From contig JBIOVX010000147.1 in assembly GCA_044868005.1 (NCBI GenBank), forward strand, positions 28,036 to 92,035: DNA of 64,000 nt. The letters run 5' to 3'. The stretch comes from Thermoanaerobaculia bacterium. Lineage in GTDB: Bacteria; Acidobacteriota; Thermoanaerobaculia; Multivoradales; UBA5704. The notes under the pieces were generated by a model that had not been told where the DNA came from, did not search any database, and saw only the letters and a program-made list of their open reading frames with translations. The first letter of the stretch is position 1. Every line of letters starts with the position of its first letter. A program made the position numbers and the translations under genes. This document shows positions 1-64,000 of this stretch, piece by piece.

Positions 1-2
1 CG

Positions 3-662
3 GAGCAGTCGGGGGAGAAGGCGGAGTTCTTCCGGCAGCGGGCTCTCGCCGCGGGTTTCGGCTTCTGTTCCTTCGACTTTCAGGGCCACGGCCAGTCGGG
101 GGGTGAGATCGCTGCCGTCACCCTGACGCGCAATCTGGAGGACGTCCGGCGCGTACATGACTTGCTGCGTGCTCGTAGCCAGGAGCGGCTCGTCCTGATC
201 GGCTCCTCGATGGGCGGCGGCACGGCGCTCTGGTACTCGGCGCTTCATCCTGAGGAGATCGTGGCCGGCCTCCACATCGCTCCGGCGCTCGAGATGGAAC
301 GCGGCCTCCTCGCCTGGGCCGGACCGGAGAGGGAGCGCCGGTGGCAGGAGACCGGCACCATCCACTTCCAGAACGAATTCGTCTCCTGCGAGCTCGGCTG
401 GACCCTGATCGAGGACCTCCGCGCCCACCCGCTCGACACGCTGCTCGCCCGTTACCGCACTCCCTGCCTCCTCCTCCAAGGCAAGCAGGACGCCTCGGTC
501 TCCTGGCGCAGCGTCGCCGATTTCGCCGTTCGCTGCACCTTCCCGGAGATCGAGCTCCACCTCTTCGCGGACGGCGACCACCGCCTGACGGATCGCAAGG
601 AGAGGCTGTGGGCGCTGATGACGGAGTTTCTACGAGGGAGGAGATTGAGTCAGCAACGATGA
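3..662 (+). CDS. alpha/beta-fold hydrolase (5' end outside window)
   Basis: Frame open from window edge to TGA at 660-662. G-S-S-M-G-G nucleophile elbow (LIGSSMGGG). C-terminal DGDH. Confidence 0.8.
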   Translation, partial: EQSGEKAEFFRQRALAAGFGFCSFDFQGHGQSGGEIAAVTLTRNLEDVRRVHDLLRARSQERLVLIGSSMGGGTALWYSALHPEEIVAGLHIAPALEMERGLLAWAGPERERRWQETGTIHFQNEFVSCELGWTLIEDLRAHPLDTLLARYRTPCLLLQGKQDASVSWRSVADFAVRCTFPEIELHLFADGDHRLTDRKERLWALMTEFLRGRRLSQQR

Positions 663-1768
663 GAATCCATCCCTACGACGCCCTGCTGTGCGATGTCCTG
701 GGACGCTCCAAGATCTCCGTTAAAGTCCTCGAGCACGTGGAACAATGTCCCAAGTGCCAGGCGAAACGTGCCCTCCGCGCTTCGGCAGACCGCTTCCGCT
801 CGGCCGACTACGGGTCGGCATTCGAGCGGTCCTTCCTGACCCTCGAGCAACGGCAGGCCGCCCTGGAACGGGAACGTGGCGAAGCGCCCCAGCTCCTCGC
901 CCGCCTGATCGGCCTCATCCCCGAGAGACAGCAGATCCTTCTCCGCAACAGCCGACGCTTCCAGCAGTGGGGACTCTGGGAGCTCTTGATGGAGCTGGGG
1001 CGGGAAGAAATGTTTATCGATCCTACCCATGCGGAGGTGCTCTTCCGGCTCGCTCTGGAGGTCTCCACTCATCTCGACTCGTCGATCTACGGCCGGGAAA
1101 GAACAGAGGACGTACGGGCCCGAACGTGGAGCCATATTGGCAATGCTCTGCGGGCGAGCCCGGATCTGCCGGCGTCCGAGGAGGCGTTCGAAGAGGCCTT
1201 CCTCCGCCTGCGGAAAGGTACAGGAGATATCCTGGAGCGAGCGCTCGTCGTTGAGCACCAAGCTGTCCTTTTGAGGTTTCAAGGGCGCTTTGATGAGTCG
1301 CATCGGCTCTCGCGCCGGGCCATCGCGATCTTCCGCCAGGCCAAGGACGACCACTTGGTCGGGCGAGCCCTCGTGAGCTTATCGATCACGCAAGGGGATC
1401 TCGGAGACCACGGAAAAGCGATCACGGTGCTCGGTCAAGCCCTCGATCTGATCGATCCGCCGCGCGAGCCCCGTGTGGTTCTCAGCGCTCTGCAATGCCT
1501 GATGGATCACCTTTCGTCCGCGGGACGCTTCATGGAAGCGCAGAGAGTCTTCAGACAGGCCGGCCCGATCTACCAACGGTTCAACGAGCCTCGGTCTCAA
1601 AGCCGGCGCATGTGGGTCGAGGCCAAGATCAAGTGGGGCCTTGGCCAGACCCAAGAGGCCGTGGCGCTCATGACCAGGGCGCGGGACGGCTTTGTCGCCG
1701 CCAATGCGAATCGCGAGAGCGAGCTCGTCTCCAAAGACCTGATTTCGATAGGTGCCGCCGGCTCCTGA
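659..1768 (+). CDS. soluble zinc-finger (H-x3-C-x2-C, ZAS/anti-sigma-like) plus TPR-like repeat protein, paralog 1
   Basis: ATG 659 overlaps the upstream stop (ATGA). MRIHPYD...LEHVEQCPKCQ. Alignable over >300 aa with CDS 2364-3725. The tracked start at 341 is only open frame inside the upstream gene. Confidence 0.8.
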   Translation: MRIHPYDALLCDVLGRSKISVKVLEHVEQCPKCQAKRALRASADRFRSADYGSAFERSFLTLEQRQAALERERGEAPQLLARLIGLIPERQQILLRNSRRFQQWGLWELLMELGREEMFIDPTHAEVLFRLALEVSTHLDSSIYGRERTEDVRARTWSHIGNALRASPDLPASEEAFEEAFLRLRKGTGDILERALVVEHQAVLLRFQGRFDESHRLSRRAIAIFRQAKDDHLVGRALVSLSITQGDLGDHGKAITVLGQALDLIDPPREPRVVLSALQCLMDHLSSAGRFMEAQRVFRQAGPIYQRFNEPRSQSRRMWVEAKIKWGLGQTQEAVALMTRARDGFVAANANRESELVSKDLISIGAAGS

Positions 1769-1986
1769 ACGTAGAGGATTCCAGCGAGCCTCGCCAGCGG
1801 ATTGTCTGATGGGCGCAACTTCTGTAATCTATATTGTCGGCCTCGATAAACTGGACCTCCCAAAGCGCAGATGAGGACCAGCCGATATGCAGGTCCTTTG
1901 TTCAGAAGAGCGCACTACTCACACGAAGCGATCCTCGCGTGGCCGAGATGGCTACCGAGTGACTGTCCAAGGAGGAGGGAGATTTC

Positions 1987-2235
1987 ATGTCACGCACGTT
2001 CCGATTTGCCGCCGCCCTTCTGGTCATCGCTTCTCTAACCTGCGGGAGCCTAGGGGCCTTGCCGCCAAGCTTCCGTACCGCCCCTGCTGAGAGCGGCAGG
2101 GGCGACTTCCTAGCCGCCATCATGGAGTGGATTGCCTCGGTCCTGGCGCCCGACCGCCCCACCGGCGAGGCTCCAAAGCCGCCGGCGCAAAGCAAGGACG
2201 GGGCCCACATCGACCCGTCGGGAGGAGGCCACTAG
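1987..2235 (+). CDS. small secreted protein (82 aa) with N-terminal signal peptide
   Basis: Strong SD AAGGAGGAGGGAG ending about 6 nt before the ATG. MSRTFRFAAALLVIASLTCGSLGA hydrophobic leader. No recognisable family. Confidence 0.5.
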   Translation: MSRTFRFAAALLVIASLTCGSLGALPPSFRTAPAESGRGDFLAAIMEWIASVLAPDRPTGEAPKPPAQSKDGAHIDPSGGGH

Positions 2236-2363
2236 CCGGCGGCCCTGCTGGGGAGCACTGCAGAGCACCCGCGTGCTCCCCACTTGTCCCGTTTTACCCT
2301 CCTGAAGCAACCAATTCTATTGAGGGTGGTATTTCTTCGTCTTTGTCCTTGGGAGGGCCGCCA

Positions 2364-3725
2364 ATGAAGATCCATCCCCATGATTTGGTGCTCCAGGAGT
2401 TTGCTGCCAGCTTTCCTGAGGATCGCGAAGAGTGCCTGGAGCACCTCATCGAGTGCCCGGATTGCCGAGGTCGGCTCCGGCGGCTACTCCATTTCAGGCC
2501 CTACGATCTGGCGTCTAAGGTAGTCCCTCTACAACGCAGTCAGAAGACTCCAGCCGACTACGACCCGTCCCTGGACAGGATTTCACGCTCCCTGCGACGT
2601 ATCCAATCCGGCTATCAGAAGGAAAGGGCTGAGGCGCCGGGACTCTTCGCTGAGCTGTGCCGGCACACGCTCGAAAGGCGGCCGCTGCTCATCCGCAACT
2701 CCTCACGCTTTCATACATGGGGTTTCTGCGAGCTGCTGCTGCGGCACAGTGCGGAGCAGACCTTCCATCGCGCTGCTCTTGGCGAGAGCTGGGCATTCCT
2801 GGCGCTCGAGGTATTGGATCATCTCGATCCTTCCTATTATGGCGCCGAGGCTATCGAGGATCTACGGGCACGGGCCTGGGCTTACGTCGCGAACGCGCGT
2901 CGTGTAAAGGCCGACTTCAGGGGATCTGAGGAGGCGTTCGCTCTCGCCCTCGCATCCCTAAGGCGTGGCTCGCTTGACCCTATGGACAGGGCCGTACTCT
3001 TCGATCTTCAGGCTTCGCTGCGGAGAGCACAACGCCGGTTTGACCAGGCGTTGGGCCTCCTGCGCCGCGCGTTCAGGATCTTTCTTGGTCTTGGCGAGAA
3101 AAGTCTAGCCAGCCAGGTATTGATCAAGATTTCGACGGTTCACAGCATCGCCGGTGAGCCCGAGCGGTCGATCCCATTTCTTTACCAGGCCCTTCCCCTG
3201 ATTGATCCCTCGCGCGAGCCGCGCCTCTTGCTGAGCGCCTGGCACAACCTGGTCAACAGCCTCACCGACGCCGGGCGGTTCATGGAAGCACAAAAGCTAT
3301 TGGCGAAGACGCGCCCCCTGTACCGGGAGTTCCGTCAAGCCCCGGTACAAAACCGGTTGAAGTGGACGGAAGGGAAAATCGCTTGCGGGCTCGGGCAACA
3401 TCAGCAGGCAGAGACTCTCCTGCTTTCGGCGCGGGATGGCTTCCTCGTCGAGGACGCCGCATATGAAACGGCGCTCGTCTCGCTGGATCTCGCTTACCTC
3501 TATGCTGGACAAGGGCGAACGGATGAGCTCAAGCGCCTCGCCAGGGAGATGATGCCAATCTTTACCTCCCGGCGCATCCACCGCGAAGCCTTGGCGGCGC
3601 TCGCCTTCTGGAGGCAGGCGGTCGAAGCGGAGAAGGCCGGGCTCCAATTGGCGACGGAAGTGGCGACCTATCTCAAGCGGGCCCAGCACGACCCCGAGCT
3701 GCGGTTCGAGCGGCCCCAAGAGTAG
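2364..3725 (+). CDS. soluble zinc-finger (H-x3-C-x2-C) plus TPR-like repeat protein, paralog 2 (full length)
   Basis: GGGAGGG SD before ATG 2364. MKIHPHD...LEHLIECPDCRG. Paralogous to 659-1768 but about 85 aa longer at the C-terminus. Confidence 0.85.
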   Translation: MKIHPHDLVLQEFAASFPEDREECLEHLIECPDCRGRLRRLLHFRPYDLASKVVPLQRSQKTPADYDPSLDRISRSLRRIQSGYQKERAEAPGLFAELCRHTLERRPLLIRNSSRFHTWGFCELLLRHSAEQTFHRAALGESWAFLALEVLDHLDPSYYGAEAIEDLRARAWAYVANARRVKADFRGSEEAFALALASLRRGSLDPMDRAVLFDLQASLRRAQRRFDQALGLLRRAFRIFLGLGEKSLASQVLIKISTVHSIAGEPERSIPFLYQALPLIDPSREPRLLLSAWHNLVNSLTDAGRFMEAQKLLAKTRPLYREFRQAPVQNRLKWTEGKIACGLGQHQQAETLLLSARDGFLVEDAAYETALVSLDLAYLYAGQGRTDELKRLAREMMPIFTSRRIHREALAALAFWRQAVEAEKAGLQLATEVATYLKRAQHDPELRFERPQE

Positions 3726-3749
3726 GGGCGCAGCGGACTGCGCCCCTAC
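3722..3749. terminator. bidirectional hairpin between convergent genes
   Basis: GTAGGGGCGCAG-cgga-CTGCGCCCCTAC, perfect 12-bp stem overlapping the TAG stop of 2364-3725. Confidence 0.7.
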
Positions 3750-3765
3750 GAGGCCTCGACGCTCT

Positions 3766-4515
3766 CTACTTGAAATCGAAGTTGACCGTCGCCGCCTGGT
3801 TGGGGGCGATCGTCACTTGCTGGGTCTGGGTGCCCAGCTTCTCGTGCCAGGCTTCGAGGGTGTACGTACCCGGGGGGAGCTTGTCGATCGAGAAGGAGCC
3901 GTCCTCGCCGCTCACCGCGTAGTAGGGATGCGACACCACGCCGATCCAGGCCGTCATCCAGGGATGGACGTCGCACTTGACGTGGATCATCTCCGGCTTG
4001 TCGAAGGTCTTGTCGAAGGGCGGCAGGCCCTGCGGCTGCGCCTGGTTGAACTCCTGGTTCGCCGTCGCCAGCGCATGCACGTTGTGCAGCGTCGCGTCGG
4101 TGTTCTTGATGGCGATCGCCTGGCCGGTCTGGAGACCCTGGACCCGCGGCGTGTACTGGCAGCCCACCTGGTCGACCTCCTTCTTCTCCGCGGGCGCCGG
4201 GAAGGTCTTCCCCTCCAGGCCGCTCTTGACGGTGATGAAGACGTTGGCCAGCTTGCCGTCCTTGACGGCGATCTCGTTGGTGTCGACCGGGGTCGGGTGC
4301 AATCCCGCGCACACCGGATCGGCGTCCATGGCGATGGGCGTATCGGTGTCGGCGCCCGCGTAGGTCACGGACCCGTTGACGCTGCCGGCGTCGGCCGGGG
4401 CTGCTGCCGGCGCGCTGGAAGCCGGAGCCGCCTCTTCCTTGGTCTCTCCGCCGCCACAGCCCGCCAGCACCGGCAGGGTACAGAGCGCCAGAATCCACCA
4501 TTTGTTCCTGCTCAT
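3766..4515 (-). CDS. lipoprotein with amicyanin-like type-1 copper (cupredoxin) domain and C-terminal carboxypeptidase-regulatory-like beta-sandwich
   Basis: AAGGAGG SD before ATG 4515. Lipobox LAGC. Ligand pattern LHNVH ... C-DV-H-PW-M (C-x2-H-x2-M, as in amicyanin CTPHPFM). Tail GSFSIDKLPPGTYTLEAWHEKLG. Confidence 0.85.
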   Translation of the reverse strand: MSRNKWWILALCTLPVLAGCGGGETKEEAAPASSAPAAAPADAGSVNGSVTYAGADTDTPIAMDADPVCAGLHPTPVDTNEIAVKDGKLANVFITVKSGLEGKTFPAPAEKKEVDQVGCQYTPRVQGLQTGQAIAIKNTDATLHNVHALATANQEFNQAQPQGLPPFDKTFDKPEMIHVKCDVHPWMTAWIGVVSHPYYAVSGEDGSFSIDKLPPGTYTLEAWHEKLGTQTQQVTIAPNQAATVNFDFK

Positions 4516-4650
4516 ACGAGAAACCTCCTTGCGTAAGGATCTACGATTGTTCGCTAGGATTTGAGCTCGCAAGACGCGAGCCGGCCGCCGCCTGACCCGG
4601 AACAGGGCGGGACGGCCGGACTTCGGACTCTACTCTACAACAGCTCGCGG

Positions 4651-7600
4651 TCAATGGCTGCCCGCGCCTCCCGCGGTGACCGCCGCTCCCGGGCTCACGG
4701 GGGCGAGCATGGGCTGGCGGCCGCGGGAGATGGCCCAGATGTGGTCGCGCAGCGCGGTCGATACCTTCCCCGCGTCCGCCAGCCAGGCGTTCATCTCCGC
4801 TTCGGACGAGAAGTAGCGAAGGAGCTGCTGCTTCTGAGCCGCGAACGTCGGAGCGGCGAGTTGGAACGGTACCGGCGAGACCAGATGGCCTGAGGCGTCG
4901 CGCGAGAAGAAGTTCGGCATCCGCGTGCCCGGCACCCAGGTCTGCGGCTCCTGAATCCACAGCGGCACCCAATCGTAACGCAAACGATCGTGGGCCAGCA
5001 GCAGCGACGGTGCCAAGTCTCCGGAAGCCGCCTGCGCCGCCGCGGCCGTGGTCGGATGGCAGCGGGCGCACTGCAGCATGCCGAACACCACACCGCCCAC
5101 GGCGAGGCTGCGCGGGTCCGGCGGCGCGGGCTCGGAGATGAACGGATGGCTCTGATCGCGGGACGCGAAGTAGGAGATGACGGTGTTGGCCTGGTCGTCC
5201 GTGAAGCCGAAGGTCGGCATGCGCACGGTGAGCCACGGCCGCATCTTCACCCGGCTCGGGTCGTGCAGGTAGCTGAACAGCCAGTCGCCCTGCACGCGGG
5301 CGCCTTCGGCGGCGAGGTTCGGCGGCAGCACCGCCTCGTTGTCGCCGAGCAGGCTCTTAATGGCGCGGCCGTGCCCTTCGATCAGATGGCAGCCCTGGCA
5401 GTTGAAGCGGGTGATGAGCTTGCGCCCCTCGGCGAGCGCCGCGTTGCGCGCGTTGCCGCCGGCCTGGCGGGTGGCGATGGCCGACTCCTTGGTAAAGCCC
5501 ATGACGTTGGCGAGCACCGCCGTAGCCTCGCGCTGCGACATGCCGAAGCTCGGCATCTTGAGCAGCTCGTTGTAGTCCTTGGCCGCCTCCTTGCCTTCGT
5601 CCCACATCCGCGGCCGCAGCAGCTTGTTGTAGATCCAGTCCTGCCGCGTGTGCGGCACCTCGTGGACGTGGCCGAAGTCGAGCTGGTGGAGCGGCTTCGA
5701 GCCCTCCTGCGTCAGCTCGGTGCCGATCGGCTTGGTGGTCTCGAAGCCCTTGATGTCGTGGCAGCCGTAGCACCCGTACTTGCCGATCGTCTGCTCGCCC
5801 AGGTAGATGTTGCGCTCGCGCTCCTTCATGGCGGCGAGCTTGGCGCGGCTGCGGTCCATGGTGTAGAGGTTCTGCAGATAGTTGAGCGCCAGCTCGTCGC
5901 GCACGCCGCGGTCGACGGCCGGCAGGGCGACGTTCTCGTAAGCGCGGTTGTGGTTCGGCGCGTCGAGCAGGTAGGCCGTAATGTCCGCCGCCTCCTGGTC
6001 GGTCAGCCGGAGGTTCGGCATGTTGGTGTCCGGGAAGTACTGCTTCGGATCCTTGACCCAGGCGTAGAGCCAGCCGCGCGACACCTTGCTGCCGGTGTTG
6101 GCCAGGTTGGGGCCGTGGAGGCGGTTGATGAGCGGGAAGTAGTCGTCGCGCTTCGCCTTGGCGTCGAGGAGGTGGCAGCCGCCGCAGCCGACGGTCTCGA
6201 AGAGCTGCTTGCCGTGCGCCGGATCGCCCGGCGGCACCGCCACGTCATCGTAGGCCGGCCGCTCCGACTTCGCCCACAGGTAGGAGACGATGGCGTTGAT
6301 CTCCACCGCCTGGCGCTTCAGATTGGCCGGAGAGGTGGTGTTCTCCTGGTTGAAGAAGTGGGGCATCCAGGTGGTGGGGTGGAACTTGCGCGGCGCTTCG
6401 ATCCACTTGTAGGCCCAGCCGGGGTTCGTCTTGCCGGCGATGCGCAGCAGCGAGGGGCCCGCCTTGCGCAGGCCGGTGAATCCCGGCAGGTTGATGGTGT
6501 GGCAGCCGTAGCAGCCCATGTGCGCGATCAGCTCGCGCCCCACCTCCTGCTCCTCCGACTTCGGCGTCCAGACGCCGCCGGCGTGGCAGCCGATGCAGCC
6601 GGACTCGGCGAGGTTGGCCGGCAGGATCGGATAGTCCAGGAACTGCGGCTGGCTCCAGCCCCACTTGTGCTGCCACTCCCCTTTCTTCTCCTCCCACGCT
6701 TTCTTCGCCGCCTCGTCGTGGGCCGGCAGCAGCGGCAGGTTGTGGCCGGCGCGGGTGAATTCCGTGGCGCGGTCGAGACCGCCGTGGCAGATGGTGCAGC
6801 CGAAGCGGTTGTACGGGTGAGGCGAGGAGTCGCCGACGAAGAGGTCGATCCGCGGATGGCTGCGGAACGGCTCCGGCCACTCCGTTTCCTTGGTGTTCGG
6901 ATCGTCCTCGAAGCCCGGACGGTTCGCCGCCACGTGGCAGGTCATGCAGCGGTCGACGCGGTCGATGTTGGTGAAGTTGATGTTCTGGTAGAGCCCCGGC
7001 AGGATCACCTGTTCCACCTTGAGGCTCGGCTTCAGGAAGTCCATCAGCGGCGCGTTGAGGAGGAAGTAGTCCACTCCCTTGCCAAGAGTGGCGATGCGCG
7101 TCTCGATGCTGTCGACGCCGCTCTGCAGGTCCTTGAGCTTCTTCTCGGCCCCGGTCAGCACGGCCTGCTTGGCGGCCAGCCGGTTCTGCGCGTCGTCGAG
7201 GGCGTCCTGCGCCTGTTCCTTCTTGTGCTGGGCGTCGGCGAACCTCTTCCGCGCCTCTTCGTACTCCTTCTGCTTCGACGCAGCCGCGTCCTTGTCGCCC
7301 GTCTGCAGCGACGTGTCGTATTGGAACTTTTGGGCGTCCGAGTGCGCCTTGGCGGCTTTCCACGCCGTGTCGGCGATGTTGTACTGGGTCTTGCTGTCCT
7401 TGACCTCACCCTCCAGCTTGTCGATGTCCTTGCGGTGCTGGTCGAGCTCTGCCTGCGCCTGCTTGATCTCCCCCTGGAGCTGAGCGAGCTCGTTCTGGCT
7501 CAAGCGGTCCCTCTCCGCCTGGGCCTCCTTCTCCAGCTTCTGCTGCTCCAGGCTGCGGAACTCCGACTGGATGCGCTTCCACGGCTGCGCGTAATCGGCG

Positions 7601-7722
7601 AAGGCCATCCACAGCGTCACCGCCAGCAGCCCCAGCGAGGAGAGGGCGAACACCATGTTCATGCGACCGAAGTTGTAGTGACGGTCGGGACGCTTCTCAG
7701 GCGGAGTCTTGGGCGGTGTCAA
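4651..7722 (-). CDS. membrane-anchored octahaem c-type cytochrome with ~200-aa N-terminal coiled coil
   Basis: Eight CxxCH motifs (CMTCH, CTICH, CIGCH, CYGCH, CGGCH, CYGCH, CQGCH, CARCH). One N-terminal TM helix, then a Lys/Glu/Gln/Ala-rich heptad-like segment. TTG start with GAGGAG SD, 16 nt after the cyt b subunit gene. Confidence 0.9.
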   Translation of the reverse strand: MTPPKTPPEKRPDRHYNFGRMNMVFALSSLGLLAVTLWMAFADYAQPWKRIQSEFRSLEQQKLEKEAQAERDRLSQNELAQLQGEIKQAQAELDQHRKDIDKLEGEVKDSKTQYNIADTAWKAAKAHSDAQKFQYDTSLQTGDKDAAASKQKEYEEARKRFADAQHKKEQAQDALDDAQNRLAAKQAVLTGAEKKLKDLQSGVDSIETRIATLGKGVDYFLLNAPLMDFLKPSLKVEQVILPGLYQNINFTNIDRVDRCMTCHVAANRPGFEDDPNTKETEWPEPFRSHPRIDLFVGDSSPHPYNRFGCTICHGGLDRATEFTRAGHNLPLLPAHDEAAKKAWEEKKGEWQHKWGWSQPQFLDYPILPANLAESGCIGCHAGGVWTPKSEEQEVGRELIAHMGCYGCHTINLPGFTGLRKAGPSLLRIAGKTNPGWAYKWIEAPRKFHPTTWMPHFFNQENTTSPANLKRQAVEINAIVSYLWAKSERPAYDDVAVPPGDPAHGKQLFETVGCGGCHLLDAKAKRDDYFPLINRLHGPNLANTGSKVSRGWLYAWVKDPKQYFPDTNMPNLRLTDQEAADITAYLLDAPNHNRAYENVALPAVDRGVRDELALNYLQNLYTMDRSRAKLAAMKERERNIYLGEQTIGKYGCYGCHDIKGFETTKPIGTELTQEGSKPLHQLDFGHVHEVPHTRQDWIYNKLLRPRMWDEGKEAAKDYNELLKMPSFGMSQREATAVLANVMGFTKESAIATRQAGGNARNAALAEGRKLITRFNCQGCHLIEGHGRAIKSLLGDNEAVLPPNLAAEGARVQGDWLFSYLHDPSRVKMRPWLTVRMPTFGFTDDQANTVISYFASRDQSHPFISEPAPPDPRSLAVGGVVFGMLQCARCHPTTAAAAQAASGDLAPSLLLAHDRLRYDWVPLWIQEPQTWVPGTRMPNFFSRDASGHLVSPVPFQLAAPTFAAQKQQLLRYFSSEAEMNAWLADAGKVSTALRDHIWAISRGRQPMLAPVSPGAAVTAGGAGSH

Positions 7723-7738
7723 CTTGGAGCTCCTCGAT

Positions 7739-8818
7739 CTAAATGTTGAAGAAGTACTCCTGGATGTGGACGAAATACTTCAGGTTGAACAGCCACCGGC
7801 AGTACATCTTGATCGGCAGCAGCATCATGAACAGGAACAGCGTCACGCCGACGTAGTAGCGGGGCGGTCCCATCTTCTCGTAATACTTCTTGAACCAGCG
7901 CGTGCGGCGCAGCAGCACCGGCAGCCCGAGGAAGTAGAAGCCGATGAGCAGAATGCCCGGCAGCTCGCGCAGGAACCAGTTGCCGGGGAGGCCGATGCCC
8001 AGCAGCTTGATCCAGAAGTACTCCGAGAGGTCGACGTTGACCAGGGCTTCGACCTTGTTCTGGTCCCAGAACTCGTAGGGCCCGAAGAAGTTCCAGTTGG
8101 GGCCGCGCAGGAAGGTGCCGATGACGATCATCTGGCTCCACAGCACCAGCCAGCCGAAGAAGAAGAGGGTGACCTCGACCTTACGCTCGCGGAAGGTGTA
8201 ATAGCCGTTCCCCTTCGGGTTGGTATCGATATAGGGGATCGCCATCAGTCCGAGGATGATGAGCCCCGGCAGCACGACGCCGGCGAGCCAGGGATCGAAG
8301 TAGACGAGCATCTCCTGCAGGCCGAGGAAGTACCAGGGCGCCTTGGACGGGTTCGGCGCCAGGGCCGGGTTCGCCGGCTCCTCGAGCGGCGCCCGCAGGG
8401 CGATCGACCAGACGACCATCACCACCGTCAGCACCACCATGCAGATGAACTCGGAGAAAACGAGGTCCGGCCAGGTGAAGATGCGGTCCTCCACCTCCGT
8501 GGTCTCGAACAGCGGCTCGCCGTTGGCCAGGCGGTCGTCGTTGGCGGTCGCCTTGCTCATCGCGAACCAGACGAAGAACCCCACCAGGAAGACCATCATC
8601 ACGATCGGCACGTTGTCCGGCTTGGCGACGATCGAGCGGAAGTTCGGATCGAGCAACGAGACGAGGAAATAGGCGACGCCGACCGCCAGCAGGATCAGGC
8701 CGCCGCGCTTCGTCCACAGCCGCTTCGCGCGCAGCATGAGGATGAAGAGGACCACCGACAGGCTGAACGAGAACTGCGGCAGGGCGATGACGTTGATGGC
8801 GTGCTTGATGAAGTCCAT
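7739..8818 (-). CDS. cytochrome b C-terminal subunit (subunit-IV-like, enlarged, multi-TM)
   Basis: Polytopic. [11 protein letters not shown] at the position of the PEWY Qo motif. Directly follows the cyt b6-like gene. Confidence 0.85.
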
Positions 8819-8830
8819 GGCTGTCTCCGG

Positions 8831-9610
8831 CTACATGGGCCCTGAGATGCCGCCGTCCTTGCGGACGCGCCAGAAGTGGACGGCGATGAGGAACGCCGCC
8901 GCCAGCGGAATGCCCACGCAGTGCAGCACGTAGAAGCGGATCAGCGTGGCGTTGCCGATCGTCCGCCCGCCGATCAGCGCGAAGCGGGCGTCGCTGCCGG
9001 CGTGGATCAGGCGTTGCCCTCCCAGTTTGAGGAGGGCGGCGCCCGGTCCCTCGTTGCCTAAGAGCGGCGTCGCGCGCGCCATGTTGGAGCCCACGGTGAT
9101 GGCCCAGATGGCGAGCTGGTCCCAAGGCAGCAGGTAGCCGGTGAAGGAGAGCAGCAGCGTCAGCACCAGCAGGATGACGCCGACGTTCCAGTTGAACTCG
9201 CGGGGCGGTTTGTACGAGCCGGTCATGAAGACGCGGAACATGTGCAGCCACACGGCGATGACCATGGCGTGGGCGCCCCAGCGGTGCAGCTCGCGCATGA
9301 TGCCGAAGGCGGCGGCCTCGCGCAGGTCGACGATGTCGACGAAGGCGTACTCCACGCTCGGCCGGTAGTAGAACATCAGCAGCAGACCGGTGATCGTCTC
9401 CACCAGGAAGAGGAAGAACGCCGTGCCTCCCATGCACCAGGTGTAGCTCATCCGGATGCCGGACTTCTTCACCTTGATCGGGTGCAGGTGGAGCACCACG
9501 TTGCCGAGCATGGCGAGCGCGCGCTTGCGGTTGTCCGTCGGGATGCCCACCCGGAAGATGGACTTCCAGACCTGGGACTTGGTGATGCTCTTGTTCAGGT
9601 TGCCGATCAT
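8831..9610 (-). CDS. cytochrome b N-terminal subunit (b6-like, four-helix haem-binding core)
   Basis: Typical cyt b/b6 N-terminal half (…[11 protein letters not shown]…[12 protein letters not shown]…[15 protein letters not shown]…). Sits between the Rieske and subunit-IV-like genes. Confidence 0.9.
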
Positions 9611-9626
9611 GAGCTCTCTTTCGTGG

Positions 9627-10460
9627 TCAGGCGGCCGGGATGAAGGCGTTGGGATCTTCCCACTGCCCCAGCTCCCACTGGAACTTCTGCGACTTGTCGA
9701 CGACGACCTGGCCGTCGTCGGGGCTGATGTAGATGCGGGCCCGCTCCAGCGGCCGCGGCGTCGGTCCTTCGAAGTTGACGCCGCTCTTGTAGTAGCCGCT
9801 GCCGTGACACGGGCACTTGAACTTGTTCTGCGTGTCGAGCCAGGCCGGCGGGCAGCCGAGATGGGTGCAGATGGCGATCAGCGCGTAGATCCGTCCCTGA
9901 TCGTGGACGATCCACACGCCGTACTTGTCGACGAAGCGGGTGTCCACCACGCCCGGGGGGAAATCCTCGGGCTTGCCGACCTTGAAGGTGGTGGGCGGCT
10001 CGAAGAGCACGTTGGGGAACATGAAGCGGCCCATCGCCGTCACGCAGCCGCCGATCGCCACCGTGAAGCCCACCCAGGCGACGGCGGCCCAGGAGAAGAA
10101 GCCACGGCGCGTCATGTCGGCGGGCGCATCGGCCTTGGCGGCCGGCCTCGCGGCCACCGGCGGCGCCTTCTCCGTGCCGCTCGCCGCGGGCGTGCCGGTG
10201 GCAGCCGCAGCGGCGGCCGCGGCTGCGGGCGCGGGGGAAGGCGCGGGCTTCCCCACCGCCGAGGCGGCCGGCGCGGCGGCGCCGGGCTGGGAGACGCGCG
10301 GCGCGGCCGTGCCACCGGCGACGGCAGGCGCTTCCTCGACGGGTTCTGCGGACGGCGGGGTCTTGAACGTATCGGAGGTGGCGGCCGGAGCTGCCGGCCC
10401 ACCGGCGCTCTCGGGAGCGGCCGGCCGGGACGGAGGGCTGCCTTCGGGTTCGTCAGCCAT
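9627..10460 (-). CDS. Rieske [2Fe-2S] protein with long Ala/Pro-rich N-terminal extension
   Basis: CTHLGC ... CPCHGS cluster boxes. Twin-arginine-like MTRRGFFSW at residue 116. AAAGGGG SD before ATG 10460. An alternative start at ATG 10115 would remove the extension. Confidence 0.85.
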   Translation of the reverse strand: MADEPEGSPPSRPAAPESAGGPAAPAATSDTFKTPPSAEPVEEAPAVAGGTAAPRVSQPGAAAPAASAVGKPAPSPAPAAAAAAAAATGTPAASGTEKAPPVAARPAAKADAPADMTRRGFFSWAAVAWVGFTVAIGGCVTAMGRFMFPNVLFEPPTTFKVGKPEDFPPGVVDTRFVDKYGVWIVHDQGRIYALIAICTHLGCPPAWLDTQNKFKCPCHGSGYYKSGVNFEGPTPRPLERARIYISPDDGQVVVDKSQKFQWELGQWEDPNAFIPAA

Positions 10461-10567
10461 GGGACCCCTTTCGTTGCGACGATTCGGCTACATCTGGAGA
10501 CATCTAGTCCTGCGACGTTTTGCGGGCTGCGTTTTTCTAAGCCAAACGCCCGGAGGTGTCAAGTGCG

Positions 10568-11443
10568 TCATCTTCTCTCCACCGCCTTGCGGGCCTCGAT
10601 CGCCGCCTGGCGCACCTTGAGGCTGGGATCTTCCTGGGCGAGCCGGTCGAACGTCGACCGGTAGCGCGCGCCCCCCACCGCGGCCAACGCCCGCAGGCCG
10701 CTGATCATCGCCTCCTCCTGCTGGTCGCGGGTGATGTCCGGCACCTGCGCGAGCAGCCGGCGGTCCACCATCGTCTCCAGCACCGGCAGGCCGGCGTCGC
10801 TCCCCAGGCGAGCGAGCGAGAGGGCGGCGTTCCAGCGCACGTCGGCGGTGGCGTCGTCGAGCGACTCCGTGAGGCGCGGCACGGCGGCGCGGTCGCCGAG
10901 CTCGCCGAGGGCGAAGGCCGCGGTCTTGCGCAGCCCCGCGTCCGGATCCCCGAGCGCGGCCTCGAGCGCGCCGCGCGCCCGCCGGTCGCCCAGGGTCCCG
11001 AGGGCCCAGAGCGCGTAGATGCGGGTCTTGTCGTCAGGATCCTCGAGCGCCTCGAGCAGCAACGGCACCGCTTCGGCGTCCCGCGTCCTGCCGAGGACCA
11101 GGGCCAGGTACTGCCGCATCTCTGGCTCCTTCGTCTCGCGGAAGAGCCGCCGCACCTCCTGCTTGGCGCCGGGTTCCTCATCGAGCGCTTTGGGGTCGGA
11201 GACGAGGATCTTCGACAGCTCGTAGGCCGCCTGCACCCGGCGCGGCTTCCACCACGACTGCAGGTCGTTCACGTAGTCCGCCGTCGACTGTTTGTCGTAG
11301 GCGATCCAGCCGAAGCCGATGAAGACCGCGACGCAGAGGATGACGACGAGGAGCGGCACGACGAAGAGGCCGAGAAACGAGCGCAGGGCGCTGCTCCCGG
11401 CCTCCTCACCAGCTTCTTCGGGAGGGACCTCGGGCTCGGACAT
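10568..11443 (-). CDS. membrane-anchored HEAT-repeat protein
   Basis: One N-terminal TM helix, then repeated ...AVPLLLEALEDPD...VR..AA.ALG... HEAT-like units. Heads the Rieske/cyt b gene string. Confidence 0.8.
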   Translation of the reverse strand: MSEPEVPPEEAGEEAGSSALRSFLGLFVVPLLVVILCVAVFIGFGWIAYDKQSTADYVNDLQSWWKPRRVQAAYELSKILVSDPKALDEEPGAKQEVRRLFRETKEPEMRQYLALVLGRTRDAEAVPLLLEALEDPDDKTRIYALWALGTLGDRRARGALEAALGDPDAGLRKTAAFALGELGDRAAVPRLTESLDDATADVRWNAALSLARLGSDAGLPVLETMVDRRLLAQVPDITRDQQEEAMISGLRALAAVGGARYRSTFDRLAQEDPSLKVRQAAIEARKAVERR

Positions 11444-11714
11444 CGGGGGCAGAGCATAGCGGAACGGAGGTCCGCCCGCCAGCGCGGCCCCATCCTTCCA
11501 TGTGGCCGCGCCTATCCCTCCGGGTGGGGCGCCGGCCGGCGCTCTCGGCGATCCTATGAATCAGGAAGGGGAGGGTTGGACGGCCGGGCTCAAGCCGACA
11601 CGGACCGAATCCCAGAGCGCCGCCGAGAACCGATTCCGGATCCGGAGCGCTGGCACCGTCTGACGGTTTCTTCAACCTCCTGGCTGAGTCCCATACCGCG
11701 TCCAGCCGCCCCTC

Positions 11715-13071
<1,357 letters not shown>

Positions 13072-13078
<7 letters not shown>

Positions 13079-13362
13079 TCGGCGGCGTGGCTCTTGGGAC
13101 GATGCCAGCCGAATCGGCGAGCATAACCAAAGCCAATACGGCGTAACCAGATCTGCGCACTGGGATTGCGGGCCAACAGACGGTCCGAGGCAGCCAGCTC
13201 CTCATCATCAATCTCGTAGGCTCCAGTTTCGATGTCGATGACGACGAACTTGCCTTTGTCTTCCGCCTTCACACGGGGAAGGACAACACGATCGTAGATC
13301 TCGTCGCCGCGTCGAGCAAACTCTTCTTTGGAATAACGGGGCTGCGTAGCTGCGGGACCCAT
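13072..13362 (-). CDS. small partner protein of the retropepsin cassette (function unknown)
   Basis: 96 aa, …KGKFVVIDIETGAYEIDDEELAASDRL…. Translationally coupled to 12701-13078. Visibly lower GC than the flanks. Confidence 0.7.
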
Positions 13363-13385
13363 ACTTCAAGTATATGACACGCGGC

Positions 13386-14780
13386 CTACTCCCCCTCCAC
13401 CCGGATCGGAAACAGCTCAGCCTGCCGCCGGTCGCCGGGGGTGATCGGCACGCGGTAATCGCCCGTCCAGCAGGCAGTGCAGTAGGAATCCCGCGGGCCG
13501 GAGACGGCGGCGAGCATGCCGTCGAGGGAGAGGTAGGCGAGGCTGTCCGCCTCGATGAATTGGCGGATTTCTTCGATGCTCTTCTGCGCCGCGATGAGCT
13601 CACCCCGGTCGGGCGTGTCGATGCCGTAGTGACAGGGCCATTGGGTGGGCGGCGCGGAGATGCGCACGTGGACCTCGGCGGCGCCGCCTTCGTCGCGCAC
13701 CATGCGCACGATCTTGCGCGAGGTGGTGCCGCGGACGATCGAGTCGTCCACCAGCACGACGCGCTTGCCGGCGAGCAGCTCCCGCACGGGGTTGAGCTTG
13801 ATCTTCACCCCGAAGTTCCGGATCGACTGCTTGGGCTCTATGAAGGTCCGTCCAACGTAGTGGTTGCGGGTCAATCCGAACTCCATCGGCAGACCCGACT
13901 CGCGGCTGTAGCCGATGGCGGCGTAGAGGCCGCTGTCCGGTACGGGGACGACGATGTCCGCCGCGGCCGGACCCTCGCGCGCCAGCCGCGCTCCCATGCG
14001 CAGCCGTGCCTGCGCCACCGAGTCGCCGAAGACCTTGCTGTCCGGCCGGGCGAAATAGACGTGCTCGAAGATGCAGCGGGAGGGCTGCGCGGTCTGCGGC
14101 AGGTTGTAGCTCTCGAGCCTGCCGTCGCGCGACACGACGACCTCGCCCGGCGCCAGCTCGCGCACGAAACGCGCTCCCAATAGATCGAAAGCGCAGCTCT
14201 CGGAGGCAAAGCAGGGAGAGCCGTCGAGGTCGCCGAGGACGAGCGGGCGGAAGCCGTTGGGGTCACGGGCGGCGATCAGCGCGCGGTCAGTTATCAGGAG
14301 CAGCGAATAGGCGCCGCGCACCTCCCCGAGCGCCAGAATGAACGACTCGACCAGGTCCGGCCGCGGGCTGCGCGCCATCAGGTGGAGGATGACCTCGGTG
14401 TCGCTGGTGGTCTGGAAGATGGAACCCTCCAGCTCCAGACGCTCGCGGATCTCGCCGGGATTGACCAGGTTGCCGTTGTGGACGATCCCGATCGGGCCCA
14501 TGGAGGTCTTGACGACGATCGGCTGGGCGTTGGCGACGACGCTCGATCCCGCCGTCGAGTAACGGGTATGGCCGATAGCCCGGTGGCCCGGCAGGCGGGC
14601 GATCACCTTCTCTTTGAAGATGTCCGAGACGTGGCCCATGCCGCGCTCCAGATGGAGCTGCGAGCCGTCCCAGGAGACGATCCCCGCGCTCTCCTGCCCG
14701 CGATGCTGCAGGGCGTAGAGCCCGAGGTACGTCAGGTTGGCCGCGTCGTCACAACCGTCGATGCCGAAGATGCCGCACAT
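13386..14780 (-). CDS. purF: amidophosphoribosyltransferase
   Basis: MCGIFGI N-terminal nucleophile Cys, PRTase fold motifs, C-terminal Cys ligands. Confidence 0.95.
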   Translation of the reverse strand: MCGIFGIDGCDDAANLTYLGLYALQHRGQESAGIVSWDGSQLHLERGMGHVSDIFKEKVIARLPGHRAIGHTRYSTAGSSVVANAQPIVVKTSMGPIGIVHNGNLVNPGEIRERLELEGSIFQTTSDTEVILHLMARSPRPDLVESFILALGEVRGAYSLLLITDRALIAARDPNGFRPLVLGDLDGSPCFASESCAFDLLGARFVRELAPGEVVVSRDGRLESYNLPQTAQPSRCIFEHVYFARPDSKVFGDSVAQARLRMGARLAREGPAAADIVVPVPDSGLYAAIGYSRESGLPMEFGLTRNHYVGRTFIEPKQSIRNFGVKIKLNPVRELLAGKRVVLVDDSIVRGTTSRKIVRMVRDEGGAAEVHVRISAPPTQWPCHYGIDTPDRGELIAAQKSIEEIRQFIEADSLAYLSLDGMLAAVSGPRDSYCTACWTGDYRVPITPGDRRQAELFPIRVEGE

Positions 14781-14781
14781 G

Positions 14782-16988
<2,207 letters not shown>

Positions 16989-16992
<4 letters not shown>

Positions 16993-17708
16993 CGCGCCGC
17001 CCTCAGCACGGCGCTCCCCGCCTCCACGGCGCTGGCCAGCAGGGCGAGCCCGTCCGTGTTGCCGAGGATCGGCTCGGAGCAACGCTCGGGATGGGGCATC
17101 AGGCCGAGGACGTTGCCGCCCGAGTTGCAGACGCCAGCGATGGCCCGGGCCGCGCCGTTCGGATTCCAGCGCGGATCGTCGTCCGACCGCTCTCCCTGCG
17201 GAGTCCCGTAGCGGAACACGACCTGGCGGTTCGCCTCGAGCGCGTCGAGCTTGTCCGGCGCGTCCTCGTAGTTGCCCTCGCCGTGGGCGATGGGCATGCG
17301 CAGCACCTGTCCGGCACGGAGCTTCCAGGTGAACGGCAGGTCCGCGCGTTCGACGCGCAGGTGGACCTCCCGGCTGAGAAAGCGCAGGCTCTCGTTGCGC
17401 CGCATGGCTCCCGGCAGCAGGCCCGCCTCGAGCAGCACCTGGAATCCGTTGCAGATGCCGAGCACCAGGCCGCCCGCCTCGGCGTGCCGCTTGACGGCGC
17501 CCATCACCGGCGAGAGAGCGGCCATCGCGCCGGCCCGCAGGTAGTCGCCGTAGGCGAAGCCGCCGGGCAGGACGATGAGGTCGCATCCCTTCAGGCTGTC
17601 GTCCTGGTGCCAGAGGAAGGTGGCGTCCTGCTGCAGGACGTGCTTGAGGACGTGGTAGACGTCGTGGTCGCAGTTGCTGCCGGGGAAGACGACGACGCCG
17701 CACCTCAT
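16989..17708 (-). CDS. purQ: phosphoribosylformylglycinamidine synthase, glutaminase subunit PurQ
   Basis: [14 protein letters not shown]…GICNGFQ catalytic Cys. ATG 17708 overlaps the purS stop. Confidence 0.95.
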
Positions 17709-17956
17709 GGCCGGCTCCCCAGGATCTCCACCGAGTAGTCCTCGACCACCGTGTTGGCGAGGAGCTTCTCGCACATCTCGCGCAGCTCGCGGTCCGCCGC
17801 CTCGGGGTCGTCGCCGCCGAGAGAGATCTCGAAGCTCTTGCCGGCGCGGACGTCCTCGACGCCCGGAAAGCCGACGCGGTTGAGCGCGTCGCGGATCGCC
17901 TTGCCCTGCGGGTCGAGGATCTCGCGGCGCGGATAGACGGTCACTCGTGCCTTCAC
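17705..17956 (-). CDS. purS: phosphoribosylformylglycinamidine synthase subunit PurS
   Basis: 83 aa, …[24 protein letters not shown]…. GTG start immediately after the upstream stop. Confidence 0.9.
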
Positions 17957-18727
17957 TTACGTCACCTCCAGCCATGGGGTGGGATGGTCCTGCTCGGTGA
18001 GCGCCAGGTGCGCCGGGCAAGCCTCCCGGTCCAACGCCTCGCCGATGGCCGCCGCCGCCAGGGCGGGCAGATTATTGGTACGGGAGAGGTGATAGAGCAC
18101 CACCCAGCGCAGCCGGTCGCCGACCAGCTCGGGGAGGCCTTCGGCGGCCTCCCGGTTCGACAGGTGGCCGTGGCGGCCGGCCACCCGCTGCTTCAGGCTC
18201 CAAGGATACGGGCCATTGCGCAGCATGTCGAGATCGTGGTTGGTCTCCAGGACGAGGACGTCGAGATCCTTCAGCCGCCCCCAGGCGAGGCTGGTGCGGC
18301 AGCCGAGGTCGGCCACCAGGCCCAGCCGGCGGCCTTGGCGGTCCTCGACGAGCACGCCGATCGGCTCGGCCGCGTCATGGGGCAGCAGGAAGGGCTCGAC
18401 GACGAAGCCCGCCACCTCGCAGGGCTCGCCGGAGCGGATCTCGACCGCCCCCTCCAGCGCCTCGCCCCGCAAGCCGGCGCCGTCGAGGGTGCCGGCCGTG
18501 CCGTAGACCGGCAGCTTGAGCTTCTTCGCCAAGCGTTGCGCTCCCCGGCAATGGTCATTGTGCTCGTGGGTGAGCACCAGGCCGCCCAGCGTCGAGGGAT
18601 CGAATTCCAGCCGCTTCATCCGCTTCACCATCTCGCGGCAGGAGAAGCCGGCGTCGATCATCAGCCGGTGCGGACCGCTCTCGACGATGACGGCGTTGCC
18701 GCCGCTCCCCGATCCCAGGATCCCCAC
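17957..18727 (-). CDS. MBL-fold metallo-hydrolase
   Basis: THEHNDH (HxHxDH) motif. N-terminus [15 protein letters not shown]. Start assigned to in-frame GTG 18727 (uncertain). The rest of the 900-aa tracked ORF is open frame. Confidence 0.8.
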
Positions 18728-18924
18728 GCGCAGCGGCGGGCCCGCGGGGAGCGCGGGCCTTGGCAGGGACGTTTCGGAGGCGCCGGCAGGCAGGAAAAAC
18801 TCGAAGACGCTCTGCTGGCCGGCTGATTCGGAGTCGAGCCGGCGACTGGAGGATCGGTTGTACAAGGAGAATGACCGCCCAGAGTGAAAGGTACCACATT
18901 TTGGGGGAACCTGCCCCCAGATCC

Positions 18925-19686
18925 CTAGAACTTGTATTCCTTGCCCTGCTCGAGGAATTCGAGGTCCGGATTGCGCAGCTCCCGGATCTCCTCGTGGATG
19001 CGCCGCACGCAAGGCGGCTTGAGGTGGTGCAAGAGGATCGGCACCTTCTTCTCCAGCTTGCGCAGCTCGGCGGCGAGCGTCTGCGGCGTCAGGTGCAGCG
19101 AGACGTCCGCCACCCGCTGCAGCGAGTTGTCGAAGCTGGTGTCGATGCACAGGGCCTTCAGGTTGGGAGTGCGGTTGGCGATCTCCCAGAAGCGCTGCGT
19201 CGGTCCGGTATCGCTCGACCAGAGGACCGCCGCGCCGTTGGCCTCGATGAGGAAGCCGTGGGTGGGTACCAGATGGTCTACCGGGATGGGTGTGAACTTC
19301 ACGCCATCGAGCACCACCGGCACCTCGCTCTCGAGCTCGTGGAAGCGCAACGCCGGCACCAGGTGGTTGGGCAGGCGGGTGAAGTCCGGCCAGGTGGCGT
19401 TGTTGAACAGGTACTTGCGCAGGGCGTAGATCGTCGCCGCCGAGGCGTAGATGTCGATCGCGCCGTCGCTTTTGCCGTAGACGTTCTCGATGAAGAAGGG
19501 CAGGGAGTTCGTGTGATCCATGTGGGAGTGGCTGAGCAGGATCGACTGCACCTCCTTCTGGCGCTCGACGGACAGGGCCTGCGAGAGGGACCCCGCGTCG
19601 AGGGCGATCGTGCCGTTGACCAGAAGGCAGGTCATGCGGCACTCCAGGCTCTCGCCTCCGTAGCCCCCAAGGACCTGGATCAGCAT
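18925..19686 (-). CDS. MBL-fold class-II-type 3',5'-cyclic-nucleotide phosphodiesterase-like protein
   Basis: LLSHSHMDHTNSLPFF motif. Start at internal ATG 19686 (MLIQVLGGYGG…). Confidence 0.75.
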   Translation of the reverse strand: MLIQVLGGYGGESLECRMTCLLVNGTIALDAGSLSQALSVERQKEVQSILLSHSHMDHTNSLPFFIENVYGKSDGAIDIYASAATIYALRKYLFNNATWPDFTRLPNHLVPALRFHELESEVPVVLDGVKFTPIPVDHLVPTHGFLIEANGAAVLWSSDTGPTQRFWEIANRTPNLKALCIDTSFDNSLQRVADVSLHLTPQTLAAELRKLEKKVPILLHHLKPPCVRRIHEEIRELRNPDLEFLEQGKEYKF

Positions 19687-19737
19687 ATATAGAAAGGATT
19701 GTATCCTTCCGGCCACCCGGGTAACAAGCAAGCCGCT

Positions 19738-19796
19738 GTAGGGGCGCCCCTGCGTGGGCGCCCTGAGGGGCAGGGCGGCCACATAGGCCGCCCCTG
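19738..19796. repeat. GC-rich palindromic (REP-like) element
   Basis: GTAGGGGCGCCCC palindrome followed by hairpin GGGCGGCC-acata-GGCCGCCC. Related to the hairpins at 28755-28820 and to GTAGGGGCGC at 3722. Confidence 0.6.
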
Positions 19797-19809
19797 CAAA
19801 GACGCTCTC

Positions 19810-22722
19810 CTAGAACCGCGTGCCGATCCAGAACTCGGTTCTGAACCCTTCGTCCTCGAGGCCGACGGGCGGCTTGTAGAGCTTGGCCAGATCCCAGTTG
19901 AGGTCGAGGCCGAGGAAGCGGACGGTGATCCCCCAGCCGTAAGAGGCGAGGCCGTCCTTGAAGCGCTTGGCGTCGGAGTCGTAGAGATCGAAGTCCTCGA
20001 ATTCGTCGTACCAGGCCCCGCCGACGTCGAAGAAGATGACGCCGCGCACACCCTGGAAGGCAACGACCGGCGTGGCGAGGAGATCGATCAACGGGAAGCG
20101 GTACTCCACGTTGGCGAAGAATCCGCGGTCGCCGTTGAGCGAGCGGAAGTCGACACCGCGCACGGTATCGAGCCCGCCGAAATAGTAAATGGTCGAGTTG
20201 TTGCCCTGGGAAGCCCCCGCGAAGGCCCGGAGAGCAAAGTTGCTGCGGGTCGTCACCTGGATGTACTGCCGGAAGTCGAGGCTGGCAGACTGGAAGAGCG
20301 TGCCGCTGGCGCCGAGGTCGGGAGCGTAGGCGACCCCAAATTTCCAGCGGCGGCCGGAGATCGCCCCGTAGTTGGCGTAGACGGCCGAATCGCCCACCAG
20401 CGCGCTCTGGACCAGCGGGAAGCTGTCGGAGTTTTCGATGAAATCGAGCGGGGCGCCGGGAAAGGCCTGGATGGGTTGAGCCACTTTCCAGTAAAAGTAG
20501 CCAATCCCGAACTCGGCCCGCTGGTAGAAGGTGAACGGATAGGTGATCGTCCCGATGGCGCCTGTCACCTGATAGGTGACGCGCCCGCGGTCGATGCGGT
20601 CCTGGATGGGGTCTCCCGTGTTGAAGAACGTCCGGTCGTCGAAGAGATTGACCCCCCATTGCCAGCGCCGCGAGAGGTCGGCGTAGAGGATGTTGAAGTT
20701 CGAGAAGCTGTCGATCGAGCTCAGGTTGGCGAAGATCCGCCGGTCGCCCAGGTAGTCCGAGAAGGTGAGCAGGATGTTGCCGAGGTAGCTCTGGTCGCTG
20801 TTGACGCCGATGTAGGTCTGGGCGTCCTCGAGGAAGAACTTGTAGCCGGCGTAGCGGCCCTTGTTGGCGTCGTCCAGGCTCACCTGGATATCGGGCTCGA
20901 AGTGCGGCAGGTCCTTCGCCAGGGTGGGCTCGGCGGGGATCTCGACGATCTGCGGGGCGGTGACCGGCTCTTCGGTTTCGGTTACGTAGAGGTCGAAGCT
21001 CCCCTTCCAGAAGCCGGTGAAGACCAGCCGCTCCTTCTCCTCGGGCTCGCGGAGGACGGTGGGCATGAAGGCGCCGGTCACCACGTCGGTGTACTGCCGG
21101 AGCTCGCCGCTCGCGAGGTCGAGGCTGAAGATGTTCTCCGGACCCTGGCGGTCCGAGGTGAAGTAGATCCGCTTGCCGTCGGGCGAGTAGACCGGATCGT
21201 TCTCGTTCGATTCGCCGGTCGTCAGCGCCAAACGGGTACCCGGCTTGTCGACAGCGGTGCGGAAGATCTTGGCGAAGCCGCTGCCGACGGAGGAGACGTA
21301 CGCCACCGTCCGGCCGTCCGGCGAATAGACGGGGGCACCGTCGAACAGCTCGTCGTTGGTGAGGTTGGTGATCGTCCGCGATTCGAGGTCGAGGAGGAAG
21401 ATGTCGAACTGGCCGTTGCGCCAGGCGGAGAAGGCGATCGTCCGGCCGTCGGGCGAGAACGCCGGCGCGCTCTGCTGCTCGAGATCGTCCATGTCGATGA
21501 TCTCGCGCAGGCCGCCGTTGAGGACGTCCACCAGCAGCAGGCTGCGCCCCTTCTCGCGGTGCGCGAAGACGGCGATGGTGTTGCCGTCCGACGAGAAGGA
21601 GATGTCCCGCCCCATCTTGCGTCCCAACGCGAGCTCCTGGGCCACCAGGTACTGGTATTCGTTCGAGAAGCCGCGGGTCAGGTTGCGGATCAGCGTGCGG
21701 TTCCTGGCGTCGTAGAGGACGACGTCGATGTCGCCCTTGTAGGCGGTCAGCGCCGCCACCAGGTCGCCGGAAGGCGAGGCGGCCGGCGAGAGGGTCTCGG
21801 TGCCGGTGGGCTGGTCCTCGATGCGGAACACCCGGCCGAAGTCGGAGGGCTCGCCGGTCTCGACGAGCTGCGGCAGATATTTCTTGCGCAGCCAGCGCCG
21901 GAATTCGATGTCGAAGTCCTCCGGCTCCAGCTTGAACGCCCGCTTGACGGCGCGGTCCACGCGCGAGCCGATGGTGTTGCGCACCTCGTAGAGGAAGTCG
22001 AGGAACCCTTCCTTGCCCCAGCGCTCCTCGACGAAGTCGAACACGGCGTGGCCGAAGCGGTAGGCGAAGAAGCCACCGAAATCCGACCGCGTCACCGAAG
22101 GGATGCGGTCGTTGACCACCGCGTCGCGCAGGTACATCTTGTCGCGCTCCGCCTCGTCTTTCGCCATGTAGCTCGCCATGCCCTCCATGAACCAGGTTGG
22201 CGGACCCGTGGCCACGGCCTTGGCGAGATTGCCTTGGAACAGCATGTGGTACTGGAAGATGTGGGTCAGCTCGTGCAGGATGAGCTGCATCAGCTCGCCG
22301 TCCGGCAGGTCGATCGGCAGCACCATGCGGAAGCGGGCCGGGCTGGCGAAGGCGCCGATGCCCTCGGGGATGAAGTTGAGGATGACGTTGTTCTGCTCGA
22401 AGGCCGAGTGCGTGGAGTAGAAGATCAGCGGCACCGGATCCTTGATCTGGAAGTTGAACTCCCGCGAGAGCTGGTCATAGGCGCTCTCGGCGTAGGAAAC
22501 CACTTTCTGGAGCTGCAGCTCCTCCTGCGTGTAGTAATAGAGATTGAAGTGAGGCGAGTGGTAGATCTGCCATTTGAAGTCCCGGTACTGGATCTTGTTC
22601 TTGCCGAACCCTTCGCCGTACCGCGAGGGTCCGAACTGGGCCTGCAGGGGAGCAAGGAACAACAGCAGCGAGCCGACGGCCAAGAGGCCCGCCAGGAACC
22701 GGCGATGCGATGAGCGGATCAA
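19810..22722 (-). CDS. outer-membrane fusion protein: signal peptide, HExxH Peptidase_MA-like domain, PD40/TolB-like beta-propeller, Omp85/surface-antigen-like C-terminal barrel
   Basis: Signal LLLFLAPLQAQ. LILHELTHIFQ … WFMEGMASY. Repeated SPDG(R/K)T(I/V)A(F/Y) PD40 motifs. Beta-barrel-like tail ending …FWIGTRF (terminal Phe). TTG start with AAGGAGA SD. Confidence 0.85.
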   Translation of the reverse strand: MIRSSHRRFLAGLLAVGSLLLFLAPLQAQFGPSRYGEGFGKNKIQYRDFKWQIYHSPHFNLYYYTQEELQLQKVVSYAESAYDQLSREFNFQIKDPVPLIFYSTHSAFEQNNVILNFIPEGIGAFASPARFRMVLPIDLPDGELMQLILHELTHIFQYHMLFQGNLAKAVATGPPTWFMEGMASYMAKDEAERDKMYLRDAVVNDRIPSVTRSDFGGFFAYRFGHAVFDFVEERWGKEGFLDFLYEVRNTIGSRVDRAVKRAFKLEPEDFDIEFRRWLRKKYLPQLVETGEPSDFGRVFRIEDQPTGTETLSPAASPSGDLVAALTAYKGDIDVVLYDARNRTLIRNLTRGFSNEYQYLVAQELALGRKMGRDISFSSDGNTIAVFAHREKGRSLLLVDVLNGGLREIIDMDDLEQQSAPAFSPDGRTIAFSAWRNGQFDIFLLDLESRTITNLTNDELFDGAPVYSPDGRTVAYVSSVGSGFAKIFRTAVDKPGTRLALTTGESNENDPVYSPDGKRIYFTSDRQGPENIFSLDLASGELRQYTDVVTGAFMPTVLREPEEKERLVFTGFWKGSFDLYVTETEEPVTAPQIVEIPAEPTLAKDLPHFEPDIQVSLDDANKGRYAGYKFFLEDAQTYIGVNSDQSYLGNILLTFSDYLGDRRIFANLSSIDSFSNFNILYADLSRRWQWGVNLFDDRTFFNTGDPIQDRIDRGRVTYQVTGAIGTITYPFTFYQRAEFGIGYFYWKVAQPIQAFPGAPLDFIENSDSFPLVQSALVGDSAVYANYGAISGRRWKFGVAYAPDLGASGTLFQSASLDFRQYIQVTTRSNFALRAFAGASQGNNSTIYYFGGLDTVRGVDFRSLNGDRGFFANVEYRFPLIDLLATPVVAFQGVRGVIFFDVGGAWYDEFEDFDLYDSDAKRFKDGLASYGWGITVRFLGLDLNWDLAKLYKPPVGLEDEGFRTEFWIGTRF

Positions 22723-22740
22723 CGGGATCTCCTTTTGTTC

Positions 22741-23436
22741 CTATTGCGTGAACAGGATGCGGCTGGCCTCGACCTCTTTCTGCGTGAACACATTGACGAT
22801 GCGGTCCTCGAGCGACAGCAGGTTCTCGAACATGCCCGCCAGAGGATCCGTGGTCTCGCCTTCGAAGCTCTGGAAGTCCTTGAAGTTGTCCTGATACAGC
22901 AGCTCACCCGTGTGCGCGTCGTAGACCTGCAGCAGGATGTCGTACTGGAAGCCGGTCTGCTCGACGAGCACCTGGCGGAGATAGGTGCGGCCGTTGTAGG
23001 GAGAGACGTATTCCTCGGTGCGGTAGCCGCTGCGGTCCTGGATGTCGAAGTCGAGCCCGCCGGAGAGGATCAGATCGGCGCCCGTCCGCTCGCCCAGGGC
23101 GCGCCAGAAATCGGTCTGCCTGGCGAGCTGCTCGAGGTCGTAGATGGGATAGTCGACGGGCCCGGGCTCGATCACCTTGAGCTCGGTCTCCCGGCGGAGC
23201 ACCTTGAGCAGATAGCGTTCGAACTCCTTCTGCACGTCGATGTCGCGCCCCTTGATCTTCTCCGCTCCCTCCTGGCTCACCACCAGGAAGGGGGCCACGG
23301 CCACCGACTTGCGCCCCTGCAGGTCGAGCTTCGCCCGCTGGGGGAGCGTCAGCTTGACCTCCACCGAGCTGGCGAAGGCGGGGAGGGCGGCGAGGGCGAG
23401 GAGGAGCGTCAGGACGAGCGAGCGGTTGCGGTTCAT
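22741..23436 (-). CDS. secreted protein of unknown function
   Basis: Signal peptide LLLALAALPAFASS. AAGGAAGGA SD. 18 nt upstream of the fusion-protein gene. Confidence 0.75.
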   Translation of the reverse strand: MNRNRSLVLTLLLALAALPAFASSVEVKLTLPQRAKLDLQGRKSVAVAPFLVVSQEGAEKIKGRDIDVQKEFERYLLKVLRRETELKVIEPGPVDYPIYDLEQLARQTDFWRALGERTGADLILSGGLDFDIQDRSGYRTEEYVSPYNGRTYLRQVLVEQTGFQYDILLQVYDAHTGELLYQDNFKDFQSFEGETTDPLAGMFENLLSLEDRIVNVFTQKEVEASRILFTQ

Positions 23437-23475
23437 GTCGATTCCTTCCTTGGATCGGCCCGTCCGGTGCGCGGC

Positions 23476-23985
23476 TCAGCGGGGCGGGCGGTTGTCCGCC
23501 GGCGGGGGCGGCACGTCCTCGGGCGTGGACGGTCCCGGCGGCTTCGTCGGCTGGTCCCCCGGCTCGATGGTGATCCCGGGCCCAGGCTTGGGTAACGGAG
23601 GCTGCGGTTTCGCCGGTTCGCCCGTCTTGGTCGTCTTGTCGCCCTTGAAGCCCTGGTAGAACTCGACGAAGCGGGAGTAGTTGGTGCGGATGTCCTTGTC
23701 GTTGGGCGCCAGCGCGAGAGCCTTCTTGTAATAGTCCAGCGCCTTGTCGAACTGGCCGGCGGCTTCATGGGCGACGCCCAGATTGCTCTGGATGCGGGCG
23801 TTCTGGGGCTCGAGCTTCTCCGCCTCGTGGAAGCGGAAGAGCGCCTCGTCCCAGAGGCCGCGGCGCGCCATGTCGACGCCGAACGCGAGCTGCGCGTTGG
23901 ACTGGTTCGGCCGGCCGTAGCCGGAGCAGGCGGAGAGCACGAGAAGAACGACAAACAGCGGGATGGACGCGGCACGCGAACGCAT
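23476..23985 (-). CDS. TPR lipoprotein with Pro-rich C-terminal tail
   Basis: Internal ATG 23985 gives MRSRAASIPLFVVLLVLSAC (lipobox LSAC). TPR units (…ALFRFHEAEKLEPQNARIQSNLGVAHEAAGQFDKALDYYKKALALAPND…). Confidence 0.8.
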   Translation of the reverse strand: MRSRAASIPLFVVLLVLSACSGYGRPNQSNAQLAFGVDMARRGLWDEALFRFHEAEKLEPQNARIQSNLGVAHEAAGQFDKALDYYKKALALAPNDKDIRTNYSRFVEFYQGFKGDKTTKTGEPAKPQPPLPKPGPGITIEPGDQPTKPPGPSTPEDVPPPPADNRPPR

Positions 23986-24124
23986 CGAGTGGGACCTCAG
24001 TAGGAACCCCGGTGCGCGAGGAACCGGGTGGATGGATGGGATGGACGCATCGCCCGTGATTTCCGAGGGGCCTAGTATACACAACGCATGCCGGCCCTCC
24101 GGGAAGGAAAACCCTAACCCTCGA

Positions 24125-24168
24125 CCCCCTCTCCCGCCCCTCCCATCCCACCTCACCGGGAGAGGGGG
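24125..24168. repeat. inverted repeat CCCCCTCTCCCG / CGGGAGAGGGGG (12 bp, 20-nt spacer)
   Basis: In the divergent intergenic region between the TPR lipoprotein gene and dprA. Same CCCCCTCTCC…GGAGAGGGGG arms as the hairpin at 63968-63996. Confidence 0.6.
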
Positions 24169-24252
24169 AGAAGGACTCCGCCGAAAAAAGGTGAGCGATA
24201 AGCGCGGCTTTTTCCGTCTTTATAGGGCGGACCTTACTGGAGGCCGACGCCC

Positions 24253-25356
24253 ATGCCCCAAGCTTCCCGCCGCGAGCTGCTCATCGCCCTGAACGCCGCC
24301 CCGGAGATTTCGCGTCCCGCCGCCTACCGCATGGCCCAGGAGCTGGACCACTGGTGCGCTGCCGGCGCGCCGCCCGAGCGCCTGGCCGCCGAGATCGGCG
24401 TGCCGCGGGCGCAGATGCGCAAAGCCCTGGCGGCGCTGGAGACGGCTGCGGCGGCCGCCAGCCGGGAGACCGCCGATGCCGAGCGGCTCGGAGGGCGGAT
24501 CGTGACGCTGGAGGACTCCTCCTATCCGCCCAGCCTGCGCCACCTCTCACCGCCGCCGCCGGTGCTCTACCTGCGTGGCGAGATCCCGCCCGGTCCCGCC
24601 GTGGCCATCGTCGGCTCCCGCCGGCCGGATGCCTACGGTCAGGAGGCGGCCGAGCTCTTCGCCCGCACGCTCGCCGCCGCCGGCGTCACCGTCGTCTCCG
24701 GCTTCGCGCGCGGCATTGACGCGGCAGCCCACCGTGGCGCCCTCGCGGTGGCGGCTGGCCGGACGCTGGCCGTGCTCGGCTGCGGTCTGGGAGTGGACTA
24801 TCCCCGCGGCCACGGCCGCCTGGCCGGAGAGATCGCCGGCCGCGGCGCCCTGGTTTCTGAGTTCCCCTGCGCCGCCATTCCCCGCGCCTGGCACTTCCCG
24901 CTGCGCAACCGCTCGATCGCGGCGCTCACCGCGGGCACGCTCGTCGTGCAGGCGGCGGTGCGCTCGGGCTCGTTGATCACCGCCCGCCACGCGCTCGACC
25001 TGGGGCGGGACGTCTGGGCGGTGCCGGGACGGATCTTCGACGAGAGCTCGCTGGGCGCCAACGGCCTCATCCGCGAGGGAGCCCAGCTCGCCCAGCATCC
25101 CGCCGACATCCTCGAGGTGCTGCTTCCCCGCGCCGGCGTGCCGCTGCCGCCGGCCGCGGAGCCCGCACCCGGCTTGGAACCGCCTTCCGGCCTGGCCGGC
25201 CAGGTGCTCGCGGACATTCCGCCGGGCTCGACCCGCGTCGCGGAGGAGATCGCCGTCCGGCTCGACGTATCGGTGGACCGCGTTCTCGCCGCGCTGCTCG
25301 AGCTGGAGCTCGCGGGTTGGGTCAAACGACTTCCGGGGTCAGTCTACGGGCGGTGA
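24253..25356 (+). CDS. dprA: DNA-processing protein DprA
   Basis: …VAIVGSRRPDAYG…VVSGFARGIDAAAHRGAL… Rossmann-like DprA core. C-terminal winged-helix-like tail. Confidence 0.9.
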   Translation: MPQASRRELLIALNAAPEISRPAAYRMAQELDHWCAAGAPPERLAAEIGVPRAQMRKALAALETAAAAASRETADAERLGGRIVTLEDSSYPPSLRHLSPPPPVLYLRGEIPPGPAVAIVGSRRPDAYGQEAAELFARTLAAAGVTVVSGFARGIDAAAHRGALAVAAGRTLAVLGCGLGVDYPRGHGRLAGEIAGRGALVSEFPCAAIPRAWHFPLRNRSIAALTAGTLVVQAAVRSGSLITARHALDLGRDVWAVPGRIFDESSLGANGLIREGAQLAQHPADILEVLLPRAGVPLPPAAEPAPGLEPPSGLAGQVLADIPPGSTRVAEEIAVRLDVSVDRVLAALLELELAGWVKRLPGSVYGR

Positions 25357-25360
25357 TGAG

Positions 25361-26257
25361 ATGGCTCCCCACGATCCGTTGTTCAAGAGACTTCTCCAGG
25401 CATTCTTCAGGGACTTCCTCGAGCTCGTGGCGCCAAGGATCGCCACCCAACTGGATCTTTCTTCGCCTGTTTTTCTGGACAAGGAGTTTCCGTCGCCCGG
25501 CCCGCCAGAGGTGAGCCGGGTCGTGGATCTGCTCGCCAGGCTCCCCTTGAAAGAGGATGGGAGCAAGTCCTTGTTGGTCCACGTCGAAGTGGAAGCGCGC
25601 GCAAGGAAGGGATTCGGCGAGCGCATTCGGAGCTACTACCGCTGGATCCAGACGCGGCACACAGGACAGATTCTCTCGATCGCTCTGTTTCTTCACGGAG
25701 GGGAGGCTGGTATCCGCGAAGGAAGGATCGGCGGCGACTTGACCGGGCCTGGACTGACGGAGTTCCGTTACCTCTCCTTTGGATTGTCGAGGTGTAGAGC
25801 GGCCGAGTACCTGGCGAAGCCCCAACCTCTCGCGTGGGCCCTTGCTGCGTTGATGGACCGCAGACCGTGGAGCCGTGCTCAGTTGAAGATGAACATCCTC
25901 GCTCGAATCGCAGAAGCATCTCTGAGCGCGGACGACGGTCGCGTGCTGGTCAACTGTGTCGAAACTTATCTAGAATTGTCTGCTGGAGAAGCCGAGGAGT
26001 TTCGGCTCCTCGCCATTCCGGAGACCCGGAGGGTTGATGCCATGTTGTACGGAATGACCTGGGAAGACAAGATGATCCTCAAAGGCAAAAGCCTTGGAGT
26101 CCAGCAAGCGCTCTTGGGACTGCTGGAGGATCGTTTCGGCCCCGTTCCTGACGAGATGAGGGCTCGAATCGAGGAGATCCGTTCTGTGGATCGCCTGACC
26201 CGTCTGGTCCAGAGAGCGGCGAAAGCCAAGTCCCTCAAATCCCTGCGGCTCGGCTAA
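25361..26257 (+). mobile_element. Rpn/YhgA-like recombination-promoting nuclease (PD-(D/E)xK 'putative transposase') with DUF4351-like C-terminus
   Basis: N-terminus HDPLFKRLLQAFFRDFLELVAP and C-terminal …LLGLLEDRFGPVPDEMRARIEEI… are typical of the family. Lower GC by eye. Starts 4 nt after the dprA stop. Confidence 0.7.
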
Positions 26258-26408
26258 CCGGCGGCCCCATCTCCCCGTCCTTCTCCGAAAGGCCGCCTCA
26301 CCCGCCCGCCTTGCAGCCGCCCCGCGCCCGGTGCTACTGTCCCCGGCTCATCCCGGGCAGGACACCCAAGAAATAAGTCGGCGCCTCCCGGCGTTTCATT
26401 GACGCGCT

Positions 26409-28706
26409 ATGGCCAAGAACCTGCTGATCGTCGAAAGCCCCGCCAAGACCCGGACCTTGAAGAAGTTCCTCGGCCGGCAGTACGCCGTCGAGGCTTCGGT
26501 GGGGCATATCCGCGACCTGGTCAAGAAGGACATGGGGATCGGGCCGGACTACGAGCCGCGCTACGAGGTGCTCGCCGCCAAGAAGGACGTGGTGAAGAGG
26601 CTGCGCGACGCGGCGAAGGAAGCCGAGACCGTCTATCTCGCCCCCGATCCGGATCGCGAGGGGGAGGCCATCGCCTGGCACATCGCCGAGGTCCTCAGCA
26701 AGGACGCCAAGGACGTGCGGCGGGTGACCTTCAACGAGATCACCAAGGGCGCGGTGCTCAAGGCCCTCGAGCATCCGGGCGTCATCGATCTCAAGAAGGT
26801 GGACGCCCAGCAGGCCCGCCGCGTGCTCGACCGTATGATGGGCTTCCGCCTCTCGCCGCTCCTCTGGGAGAAGGTCAAGCAGGGCCTCTCCGCCGGCCGC
26901 GTGCAGTCCGTGGCCCTGAAGATGGTCTGCGACCGCCAGGCCGAGATCGAGGCCTTCCGTCCTGAGGAATACTGGAACCTCGGCGCCGATCTCAAGGCCT
27001 CCCAGCCGCCGATCTTCAACGCCCGCCTGCACCGCATCGAGGGCCGCAAGGCCGAGGTCGAAAACGGCGAGCAGGCGGCACGCATCGTCGGCGACCTGGA
27101 GAAGGGCCGCTTCACCGTCGCCAAGGTGGAGCGCAAGGAGTCGCGGCAGCGCCCGTCGCCGCCCTTTATCACCAGCCGCCTGCAGCAGGAGGCGGCGCGC
27201 CGGTACGGCTTCTCCGTGAAACGCACCATGGCCCTCGCCCAGGGTCTCTACGAAGGGCGCGAGGTCGGCGACCGCGGCTCGACCGGTCTCATCACCTACA
27301 TGCGCACCGACTCGACCCGCGTCGCCGAGGAGGCGCTCACGGGCGGCCGCGAGCACATCGCCGCCGCCTACGGTCCGGACTCGCTCCCCGAAAAGCCGAA
27401 CGTCTACCAGTCCAAGGCGGGTGCGCAGGACGCCCACGAGGCCATCCGGCCGACCAGCTTCGACCTGCCTCCGGACGCGGTCCGGGACTTCCTCAAAGAG
27501 GACGAGTGGAAGCTCTACAAGCTGATCTGGGACCGCTTCATCGCCTCTCAGATGCTGCCCGCCGTCTTCGACGTCACGCAGGTGGACGTCGAGAACGGCC
27601 CGTACGTGCTGCGCGCCTCCGGCAAGGTGCTCAAGCGGCCCGGGTTCCTGGCCGTTTACCGCGAGACCCCGGACGAGGACGCGGGCGAAGAGGCCAACGG
27701 CGAAGGCGCCATGCTGCCGCCGCTCGCCGAGGGCGAGACGCTCGATCTGGTGAAGCTCCTCTCCGAGCAGAAATTCACCCAGCCGCCGCCGCAGTACAGC
27801 GAGGCCACTCTGGTGAAGGTGCTGGAGGAGAACGGCATCGGCCGCCCCTCGACTTACGCCACCATCCTCTCCGTGCTCACCGACCGCGACTACGTCGATC
27901 GCGTGGCCGGGCGCTTCCGTCCCACCCCCCTCGGCCGGCTGGTCAACGACATGCTCCAGAAGGGGTTCAACGACATCCTCAACGAGGGTTACACCGCGGC
28001 GCTGGAGGAGCAACTCGACGAGATCGAAGGCGGCCGGCTCGAATGGAAGCAGGCGGTGGCCGATTTCGATCAGAAGTTCAGCCGCGACCTGGAGACGGCG
28101 GGCGAGCAGATGCCCAACGTCAAGCGCGAAGGCGTGCCCCTCGACGAGACCTGCCCCGAGTGCGGCTCGCGCCTGCTGATGCGCTTCGGCCGCTTCGGTC
28201 CGTTCATCGCCTGCAGCAACTATCCGGAGTGCAAGTACACCCGCAACGTCGAGGAGCCGGCGGCGGCCGAGACGCCCGCGGCGTCCGCCAACGGCGGCGC
28301 CGAAGAGGAGATTCCGCCCTGCGAGGTCTGCGGCCGGCCGATGGCGCTCAAGCGCAGCCGCTTCGGGACCTTCTACGGCTGCACCGGATATCCGGAGTGC
28401 AAGAACATCCGCAAGACCGGACCCGAAGCCGCGCCGCCGAAGCCCACGGGCGTGCCCTGCCCGGAGTGCGGCAAGGGCGAGATCGTGGAGAAGCGCTCGC
28501 GTCGCGGCAAGACCTTCTGGTCGTGCAACCGCTATCCGGACTGCAAGTTCTCGCTGTGGAAGAAGCCGGTGCCGCGCGAGTGCCCGGTGTGCGGCGCCAA
28601 CTTCCTGCTCGAGAAGGTCACCAAGAAGCACGGCGTCCAGTACGTCTGCAACACCGAAGGCTGCGAGCACGTGGAAGACGCGGCCGAGGTGGAAGTGCCG
28701 GCCTGA
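26409..28706 (+). CDS. topA: DNA topoisomerase I
   Basis: Toprim N-terminus (LLIVESPAKTRTLKKFLG). Four C-terminal C4 zinc ribbons (CPECGSRL, CEVCGRPM, CPECGKGE, CPVCGAN). Confidence 0.95.
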   Translation: MAKNLLIVESPAKTRTLKKFLGRQYAVEASVGHIRDLVKKDMGIGPDYEPRYEVLAAKKDVVKRLRDAAKEAETVYLAPDPDREGEAIAWHIAEVLSKDAKDVRRVTFNEITKGAVLKALEHPGVIDLKKVDAQQARRVLDRMMGFRLSPLLWEKVKQGLSAGRVQSVALKMVCDRQAEIEAFRPEEYWNLGADLKASQPPIFNARLHRIEGRKAEVENGEQAARIVGDLEKGRFTVAKVERKESRQRPSPPFITSRLQQEAARRYGFSVKRTMALAQGLYEGREVGDRGSTGLITYMRTDSTRVAEEALTGGREHIAAAYGPDSLPEKPNVYQSKAGAQDAHEAIRPTSFDLPPDAVRDFLKEDEWKLYKLIWDRFIASQMLPAVFDVTQVDVENGPYVLRASGKVLKRPGFLAVYRETPDEDAGEEANGEGAMLPPLAEGETLDLVKLLSEQKFTQPPPQYSEATLVKVLEENGIGRPSTYATILSVLTDRDYVDRVAGRFRPTPLGRLVNDMLQKGFNDILNEGYTAALEEQLDEIEGGRLEWKQAVADFDQKFSRDLETAGEQMPNVKREGVPLDETCPECGSRLLMRFGRFGPFIACSNYPECKYTRNVEEPAAAETPAASANGGAEEEIPPCEVCGRPMALKRSRFGTFYGCTGYPECKNIRKTGPEAAPPKPTGVPCPECGKGEIVEKRSRRGKTFWSCNRYPDCKFSLWKKPVPRECPVCGANFLLEKVTKKHGVQYVCNTEGCEHVEDAAEVEVPA

Positions 28707-28746
28707 CCTGCCGGCCTGACCGAAGCCGGAGACAACGGTAAGAAGC

Positions 28747-28828
28747 GGTCGTAGCGGCGGGCCTATGTGCCCGCCGTTTTCGTCCGTGCAACAACAGACG
28801 GCGGCCACGTAGGGCCGCCGCTACGACC
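28747..28828. repeat. BIME-like pair of inverted REP-type hairpins
   Basis: Hairpin A CGGCGGGC-ctatgt-GCCCGCCG (28755-28776). Hairpin B CGGCGGCC-acgtag-GGCCGCCG (28799-28820). Alternative 14-bp outer stem GGTCGTAGCGGCGG/CCGCCGCTACGACC. Confidence 0.65.
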
Positions 28829-28852
28829 CTTCGGCGTCTCGTTGTATCCCCT

Positions 28853-30127
28853 ATGAAAGAATCCCCCGCCATGCCCGACCTCCTGATCCACAACCTCGCC
28901 GAGGTGGCCACCCCGGAGGGTTCCGAACCGCAGCGCGGGCCGGACCAGCGCCGGGTGCGCCGGATACGCGGCGCCGAGGTGGTCTGCCGCGAGGGCCGCA
29001 TCGCCTTCGTCGGACCGCCGGAGGAGCGGCGGCGCCTCTTCGGCGAGATGGACGGAGCGGAGCGCCTGGACGGCGGAGGCGGCACGCTGATCCCCGGGTT
29101 CGTCGATCCGCATACCCACCTCCCCTGGGCCGGCAGCCGCGAGGAGGAGTTCGCGGCGCGACTGGCGGGCAAGACCTATCAGGAGATCGCGGCGGCCGGC
29201 GGCGGCATCCTCTCCACCGTGGCCGCCACGCGCCGGGCGAGCGAGGAGGAGCTCGCCGCGGGCGTCCTGCGGCGGCTCGACCGCATGCTCGCCTGGGGCA
29301 CGACGACCGCCGAGGCGAAGAGCGGCTACGGCCTCTCCCGCGGCGACGAGCTGAAGCAGCTCCGCGCCGTGCGCCGGGCCGCCGAGAGCCATCCGGTGGA
29401 TCTCGCCGCCACCCTGCTCGCCGCACACGAGGTCCCTCCCGAGCACCGGCAGGACCGGCGGCGCTATCTCGATCTCATCTGCGACGAGATCGTGCCGGCC
29501 ACCGCCGAGGCCGGCCTTGCCCGCTTCTGCGACGTCTTCTGCGAGGAGGGAGTGTTCACCGCCGAGGAGTCCCGCCGCGTGCTCGTCGCCGGCGTTCGCC
29601 ACGGGCTGCTCCCACGGCTGCACGCGGACGAGTTCGTCGACTCCGGCGGCGCCGCGCTGGCGGCGGAGCTGGGTGCGCTCTCGGCGGACCACCTGATCGC
29701 CGTCTCGCCGGCCGGCATCGAAGCCCTGGCGCGCTCCGGAGTGACCGCGGTGCTGCTGCCCGGCACGAGCTTCTTCCTCATGAAGCACCGCTACGCTCCC
29801 GCCCGCCAGCTCGTGGAGGCCGGCGTGCCTGTGGCACTCGCGACGGACTGCAATCCGGGCTCCTCCCATACCGAGTCGATGCCGATGGTGGTGGTGCTGG
29901 CCGTCTTCGAGCTCGGCCTCACCATCGAGGAGAGCCTCACCGCCTCCACCCTCAACGCCGCCTGCTGCCTCGGTCTCGGCGGGGAGATCGGCTCGATCGA
30001 GACGGCCAAGCGCGCGGACCTCGTCCTGCTCGACGCGCCCAACCTCCTCCACCTGGTCTACCACTACGGCATCAATCCCGTCGCCGCGGTGGTCAAAGGG
30101 GGACGGGTGGTCCGGCGGGCCGGTTGA
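28853..30127 (+). CDS. hutI: imidazolonepropionase
   Basis: …GFVDPHTHLPWAGSR…AAGGGILSTV… amidohydrolase motifs. Alternative start at ATG 28871 (MPDLLIHN…). Confidence 0.9.
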   Translation: MKESPAMPDLLIHNLAEVATPEGSEPQRGPDQRRVRRIRGAEVVCREGRIAFVGPPEERRRLFGEMDGAERLDGGGGTLIPGFVDPHTHLPWAGSREEEFAARLAGKTYQEIAAAGGGILSTVAATRRASEEELAAGVLRRLDRMLAWGTTTAEAKSGYGLSRGDELKQLRAVRRAAESHPVDLAATLLAAHEVPPEHRQDRRRYLDLICDEIVPATAEAGLARFCDVFCEEGVFTAEESRRVLVAGVRHGLLPRLHADEFVDSGGAALAAELGALSADHLIAVSPAGIEALARSGVTAVLLPGTSFFLMKHRYAPARQLVEAGVPVALATDCNPGSSHTESMPMVVVLAVFELGLTIEESLTASTLNAACCLGLGGEIGSIETAKRADLVLLDAPNLLHLVYHYGINPVAAVVKGGRVVRRAG

Positions 30128-30183
30128 CGTAGAATCGAGCCTTCGCGGCGACCCCAAGCAGTCGATTCCTCAGGAGATCGACG

Positions 30184-30633
30184 ATGAACCCCAAGATCCT
30201 CGCCCGTTTTCTCCTCACGGTCCTGCTGCTGGGCGTGGCGATGGCTTCCGCCTTCGCCGGCCAGGAGCAAGGCCGGCCTGAAACCGGCGGCAAGGAGATC
30301 GTCACTCCCTCCGGCGTGAAGTATGTAGATCTCAAGATGGGTGAGGGAGGCGAGGCCGCGAACGGCAAGATCGTCGAGGTCCACTACGTCGGCTGGCTGG
30401 AGAACGGCACCAAGTTCGACTCCAGCCGCGACCGCGAACGGCCTTTCACCTTCCGCCTCGGCACCGGCGACGCTCTCAAGGGATGGGACGAAGGGCTCCT
30501 CGGCATGAAAGTGGGCGGCAAGCGCAAGCTCGTCATCCCGCCCGAGCTCGGATTCGGCAAGCAGGGCGTCGGCAGCGTGGTGCCGCCGAACGCCGTGCTG
30601 CTCTATGAGTTCGAGTTGTTGGCGGTGCGGTAA
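30184..30633 (+). CDS. secreted FKBP-type peptidyl-prolyl cis-trans isomerase
   Basis: Signal peptide, then VEVHYVGWLENGTKFDSSRDR…FRLGTGDALKGWDEGLLGMKVGGKRKLVIPPELGFG. Confidence 0.9.
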   Translation: MNPKILARFLLTVLLLGVAMASAFAGQEQGRPETGGKEIVTPSGVKYVDLKMGEGGEAANGKIVEVHYVGWLENGTKFDSSRDRERPFTFRLGTGDALKGWDEGLLGMKVGGKRKLVIPPELGFGKQGVGSVVPPNAVLLYEFELLAVR

Positions 30634-30644
30634 AGGATTCGTCC

Positions 30645-30686
30645 TGGGTCTTGGGTCTTGAGGAGAAATTCAAGACCCAGGACCCA
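30645..30686. terminator. 17-bp hairpin built from heptamer units, between convergent genes
   Basis: TGGGTCTTGGGTCTTGA-ggagaaat-TCAAGACCCAGGACCCA (one G:U). Arms are GGGTCTT/AAGACCC heptamers. Confidence 0.7.
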
Positions 30687-30703
30687 AGACTCAAGACGTG
30701 CTT

Positions 30704-32395
30704 CTATTTCTCCACCTCGTACACCGGCCGGATATCCACCGGCACGTCCGCCAGGCGCGCGATGGCTTCCCGGATCGGCGGGGTGGCCTTGCCGTAGGTG
30801 TCGAGGAAGCGCTTCGTCCCCTCGTAGTCGCCCAGCGCCTGCAGCATCAGCATGTCGTGCAGCAGGTCGCGGATGGCGCCGGGGAACTTCTCGGAGACGG
30901 CGCGGAAGCGGCCGTTGGCGTCGATCTCCAGCGCGCCCTTTCCCTGAAGATAGTTGAACTGCGCCACCACACCCTGGCCGTGGGCCTCGTCGACGCCGAA
31001 GCGCGCGGCGCGGAAGAGGCCGGCCACGTAGGTGGGCTCCAGCGACCGCCGCAGCTCGGCCGGCATCTCCTTGCGGTCGATGAGGGCGAGGATGTTGTAG
31101 ACGCCCATCACGTCGGCCTTGGCCTCCTCCAGCGTGCCGAACAGCTCCTTGAGCTCCTTCCGCGCCTCGGTCTTGCGGCCGTTGACCGTGATGGTGCCCG
31201 GCCCCAGGCCGTGCGACAGCTCGTGATGGAGCACCTCGTTGAGGTAGGCGTCGAAGGAGACGTCCTTCACCTGCGCCGGATCGAGCACGCGCTCGGCGAT
31301 GGGCAGCAGGATGCGGTCGTACTTCGCCCGCATGGTGTTGCGCAGCAGCACCTTCTTCGATCCCTTGGCCTCGCGCACCCGCTCGTCGTTGGGCAGGTTG
31401 AAGGCGATCGTCTGCACGCCGGCCCGGGTTTCGCCCGAGCTGTAGACCGTATCCACCACCTGGATCGGGCTCTCGGTGCCGCGGTTCAGGTTCTTGTGCT
31501 CGTCCGGAATCGGCAGGTTCCGCTCCAGCCACGGCAGCCGCTCCTTGTAGCGGACGAGCGCGGCCGATTCCTCCGGCAGATTGACGGTGACGAAGGCCTC
31601 GAAGGAGGCCTTGTAGCCGAAGAGCTCGTCCTCGTAGGTCTCGTACGGACCGATGGTGACCTCCACCGGCGCGTCGAGGTCCATCCAGGCGAGGTCGCTG
31701 GCGTAATAGTCGTCGTTTTCGAATGCGGCGGCGCGCAGCTCGAGGAACTTCTTGAGCGAGGCGTTGCCGGTGAGCGCCGCCGCCTCGCGCAGGAGGTTGG
31801 CGGCCGGCTTGAGCCACTCGGCGTACTCGCGCGAGTAGGGCACGGCCGTGAGGCTGCGGTCCTGGCCGCGGCGGATCGCCGTCACCGTCGAGGTGAACGT
31901 CTCCTTCTCTCCAGGATGCTTGGCGATCCAGCCCTCGAATTCCTCCTTCGTCATGTCCTCCGGATAGGAGCCCGCTCCCGGTGGATGGGGCTTGTCGCCG
32001 ATGAACGGCTGGCGCTCCGCCAGACGGTCCCAGGGTCCGAAGTTGAGCGTGAAGTATTGGCGCGCCGCCTCCGCGTGCTCGCCCTGGTAGCCCGCGAGCC
32101 ACTGGCGCATCTCGGGATTGCCGATCCAGGCCTGGCGCAGGAAGATCTCATCCATCAGCCTGGCGGCCTCCACCAGCTTGGCGAGCACCTGCCGGTCCTC
32201 GGCGGTGAGCGCCGAGAGGTCCGCCGAGAGAGGAACGGCGGCAAATTGCGCCAGCCGCTTTTGGACGTCAGCCACGATCCGCGGCTCTCCCTTCTGCTCC
32301 TGCTTCTGTGGAGCCGTGTCGTTCGAGGCCGCGTTGTCGGCAGCCCGGCAGGCGAGGACAGCCAGGCCCGCCAGGCAGAAGATCATGAGGCGCAT
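30704..32395 (-). CDS. secreted zinc metallopeptidase, DPP III (M49)-like
   Basis: GGAGGAGG SD before ATG 32395. Signal MRLMIFCLAGLAVLAC. HHELSHGLG plus LEEAKADVMG, resembling the M49 HExxGH / EExxAE pair. Confidence 0.8.
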   Translation of the reverse strand: MRLMIFCLAGLAVLACRAADNAASNDTAPQKQEQKGEPRIVADVQKRLAQFAAVPLSADLSALTAEDRQVLAKLVEAARLMDEIFLRQAWIGNPEMRQWLAGYQGEHAEAARQYFTLNFGPWDRLAERQPFIGDKPHPPGAGSYPEDMTKEEFEGWIAKHPGEKETFTSTVTAIRRGQDRSLTAVPYSREYAEWLKPAANLLREAAALTGNASLKKFLELRAAAFENDDYYASDLAWMDLDAPVEVTIGPYETYEDELFGYKASFEAFVTVNLPEESAALVRYKERLPWLERNLPIPDEHKNLNRGTESPIQVVDTVYSSGETRAGVQTIAFNLPNDERVREAKGSKKVLLRNTMRAKYDRILLPIAERVLDPAQVKDVSFDAYLNEVLHHELSHGLGPGTITVNGRKTEARKELKELFGTLEEAKADVMGVYNILALIDRKEMPAELRRSLEPTYVAGLFRAARFGVDEAHGQGVVAQFNYLQGKGALEIDANGRFRAVSEKFPGAIRDLLHDMLMLQALGDYEGTKRFLDTYGKATPPIREAIARLADVPVDIRPVYEVEK

Positions 32396-32452
32396 GCCTC
32401 CTCCTTTCGGTTCGCATTCATCCTTCGTCAAAGAGATGATGGTCCACCTGGA

Positions 32453-32664
32453 TCAGTCGTCCACTTTGAGGTAGCGGTCGTACTGAGCTGATGCGTCGGG
32501 CGCTCCACAAGTTGTCGGATTCCTTCCAAGGCCGAAGATGGGTCTTCAGTTTCGAGAGGGATGACGATGATCCGGTCTCCTTCCTGCCGGACTTCTATCT
32601 CCTGGACGCCTTCGAGCATCTGCTTTGGGATTGTCACGCCTCGATCTGTGACTTTCATCTTCAT
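32453..32664 (-). pseudogene. AbrB/MazE/SpoVT-type antitoxin-like gene with a 1-nt frameshift
   Basis: MKMKVTDRGVTIPKQMLEGVQEIEVRQEGDRIIVIPLETEDP in one frame. The family-typical tail IFGLGRNPTTCGAPDASAQYDRYLKVDD* follows in another frame. The break is at the CCC run near 32540-32543. Confidence 0.55.
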
Positions 32665-32823
32665 GGGTGTTCTCCTCGGTGCCAGAGGTGAGCCCAACGA
32701 ATATAACAGCGCTCTCCGAGGAGTCGGGAACCTTCGCCTCCGCGTACGATGGCATACCGCTCGCATCCCGGCAAAGCGGATGCCCCTCCACTCTCGGAGG
32801 GAGCGCAATGCGAGGATCGAGCC

Positions 32824-33297
32824 ATGGCCGAGAGAGTCAAGCCCTACAAGTCCGGCGTCAACTACTGGCTGCTGGCCACCGATCCGGACGAGTACAGCTA
32901 TTCCCATCTGGAGCGGGATACGGCGACTGTCTGGGACGGCGTCACCGGTTACGAGGACCTGAAGACCCTGCGCGACGTCGAGCCCGACGAAGAAGCGCTC
33001 ATCTTTCACGCCGGAAGAGAGCAGGCGATCGTCGGCATCGCCCGCTTCACCTCCGATCCGTATCCCAATCCGCAGGGCACCAGCCCGGATGAGGTGGTGG
33101 TCGATATCGTCCCCCTGCGGCGCTTGGAAAGGCCGCTGCTCTTAGCGGAGCTCGAAGATCTTCCGGAGCTCCAGGACTTCGATCTGGTGAACGATCCGGA
33201 GCTCTCCGTCGTGCCCGTCTCACCGGAGCTGTGGGATCGGATCCTCGAGCTGAGCGAGGCTGCGCTGGCGCTGTCTACGCAGGAGGATCAGAAGTAG
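32824..33297 (+). CDS. EVE (PUA-like) domain protein
   Basis: …NYWLLATDPDEYSYSHLERD…VWDGV…ALIFHAGREQAIVGIARFTSDPYP…. Start at internal ATG 32824. Confidence 0.75.
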   Translation: MAERVKPYKSGVNYWLLATDPDEYSYSHLERDTATVWDGVTGYEDLKTLRDVEPDEEALIFHAGREQAIVGIARFTSDPYPNPQGTSPDEVVVDIVPLRRLERPLLLAELEDLPELQDFDLVNDPELSVVPVSPELWDRILELSEAALALSTQEDQK

Positions 33298-33342
33298 ACA
33301 GGCAGCAGACGGATCGAAGATTTTGTTGTGGAGAAAGAGACT

Positions 33343-33698
33343 TGGTGGAGGTGGTGGGAGTCGAACCCACGTCCGAGAAACGCGTATCAGGAGCCTCTAC
33401 GTGCGTATCCTTCTATTCTAAGTCTCGCCGCGCGTGCTCTGGAAGAAGGCCAACCCGGCACGGCAGCCAGCCTTGCTTTGTATCCGGATGCGTCGCAAGG
33501 CCTCCGCATCCATTGATCCGCTTTAGCGTCGTCCCGGTGGGCGCCGCGAATCAAGGCCCACCATCGGGACGTCACGAGCCCTTTTTAGGCCGCGAGGGCG
33601 AAGTTATCGTTCGCAGTTATATCTTCCGGTGTTACGAGTGGAAGCTCGACACGCCACCCCTGCTCCGCTTTGTTCCCCGTCGAAACCGGTACACCCCC
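33343..33698 (-). ncRNA. ssrA: tmRNA (transfer-messenger RNA)
   Basis: 5' GGGGGTGTACCGGTTTCGACGGGG. 3' GGACGTGGGTTCGACTCCCACCACCTCCACCA. Acceptor stem with a G3:U pair. Tag ORF GCG AAC GAT AAC TTC GCC CTC GCG GCC TAA = ANDNFALAA at 33614-33585. Confidence 0.95.
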
Positions 33699-33831
33699 AA
33701 GTTGCCAAAGAACCGAACTGCACCGAGTATAACCTACTGGGTGGAAAGGACATTCCCGCGCCAGCCGTACCCCGGTGGGGGCCGTTGAGACCGGTTCGTG
33801 CATCCTCGCCATCCCGGCAGGAGCGATTTGC

Positions 33832-34209
33832 ACCACCGTCTGGACGATTCCCACCTGGGTATGACCTCGTCGCACCGCGGTGCGAGCCCTCTGCACCGCG
33901 GTATGGACGGTTCATACCGCGGTATAAGCGGGTCCCACCGCGGTATGGCCGGGCTATACCGAGGTGGGAGTCTCTCATACCGCGGTGTAGCCCGGTCCCA
34001 CTGAGGTATGGATGGCTCATACCGCGGTATTTGGCGCCTACACCGCGGTATGGCGGCCTCATACTGCGGTGGAGACGGCCCACACTTGGGTGGGAGCCGT
34101 CCGTACCGCGGTGTGGACCGTCGCCACCGCGGTACCAGCCGCCCTTACCGCGGTGGCGATCCACCACCACTCAGTGGAGATCCCGGCCAGCCCGGTGGAG
34201 CTCCTCGGC
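33832..34209. repeat. tandem array, 18 units of exactly 21 bp, palindromic ACCGCGGT core
   Basis: Units start at 33832 + 21n. 10 of the first 16 have a perfect ACCGCGGT. The last two units lie inside the 3' end of CDS 34171-34635. Confidence 0.9.
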
Positions 34210-34635
34210 GGCGACCGCGACGGCGGCCAGGAACTCGTCGGGGCCGCTGGTGCGCAGGCGCGAGACCACCAGAAACCAGCCGCCGAGCGCCAGGATGGCT
34301 CCGAAGGGGGCCACCGCGATCAGCTTGGGGTAGAAAGGCCATAGCAGGGTGAGCAGCCCGCCGGCGGCGGCCAGGAGCAGCACCATCACCGAGGCGGTCT
34401 GGACGTAGTAGACCGATGATTCCGGCAGAAAGATCACCCGCGAGCCGTCTGTTGCATCCCGGATTTCTACTACGCCAGTCACGAGCCCCCGGCGGATTCC
34501 GGCGACGACCGGCAGGTGTAGCTTTCCGCCGGCCCCTTCGGGTTGGAATTCCGCGCCCCAGTCCTCAGCCGTCCGGCGGACGGCGGCGAGCGCTTTCTCC
34601 GCCGGGACCGCCAAGTCGATGGCGTGCTCCGCCAC
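34171..34635 (-). CDS. two-TM membrane protein of unknown function
   Basis: GTG start 3 nt after the dus stop. Two hydrophobic helices (VMVLLLAAAGGLLTLLW, IAVAPFGAILALGGWFLVV). Confidence 0.7.
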   Translation of the reverse strand: MAEHAIDLAVPAEKALAAVRRTAEDWGAEFQPEGAGGKLHLPVVAGIRRGLVTGVVEIRDATDGSRVIFLPESSVYYVQTASVMVLLLAAAGGLLTLLWPFYPKLIAVAPFGAILALGGWFLVVSRLRTSGPDEFLAAVAVAAEELHRAGRDLH

Positions 34636-34638
34636 GCG

Positions 34639-35622
34639 TTACGCGGCCTTCTCGACCAGCAGCTCGTCGAGGAACTCCTCGACCGTGGTGAGGAAGGTCT
34701 GGACGTCGGGGAGCTGGTTGATCGCCTGGCGCAGCTTGCGCCCGTTGGGCAGGCCGTGGGTGTACCAGCCGGTGAACTTGCGCAGCTTGTGGAGGGCGAA
34801 CGTGGAGCTCTCCCGCTCGGCCACCATATGGAAGTGCTCCAGGATGAGATCGCGCCGGTCGGCGAGCGTCGGCTCGCTGACCCGGCTGCCGTCCAGGCGC
34901 GCGGCGATCTGCCGGAAGATCCACGGGTTCTTGGTGGCGCCGCGGCCGACCATGACGCCGTCGCAGCCGGTCTCGGCCATCAGGCGCAGGGCGTCCTCGG
35001 GCTCGCGCACGTCGCCATTGCCGATCACCGGGATGGAGAGCGCCTCCTTGAGACGGGCGAGATGGCTCCAGTCGGCCTCGCCGGTGAACATCTGCCGCGC
35101 CGTGCGCGCGTGCATGGCTACCGCGGCGACGCCGTTGGCCTCGCAGATCCGCCCCAGCTCGAGATAGTTGCGGCGGCCGTCGTCGAGCCCCAGGCGGAAC
35201 TTGACCGTGAGGGGGATCGAGATGGCGTCGCGCACCGTGCGGATGATGGACTCGGCCAGTTTCAGATCACCCATCAGAGCGGCGCCGGCGCAACCCTTGA
35301 GCACCTTGTTGGCCGGGCATCCCATGTTGATGTCGCAGATGTCGGCCCCCAGCTCCTCGACGACGAGGGCGGCCTCGCGCATAGTGGCCGCGTCCGAGCC
35401 GTAGATCTGGATGGCGAGCGGGCGCTCCTCTTCGCTGAAGTACATCAGGTCGCGGGTGCGCTGGTTGCCCTGGACGATGGCCTTCGAGGAGATGAACTCC
35501 ATCGATACCACGCCCACGCCGCCGATCCGCCGCACGATGAGGCGGAAATCGCGGTCGGTCACCCCGGCCATGGGCGCGAGCCAGAGCGGAGGATCGATGC
35601 GGTGAGGGCCGAGGTGGACCAT
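34639..35622 (-). CDS. dusB: tRNA-dihydrouridine synthase
   Basis: …LAPMAGVTDRDFR…INMGCP…; full-length Dus TIM barrel plus helical domain. The subfamily assignment (dusB) is tentative. Confidence 0.9.
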   Translation of the reverse strand: MVHLGPHRIDPPLWLAPMAGVTDRDFRLIVRRIGGVGVVSMEFISSKAIVQGNQRTRDLMYFSEEERPLAIQIYGSDAATMREAALVVEELGADICDINMGCPANKVLKGCAGAALMGDLKLAESIIRTVRDAISIPLTVKFRLGLDDGRRNYLELGRICEANGVAAVAMHARTARQMFTGEADWSHLARLKEALSIPVIGNGDVREPEDALRLMAETGCDGVMVGRGATKNPWIFRQIAARLDGSRVSEPTLADRRDLILEHFHMVAERESSTFALHKLRKFTGWYTHGLPNGRKLRQAINQLPDVQTFLTTVEEFLDELLVEKAA

Positions 35623-35634
35623 GGCGGGGAGATT

Positions 35635-37878
35635 TTAGCTCGCCGGAGCGGTTGCAACTCTTCTCGGGTTCCGCACGCCGAGCGCGACCGCCAGGAGGCC
35701 GGCGGCCGCGCACAACGAAAGCACGGCGGCGAGCTCTTCCGGCCAGGCGCTGATCTCGAGCACGACGCGGTGGCGCCCGGCCGGGACCACGACTCCCAGG
35801 AGGGCCAGATCGGCCGGCAGCACCTGCAGGCGACGGTCTCCCGCGTGCGCCTGCCAGAAGTTCTGGAACGCCCGCTGAACGACCAGGAGCCCACCGCCGC
35901 CAGCCACGTCCACGACCAGACGATCCGGGCTCGCGGCGAGCAGGCGGACTCGGGCGCCGGGTCGATGGGGGACGGCCAGCGGGAGCACCGCCGTTGCGGC
36001 GGGCTCCGGCCGGCTGCCCAGGAGCTCGAAGGCCCGCCGCGGGGATTCCGCCGCCAGGACCCGTTCCGGCCACCAGGCCTGAGGGGCCGGCGCGGCAATC
36101 CTGTAGAAGAAGAGGGGGTCGCCCGAAAATTCCTGGCGCAGGAGGCGGGCGTGCCGGCTGGCGACCGGCGCGGGCGAAACCAGAATGCGGGCGCCCAACG
36201 CGCGGCACCAGCCGATCCGCTCATCCCAGCTCGCCCGTGACAGGCGGTAGAGCAGCAGGGTGTAAAGCTGATGGTGCATGCCGTCGATGTTCGGAGCCGC
36301 GGGATACGAGCGGCCTTCCAGGATTCCCGGGGTCGGGCCCAAGCTGAAAGCCTCGCGCTGAACCTGCCAGGAAGGGCCCTCCGCGCCGGGAGGAACCGAG
36401 GGGCGCAATCCCCACGACGGATAGGTCTGTTCGACGGGGAGGACCGGCCCGCTATCTGGACCATCTGGAGCCCCCGCGAGGGCGCGGATCCTATCCGTCC
36501 TCTCCAGAAAAACCAGCGGTTGAAGCTGGAGGAGGGCCAGCAGCTCCACTCCCAGGAGCGCGCCGGCCGAACGCCGCCGCACACCCCAGGCGGCGAGCCC
36601 GCAAAGGAGCGCCGCGACGACCAGACCGGAGAGCAGATGCTGCCGCGCCGGCGCCGGTTCTCCCCGGGGCACGCCGAGCCAGGTGCTGACCGTGGCGGCC
36701 GCGGCGGCGAGGAGCGCGCCGGTTGCCGCCATGCGGAAGGCGCTCCGCTCGCCTCCGGCGACGACGCGGTCCAGGCCTTCTCCGGCCAGCAAGGGCAGAG
36801 CGAGCGCCGTCCAGACGATCAGCTTCTCCGGCGAGCGGAATCCACCGGCGAACAGGATCTGGAGAAGATTGGCGGAGAAGCGCCCGATGCAGGCCAGCGC
36901 GAGCCCTCCGAGCGCCAGGCCGGCGAGGGGCGGCCGGCGCCTGGCGCCGGCGAACGCCAGGATCAGCGCCACGGCGCCGAAATACAAGCTGAGATAGAGA
37001 CGGGGAGGCACGCCGAAGGCCCAGAGGCCCCGGTCTCCCGGAAAAGCGGGCAAACCGAAAGGGAAGGGAAGGGCGAGCTCCAGCAGCCGGCCCGGCTGGA
37101 GCGTGAAAGCCGCCACTTCCTTGGGCAGCATTCCGTAGCCGAAGCGGAAGGTCCAGTGCGCGATCCGCAAGGTGGCCACGATCTGCGGCAGGGAGACCAG
37201 GATTCCGGCCGCCACCACGGCGGCCGCCGTCGCCAGGCCCCGGCGCCAGCCATGGGCGGGGATCGCGACGGCGACCAAAGGGACGACTCCCAGCATCACC
37301 ACGGGATCGGCGGCCAGGAGCGCGAGCCCCAGCGCGATGCCGCCGAGAGCGACTCCCCTCCTGCCGCCGCGCACGCCGCCGAGCAGCACCAACGGCAGCC
37401 AGGCGGCGGCGGTGGCCACGGTATAGAAGCTGAGGACCGAGAGCATCCATCCCGAGCCGGCGTAAGCAAGGCCGGCGAGCAGGGCCGCCGGCTTGCTCTG
37501 CGCCAGCGCCCGGGCGAGCAGCGCCATGTTCATCCCGGCGAGGAGCCAGTGCAGGCAGAGGTGCAGGTTGAACGCGGTCCAGAAGGGCAGCGCCAGGTAG
37601 AGAAGGTTGCCGGGGTAGAAGGCCATGCTGTTGGGATCGCCGCGGAAGGGTTGCCCGAGCGCCCAGGTGGGATTGGTGGCCGGAATGCGGCCCTCCCTGA
37701 GCTGGGCCGCGCCGAAGGCCTTGAGAGGAATGAAAAGCTGGGAGAGGTCGCGGAAGTAGAACGTCACCTCTCCGGAGGCCGTCGCCAGGCACACCGCGAG
37801 CCACAGCACGAGGGCTGCAGCGAGGACGAAAAGCCAACCGGCGGGGGGGTGAAGGGAAGAGAGCGGGCGTTTCGTCAC
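35635..37878 (-). CDS. YfhO-like polytopic membrane protein (putative glycosyltransferase)
   Basis: Many TM helices and a large C-terminal extracytoplasmic domain. N-terminal region …NPTWALGQPFRGDPNSMAFYPGNLLYLALP… resembles the YfhO family. GTG 37878 overlaps the upstream stop (GTGA). Confidence 0.8.
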   Translation of the reverse strand: MTKRPLSSLHPPAGWLFVLAAALVLWLAVCLATASGEVTFYFRDLSQLFIPLKAFGAAQLREGRIPATNPTWALGQPFRGDPNSMAFYPGNLLYLALPFWTAFNLHLCLHWLLAGMNMALLARALAQSKPAALLAGLAYAGSGWMLSVLSFYTVATAAAWLPLVLLGGVRGGRRGVALGGIALGLALLAADPVVMLGVVPLVAVAIPAHGWRRGLATAAAVVAAGILVSLPQIVATLRIAHWTFRFGYGMLPKEVAAFTLQPGRLLELALPFPFGLPAFPGDRGLWAFGVPPRLYLSLYFGAVALILAFAGARRRPPLAGLALGGLALACIGRFSANLLQILFAGGFRSPEKLIVWTALALPLLAGEGLDRVVAGGERSAFRMAATGALLAAAAATVSTWLGVPRGEPAPARQHLLSGLVVAALLCGLAAWGVRRRSAGALLGVELLALLQLQPLVFLERTDRIRALAGAPDGPDSGPVLPVEQTYPSWGLRPSVPPGAEGPSWQVQREAFSLGPTPGILEGRSYPAAPNIDGMHHQLYTLLLYRLSRASWDERIGWCRALGARILVSPAPVASRHARLLRQEFSGDPLFFYRIAAPAPQAWWPERVLAAESPRRAFELLGSRPEPAATAVLPLAVPHRPGARVRLLAASPDRLVVDVAGGGGLLVVQRAFQNFWQAHAGDRRLQVLPADLALLGVVVPAGRHRVVLEISAWPEELAAVLSLCAAAGLLAVALGVRNPRRVATAPAS

Positions 37879-38157
37879 GTCCCGCCCCGCACCGTGCTTC
37901 CCAGCCAGGTCGAGAGCAGAGCGGCGATCACCGCCCACTGCAGCCCGCCGGCGACCAGGCTCCAGGTCAGCAGCGGCGTGCCGTCCAGGTGCAGGTAGGC
38001 GAGGGAGATGGGGAAGTCGATCCAGGCGAGGACGTTTCCGCGGCCGAAGCTGCCCCAGGTGCGCCAGACCAGAATGGCCGTGACCAGGTGGAGCAGGTAG
38101 CCCACGATGAGGGCTGCCACCGCGGCGCGGCGCCAGGGGTGAAGGATGGGGCGCACA
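37875..38157 (-). CDS. small 3-TM membrane protein
   Basis: Hydrophobic helices. Stop coupled to the YfhO-like start. Start uncertain: the tracked ATG 38225 lies inside a heptamer-repeat element, so in-frame GTG 38157 is preferred. Confidence 0.55.
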
Positions 38158-38191
38158 GGGATAGCATATCCTTGCCGGTCAGACACTGCTT

Positions 38192-38220
38192 CAAGACCCG
38201 GGACCCAAGGCCCAAGACTC
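38192..38220. repeat. heptamer-unit element CAAGACCC-GGGACCC-AAGGCCC-AAGACTC
   Basis: Same unit family as the right arm of the 30645-30686 hairpin. No inverted partner nearby. Ends 11 nt before ATG 38231. Confidence 0.6.
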
Positions 38221-38230
38221 CTCATCTCCT

Positions 38231-38947
38231 ATGCCCTGGTACAAGAAATGGTTCGGCGAGGAGTACCTGGAGCTGTACTCCCACCGCAACGAGTCCGAGG
38301 CCGAGGAGCACGTCGACTTCGTCGAGCGCCACGTCGGAGGACCGCGGCCGCGGGCGGTGCTCGATCTCGCCTGCGGCGCCGGCCGGCATACGGCGGTGCT
38401 ACGGCGGCGAGGCTACCGCACGCTGGGAGTCGATCTGTCGCTGACCCTGCTGGCACGGAACGAGCTACCGCGGGTGGCGGGCGACATGCGGTTGCTGCCT
38501 TTCGCGGCCGGCAGCTTCGACTGGGTGCTCAACTTCTTCACCTCCTTCGGCTACTTCGAGGCTGAACGGGAGAATTTCCGCGTGTTGGAGGAGGTCGTGC
38601 GCGTCCTCGCCCAGGACGGGCGGTTCCTCATCGATCTGATGAATCCGGGAGCGGTGCTGGCGTGCCTCAAGCCCCGCGATTCGCAGGTGCTGGACGGCCG
38701 CGAGGTGGAGATGGAGCGCTGGTACGACGCCGGCCGCAAGCGGCTCAACAAGCGTATCGTGGTGAGCACGCCCGGCGAGCCCTCGCGCGCCTTCCTCGAG
38801 AGCGTGCGGCTTTACGAGCCGGAGGAGGTGACCATCGGCCTGCGCTGGGCGGGCCTCGAGGTCGCGGCCCTCTTCGGCAACTTTCAGGGAGATCCTTACG
38901 AGCGTGACAGCGAACGCCTCATCCTCATCGGTTTCAAGCCGGCCTGA
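38231..38947 (+). CDS. class I SAM-dependent methyltransferase
   Basis: Motif I VLDLACGAGRHT, followed by GVDLS. 238 aa. Confidence 0.85.
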   Translation: MPWYKKWFGEEYLELYSHRNESEAEEHVDFVERHVGGPRPRAVLDLACGAGRHTAVLRRRGYRTLGVDLSLTLLARNELPRVAGDMRLLPFAAGSFDWVLNFFTSFGYFEAERENFRVLEEVVRVLAQDGRFLIDLMNPGAVLACLKPRDSQVLDGREVEMERWYDAGRKRLNKRIVVSTPGEPSRAFLESVRLYEPEEVTIGLRWAGLEVAALFGNFQGDPYERDSERLILIGFKPA

Positions 38948-38954
38948 CCTCGCG

Positions 38955-40538
38955 GTGGACCTCGCGGCGGCGCGGCTCCTCGCGCCCCTGCCCGCCGCCT
39001 GGCTCGCCGGCCGCGACCTCGATCTGCTGGCGCCGCTGCGCTTCCTGCCGCCCGGCGGCCTGCCGTCCCTCGCCGCTCCGGCGGCCGCCAGCCGCCGCGA
39101 GCTCGCCCAGGCGCTCGCCGTCGCCAATCGGGCCTACGGCAACGAGAACGCCGACCGTCTCGCGCAGCGCTTCGCGGATCCGGCGGCGCGCGTCGTGGTC
39201 ACCGGCCAGCAGCCCGGGCTCCTCGGCGGCCCGCTCTACTGCCTGGCCAAGATGATCGCGGTTGGGCGTTGGGCCGAGGCGCTGGAGGCGGCGGGCGAGC
39301 CGGCGGTGGCCGTCTTCTGGGTGGCGACCGAGGACCACGACTGGGCCGAGGCGACGCAGACGGCGGTGCTGGCGTCCGACGGTCCGCGCGCCTTCGACCT
39401 CGGGCCCGATCCCCAGCCGCTGGCGCCGCTCGGCGTGCGCACCCTGGGGCCGACGGTCGAGGACGTGCTGCGCGGCATCGCCGCGGCCCTGCCCGGAGAT
39501 TTCTACGCCGAGTGGCTGGGCACCATAGCCCGCTGGTACCGGCCGGACGCGCGCTTCGGCGAGGCGTTCTGCCGCCTCATGGCCCACCTGCTCGGCCCCC
39601 GCTGCCCGCTGCTGCTCGACGCCATGGACCCGGCACTCAAGGCGGCGCAGCGGCCATGGCTGCGGCGGCTCGTCGAGCGCCGGCGCGAGCTGGAGGAAAC
39701 GCTCGCCCGCCGCGACGCCGAGATCGAGGCGCGAGGCCATCCCCTCCAGGTGAGCCCGCAGCGCGGCGCGAGCCCGCTCTTCCTGCTGCGCGGCGGCGAG
39801 CGGCGGCGCATCGAGTGGCGCGGCGAGGAAGGCTTCGCGCTGCGCGGCGGCGAAGGAGAGGCGGAGACGATCGCCGGCCTACTGCAGATCGTGGAGGAGA
39901 ACCCCGCCGTCGTCTCGCCGGGCGTGCTCGCCCGCCCGGCGGTGCAGGACGCGGTGCTCGGCACCTCTCTCCAGGTGCTGGGCCCAGGCGAGCTCTCCTA
40001 CATGGCGCAGGCCGCCGCCACTCATGAGGTGCTGGAAGTGGAGGCGCCCTGGGTGACCCTGCGGCCGCAGACGCTCGTCCTCGAAGCCAAGCAGATCGAG
40101 AAGCTGGAGGATCTGGGAATCCCTCTCGCCACCCTGCTGGGCGATCCGGCGGCAGTCGACCGCTGGCTCGCCGAGCGGGTCGGCGGCGACCTGGTGGGAC
40201 CGGCGCGCCGCCGCGTCGAGGAGGCGCTGGCGGCGCTGCGCGAGCCGGCCCTCGCCGCCGACGCCAATCTGGAGCGGCCGTTCGAGAAGACGCGCGAGCA
40301 GATCCTGCGCGCCCTCGACCTCTTCGGCGAGAAGGCGGTGGCCGCCGCCGCCCGCCGCAACGAGGTGGAGGGCCGCCGCGTGCAGCAGCTCCGCGAGACC
40401 TGCCAGCCGCTCGGCAAGCCCCAGGAGCGCATCGTCTCCTCGGCGCATTTCCCGGGAAAGTACGGCCGGGAATTCGTAGAGAGGTATTGGGAGCAGATGG
40501 AGCTCGACGGCGCGCGCCTGCAGGTGATCGTGCCATGA
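38955..40538 (+). CDS. bshC: bacillithiol biosynthesis cysteine-adding enzyme BshC
   Basis: VVTGQQPGLLGGPLYCLAKMI signature. Length about 530 aa. Start set at GTG 38955, just after the methyltransferase stop (tracked 38904 start overlaps it). Confidence 0.85.
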   Translation: MDLAAARLLAPLPAAWLAGRDLDLLAPLRFLPPGGLPSLAAPAAASRRELAQALAVANRAYGNENADRLAQRFADPAARVVVTGQQPGLLGGPLYCLAKMIAVGRWAEALEAAGEPAVAVFWVATEDHDWAEATQTAVLASDGPRAFDLGPDPQPLAPLGVRTLGPTVEDVLRGIAAALPGDFYAEWLGTIARWYRPDARFGEAFCRLMAHLLGPRCPLLLDAMDPALKAAQRPWLRRLVERRRELEETLARRDAEIEARGHPLQVSPQRGASPLFLLRGGERRRIEWRGEEGFALRGGEGEAETIAGLLQIVEENPAVVSPGVLARPAVQDAVLGTSLQVLGPGELSYMAQAAATHEVLEVEAPWVTLRPQTLVLEAKQIEKLEDLGIPLATLLGDPAAVDRWLAERVGGDLVGPARRRVEEALAALREPALAADANLERPFEKTREQILRALDLFGEKAVAAAARRNEVEGRRVQQLRETCQPLGKPQERIVSSAHFPGKYGREFVERYWEQMELDGARLQVIVP

Positions 40539-40548
40539 GGGAACGACT

Positions 40549-41277
40549 ATGAAGCTCGACGTGCTCGCGATCGGCGCCCACCCGGACGATGTGGAGCTGG
40601 GGTGCGGCGGAGCCCTGGCGTTGCTGGCGCGCGGCGGGCGGAAGGTGGGCATCCTGCACCTGACCCGCGGCGAGCGCGGTACCCGCGGCACGGAGGAGGA
40701 GCGGCGGGCGGAGGCCGAGCAGGCGGCCGAGGCACTGGGCGCCGCGGCGCTCGACTTCCTCGATTGCGGCGACGGCGGCCTGCGCAGCGGCGAGGCCGAA
40801 GAGGACGCGCTGATCGCCGTCCTCCGCCGCTGGCGGCCCGAGCTCGTCCTGGGACCGACGCCGCACGACCGCCATCCCGATCACAAGCGCTCCCACCAGC
40901 TCGTCGAGGCGGCCTGCTTCTACGCCGGCCTGGCAAACCGCGCCCGCGAGTCCGGCCCGCCACACCGGCCCGCGGCCGTCTTCTCCTACATGCAGCACGA
41001 TCTCTTCCCGCCGAGCTTCATCGTCGACGTGACGGCCGCCTGGGAGGCCAAGCGGGAGTCTTTGCGCGCCTATCGCAGCCAGCTCTATCAGCCGGACCAG
41101 AAAGAGGACGGCAATCCGTTCACCAAGATCTCGACGCCGGAGTTCTGGCACGCCGTCGAGGGCCGCGCCCGGCACTTCGGCCTGCTCGTCGGCGCCACGT
41201 ACGGCGAGCCGTTCTGGAGCCGGCAGCCGCTGGCCGTGGCGGACCCCATGGCCATCCTGCCCGGAGGTGTGCGTTGA
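40549..41277 (+). CDS. bshB1: N-acetylglucosaminyl-malate deacetylase BshB1 (LmbE family)
   Basis: VLAIGAHPDDVELGCGG … HPDH LmbE motifs. GAGGGA SD. Confidence 0.85.
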   Translation: MKLDVLAIGAHPDDVELGCGGALALLARGGRKVGILHLTRGERGTRGTEEERRAEAEQAAEALGAAALDFLDCGDGGLRSGEAEEDALIAVLRRWRPELVLGPTPHDRHPDHKRSHQLVEAACFYAGLANRARESGPPHRPAAVFSYMQHDLFPPSFIVDVTAAWEAKRESLRAYRSQLYQPDQKEDGNPFTKISTPEFWHAVEGRARHFGLLVGATYGEPFWSRQPLAVADPMAILPGGVR

Positions 41278-42401
41278 GGATCGGCATCAGTTGTTACCCG
41301 ACTTACGGCGGTTCCGGCATCGTCGCCACCGAGCTCGCCATGGCGCTCGCCGAAGGCGGCGACGAGGTGCACGTCATCAGCTATGCGCTGCCCTCGCGGC
41401 TCTCCTTCCTCAACGCGCGGACCTTCTTCCACGAGGTGGTCACTCCCACCTATCCGCTGTTCGACAACTATCCTCCTTATTCGCTGGCCCTCTCCACCAA
41501 GATGGTCGAGGTGGCCCGCCATGCGCCGCTCGACGTGCTGCACGTCCATTACGCCATTCCGAACGCCGTCTCGGCGGTGATGGCCCGCGAGATCGTGGCG
41601 CCGCAGCCGCTGCCGATCGTCACCACCCTCCACGGCACCGACGTCACCCTGGTGGGCAACGATCCCAACTACCTCGAGACCACGCGCTGGGGCATCCTGC
41701 AGAGCAATGCCGTGACCGCTGTCTCCGAATCGCTGCGGCGCACCACCGTCGAGCAGCTCGGCATCTCCAACCAGATCGACGTGGTGCCCAACTTCATCGA
41801 TCCGGCGCGTTACGAGCAGGCCCGGAACGGACCGGGAGCGCGCCGTTGGGGCAAGCCCGGGGAGCACCTGCTGGTCCACATTTCGAACTTCCGGCCGGTC
41901 AAGCGGGTGATGGACGTCGTCGGCGTCTTCGAGCGGGTGATGCGCAAAGTCCCCAGCCGCCTGGTGCTGGTGGGCGACGGCCCGGACCGCGGCAAGGTCG
42001 AGCAATACTGCCGCGAGAACCGCATCTGCGGCTCCATCAGCTTCATCGGCAGCCTGCCCTTGATCGAGGAGGTGCTGGTGGGAGCGGACCTCTTCCTGCT
42101 CCCCTCGGAGAGCGAATCGTTCGGCCTCGCCGCCCTGGAGGCCATGAGCTGCGAGGTGCCGGTGATCGCAACGGACGCCGGCGGCCTGCCGGAAGTAGTG
42201 GTGCACGGCGAGACCGGCTTCCTCTGCCCGGTGGGAGACGTGGACGCCATGGCGGCGGCGGCGCTGCGGCTGCTCTCCGACGAGGACCTGCGGCGGCGGT
42301 TCGGCGCCGCGAGCCGGCGGCGGGCGGTCGAGCAGTTCAGCCAGAAGGCGATCGTCCAGCGCTACCGCGCCATCTACGAGCGGGTGACCGGCCTGCCCTG
42401 A
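41274..42401 (+). CDS. bshA: N-acetyl-alpha-D-glucosaminyl L-malate synthase BshA (GT4)
   Basis: TTG 41274 overlaps the bshB1 stop (TTGA) and has a GGAGG SD. RIGISCYPTYGGSGIVATELA… and ESESFGLAALEAMSCEVPVIAT. Confidence 0.85.
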   Translation: MRIGISCYPTYGGSGIVATELAMALAEGGDEVHVISYALPSRLSFLNARTFFHEVVTPTYPLFDNYPPYSLALSTKMVEVARHAPLDVLHVHYAIPNAVSAVMAREIVAPQPLPIVTTLHGTDVTLVGNDPNYLETTRWGILQSNAVTAVSESLRRTTVEQLGISNQIDVVPNFIDPARYEQARNGPGARRWGKPGEHLLVHISNFRPVKRVMDVVGVFERVMRKVPSRLVLVGDGPDRGKVEQYCRENRICGSISFIGSLPLIEEVLVGADLFLLPSESESFGLAALEAMSCEVPVIATDAGGLPEVVVHGETGFLCPVGDVDAMAAAALRLLSDEDLRRRFGAASRRRAVEQFSQKAIVQRYRAIYERVTGLP

Positions 42402-42408
42402 GCTCGGC

Positions 42409-42990
42409 GTGGCCTCCTATCCCGCTCCCGCCGGGGAGTCCCGCGCCGAGATCCGCGAGAAAGGCTCGCGCTTCCTGGCGGTGATCGGGCCGGCAGCGGA
42501 CGAAGCGGCGGCAAAGGCCGTCCTCTCCTCTCTGCAAAGGGAGTTTGCGGACGCCACCCATCACTGCTGGGCCTGGCGGCTGGGCTCGCCGCCGCGCGAG
42601 CGCAGCTCCGACGCCGGAGAGCCGGCGGGCACCGCCGGCGTGCCGATCCTGCAGGTGCTCCGCGGCGCCGGCTTGTCGGACGCGCTGGCGGTGGTGGTGC
42701 GCTGGTTCGGCGGCGTCAAGCTGGGCAAGGGCGGCCTCGCCCGCGCCTACGCGGCGGCGGCGCGCGAGGCCCTCCAGGGGCTGCCGGTGGCCGTGCGGGT
42801 GCCTAGGGCGCGGCTCGCCGTCGAGGTCCCTTACGAGAAGGTGGGCGCCGTCAAGCGCCTGCTGCGGCCGCCGGAGATCGAGCTGGAGAGCGAGGAGTAC
42901 GGCGCCGCCGCCCGCCTCGTGCTCGCCGTTCACGAGGAGCGGCTGGCGGCGTTGCGCGAGGCGCTGGCAGATCTTGGCGTCGTTGTATAG
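42409..42990 (+). CDS. yigZ: YigZ/IMPACT family protein
   Basis: …IREKGSRFLAV…ATHHCWAWRLG…EPAGTAGVPIL…. Confidence 0.85.
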   Translation: MASYPAPAGESRAEIREKGSRFLAVIGPAADEAAAKAVLSSLQREFADATHHCWAWRLGSPPRERSSDAGEPAGTAGVPILQVLRGAGLSDALAVVVRWFGGVKLGKGGLARAYAAAAREALQGLPVAVRVPRARLAVEVPYEKVGAVKRLLRPPEIELESEEYGAAARLVLAVHEERLAALREALADLGVVV

Positions 42991-43042
42991 ACTCGCGTGC
43001 AAGCTAGCCCCATGGATGATTCCCTGAAAGGAGAGGTCCGCG

Positions 43043-43432
43043 ATGAGTGAACCGAACGTTCCGCCGCCGCCGTCCTACACGCCGCCGCCTCCGCCCGCCG
43101 GGACCCCGCCGCCGCCGGGAGCGGCGAGCCCGAACCGGGGCTTGATGCTCGTCCTCGCCTATCTCGGCGTCCTGGCGGTGATCCCGCTGGTGGTCGAAAA
43201 GAACGATCCCGAGGTGCAGTGGCACGCCAAGCACGGCCTGGTGCTGCTCGTCTGCGAGATCATCCTCGGCATTGTCATCGGCATCATCACCCACTTCGTG
43301 CCGTTCGCCGGCTGCGTCCTGTGGCTCATCTGGCCCCTCATCTTCATCTTCCACATCTTCCTCATCGTCAAGGCGGTCAACGGCCAGCGGATCCTGATTC
43401 CTGGCATCAGCGAGTACGCAGACCGCTTCTAG
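43043..43432 (+). CDS. small membrane protein with Pro-rich N-terminus (DUF4870-like)
   Basis: AAAGGAGAGG SD. Three TM helices. …EKNDPEVQWHAKHGLVL… motif. Confidence 0.75.
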   Translation: MSEPNVPPPPSYTPPPPPAGTPPPPGAASPNRGLMLVLAYLGVLAVIPLVVEKNDPEVQWHAKHGLVLLVCEIILGIVIGIITHFVPFAGCVLWLIWPLIFIFHIFLIVKAVNGQRILIPGISEYADRF

Positions 43433-43461
43433 GCAACTCACGAGGGCGGAGGGACAGGCAG

Positions 43462-43755
43462 ATGAGCGTTGCGAATGCTGGACAACCGCAGTCGGCGAGC
43501 ACCCAGGCGATCATGTCGCTCGTCCTGGGTATTCTCAGTCTCGTTTGCTGTCCGCTCCTGGCGCCGATCGCCTGGTACATCGGTAGCCAGGAACAGAAAG
43601 CGATCCGCGAGGGACGCGCTCCCGCCGCGGGCGAGGGGATCGCGAAAGCCGGATTGATCCTGGGCATCATCGGCACCATCTGGATGGTCCTGGTCGTGCT
43701 CTGGATCTTCCTCTGGGGCGGCATGGCGGTGGTCTCCACCATGATGAACCGCTAA
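43462..43755 (+). CDS. small membrane protein (DUF4190-like)
   Basis: …AIMSLVLGILSLVCCPLLAPIAWYIGSQE… two-TM pattern. Confidence 0.75.
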   Translation: MSVANAGQPQSASTQAIMSLVLGILSLVCCPLLAPIAWYIGSQEQKAIREGRAPAAGEGIAKAGLILGIIGTIWMVLVVLWIFLWGGMAVVSTMMNR

Positions 43756-43760
43756 CAGGC

Positions 43761-44153
43761 ATGGCGAGCCCGGCCGCGCGGCTCTGGCTTCTCGCGGGGC
43801 TCGCCGGAGCCGCCGGGCTCGCCATCCTTCACGTCTGGATGCCGTCGGGGGATCCCGCGAGCGCGATCTGCCTCAGCCGGCGGCTCCTGCATCTTCCTTG
43901 TCCCGGGTGCGGCATGACCCGCGCCTTCGCGCATCTGGCCAAAGGTGAATGGGCCGCCGCCTTGCGCGATCACCCCCTGGCGCCGGCGGTGGCCTTGCAG
44001 ATGATTCTCGGGTGGGCTGCCTGGGGTCTGGCGGCTGTGGCGAAGCGGCCCCCGCGTCTGCCGTTCCAGCTCGAATCCCTCCTTCTCGCCAACGTCGCCG
44101 CGCTCGCTGCTCTGTGGCTGGGACGAGTCGCCACGGGCACCCTTCCCTGGTAG
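43761..44153 (+). CDS. DUF2752-like membrane protein
   Basis: CPGCGMTRAF motif after the first TM helix. Confidence 0.75.
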   Translation: MASPAARLWLLAGLAGAAGLAILHVWMPSGDPASAICLSRRLLHLPCPGCGMTRAFAHLAKGEWAAALRDHPLAPAVALQMILGWAAWGLAAVAKRPPRLPFQLESLLLANVAALAALWLGRVATGTLPW

Positions 44154-44170
44154 GGCATTAAGCTCGCGTC

Positions 44171-44491
44171 ATGGAGCAGGTCCGCCGCCGCCGGCTGAAG
44201 GCGTGGATCATCGTCTTCGGGTTGCTCCTCGCGCTGGGCCTCGATCTCGTGCGGGCACCGCGGAACCAGCTCACCGCGCGCTTTCTCGTGGGCTCCATCC
44301 ATCTCTACCAGGCCACCTTGTCGCCCGCCCTCGGGGCGGCGGGTGTGCGCTGCCGCTTCAAGCCGAGCTGTAGCCACTACGCCGAGGGAGCGATCCGCAA
44401 GTACGGCGCCTGGAGGGGGAGCTGGAAGGCCGCATGGCGGGTGCTCCGCTGTGGCCCCTGGACGCCGGTGGGGACGGTAGATTATCCGTAA
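44171..44491 (+). CDS. yidD: membrane protein insertion efficiency factor YidD
   Basis: …YQATLSP…CRFKPSCSHYAEGAIRKYG…RCGPW…. Confidence 0.85.
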   Translation: MEQVRRRRLKAWIIVFGLLLALGLDLVRAPRNQLTARFLVGSIHLYQATLSPALGAAGVRCRFKPSCSHYAEGAIRKYGAWRGSWKAAWRVLRCGPWTPVGTVDYP

Positions 44492-44538
44492 GGAAGTGCG
44501 ATGCCCGCTCCATCGGCTTTCTTTGCTACATTGGCTCC

Positions 44539-45609
44539 ATGCAGCCCTCCGACCAGACCGATCTGTTCCTCTCCCTCACGCCCGAGAAGGTGCTGGCGGC
44601 GGTCGAGGCGGGCGGCCTCGCGTGCAATCCCGTCTGCTATCCCTTGAACTCCTTCGAGAACCGCGTCTACGAGGTGGAGCTGGCGGACCGCTCCCGCGTG
44701 GTGGCCAAGTTCTACCGGCCGGCGCGGTGGAGCGAGGAGCAGATCCTCGAAGAGCATCAGTTCCTGGAGGACCTCGCCGCCGAGGAGTTGCCCATCTGCA
44801 CCATGCGCCCGTTCCCGGGGGGCGGCACCCTGCGGCGCATCGACGGCATCTTCTACTGCCTCTCGGACCGGCGCGGCGGCCGTGCGCCCGACGAGCTCGA
44901 CGAGGCCACGGCGCGCCGGCTCGGCATGCTGGTCGGGCGCCTGCACAACGTCGGCGCGCGGCGCGAGGCCCGGCATCGGGTGCGGCTGACGGCCGACACC
45001 TACATCCGGGAGGACCTCGACTGGCTGGAGGCGCACGAGGTGCTGCCGCGCCATCTTCACGACCGTTACTTCGACACGGCCCTCGGCATCGCCGCGCTCG
45101 CCGACCGCCGCATGGAAGGGGTGCCCGTCCACCGTGTGCACGGCGATCTTCACCTGGGCAACATCCTGTTCCGCGACGGCTTGTTGCGCGTGCTGGACTT
45201 CGACGACATGGTGGTGGGCCCGGCCGTGCAGGACCTCTGGCTGGCGCTCCCCGGCCGCGACGCCTACACCCTCGCGTTGCGCGAGCGGTTTCTCGAAGGC
45301 TACCTCCAGTTCCGCGATTTCGACCGCGCGACCCTCGTGCTCATCGAGCCGCTGCGCGGCCTGCGCATCGTCCACTACGCGGCCTGGCTCGCCCGCCGCT
45401 GGCACGATCCGGCCTTTCCGGCCGCCTGGCCGCACTTCGGCACCCTGGAGTACTGGGAGCGGGAGACGCAGGACCTCGAAGAGCAGCTCGCCGTCATCCG
45501 CGGCGAGCTGGCGCCGGAAGACGCCGAGGCCCGTCTCACCGAGGAGGGCGCGGCCGAGGAGGAGCCGACGCTGACGAATAAGGATTACTTCTGGGATTGG
45601 GAGGGGTAA
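44539..45609 (+). CDS. srkA: stress-response Ser/Thr kinase SrkA (YihE/RdoA family)
   Basis: Collinear by eye with E. coli SrkA (…LNSFENRVYEV…KFYRPARWSEEQILEEHQF…HGDLHLGNILF…DFDD…GPAVQDLW…). Confidence 0.9.
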   Translation: MQPSDQTDLFLSLTPEKVLAAVEAGGLACNPVCYPLNSFENRVYEVELADRSRVVAKFYRPARWSEEQILEEHQFLEDLAAEELPICTMRPFPGGGTLRRIDGIFYCLSDRRGGRAPDELDEATARRLGMLVGRLHNVGARREARHRVRLTADTYIREDLDWLEAHEVLPRHLHDRYFDTALGIAALADRRMEGVPVHRVHGDLHLGNILFRDGLLRVLDFDDMVVGPAVQDLWLALPGRDAYTLALRERFLEGYLQFRDFDRATLVLIEPLRGLRIVHYAAWLARRWHDPAFPAAWPHFGTLEYWERETQDLEEQLAVIRGELAPEDAEARLTEEGAAEEEPTLTNKDYFWDWEG

Positions 45610-45684
45610 GGCCTCCTGGGAACGCCGGCGCTCCCAGGGGCGCTGTGCTACCATCCCGCCGCCTTACGGCTCGGCGGAGACGCG

Positions 45685-46662
45685 ATGGAAATCTACGAGA
45701 ACATCCTGCATACCCTGGGGAACACTCCCCTGGTGAAGCTCGGCCGGTTTCACCCCGGGCCGAGCACGCTGGCGGCCAAGATCGAGGCGTTCAATCCCGG
45801 CGGCAGCGTCAAGGACCGCATCGGCATCGCCATGATCGAGGCGGGCGAGAAGGCCGGGCTCTTGAAGCCGGGCGGTACGATCGTCGAGCCCACCTCCGGC
45901 AATACCGGCGTCGGCCTCGCCATGGCGGCCAACCTCCGCGGCTATAAGTTGATCTGCACCGCGGCCGACAAGATCCCCAAGGAGAAGATAGCGCTGCTCG
46001 AGGCCATGGGAGCGGAGGTCATCACCTGCCCGACCAACGTCGAGGCGGACGATCCGCGCTCCTATTACAAGACGGCGGAGCGCATCCGCGACGAGCAGGG
46101 GGCCTACCTTCCTTACCAGTACTACAACCAGGCCAATCCCGAGGCTCACTACCGCACCACCGGCCCCGAGATCTGGCGCCAGACCGACGGCAAGATCACT
46201 CACTGGGTGTGCGGCGTCGGCACCGGCGGCACCATCAGCGGCGCCGCCAAGTTCCTCAAGGAGCAGAACCCGGCCATCCGCGTGGTCGGCGTGGACACGG
46301 TGGGGAGCGTCTACGCCTACTACTTCGAGCACCGCGAGCTGCCCCCGGCGGAGCAGATCCATCAGTACCTGATCGACGGCATCGGCGAGGATTTCATGCC
46401 CTCCACCGTGTGGTGGGACACTATCGACGAGATCGTCACCGTCGACGACAACACCGCCTACAAGGCGACGATGGAGCTGGCGAAGAAGGAATCCGTCTTC
46501 ACCGGCTCCTCCGGAGGCGCGGCGGCGGCGGGCGCCCGCCAGGTGGCCCAGAGGCTGGGCGCGGACGGCCTCGTGGTGACCCTCTTCCCCGACTCCGGCG
46601 AGCGTTACCTCTCCAAGCTCAACAAGACCTGGATGCGGGAGAAGGGTCTGCTGGACGCGTGA
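45685..46662 (+). CDS. PLP-dependent cysteine synthase / cystathionine beta-synthase family enzyme
   Basis: …FNPGGSVKDRIG… (PLP lysine), …TSGNTGVGLA…, …GTGGT…. Confidence 0.9.
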   Translation: MEIYENILHTLGNTPLVKLGRFHPGPSTLAAKIEAFNPGGSVKDRIGIAMIEAGEKAGLLKPGGTIVEPTSGNTGVGLAMAANLRGYKLICTAADKIPKEKIALLEAMGAEVITCPTNVEADDPRSYYKTAERIRDEQGAYLPYQYYNQANPEAHYRTTGPEIWRQTDGKITHWVCGVGTGGTISGAAKFLKEQNPAIRVVGVDTVGSVYAYYFEHRELPPAEQIHQYLIDGIGEDFMPSTVWWDTIDEIVTVDDNTAYKATMELAKKESVFTGSSGGAAAAGARQVAQRLGADGLVVTLFPDSGERYLSKLNKTWMREKGLLDA

Positions 46663-47654
46663 GAGTGTCCCGAGCGCGCGCGTCCGCCATCCTCCTCCTA
46701 TCCCTCTCCCTCGCGAGTTGCCGCAGCGCAGGTGTTCCGGCGCCGAAATCCTCCGCGCCGGCGACCACCCAGGCCGAGGTCAAGGCGGAGCCTCTGCCGC
46801 CTCTCGATCACGCTCCCCTGCTGCGCGGCCGGGCCGCCACGTATCTGACGCCGGAGGATCTGGTGCTGGGAATCGAGATCGGCGGCGACGCACGGGCCTA
46901 CCCGCTGCGCATCCTCGACCGGCACGGCGTGGCCAACGAGACGATCGGCCGCATTCCGGTCGCCTTAACCTGGTGCCGTCCCTGCGGCTCCGCCGCTCTC
47001 TACCAGACCGATACGCCTCGCGGCACGCTGACCCTCGCGTCTTCGGGCTACCGCGAGGGGGACCAGCTCCTCGCCGACCGCGAGACCGGCACCCTGTGGA
47101 GCCAGCTCACCGGCAAGCCGGCCAAGGGCGCGCTGGCGGGCTCCGGCATCGAGCTCCAGCTCCTGCCGGTGGTGCTGACCACCTGGGGGAGGTGGCTGGA
47201 TCTTCACCCGGAGACGCGGGTGCTCTCGCCGGAGACCGGAGATCAACCGGAATCCCCGGACCCCGGCCCGGAGACGTCCTCGATCTATGGACTCGTCGCC
47301 GGAGACGTCGCGAAGGCGTACCCCATCGATCGCCTGGCCCAGGAGAAAGTGGTGAACGACGAGCTGGCCGGGCGGCCGGTGGTGCTCGTCTGGGAGCCCG
47401 GAGCGGACGCGAAAAACCGCACCATCCGTGCCTTCGAGAGAGGAGACCGCACCTTCGCCCCCAACGAGCGCGCGTTCATGGGCCTGATTTTCCTCGTCGA
47501 CCAGGAGGGCCACCCCTGGCGTGTCGGCGAAGAGGCCCTGACCACGCCGGACGGCAAAAGCCTTCCCCGCCTTCCCGGCCGCTTGTCCCTCCGCTCCGGA
47601 TGGCTGGCGGCCCACCCCGCGACGCTGATCTACGGACAGGCAAGCACCCCGTAA
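46659..47654 (+). CDS. DUF3179-like lipoprotein
   Basis: GTG 46659 overlaps the upstream stop (GTGA). Lipobox LSLASC. …ARAYPLRILDRHGVANE…PVALTWCRPCGS…. Confidence 0.75.
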   Translation: MRVSRARASAILLLSLSLASCRSAGVPAPKSSAPATTQAEVKAEPLPPLDHAPLLRGRAATYLTPEDLVLGIEIGGDARAYPLRILDRHGVANETIGRIPVALTWCRPCGSAALYQTDTPRGTLTLASSGYREGDQLLADRETGTLWSQLTGKPAKGALAGSGIELQLLPVVLTTWGRWLDLHPETRVLSPETGDQPESPDPGPETSSIYGLVAGDVAKAYPIDRLAQEKVVNDELAGRPVVLVWEPGADAKNRTIRAFERGDRTFAPNERAFMGLIFLVDQEGHPWRVGEEALTTPDGKSLPRLPGRLSLRSGWLAAHPATLIYGQASTP

Positions 47655-47741
47655 TCCTCAGAACACGATCGTCCACCCTCGGCAAGCCTTTTGCAGTCCA
47701 TTCGCCCACGCCTGCCTCGCTGACTCAAGGCGGCGGTATTG

Positions 47742-48662
47742 ATGCGTCGTCCGAAACCGCAGAATCTCTGGAACATCGTCCGGGAGACGATCGCCAACTG
47801 GAACAAGCACGGTGCGTCCGCGCATAGCGCGGCCCTGGCCTATTTCTCCCTCTTCTCCATGGCGCCGGTGTTGATCCTGGTTATCGCGCTCTCCGGCCTG
47901 GTGTTCGGGGCGGACGCGGTTCGGGGGCAGATCGCGCGCGAGCTCAGCCGTTTCATCGGTCCGGACGGCGCATCGATGGTGCAGGAGGTCGTGGCCGCGA
48001 GCGCCAAACCGAGAGCGGGGCGGACCGCCGCCGCCTTCGGCATCGTCACTCTGCTGCTCGGCGCCACCGGCGCGTTGATGCAGCTCCAGGACACCCTCAA
48101 CACGGTCTGGGAGGTCATTCCCAAGCCGGGCTTCTTCCTCAAACGGCTGCTCTGGAAGCGGCTGCTCTGCTTCATCCTCATCCTCGCCGTCGGCGGAGTC
48201 TTCCTCCTCTCGCTCGCCGCCAGCGCCGGCATCGCCCTGCTGCAGCGGATCCTCGAGGCGAGGCTGGAAGTGGCGCTCTCCACCCTGGTGGGCGGAGCGG
48301 ACGTGGTGCTCTCCTTTCTGCTGATGACGGCGCTCATCGCCTTGATCTACCGCATCCTGCCGGACGTCCGGCTCTCCTGGCGCGATGTGGCCTGGGGATC
48401 GATGTTTACCGCGGTCCTGTTCTCGATCGGCAAGTACGCCATCGGCTTCTACCTGCAGCGCACCAACATCGCCTCGACCTATGGCGCCGCCGGCTCCCTG
48501 GTGCTGATCCTGATCTGGGCCTACTACTCCGCGCTCATCTTCCTCCTCGGCGCCGAGTTCACGCGGGTCCACTCCCGCCGCTATCGGGAGGGCCGCGCGG
48601 TTCCGGAGCCCGGAGCGGTCCGCGTGGCCACCGTCAAGGTGCCCGTCGAAGCGGCTCGTTGA
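47742..48662 (+). CDS. YihY/BrkB family membrane protein
   Basis: …AAALAYFSLFSMAPVLILV… and six TM helices. ATG 47742 (TTG 47739 is also possible). Confidence 0.85.
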   Translation: MRRPKPQNLWNIVRETIANWNKHGASAHSAALAYFSLFSMAPVLILVIALSGLVFGADAVRGQIARELSRFIGPDGASMVQEVVAASAKPRAGRTAAAFGIVTLLLGATGALMQLQDTLNTVWEVIPKPGFFLKRLLWKRLLCFILILAVGGVFLLSLAASAGIALLQRILEARLEVALSTLVGGADVVLSFLLMTALIALIYRILPDVRLSWRDVAWGSMFTAVLFSIGKYAIGFYLQRTNIASTYGAAGSLVLILIWAYYSALIFLLGAEFTRVHSRRYREGRAVPEPGAVRVATVKVPVEAAR

Positions 48663-48672
48663 GAGGCGGACG

Positions 48673-50421
48673 ATGATGAGGAACGTTCATTTCTCGCTCG
48701 CCCTCGGCCTCTGCCTCGCCTTCCTGGCCTCGCCGCTCGGCGCCGCGCGGCTGAAGGTGGAGGTCGACGGGGTGAAGCGGGACCTGGAGCGCAACATCCG
48801 TTCGGTGCTCAGCCTGGAGAAGCTCGACCGCGACGAGATGACGGAGGAGCGCATCCGCCGGCTGCACGCCGGCGCGCAGGGAGAGATCGAGGAGGCCCTG
48901 CAGCCCTACGGCTACTACCGGCCCGTGGTGCGCGCGGAGCTACGGCAGGAGGGCGACCAGTGGATCGCCCGTTACGACGTGGACGCCGGTCCGCCGGTCA
49001 AGGTGGCCAGCGTCGATCTGCGCATCGCGGGCGCCGGCGCCGACGATCCGCGGTTCCGCGAGCTCGCCGCGCGTTTCCCGATGAAGAAGGGCGACGTGCT
49101 CTTCCACCCCGACTACGAGCAGGGCAAGCACGCGCTGGAGGACCTCGCGGCCGAGGAGGGCTATCTCGACGCCGCCTTCCAGGCCAACCAGGTGCGGGTG
49201 GATCTGCAGCGCTACCGGGCCGACGTCGTCCTGCACTACGACACCGGCCCGCGCTACCGCTTCGGCGAGGTGCGCTTCAACCAGGACGTGCTCGATCCCG
49301 CCCTGCTCACCGGCTACGTCAACTTCAAACGCGGCGAGCCGCTCGACGTCAACAAGGTCCTCGAGCTGCAGAACGCCCTGTCGGACAGCCCCTACTGGAG
49401 CCGCGTCGAAGTAGTCACCCGCCAGGATCAGCGGCAGGGGCTGGAGGTGCCGATCGACGTCGATCTCGTGCCGAGCAAGACGATGCGCTTCTCGGGCGGC
49501 ATCGGCTACGGCACGGATACCGGTGCGCGGGCGAGCGGCGCCTGGGAGCTGCGGCGCCTCAACCGGCGGGGCCACCGCGCCGAGGCCGAGGTGCGGGGCT
49601 CGCAGATCGAGCAGGCCCTGAAGCTGAGCTACTACATCCCCGGAGCGTACCCGCGCACCGACGTCCTCTCCTTCAACACCGTCTACCAGCGGGAGGACAC
49701 GGACACGAGCTTCAGCGAGACGGGCCTCGTCGGCGCGCAGCTCACCAAGTCCCGCGGCCATTGGCGCGAGGCGTACTCGCTCAACTACCAGCGCGAGGAC
49801 TTCGAGGTGGGTCTCGACCAGGGGATCTCCAACCTCCTCGTGCCCGGCGCGAGCCTGGAGCGGGTGGAGGCCGACGACCGCATCTTCACCACCAACGGCT
49901 ACCGCGCGCGCCTCTCCTTGCAGGGAGCGGAGGGCAGCCTGCTCTCGGATTCCTCGTTCCTCCAGGGCCATCTGGAAGGCAAGGTCATCCGCACGCTGGG
50001 GGAGCGCAACCGGATCATCGGCCGCGCCGAGCTGGGCTATACCGCGACCGACGAGTTCCGCGAGCTGCCTCCCACCTTCCGCTTCTTCGCCGGCGGCGAC
50101 CGCAGCGTGCGCGGCTTCGCCTACCAGTCGCTGGGCCGCGAGGACGAAGCCGGCAACGTCATCGGCGGCGAGAGCCTGATGGTGGGGAGCCTGGAGTACG
50201 AGCTGTGGTTTCCCGAGATGTGGGGTCAGAAGCTGGGCGCCGCCCTCTTCTACGACACCGGCAGCGCCTCGCAGTCGTTCGGCGGCGTCCTCGCCCGCGG
50301 CGCCGGAGTCGGCGTCCGCTGGCGCTCGCCGATCGGCCCCATCCGCGCCGACCTCGCCTGGGCGCTGTCCGAGGAGGGCAGGCCGATGCGGTTTCACCTG
50401 ACTATCGGGCCGGATTTGTGA
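48673..50421 (+). CDS. tamA: translocation and assembly module outer-membrane subunit TamA (Omp85 family)
   Basis: Signal peptide, POTRA-like repeats, C-terminal surface-antigen barrel. Immediately followed by tamB. Confidence 0.85.
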   Translation: MMRNVHFSLALGLCLAFLASPLGAARLKVEVDGVKRDLERNIRSVLSLEKLDRDEMTEERIRRLHAGAQGEIEEALQPYGYYRPVVRAELRQEGDQWIARYDVDAGPPVKVASVDLRIAGAGADDPRFRELAARFPMKKGDVLFHPDYEQGKHALEDLAAEEGYLDAAFQANQVRVDLQRYRADVVLHYDTGPRYRFGEVRFNQDVLDPALLTGYVNFKRGEPLDVNKVLELQNALSDSPYWSRVEVVTRQDQRQGLEVPIDVDLVPSKTMRFSGGIGYGTDTGARASGAWELRRLNRRGHRAEAEVRGSQIEQALKLSYYIPGAYPRTDVLSFNTVYQREDTDTSFSETGLVGAQLTKSRGHWREAYSLNYQREDFEVGLDQGISNLLVPGASLERVEADDRIFTTNGYRARLSLQGAEGSLLSDSSFLQGHLEGKVIRTLGERNRIIGRAELGYTATDEFRELPPTFRFFAGGDRSVRGFAYQSLGREDEAGNVIGGESLMVGSLEYELWFPEMWGQKLGAALFYDTGSASQSFGGVLARGAGVGVRWRSPIGPIRADLAWALSEEGRPMRFHLTIGPDL

Positions 50422-53400
50422 TGGAAAAGGACAGCAAGGACAGCAGGGACGAAAAGGACGAACCCGCCGTCCCGCCCTCTGCGCCGCCACGGCGCCGACG
50501 CCGGCTGCTGCGCTGGACCGTCGGGCTCCTCCTCACGCTCTTCGTTCTGATCGCGTTGCTGGTGGGCCTGGCCTGGTACGGGGTCTCCTCCGAGCGCGGC
50601 ACGCGGGTGCTGCTCTCCCGTCTCGGCGGCCTGCTGCCGGGTGAGCTGACGGTGGGGTCTCAGCGCGGGCCGCTCGTCGGGCCCCTGGAGCTGCGGGACG
50701 TGCGCTACCGCACGGACGCCATGGATGTGCGGGTAAAACGCGTGCGGCTCGCCTGGCATCCGCGCCAGCTCCGCCGCCGCCAGCTCGACGTGGAACGGCT
50801 CTACGCCGAAGGCATCCGCATCGTCCTTCCCGCCGCGAAGGAGGACGAAACCGAGGACGGCCGGCTGGTGGACATCCACCTGCCGGTCAACATCATCGTG
50901 CGCGATGCGCTGATCCGTGACGTGGAGATCGTCCGCGCCGGAGAGGAGCCCTTCCGCCTGGACGTCATCGCCCTCGACGGCCGCAGCGAACGCCTGCGCG
51001 ACGTCGTCCACGTGCGCAGCCTGCGGGTGGACGGCCCGACCTTCCGCCTGCGCGCCCAAGGAGACCTCAATCCCGTCGGCCAGTATCCGCTGAACCTGCG
51101 CGCGCAGGCCACCTACGACGATCCCGAGCTGCCGCCGTTCGTCTTCTCCGGCAGGTTCAACGGCAGCCTCGAGAAGCTCCGCCTGGACGCCCGGCTCGCC
51201 CAGCCTTTCGACGCTCACGTCGTGGGCAGCGTTCTCGCGCCGATGCGCGAGCTGAAGATGGACCTCACCGCGCAGGTGCGGGGATTCGAGGCCAAGAAGA
51301 TCAATCCGGAGTGGCCGGTAGCGCGGATCAGCCACGGCAACGTGAAGATCCAGGGCGGGCTCGACGATTTCGTCTCCGAGGGCACGGTCACGGGTGCCTA
51401 CGAGAATTACGGCTCGGGCGAGGCCACCTACCGGGTGGCGAGACGAGGCGAGGATTTCATCTTCGAATATCTGAACCTCAAGACCGACAGCGGCGCCGAC
51501 CTCTCCGTCAAGGGGACGGTAGGAACCGGCGCCAAGGACCTGAGCCTCGATCTGCTGGCGGACTGGCACCGCCTCTCCTGGCCTCTTCAAGGCGGCGCGC
51601 CGGTCGTGGTGAGCCGCTCGGGCGAGGCGACGATCCGGGGGAGCCTCGCCGACTACGAAGTGGAAATGGACGCGCAGCTCGCCGGACCGAGCCTTCCGCC
51701 GGGCCGCTGGAGGCTCGCCAGCCGAGGCAATAAGGAGAGGATGAACGTCCGCTCCCTGCGCGGCGACGTGCTGCGCGGGCGGGTGACCGCCGTCGGCACC
51801 GTCGCCTGGCAGCCGGCGGTCTCATGGCGATTGAAGATGACCGGAAACGCGATCAATCCGGCGGCCCTGTATCCGGAGTGGCCTGGGAGCCTCGCTTTCA
51901 CCGCGGCCAGTGGCGGCGTGCTGCGCGACGCCGGTCCTTACGGTAGGGTGGATCTCACCGATCTCGACGGCAATCTGCGGGGTAATCCCGTGGCCGGACG
52001 CGTGCGCCTGGAGCTCGCGGGGAACCGCTATCGCCTGCCTCGCCTCGATCTCCGCTCCGGCTCGGCGCGCGTCACCGCCGCCGGCGCCTTCACAATGGAC
52101 GCGGCCGATCTCGATTGGCGGCTGGAGGCGCCGAACCTCGGCGAAGCTCTGCCGGACGCCGGCGGCTCCGTCATTGCCCAAGGCCATCTCGCGGGGCCTT
52201 GGAAGACGCCCCACGTCCGCGCTCAGGCAAGCGGCGGCTCGATCGTCTTTCGGACCTACAACGCCGAGACCTTGAATCTGACGGCCGATGTGGATCTGGC
52301 CCGCGAAGGACCGATGATGATCGACCTCGATGCCGCGGGCGTCGGAGTGGGCGAGCGGCGGTTCGACACCGTGACCCTCAACGGCCGCGGCACTCGCGGA
52401 GCGCACGGCCTCGCCCTCGCCGTGGGGGCCGAGGAGGGCTCCCTCGACCTCGCTCTCGCCGGCGGCCTCCAGGGCCTCACGGCATGGAGCGGCGAGATCC
52501 GCCAGCTCGACCTGCGCAACGAGCAGACGGGAACCTGGACCCTCGCCGGTCCGGCGCAGCTCGCCGCCGGCACGGAGCGGGCCGCCTTGAAAAACTTCTG
52601 CTGGACCTCCGGCAACGCCCGCCTTTGCGCCGACGGCCAGTGGATCAAGACCGGCACCTGGAACGCTTCAGGAAATCTCGCGGACCTGCCCTTCGCCCTG
52701 TTCAAGCCGTTCCTGCCTGCCGATCTGGAGATCACGGGAAACGTGAACGGCACCTTCCAAGGCCAAGGCTCGCCGCGCGGCTTCGTCACCGCGGCCGTGG
52801 ATCTACGGCCGGGGCCGGGGGAGATCCAATACCCGACCAAGACCGGAGAGACGGCCAAGATCCGTTTCGATCAGGGGGCCGTCACCCTGCGCGCGGGAGC
52901 GGACGGCCTCGTGGGCCAGGCCGCGCTGACCTTCGAGAATACGGGTGTCCTCCGGGCCGACCTGCGGCTGCCCCAGTACAACGCCATCGGCCTGCCCCTG
53001 CAGAGCCAGACCTTGAGCGGGCGGATTCAGGCCGACTTCACCAACCTCGGTTTGGTGGAAGCCTTCGTGCCCGATCTCGAGGATCCGCGCGGAGCCCTTA
53101 AGGCCGACCTGACGCTGAGGGGCACCGTGGCGGCGCCGAAGGCCATCGGCGCCGTGGAGCTGGAGAACGCCCAGGTGGACGTGCCGCGGCTGGGCATCGA
53201 GGTGCGGCAGATCGCGGTCACGGCGAAGAGCGACGAGCAGGGAGTCCTGCAGCTCCAGGGATCGGCCCGCTCCGGCGGCGGCATGGTGACGATCGCCGGT
53301 GACGTGCCCCTGGACAAGCGGCCGGCTCACATCACCGTCCAAGGGCGGCGCTTCCTCGCCTCCGACACCAAGGAGGCAAAGGTCTTCGTCTCGCCAAACC

Positions 53401-54365
53401 TCAAGATCGCCGCCAAGTATCCGCGCGTCGACGTCACCGGCGACGTGGAGATCCCCGAGACGGCGATCGATCAGCAGAAGCGGAAGCGCGCGGCGGTCGG
53501 CATCTCCCAGGATGTGATCATCGTGCCGCCATCCGAAGAACTGGCGCAGACTCCGAAGCAGGCGCTCGAGCTCCACGCGCGCGTACGGGTGATCCTGGGC
53601 GACAAGGTCAACGTCAAGGCGTTCGGCTTCACCGGCCGGCCGACCGGGAGCCTGCTGGTCATCGAGGAGCCTGGCAAGGCCACGATCGGCGTGGGAGAGC
53701 TGGAGGTCAAGGAAGGCATCTACAAGGCCTACGGGCAGGACCTCACTCTCGACCGCGGCCGGGTCGTCTTCGCCGGCGGACCGCTCGACAATCCCGGCCT
53801 CGACCTGCGGGCCTACCGCAAGGCTGCTGACGGTACCGTGGCGGGGATGAACATCCGCGGCACGCTCAAATCTCCCCAGGCGACGCTCTACTCCGATCCG
53901 CCCATGGGCGAGAGCGAGGCCCTCGCCTATCTCCTGCTCGGCCGGCCGCTGGGACAGACCTCGCCGCAGGAGGGCGACATGCTCGCCAACGCCGCCAACT
54001 CGCTGGGATTGAAGGGAGGCAATCTCGTCGCCAAGAAGATCGCCGCCCGCTTCGGCCTGGAGGAAGCGCGGGTGGAGACCACGGGCGGGCTCAAGGAGGC
54101 GTCCCTGGTGGTGGGTAAATATCTCTCCCCGCGCCTCTACGTCACCTACGGGCTGGGCCTCTTCGAGCCGGTCAGCACCTTCAAGATCCGCTACCTTCTA
54201 GGCCGCCAGTGGACCCTGCAAGCCGAGCAGGGCGTGGGCACGAGCGCCGACTTCCTCTACACCGTGGAGCGAGGCAAGGGAGGCAAGACTCCGGAGCCCG
54301 TGCGCGACAAGGGCGAGGAAGTGAAGGCGCCGGAGGGAACGACGGGCGCGTCGCCGCCGCCTTGA
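50421..54365 (+). CDS. tamB: translocation and assembly module subunit TamB
   Basis: ATG 50421 overlaps the tamA stop by 1 nt. N-terminal TM anchor, very long beta-rich body, DUF490-type end …GKYLSPRLYVTYGLGLFEPVSTFKIRYLLGRQWTLQAEQG…. Confidence 0.9.
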   Translation: MEKDSKDSRDEKDEPAVPPSAPPRRRRRLLRWTVGLLLTLFVLIALLVGLAWYGVSSERGTRVLLSRLGGLLPGELTVGSQRGPLVGPLELRDVRYRTDAMDVRVKRVRLAWHPRQLRRRQLDVERLYAEGIRIVLPAAKEDETEDGRLVDIHLPVNIIVRDALIRDVEIVRAGEEPFRLDVIALDGRSERLRDVVHVRSLRVDGPTFRLRAQGDLNPVGQYPLNLRAQATYDDPELPPFVFSGRFNGSLEKLRLDARLAQPFDAHVVGSVLAPMRELKMDLTAQVRGFEAKKINPEWPVARISHGNVKIQGGLDDFVSEGTVTGAYENYGSGEATYRVARRGEDFIFEYLNLKTDSGADLSVKGTVGTGAKDLSLDLLADWHRLSWPLQGGAPVVVSRSGEATIRGSLADYEVEMDAQLAGPSLPPGRWRLASRGNKERMNVRSLRGDVLRGRVTAVGTVAWQPAVSWRLKMTGNAINPAALYPEWPGSLAFTAASGGVLRDAGPYGRVDLTDLDGNLRGNPVAGRVRLELAGNRYRLPRLDLRSGSARVTAAGAFTMDAADLDWRLEAPNLGEALPDAGGSVIAQGHLAGPWKTPHVRAQASGGSIVFRTYNAETLNLTADVDLAREGPMMIDLDAAGVGVGERRFDTVTLNGRGTRGAHGLALAVGAEEGSLDLALAGGLQGLTAWSGEIRQLDLRNEQTGTWTLAGPAQLAAGTERAALKNFCWTSGNARLCADGQWIKTGTWNASGNLADLPFALFKPFLPADLEITGNVNGTFQGQGSPRGFVTAAVDLRPGPGEIQYPTKTGETAKIRFDQGAVTLRAGADGLVGQAALTFENTGVLRADLRLPQYNAIGLPLQSQTLSGRIQADFTNLGLVEAFVPDLEDPRGALKADLTLRGTVAAPKAIGAVELENAQVDVPRLGIEVRQIAVTAKSDEQGVLQLQGSARSGGGMVTIAGDVPLDKRPAHITVQGRRFLASDTKEAKVFVSPNLKIAAKYPRVDVTGDVEIPETAIDQQKRKRAAVGISQDVIIVPPSEELAQTPKQALELHARVRVILGDKVNVKAFGFTGRPTGSLLVIEEPGKATIGVGELEVKEGIYKAYGQDLTLDRGRVVFAGGPLDNPGLDLRAYRKAADGTVAGMNIRGTLKSPQATLYSDPPMGESEALAYLLLGRPLGQTSPQEGDMLANAANSLGLKGGNLVAKKIAARFGLEEARVETTGGLKEASLVVGKYLSPRLYVTYGLGLFEPVSTFKIRYLLGRQWTLQAEQGVGTSADFLYTVERGKGGKTPEPVRDKGEEVKAPEGTTGASPPP

Positions 54366-54368
54366 TTC

Positions 54369-54527
54369 CTACCCGTACGTCGGCCGCTGCGGCCAGCCGG
54401 ACGGCGAGTCCTCGAAATCCTCCTGTCTGCCATACGGGGTGAGGCGCATCTCCCGAGCGAAGCCCTGCGGGTCTTCGTGAAAAGACGCTAAGGCACCCTC
54501 GGGCACTTCGATCGTAATGCGTACCAT
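54369..54527 (-). pseudogene. possible relic of a UPF0175-type antitoxin-like gene
   Basis: 52-codon [32 protein letters not shown]… matches the family N-terminus. The remainder ([12 protein letters not shown]…) does not, and it runs up to the tamB stop. Confidence 0.3.
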
Positions 54528-54547
54528 GCTGGAAGCTTACGCGGACC

Positions 54548-55369
54548 TCATCCCAGCCACCCTCGATACAGCTCCGGCCGCCGGTCGCGCCAGAAGAGGC
54601 GGCGGGCCGTGGAGGTGGCGCAGAGGGAGAGGTCGAGGTCGGCGAGGACGAGGTCTTCTTCGAGGCTCTTGCCGCGCACAATCACCCGTCCCTCCGGATC
54701 GACGGCAAACGACTCGCCCGAAAAATGCAGCTTCGCCTCTTCGCCGACCCGGTTCGCGAGCGCCGCGAAGTAGCCGTTCTGGAAGGCGGCAGTGCGCACC
54801 TCGGCTTCGTAGAGACCTTCCGGCCACTCGCCCACCGTGCCGGCCTGCGGGATGACCACCAGCTCTGCGCCGGCCACGCCGAGCGCGCGCATCACTTCCG
54901 GATAGTGCCGGTCGTAACAGATGGCCACTCCGACCTTGCCGGCGCGCGTCTCGTAGACCGGCACGCCCTTGTCGCCCGGATGGTAGTAGTCCCGCTCGTG
55001 GAAACCCTCGTAGTCGGTGATGTGGATCATGCGCGTGACGCCGAGGAGCCGCCCGTCGGCGTCGAAGACGGGCGAGCTGTCGAACCGGCGGCCCTGCTCG
55101 TCCCGCTCGTAGAGATTGAACAGGGTCACCAATCCCAACTGGCGCGCGTGTTCGCTGATCCGGTCGGTCGTGGGACCGGGGATCGATTCCGCCAGCTCCA
55201 GAGCTTTCTCGTCGCCGGGGTGCTGCGGAAAGAAGCGGTCGAGGATCACCTCGGGGAACGCGATCAGCTCCGCGCCCGCGCGAGAGGCGGCCGTCATCGT
55301 CTCCAGTGCTCGAGCGAGGTTGGACTCCCGGTCCGCGGACGCGGAGAGCTGGGCGAGGGCGATCCGCAC
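54548..55369 (-). CDS. carbon-nitrogen hydrolase (nitrilase superfamily)
   Basis: MRIALAQL…AELIAFPEV (Glu) … VAICYD (Cys) catalytic pattern. GTG start. Confidence 0.85.
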   Translation of the reverse strand: MRIALAQLSASADRESNLARALETMTAASRAGAELIAFPEVILDRFFPQHPGDEKALELAESIPGPTTDRISEHARQLGLVTLFNLYERDEQGRRFDSSPVFDADGRLLGVTRMIHITDYEGFHERDYYHPGDKGVPVYETRAGKVGVAICYDRHYPEVMRALGVAGAELVVIPQAGTVGEWPEGLYEAEVRTAAFQNGYFAALANRVGEEAKLHFSGESFAVDPEGRVIVRGKSLEEDLVLADLDLSLCATSTARRLFWRDRRPELYRGWLG

Positions 55370-55372
55370 CCG

Positions 55373-55894
55373 TTATCCCTTCGACCGTTTCTTGAACGAC
55401 CAGGTGAACGCGAAGCGGGCCACCTCGGTGCCGTCCGCCATGCGTCCCACGCTCTCCAGCCGCGCTGTAGCGGGCTCGCCCGTGCGCAGCGTCTCCGTGA
55501 CGGCGGCGCTCGCCTTCGCGCCGTCCTCGCAGGTGAAGGTGGTCAGGGCCGTGGCCTTCTTGCCGAAGCTCGCTTCCAGATTGACGATCAGCATCGCTAC
55601 GGGCACCGGTGCCGATTGCACTACGGCCATGGATAGCGCGCCGGTAGACATCTCGGCGGCCATGCTCAGGGCCGCGAAGTAGGTCGAGCGGAAAGGATTC
55701 GTCGTCCGCCAGCCGTAGGGAACCGTCACCACGCACCGCTCGGAGTCCAGCTCCCGCACGCGCACGCCCGCAATCAAGGCCAGCGGCAGCTTCGCCAGCA
55801 TGTAGAGCCGCATCAGCCAGGGATTGCGCATGCGGCTACGCAGCTTGTCCGCGGCGGAGGTCGAGGGCGCAGGCGCGGCGAGAGATTCGGACAT
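55373..55894 (-). CDS. hot-dog-fold protein (DUF4442-like)
   Basis: AAGGAGA SD. …NPFRSTYFAALSMAAEMSTGAL…. Confidence 0.7.
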   Translation of the reverse strand: MSESLAAPAPSTSAADKLRSRMRNPWLMRLYMLAKLPLALIAGVRVRELDSERCVVTVPYGWRTTNPFRSTYFAALSMAAEMSTGALSMAVVQSAPVPVAMLIVNLEASFGKKATALTTFTCEDGAKASAAVTETLRTGEPATARLESVGRMADGTEVARFAFTWSFKKRSKG

Positions 55895-55928
55895 GGCGGG
55901 TCTCCTTGAAGGGATGATATATCGCGAG

Positions 55929-56027
55929 CAAGGACATAAAGGACCAAAAAGGACGGCAAGGACGAGACTTCGAGAGACCAGGAGCTTTGGTGTCCTTTTC
56001 GTCCCTGCTGTCCTTGAGGTCCTTGAT
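55929..56027. repeat. imperfect long hairpin whose arms are four AAGGAC/GTCCTT units spaced 9-10 nt
   Basis: Arm 1: CAAGGAC-ata-AAGGAC-caaa-AAGGAC-ggc-AAGGAC. Arm 2 is the reverse complement of CAAGGAC-ctc-AAGGAC-agc-AGGGAC-gaa-AAGGAC. Arm 2 (55992-56016) is a 25-nt exact inverted copy of 50435-50459. Confidence 0.7.
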
Positions 56028-56038
56028 ACGATAGAAGC

Positions 56039-56608
56039 ATGGCCCTCACGGCGACCTTACCCGACGATCTCTCCGCCATCCTCCAGGGTCTCGAGAAGAG
56101 CGATCGCGAGGCCCATGCCCTGATCGCCGAGCTCGACGACGAGCGCTTCAACTGGCGGCCGGACGAGCGCTCCTGGAGCGTGGCCCAGTGCCTGGACCAT
56201 CTCAACGCGGGGACCCGCGTTTATCTCGGACCCATGCGGGGCGCGGTGGAGACGGCCCGCGAGAAAGGCGCCTTGCGGCGTGGGCCGATCCGCCAGCGGG
56301 CCATCGAGCGCTGGTTCGTGCGCTCGCTGGAGCCGCCGCCGCGCCTCCGGATGCGGGCGCCGCGTAAGATCGTACCGGCCGCGCGCAAGAGCCGCGCCGA
56401 GGTCGGAGAGGAATGGACCCGTCTCCAGGCGCAGCTCCGGGACCTCCTGCATGAAGCCGCGCCCCTGGACCTCAACCAGGCGCGCTTCGTCAATCCGTTC
56501 TTGCATGTGGTCCGGTTCAGCGTCGGCACCGGTTTTCTGGTGCTCGAGACCCACGAGCGCCGACACCTCTTGCAGGCCCGGAACGTGGTCGCAAAGATGG
56601 GCAGCTAG
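56039..56608 (+). CDS. DinB-superfamily protein
   Basis: …WSVAQCLDHLN… four-helix-bundle His pattern. Confidence 0.8.
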   Translation: MALTATLPDDLSAILQGLEKSDREAHALIAELDDERFNWRPDERSWSVAQCLDHLNAGTRVYLGPMRGAVETAREKGALRRGPIRQRAIERWFVRSLEPPPRLRMRAPRKIVPAARKSRAEVGEEWTRLQAQLRDLLHEAAPLDLNQARFVNPFLHVVRFSVGTGFLVLETHERRHLLQARNVVAKMGS

Positions 56609-57654
56609 AGGTTCGTCGACAGATCGAATCCCTCCTTGACCAGCCGCTCGACGAGAGATTCCGCCCCCAGCGCCTCATAGGCGGTCACCACACCGCGCGC
56701 GGTGACGCTGCCGTCCGCGAGCCCCTGCGCCACGAACGCCGCCGGTAAGGCCGCCATCCGCTGTCCATCGTTCGCTCCGCCGAGGGAAGCAGCGGCGCGG
56801 GTGCCGTCCGGCGCGAAGAGCTCCACCTTCACGAAGCCTCCGGAGTGGCCGAAGCCGGAGAGATGACGGGCGATCGGCGCCACGCTCGCGAGGAGAAACC
56901 TGCCGAGGCGTGGACCCAGCCGGGCCAGCGTTGCCAGGGAGTACGTCGCAATCCGCGCCTCGAAGCCGACCTTGACCCGCACCTCGCGCGCGCCAAGGAG
57001 ACCCGGCAGGAGATAGTGCTCGGGGCTCTCCCAGTCGTAGACCGCGCGCGGTCCGAACGGCGGCGGCAGATCGACGATCTCGCGGCCCTGGAGACCGCGG
57101 AGCGTCCCCTGCGGCGCCGAGAACGAGCGCCCGAGCTGCTCGGCGGAGGCGCGGACGGCGGCTTCTCCTTTCGGGTTGCGGTTGCCGATGAAGAGCGTCA
57201 CCCGCACCCGCTCCACAGCCGGCAGGCGCCGGGCGGTCACGATGGCCAAGGCGCCGGAGATTCCCGGTAGGCTGGAGCAGCCGACCGCCGCGGTAAGGCC
57301 GCGCGCGAGGAATTCATCGTCGCGGCTTCGCAAGCGAGTGATCCAACCGCGGTGGTCCGCGATGTCCACGTAGTGGACTCCGGCAGCCAGGCACGCCTCC
57401 GGCAAGGCCATGCTCATACTGGAGAAGGGACCCGCGCAGTTCACGGCGACGCGGACGCCGGCGAGCGCCCTGGAGCAGGAGACCGGATCGTTCACATCCG
57501 CGGAGATTCCCTGGTGTTCCGCTCCGAGCGCGATGGCGAAGCGTTCCGCCTGGCCCACATCGCGTCCCGCGATTCGAACTGGAAGTCCCGCCGCTGCGAG
57601 GGCCCTCGCCACGTGCGCACCAAAGACGCCGTAACCGCCGAAGACCGTGATCAT
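56605..57654 (-). CDS. saccharopine dehydrogenase-like NAD(P)-binding protein
   Basis: MITVFGGYGVFG Rossmann start. ATG 57654 overlaps the upstream stop (ATGA). Confidence 0.8.
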   Translation of the reverse strand: MITVFGGYGVFGAHVARALAAAGLPVRIAGRDVGQAERFAIALGAEHQGISADVNDPVSCSRALAGVRVAVNCAGPFSSMSMALPEACLAAGVHYVDIADHRGWITRLRSRDDEFLARGLTAAVGCSSLPGISGALAIVTARRLPAVERVRVTLFIGNRNPKGEAAVRASAEQLGRSFSAPQGTLRGLQGREIVDLPPPFGPRAVYDWESPEHYLLPGLLGAREVRVKVGFEARIATYSLATLARLGPRLGRFLLASVAPIARHLSGFGHSGGFVKVELFAPDGTRAAASLGGANDGQRMAALPAAFVAQGLADGSVTARGVVTAYEALGAESLVERLVKEGFDLSTNL

Positions 57655-58340
57655 CGCAGGTCGCGGGCGACCAGCACCGTCCACAGGCTGTAGGCGCCGA
57701 TGGTCAATCCTGTCGCCGCTTGCAGCAGGAAGGGCGAGGGAACGAACCCCGCGGCCGCCAGGGCGAAGCCGGAGATGACGGCGACCCAGCCCACAAGGAG
57801 CGTCGAGGTTCGAGCCATGTCGCGAAGACAGAGGTTCATCAGCAGCACCCCGAGGGTATAAAGGCCGTTGGCGACAGCTAGACCGCCGATCGTTACGAGC
57901 TGCTCGAAAGCGAGAAAGATGGCCCGCGACGATTCGGCCGCCGCGACCGGCAACGTCCGGATCTGAAGCACGTCGCAGAACAGATCGGCCGTCATACCCA
58001 CGATCGTGAAGCTGAGGGCGAGCTTTCCGGTGACCGGATTACCAGGCAGCCGGCTCCGTAGAGCGGTCATGAAGCCCACGAGGACCACCGCGCAGAGCAT
58101 CCAGATTCCCCAGCCCCATTTCCACGCCGGCGGCTGGCTCGCCAGATAGGCCATGCGATCAGCAAGAGGAATGATGGTGCTGCCGGGCCGGAGGCCAATC
58201 CAGGCCATGACGAGGCCTAAGGCGTGGAGGGCGACGTTCAGCCAAGCCAACGCCAGGAGAGCGCCGCCCTTCGAGATCGTGGAGCGGGATTTCAGCGTGG
58301 GCGTCTCACTCGAGGTTGTCGATCGCTGCCCAGAGCGCAT
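57651..58340 (-). CDS. polytopic membrane protein of unknown function
   Basis: Six predicted TM helices. Coupled to the dehydrogenase-like gene. ATG 58340 overlaps the Uma2-like gene's 3' end by 35 nt, so the start is uncertain. Confidence 0.65.
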   Translation of the reverse strand: MRSGQRSTTSSETPTLKSRSTISKGGALLALAWLNVALHALGLVMAWIGLRPGSTIIPLADRMAYLASQPPAWKWGWGIWMLCAVVLVGFMTALRSRLPGNPVTGKLALSFTIVGMTADLFCDVLQIRTLPVAAAESSRAIFLAFEQLVTIGGLAVANGLYTLGVLLMNLCLRDMARTSTLLVGWVAVISGFALAAAGFVPSPFLLQAATGLTIGAYSLWTVLVARDLR

Positions 58341-58896
58341 CGAGGTCGAGTGTCAGTCCCTCACAGCCCGGGATCTCCCGCAACGTACCGGTACTGGCTC
58401 CCAGGACGTGGAGGTAGAGACCTTTAGGATCGAGCTGGAGGATCTCCAGGCTGCGCAGTTGCGGATCGAGGAGCCAGTACCAGGCCACTCCGAAAGCCGC
58501 ATAGTCCGCCATCTTTTCCACTCGATCGCGACGGCCGTCGCGGGGCGTCGGCGAAACGATCTCGATAGCGATATCGGGCGGGACGCGGATCAAGCCGCGC
58601 GCAGGCGGCCTGCGGCCACTTGGCAAGTAGACGCTGAGATCGGGTTTCCTGCCGCGCCGGGAACCGACTGCGAACTTCGCATCGGAGCCGGCCACCAAGC
58701 CGCCACGCGGAAAGATCCAGTTGCCGAGAGCCTGCCCCAGAAGCATAACCAGGAGCTCGTGAAGATAATCGGACACCTCCTCCTCCTCCAGGCGACCGTC
58801 CACGAGCTCGCCAGGCTCGTCCTCCGGAAGCGCATACCAGTCGTCGAGCGAAAGCTCAGGCGCGGCAGGCGACTCGGCGAACGTCCTCTGACTCAT
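58306..58896 (-). CDS. Uma2 (DUF820) family PD-(D/E)xK endonuclease-like protein
   Basis: …LVDGRLEEEEV…KPDLSVYL…PPDIAIEIVSP…DRVEKMADYAAFGVAWYWLLDP…. Confidence 0.8.
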   Translation of the reverse strand: MSQRTFAESPAAPELSLDDWYALPEDEPGELVDGRLEEEEVSDYLHELLVMLLGQALGNWIFPRGGLVAGSDAKFAVGSRRGRKPDLSVYLPSGRRPPARGLIRVPPDIAIEIVSPTPRDGRRDRVEKMADYAAFGVAWYWLLDPQLRSLEILQLDPKGLYLHVLGASTGTLREIPGCEGLTLDLDALWAAIDNLE

Positions 58897-58920
58897 AAAA
58901 CGATATGGTATCACCGCGTC

Positions 58921-59676
58921 ATGGTCTCCCCTCGGATCTGCTTCCTCGGCGGCAACGGCCATTGCACCGCCCGTCTCGCGATGGCCCGCTGGTTTCTTGA
59001 CGGAATCGATCTCGACGAGGTCCCCTATCCCGGCTTCGAGGACAGGCCACGGGCAGCCGGCTTCGATGAGTTCCTGGACGCGATCTCCCGCCACCTGCGG
59101 TCAGCCACACCTGCGATGATCTACGCGACCGGCGTTGGCGGTCTCGTCGCGCTCAGCCTGCGAGCGCGCGGCGAGCTGGCCGCGACGCCGATCGTGTTGC
59201 AGGCGCCGATTCTCTGGGGCTTGGAGCATCGCTGGATGCCCAGGCTGATGCGGCTCCGTCCGGCTCGAGCGGCTCTGCGAAAGGCCTTTGCCACGCCCGC
59301 GTTCCAGCGGCGATTTCTTCGCAGGTATTTCACCCGCCCGCTGGAGGCGGAGACGGCCGCCGCCTTCTTCGACGGCTATGCTCGGTGCACGGCGGCGCCC
59401 GACTTCTTCGCCTGGTTCAATCCCGCGCTGCTCCGCTCCCTGGAGCGGTACCTGGCGGCGCGGCCGGCCGCTCTGGAGCGGATCGAGGTCTGGTGGGGCG
59501 GGCGGGACCGGGTGGTCACCCTGCGCGAGCTCGAGTGGACGAAGCAGGCGCTCGGGCTCGCGGACCGCTGGCCGCTGCGGATCTTCTCGGGCTGGGGGCA
59601 TTACCCGATGATCGACGATCCCGCATCCTGGGCGAGCGCGATTACAGATGCCGTGGCGAACGCTGGCGCGGTTTAG
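58921..59676 (+). CDS. alpha/beta-hydrolase-fold protein lacking the nucleophile serine
   Basis: Fold motifs ICFLGGNGH…, C-terminal GWGHYPMIDDP. At the G-x-S-x-G elbow the sequence is A-T-G-V-G-G. Confidence 0.75.
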   Translation: MVSPRICFLGGNGHCTARLAMARWFLDGIDLDEVPYPGFEDRPRAAGFDEFLDAISRHLRSATPAMIYATGVGGLVALSLRARGELAATPIVLQAPILWGLEHRWMPRLMRLRPARAALRKAFATPAFQRRFLRRYFTRPLEAETAAAFFDGYARCTAAPDFFAWFNPALLRSLERYLAARPAALERIEVWWGGRDRVVTLRELEWTKQALGLADRWPLRIFSGWGHYPMIDDPASWASAITDAVANAGAV

Positions 59677-61690
59677 GGACCCATCGGTCCCCAAGCTCGA
59701 CAATCTCCGCCGTGCGGCGGAGGCCGGTCTGCGCGTCCCCGAAACCTGGTGGATGCCTGCGGACGAAGCCGAGCGACTCAATGCCGGAGCGCCGCTCAGC
59801 GGTCCGCTGATCATCCGCTCCGGCTCGCCGACGGAGGACACCCAGACCACCTCCAACGCCGGCCAGCTCCTCTCGCTCGCCGTCCGCGAGCTGGCGGCGT
59901 TCGACGAATCCCTCGCCAGAGTCGTCGCGGCACTGCCCCGCGACGATCGTGGAGCGCCGCGCGGCGCCGTTTTCGTCCAGCCTCTGATCGCGGCGGAGGA
60001 GGCGGGCGTCGCCTTCTTCGACGGCTTCTACTGGGAGCGCACCACCGCAGCCGGGGGCAACGAAGAGCTGACCTCCGGCCAGACCCGCGGCGAGGTGAGG
60101 CGCGGTCATCTGGCTCGGCAGGACCCGTGGTCGGACTGGCTCGCCGCGGTTCATAGGCCTTTCCTTAGCGACGTACCGCGCATCGACGTCGAGTTCGCCC
60201 GCGACGGCGCCGGCTGGGTCCTGCTCCAGGTGCGGCCGGCCCTCTTCCCGATCGTTCGTAACGAGACCCTCTCGCTCGCCAACCATCGCGAGATCCTCGG
60301 CGATCCGCCGAGCCCGTGGATCGCCTCCGCGCTCGTCGCGGCAGGCAGCGAGGTGCTCTCCTTCTTCACCGCGGCCGATCCGGAGATCGCGGAGTGGGAG
60401 GAGGCCTACGCGATCGGCTTGGCCGAGCGGGCGTGGATGAACTTCTCCTTCTTCTTCCGCCTCATGGACCACTGGGGTCTGCCGCGGACGTTCCTGACGG
60501 AAGGAGTCGGCGGCGAAGGGGGAGGACCGGCGGACCGGCGGCTCCTCTTTCGAAGGTTCGTCCGCAAGTCCCCGCGCCTCGTATGGCTCCAGCTCCGGAA
60601 TCTGATGACGATGGTGCGAGCCAGGCGGGAATTGAGCGAGCTCGATCGGCGGCTCGCCGCGGCCTCAGGCCTCGCGGATCTTCATCAGATCACCACGGAA
60701 GGCCTCGCCCTTGCGCTCCGCACCAACTTCGCCATCGGGGGCGCTCTCACCGGCGTCTCGCGGGTGCGGCGCTTTCTGGGCGTCCGCGGTCAGGCGCGGG
60801 TGGTCACGAAGGAGATGATGGAAGCCTACGGCCGCCTCTCTACGGTTGAGCCCGCCACCCGAGAAGCCGCCCTCGACGAGTGGCTCGCCCGCTACGGCCA
60901 TCGCGGACCGCTGGAGAGCGATCCCATCTACCCCCGCTTTGCCGAGCTGCGGGACGTGCTGCTGCAGGACTTGGCCAGCTCCAGTCAGAACGTAGGGGCG
61001 GGGCTTGTCCCCGCCCGGAAAGAGGCGGCCTCTCGCCTCTGGTTCCGCATCGACGAGATCCGCGAGAAATTCCGGGATGAGCTGATGCGGCGCTGGCAGC
61101 GACTACGGGCCGCCATCCTCGAAGAGAGCCGCCGTCTCGTCACAACAGGCGACTTGGAGACCCCTGAGGACGTCTTCTGGCTGCGAGGCGACGACCTGCG
61201 AGGCGGTTCACTCCGGGAGGCCGCGGCGGCCGGACGCGCCCGGGTCATTCACGCTTCATCACTCAACCTGCCGCTCACCTCCTCCCGGGAGGAAATCGAG
61301 CGCGTCGTCGCCAGGTCCGAACAGATCCAAGCCGAAGCGTCCGGCCGCCGGGTCTTCCCCGGAATCGCGCTCAGCCCCGCCGTCGTCGAAGGCCGGGCCG
61401 TCAAGGCGGATAACCTGGTCTCCCTCCTTGGCCGGTCTGGAGATCTCGGTCCGGACGCAATCCTCGTCGTCTCCGCCCTGGAGCCCTCCTGGGCGGTGGT
61501 CTTTCCGCGGGTCGGCGGTGTGGTCGCAGAGATCGGCGGCGAGCTGAGCCACGCCTCGATCCTTCTCCGCGAGGCCCACCGGCCCGCCATCGTCAACTGC
61601 GCGGGGATCTGGCGGGCGGTGTCGACGGGGGACCGGCTGCGGTTGGATGGTGCGCGAGCGCTGGTAGAGATTGCGGCACCGGTTCCGTAG
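59648..61690 (+). CDS. PEP-utilising-enzyme family protein (PPDK_N-type ATP-grasp plus swivel phospho-His domain, no PEP/pyruvate TIM barrel)
   Basis: …LIIRSGSPTEDTQTTSNAGQLLS… N-terminal domain. C-terminal …EIGGELSHASILLREAHRPAIV… mobile-domain His. Overlaps the preceding gene by 29 nt. Confidence 0.8.
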   Translation: MPWRTLARFRDPSVPKLDNLRRAAEAGLRVPETWWMPADEAERLNAGAPLSGPLIIRSGSPTEDTQTTSNAGQLLSLAVRELAAFDESLARVVAALPRDDRGAPRGAVFVQPLIAAEEAGVAFFDGFYWERTTAAGGNEELTSGQTRGEVRRGHLARQDPWSDWLAAVHRPFLSDVPRIDVEFARDGAGWVLLQVRPALFPIVRNETLSLANHREILGDPPSPWIASALVAAGSEVLSFFTAADPEIAEWEEAYAIGLAERAWMNFSFFFRLMDHWGLPRTFLTEGVGGEGGGPADRRLLFRRFVRKSPRLVWLQLRNLMTMVRARRELSELDRRLAAASGLADLHQITTEGLALALRTNFAIGGALTGVSRVRRFLGVRGQARVVTKEMMEAYGRLSTVEPATREAALDEWLARYGHRGPLESDPIYPRFAELRDVLLQDLASSSQNVGAGLVPARKEAASRLWFRIDEIREKFRDELMRRWQRLRAAILEESRRLVTTGDLETPEDVFWLRGDDLRGGSLREAAAAGRARVIHASSLNLPLTSSREEIERVVARSEQIQAEASGRRVFPGIALSPAVVEGRAVKADNLVSLLGRSGDLGPDAILVVSALEPSWAVVFPRVGGVVAEIGGELSHASILLREAHRPAIVNCAGIWRAVSTGDRLRLDGARALVEIAAPVP

Positions 61691-61748
61691 AGACGAGGAG
61701 TTTCCAGGCGCGCTTTTTGCTTCATTTCCAGAAGTCCCGCACGAAACC

Positions 61749-63920
61749 ATGGGCTCGCTGACCTCCATCGCCGCCAGATTCGACCCTGACGACTCGACGT
61801 CGCCGGAGGTCGAATCCCTTTTCAACTCCCGCGAACAGAAGGCGCCTCCCGCGCTCGCCGCCTCCTGGAACGCCGACTCGACCGTGGACGCGCGGCTCCG
61901 GCTGCTCATCGAGCCGATGCCGGCGACCGTCTGGACGACGGACCGCGAGCTGCGGTTCACCTCCGGCGTGGGGGCGGGCAACACCTCCTTCGGGCTGCTG
62001 GCGAAGCCGGGCACCAGCCTCTTCGACCACTACGGCACCTGCGATCCGGAGGCCCTGCCTATCCGCGCCCACCGCCTGGCATTGGGCGGCGAGTCGGTGA
62101 GCTTCGAGCAGCCCTGGCACGACCGCACCTTCCAGACCCGCGTCGAGCCGCTGCGCGCCGAGGATGGGGAAATCACGGGCTGCATCGCCATCGCCGTCGA
62201 CATCACCGATCGCCGGCAGGCCGAGGAGGACCTGCAGCGGGAAAAGGAGCGCGCCCAGGTGACCCTCGCCTCGATCGGCGACGGCGTCATCCGCACCGAC
62301 GCCGAAGGGAGGATCGATTACCTGAATCCCGTCGCCGAGCGGCTGACCGGCTGGCGCGCCGCGGAGGCGATCGGCTGCACCCTTCCCGAGGTCTTCCAGC
62401 TCGTGGACGAGATCACCCGCCAGCCGCTGGCGAGCCCCGTGGCCCGCTGCCTGGACGAGACGCGGGTGGTCGAGTCCCCCGGATACGCCCTGCTGCTGAG
62501 CAAGGACGGCCAGGAGTACGCGGTGCGCGACTCGGCGGCGCCCATCAGCGGCCGCGACGGCGCCTCGCTCGGCGCCGTGCTGGTGTTCAAGGACGTCAGC
62601 CAGCTCCGCGGCATGGAGCGCGAGATGGTCTACCTCGCCAGCCACGATGCGCTGACCGGGCTGATCAACCGCCGCGAGTTCGAGGCCCGCCTGAAACAGG
62701 CCATCCGCAACGCCCGCGTCGAGCAGCGGCAGCACGTCCTGCTCTACCTCGACCTCGACGAGTTCAAGGTCGTCAACGACACCTCCGGGCACCTCGCCGG
62801 CGACGAGATGCTCAAGCAGGTCACCGCGCTGCTGCGCCCCCGGGTTCGGCGCAGCGACGTCCTGGCCCGGCTAGGGGGCGACGAGTTCGGCGTCCTCCTC
62901 GAGGACTGCCCGCTCGACCACGCGCGGCAGATCGCCGAAGAGATGCGGCGCACCGTGCGCGAGTTCCGCTTCTGCTGGCGGGACCAGATCTTCGAGGTCG
63001 GCGTCTCCATCGGCCTCGTGCCCGTCGACGCCGACAGCGCCGATCTCGGCGGCGTGCTCTCCGCCGCGGATGCGGCCTGCTACGTGGCCAAGGATAGCGG
63101 CCGCAACCGCGTGCATGAGTACGAGTTGGACGACACCGCGGTGACCGAGCGCCAGGGCGAGATGCAGTGGATCCACCGCATCCACCGCGCCTTCGAGGAC
63201 CGCCGCTTCCGCCTCTTCTACCAGCTCATCCAGCCCCTGAAAGCGGAGACCCCGCCGGGCGAGAGGCTCTGCGAGGTCTTCCTCCGCATGCTCGACCGCA
63301 ACGGCCAGATCCTCGAGCCCACCGCCTTCATCGCCGCCGCGGAGCGCTATCACCTCATCTCCTCGCTCGACCGCTGGGTATTGAAGACCGCCTTCGCAGC
63401 TCTCGCCGAGGCGCAGCGAGGCGAGGGCGAGGGCGTTCCCGTCCTCTTCGCCATCAACGTCTCCGGCCAGTCGATCGGCGAGGAGGGGTTCCTCAGCTAC
63501 GTCGTCGAGCAGCTCGAGAAGAGCGGCGTGGACGCCCGGCGCGTCTGCTTCGAGATCACCGAGACCGCCGCCATCAGCAAGCTCGGCAGCGCCATGCGCT
63601 TCATCTCCGCGCTGCGCAAGAAAGGCTGCCGCTTCATCCTCGACGACTTCGGCAGCGGCCTCTCCTCCTTCGCCTACCTGCGCGACCTGCAGGTCGATTT
63701 CCTGAAGATCGACGGCGAGTTCGTGCAGAACATGATGGAGGACCGCGTCAAACGGGCCATGGTGGAGTCGATCCACCAGATCGGCCACGTCATGGGCCTG
63801 CAGACGATCGCCGAATGGGTGGAGAACCGCCAGACCCTGGAGGCGCTGAAGGAGCTCGGCGTGGACTACGCCCAGGGGTACTGGCTGTGCAGGCCACAGC
63901 CGCTGGTGCACGACGTATAG
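61749..63920 (+). CDS. PAS-PAS-GGDEF-EAL c-di-GMP signalling protein
   Basis: RLGGDEFGVLL (GGDEF). EAL-domain motifs EVFLRM, CFEITE, DDFGSGLSSFAYL, KIDGEFV, EWVE, QGY. Two PAS-like segments upstream. Confidence 0.9.
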   Translation: MGSLTSIAARFDPDDSTSPEVESLFNSREQKAPPALAASWNADSTVDARLRLLIEPMPATVWTTDRELRFTSGVGAGNTSFGLLAKPGTSLFDHYGTCDPEALPIRAHRLALGGESVSFEQPWHDRTFQTRVEPLRAEDGEITGCIAIAVDITDRRQAEEDLQREKERAQVTLASIGDGVIRTDAEGRIDYLNPVAERLTGWRAAEAIGCTLPEVFQLVDEITRQPLASPVARCLDETRVVESPGYALLLSKDGQEYAVRDSAAPISGRDGASLGAVLVFKDVSQLRGMEREMVYLASHDALTGLINRREFEARLKQAIRNARVEQRQHVLLYLDLDEFKVVNDTSGHLAGDEMLKQVTALLRPRVRRSDVLARLGGDEFGVLLEDCPLDHARQIAEEMRRTVREFRFCWRDQIFEVGVSIGLVPVDADSADLGGVLSAADAACYVAKDSGRNRVHEYELDDTAVTERQGEMQWIHRIHRAFEDRRFRLFYQLIQPLKAETPPGERLCEVFLRMLDRNGQILEPTAFIAAAERYHLISSLDRWVLKTAFAALAEAQRGEGEGVPVLFAINVSGQSIGEEGFLSYVVEQLEKSGVDARRVCFEITETAAISKLGSAMRFISALRKKGCRFILDDFGSGLSSFAYLRDLQVDFLKIDGEFVQNMMEDRVKRAMVESIHQIGHVMGLQTIAEWVENRQTLEALKELGVDYAQGYWLCRPQPLVHDV

Positions 63921-63967
63921 AGTGGCGAACTCCGGACCGGCCTGCCCTCCGAAACCTCACCCCCTGA

Positions 63968-63996
63968 CCCCCTCTCCAGCGAAGCTGGAGAGGGGG
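63968..63996 (+). terminator. hairpin CCCCCTCTCCAGC-gaa-GCTGGAGAGGGGG
   Basis: Perfect 13-bp stem about 50 nt after the GGDEF-EAL stop. No clear U-tract visible before the window ends. Confidence 0.6.
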
Positions 63997-64000
63997 ACGA

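Follow-up and report, generated by a model that had tools for sequence, protein, structure and literature searches.

A real, non-coding, lineage-specific array of phased 21-bp units between a membrane-protein gene and the tmRNA gene of a Thermoanaerobaculia bacterium

The interval between a small membrane-protein gene and the tmRNA gene (ssrA) of a Thermoanaerobaculia bacterium contains a real, non-coding, and lineage-specific array of approximately 21 units of exactly 21 bp. The array lies within a 64,000-nt stretch of contig JBIOVX010000147.1, hereafter the window, whose numbering is used throughout. Judged from the genome comparisons below, it is one example of a wider habit of non-coding intergenic 21-bp arrays in Thermoanaerobaculia and other Acidobacteriota, and the architecture that recurs among them, ACC-NN-GGT sites set two helical turns apart, is undescribed as far as could be found. 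The array and its surroundings comprise the following features:

33343..33698, minus strand: tmRNA gene ssrA, tag peptide ANDNFALAA (ARAGORN and Rfam)
33726..33757, minus strand: ssrA promoter block GGGAATG ... GGTTATACT with a -10-like TATACT at 33731-33726, common to relatives that lack the array, and outside the array
33769..33831, no strand assigned: ssrA-side continuation of the register in three degenerate units (ACCCCGGT, ACCGGTTC, ATCCCGGC)
33832..34167, no strand assigned: main array; 16 units that keep an exact 21-bp register and open with ACCGCGGT or a variant; consensus ACCGCGGTATGGnCGGnTCAT
34168..34209, no strand assigned: two degenerate units (CACTCAGT... and AGCCCGGT...) overlapping the 3′ end of the upstream gene
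34171..34635, minus strand: gene encoding a hypothetical protein of 154 aa that has two hydrophobic segments; homology to relatives stops at ~34215
34639-35622, minus strand: dus, upstream of the gene for the 154-aa protein

Read in 21-nt steps from 33832, 10 of the 16 main units carry a perfect ACCGCGGT and the remainder are variants differing by 1–3 nt, the same ones that had been listed in the first-pass annotation of this DNA. That annotation had also counted eighteen phased units; the exact register holds, and 16 units do carry the core (33832–34167), but the last two (units 16–17) are degenerate. At the other end, it had placed the array some 130 bp from the tmRNA 5′ end, a distance that proves to be ~70 bp owing to the three further degenerate units at 33769–33831. 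The check that it had proposed, Tandem Repeats Finder, returned a period of 21, as did a repeat finder. ACCGCGGT occurs 14 times in the 64-kb window, with 10 of the copies inside the array, compared to a mean of 1.66 and a maximum of 5 in shuffled windows. The 8-mer is much better conserved than the loosely conserved remainder of the unit, as the earlier reading had it: the mean pairwise identity between units is 0.85 across the 8-mer and 0.41 across the other 13 positions (composition-based expectation, 0.28), though the units of a single array are not independent and such statistics overstate the significance. Positions A1, C2, G7, and T8 of the core are invariant, and the phase, already described as unbroken, shows no indel across ~20 units despite spacers that are near saturation. 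The array is 66% GC and the window 68%. No second array of this kind was found in the 64-kb window, nor is ACC-NN-GGT enriched outside the array (15 copies versus ~22 expected by composition, whole window).

Three sequencing runs of one run series, each assembled on its own, gave contigs with the identical array sequence, which is thus not an assembly artefact. Given this agreement, together with the ACCGCGGT count, the register, and the core identity, we regard the observation as real and far beyond chance. Other contigs with identical flanking proteins either carry the identical array or break at it, and no copy-number polymorphism was seen (three assemblies of one run series; two MAG contigs break at the array). 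The MAGs that carry the locus include GCA_044866565.1 and GCA_044868925.1. The array breaks short-read assembly: two NCBI MAG contigs with identical flanking genes (L092:4419-4497 and L093:4111-4176) exhibit a fold-back or chimeric junction at the array start, equivalent to ~34204 in the window. Gene callers were likewise seen to extend the upstream ORF to 162 or 165 aa, or to call a 186-aa ORF through the array (L097).

The gene for the 154-aa protein is the last in a co-directional cluster of a YfhO-like membrane protein, dus, and the 154-aa membrane protein, and the ten annotated genes at 26409–41277 (reaching ~7.5 kb below the array and 7 kb above it) are housekeeping. The other neighbours comprise topA, bshC, and genes for an amidohydrolase, FKBP, an M49 peptidase, an EVE-domain protein, a methyltransferase, and a PIG-L deacetylase. 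Among the genes at 26409–41277, we identified no DNA-binding protein or methyltransferase as a candidate partner for the array, the only methyltransferase being a small-molecule or SAM-type Methyltransf_11/25 protein, and parA/parB (or parM/parR), rep, and cas genes are absent from the annotated genes of the same interval. The skew profile contains no GC-skew switch of the origin or terminus type. An inverted heptamer-repeat pair (GGTCTTG... / ...CAAGACC; 30641–30697) between the FKBP gene, which ends at 30633, and the convergent M49 peptidase gene, which ends at 30704, is probably a bidirectional terminator hairpin. We also noted that synteny between the window (32749–33297) and relatives L001, L003, L004, and L099–L101 breaks at ssrA, where the 3′ side of the tmRNA holds the EVE-domain gene and the M49 peptidase in the window versus an IF-2B-family gene in the relatives; no integrase was seen at this break. 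In L003 (1020-1500), a 103-bp × 3 tandem repeat (1170-1483) lies directly 3′ of the tmRNA, flanked on both sides by short ...TCGCGACA... repeats, and is unrelated to the 21-bp array.

The distance from the stop codon of the membrane-protein gene to the tmRNA 5′ end is 41–151 bp in 21 related loci, compared to 472 bp here and 541 bp in a further relative, L076. In these 21 loci, which lack the array, the stop of the gene is immediately followed by the conserved ssrA promoter block found here. Nucleotide homology to the relatives runs up to 33757 on the ssrA side, including the promoter block, and resumes at 34215 inside the gene, from which it follows that the last ~12 codons of the ORF are array-derived. 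These comparisons indicate that the array is a recent insertion in this lineage, one that replaced the native stop of the gene, with the ORF now ending at an in-array TGA. L076, the closest relative with ssrA downstream (87% protein identity), holds a different ~21-bp array in its 541-bp gap (1085-1560; consensus CGGAGCCGCTGTACGGTACAT, core CTGTACGGTACA), in exactly the same position, after the stop codon of the gene and ahead of the ssrA promoter. It contains indels, stops in all frames, and higher-order repeats of 62, 83, and 146 bp, and appears from its sequence to be decaying; an alignment of the two arrays scored within the shuffle range.

The first-pass annotation had the array abutting or covering the ssrA promoter region and had listed an operator array for ssrA among the possible roles; it also recommended comparing this interval in relatives. 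The first part of this stands in so far as the array abuts the promoter block, the nearest degenerate unit lying ~11 bp upstream of GGGAATG, and this adjacency is what an operator or upstream activating array for ssrA has in its favour. The core promoter, however, is intact and lies outside the array, the same promoter does without the array in the 21 relatives (L076 has a different array), and the comparable arrays that we examined in other Acidobacteriota occupy unrelated intergenic sites, none of them beside a tRNA or tmRNA gene. The comparison thus went against the suggested tie, and we consider a role as an ssrA operator extremely improbable; a tempting but wrong link to tmRNA regulation is thereby removed.

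The array is also non-coding, although several features invite a different reading, namely that it encodes, or recently encoded, a C-terminal [H/Y]-R-G-x4 heptad tail of the membrane protein, since cut by a CGA-to-TGA change or read through. The TGA stop of the gene (34171–34173, minus strand) falls within a degenerate core and lines up with the middle (R) codon of an [H/Y]-R-G reading; units 16–17 overlap the last 12 codons and this TGA, and the residues before it (LHRAGRD LH*) are already heptad-like. Past the TGA, the gene's frame meets no stop for another 188 codons and reads as [H/Y]-R-G-x4 heptads. A 21-bp unit with a palindromic core keeps frames open by itself, as would any stop-free 21-bp unit, so an open frame is not informative here: on each strand two frames, the Y-R-G and P-R-Y readings, run unbroken over most or all of the array, and the frame of the gene continues through the ssrA promoter and 95 nt into the tmRNA without a stop. 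TGA is, moreover, a normal stop here, being the commonest stop codon among the genes of the window.

Base composition and homology both speak against a coding tail. The three codon phases of the array hardly differ in GC content (0.64/0.64/0.70), as against a GC3 of 0.79–0.94 and a GC2 of 0.40–0.55 for neighbouring genes, which agrees with the earlier remark on lower third-position GC; coding 21-bp arrays among our genome matches (below) have phase GC ranges of 0.34–0.44. The 154-aa protein has 63 homologues of 161–261 aa, the named ones from Thermoanaerobaculia or Acidobacteriota MAGs and the others from metagenomes. Among 25 that were aligned, the longer ones are extended mostly at the N-terminus and none has the repeat tail; the homologues finish 10–25 residues past an AVAA motif, and the two closest end in AAEG*. 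An intact protein tail in relatives, which the first-pass annotation had named as evidence against its view, was therefore sought and only short, unrelated tails were found. The tail translation alone matched no Pfam family and had no counterpart in a collection of 5.8 billion protein clusters, and the read-through product, used as the query, retrieved relatives for its N-terminal domain only. With four-fold-degenerate third positions also among the best conserved, the protein-tail reading is already largely refuted, and we give it next to no credence.

The constraint within the units was located by counting core departures over 143 units of 12 arrays, with the units that had triggered the genome search left out. 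Departures from ACCGCGGT number 48 at position 4, 42 at position 5, and only 2–13 at each of the other six, with all substitution types present. Given the variable positions 4–5 and the stable outer six, the conserved motif is ACC-NN-GGT. The palindromic core described earlier is thus upheld in its ACC and GGT half-sites, but CCGCGG is not the conserved unit, the centre being free to vary. In each frame, a wobble position is among the best conserved (C3 and G6, G7, or T8), so no reading frame explains the pattern; taken with the flat phase GC and the lack of a homologous tail, this bears out the view that the constraint acts on nucleic acid rather than on protein.

On the side of RNA, we found no hairpin complementarity above that of shuffled pairings, whether within the spacer or across the core (p = 0.11 and p = 0.9), and the constraint is on sequence (half-sites and phase), not on secondary structure. 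The array could nonetheless act as a 3′ UTR of the dus/membrane-protein transcript, its long imperfect duplexes terminating, stabilising, or directing the processing of that transcript before ssrA. In keeping with such a role, the minus-strand RNA of the array has a predicted fold of -244.7 kcal/mol (z = -8.9 versus shuffles), no intrinsic terminator was found between the gene and ssrA, and several related arrays begin within a few bases of a stop codon. Repeated palindromes fold automatically, however, and a strong predicted fold is therefore not evidence of a selected structure. Covariation is absent in either hairpin register, central core changes are uncompensated, and the strict 21-nt phasing has no obvious RNA rationale. 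Related arrays also occur in both orientations and in divergent promoter regions. An Rfam scan of the region yielded, beyond the tmRNA, only sub-threshold chance matches to eukaryotic microRNA families, and a scan of 13 related loci yielded nothing. An RNA-level element thus seems quite improbable.

Conserved half-sites of 3 bp around an unconstrained 2-bp centre, together with a two-turn spacing that stays exact although the spacers are near saturation, form the pattern expected for the recognition of double-stranded DNA by a symmetric dimer. The best functional reading remains, as first proposed, a phased protein-binding or methylation-target array, its units being candidate sites nominated from sequence. 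Our preferred version, which we advance tentatively and as falling a little short of probable, is that the ACC-NN-GGT units, lying where the dus cluster ends, are phased sites bound or modified by a protein that acts as a symmetric dimer. Each unit would be a dyad-symmetric site in which the half-sites and the two-helical-turn spacing are constrained, with no constraint on the central 2 bp or the 13-bp spacer. The recogniser would be a symmetric dimer, either a DNA-binding protein or a CCNNGG-type DNA-modifying enzyme, and, with all sites on one helix face, it could cooperatively coat ~400 bp. The resulting nucleoprotein block may act as a boundary or roadblock against read-through at the 3′ end of the dus cluster; alternatively, the array may be a structural or titration site, but would not be a dedicated ssrA operator.

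A narrower proposal is that the array is a cluster of methyltransferase or restriction-modification targets (candidate motifs CCNNGG and ACCNNGGT), whose densely clustered modified bases would serve an epigenetic or structural purpose. ACC-NN-GGT does contain CCNNGG, which we take to be a BsaJI/SecI-type specificity, with a free centre like that of bipartite type II sites. Conservation nevertheless reaches the outer A and T, no methyltransferase of this specificity was identified nearby (only the Methyltransf_11/25 protein), and no known biology needs phased arrays of restriction-modification sites; we regard this proposal as very improbable.

We then scanned 185,579 species genomes for runs of three ACCGCGGT cores at a spacing of 21 bp, which gave 68 loci. 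Acidobacteriota account for 17 of these and, within them, Thermoanaerobaculia for 11, with up to 5 loci per genome; Thermoanaerobaculia make up a very small fraction of the genome collection. Many of the matches, from Streptomyces, Polyangiaceae, Kineococcus, and others, repeat the unit as a whole, are strongly biased in GC by codon phase, and represent ordinary coding heptad repeats; unlike the coding-looking actinobacterial and myxobacterial matches, the Acidobacteriota arrays have flat phase GC. In viral contigs, ACCGCGGT at 21-bp spacing had 0 matches while three GC-rich palindromic control 8-mers had 1, 8, and 2, from which we take the cross-phylum list to be largely background 21-bp repeats. 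Searches of the array against plasmids and phages by BLAST returned no match, and a literature search on the motif or on such arrays in Acidobacteria returned nothing relevant.

Related genomes have 3–5 loci with one unit type, and the arrays within one genome share the array sequence and not the flanks. Going by crude gene calls, most of them are located at the 3′ end of a gene or in the gap of a convergent gene pair. Five (L030, L046, L054, L057, and L008) have the same anatomy as the array in the window, i.e., a conserved core, diverged 13-nt spacers, and an unbroken phase. In two pairs (L056/L070 and L054/L057), arrays lie next to an orthologous gene in two species, with no preferred register in a unit-by-unit comparison of L054 and L057. 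We further noted that an Acidobacteria MAG, SZAS-13, has arrays with the ACCGCGGT core and AT-rich spacers (ACCGCGGTAAATCTCTTATCA; L024:342-679, also L023, L039, and L052), arranged as two blocks in opposite orientation, with three of the four at contig ends. In a Thermoanaerobaculaceae MAG (L050:4949-5180), 11 near-identical units lie in frame with the upstream ORF, giving a PPRSQSL × 11 extension, and end 5 codons before the start of the downstream ORF (MKVGLAQIN...), making this array a further one that overlaps a gene 3′ end.

Arrays of the same period with other cores also occur in the clade, some of the cores not being palindromic. Among loci of relatives that were not selected by the core scan, L077 (1955-2399) and L079 (738-1078) hold non-coding arrays of 16–21 units of CGGCGAGCCAATTACCCCGAG, and L075 (657-824) holds 8 units in which a TTCGCCGG core is conserved and the 13-nt spacers vary, in each case just upstream of a homologous membrane-protein gene. 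Their presence in unselected loci makes non-coding arrays of 21-bp period a general trait of the clade, and, given the different core in L076 and the non-palindromic cores, one conserved factor cannot explain all of them.

The main rival to the protein-site reading is that such arrays are neutral or selfish minisatellites lacking a trans-acting partner, which arise by slippage or unequal exchange in permissive intergenic spots, their core uniformity stemming from mutational or repair bias (template switching, or short-patch conversion between self-complementary cores) rather than selection. Much of the distribution fits this: the array is absent in 21 relatives, the array at the same site in L076 has the indels and stops in all frames of a sequence in decay, the clade has many unrelated 21-bp arrays, and some of these are near-homogeneous and so look young (L050, L077). 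The preference for 3′ ends and convergent intergenic regions, where insertions harm least, would also be expected, and no candidate factor is encoded nearby. The internal pattern of the array fits it less well. Whole-unit homogenisation cannot yield 85% core identity beside 41% spacer identity, and conversion between paired cores should homogenise the centre too, yet positions 4–5 vary in nearly every array. Indels are expected with near-saturated spacers, whereas ~20 units show none, and arrays are kept at orthologous sites across species. On this evidence, we judge a minisatellite origin for the array, without any partner, somewhat unlikely.

The nearest functional analogues of the array are the tandem-repeat partition centromeres and, besides these, origin iterons. 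Plasmid and phage origin iterons are repeats of 17–22 bp set about two helical turns apart, and the iterons of the lambda origin are palindromic. The array shares their period of ~21–22 bp, the placement of sites on one helix face, and the division into a core and a looser spacer, but it has ~20 copies rather than 3–8, has no rep gene nearby, and lacks an AT-rich unwinding region or DnaA boxes, the region being 64–66% GC. Among partition centromeres, F sopC consists of 12 × 43 bp, each with a 16-bp palindrome (TGGGACCACGGTCCCA), and pTAR parS of 13 heptamers at integral helical turns (PMC3597684). Like the array, these centromeres comprise a dozen or more direct repeats in strict phase, spaced by an integral number of helical turns, with a dimer-type dyad site in each, and the F sopC core reads ACC-AC-GGT, matching ACC-NN-GGT. 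The unit of the array is 21 bp and not 43 bp, however, and the flanks of the palindrome differ from those in F sopC; the setting is a chromosomal housekeeping one, with no parA/parB nearby (26409–41277). Unlike a centromere, moreover, arrays of this kind are scattered over several intergenic sites in related genomes, and there is no similarity to plasmid records.

Other intergenic repeats bear a looser resemblance. The REP/BIME clusters of enterobacteria and pseudomonads (PMC3333891, PMC3733652) have proposed roles at the DNA level (gyrase or IHF binding) and at the RNA level and, like the array, consist of short palindromic units that are intergenic and lineage-specific. They occur in several copies per genome, frequently at 3′ ends or flanked by convergent genes and sometimes in tandem clusters, as do the arrays of related genomes. 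Unlike REP/BIME, the array has no 20–40 nt hairpin with covariation and no GTAG or CGTC tag, and its 21-bp phasing is head-to-tail rather than one of alternating units with linkers. The MIRU units of mycobacteria are 46–101 bp long and conserved over their whole length. These MIRU/VNTR loci resemble the array in being intergenic minisatellites of operons with a unit that is a multiple of three and that abuts or overlaps the upstream stop codon, while the array differs in its 21-bp unit, 8-bp core, and free spacer. A CRISPR was considered and rejected using the criteria of repeats of at least ~23 nt, unique spacers of 26–72 nt, and cas genes: the core is only 8 bp, the spacers are 13 bp and mutually related (41% identity versus 28% expected), and no cas genes lie nearby. 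We have therefore filed the array with the bacterial intergenic repeat arrays, as a member of no named family.

A bolder extension of the protein-site reading, which we think rather unlikely as a whole, is that these arrays constitute an undescribed class, in which 10–20 ACC-NN-GGT sites two turns apart at gene ends would be coated by a dedicated dimer into boundary, roadblock, or nucleoid-organising complexes. Such a class would be a chromosomal counterpart of the plasmid centromere and iteron arrays, with sister families built on other cores. Even if the arrays are functionless, dense 21-bp minisatellites break MAG assemblies, with contigs ending or turning chimeric at the array, and create long spurious ORFs (here a frame of 186–188 aa), which matters for the annotation of Acidobacteriota genomes. 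If the cores are protein-bound, the arrays would represent a new type of chromosomal cis element in a poorly studied and mostly uncultured phylum, and would offer a way to study how its members insulate their transcription units or organise their DNA.
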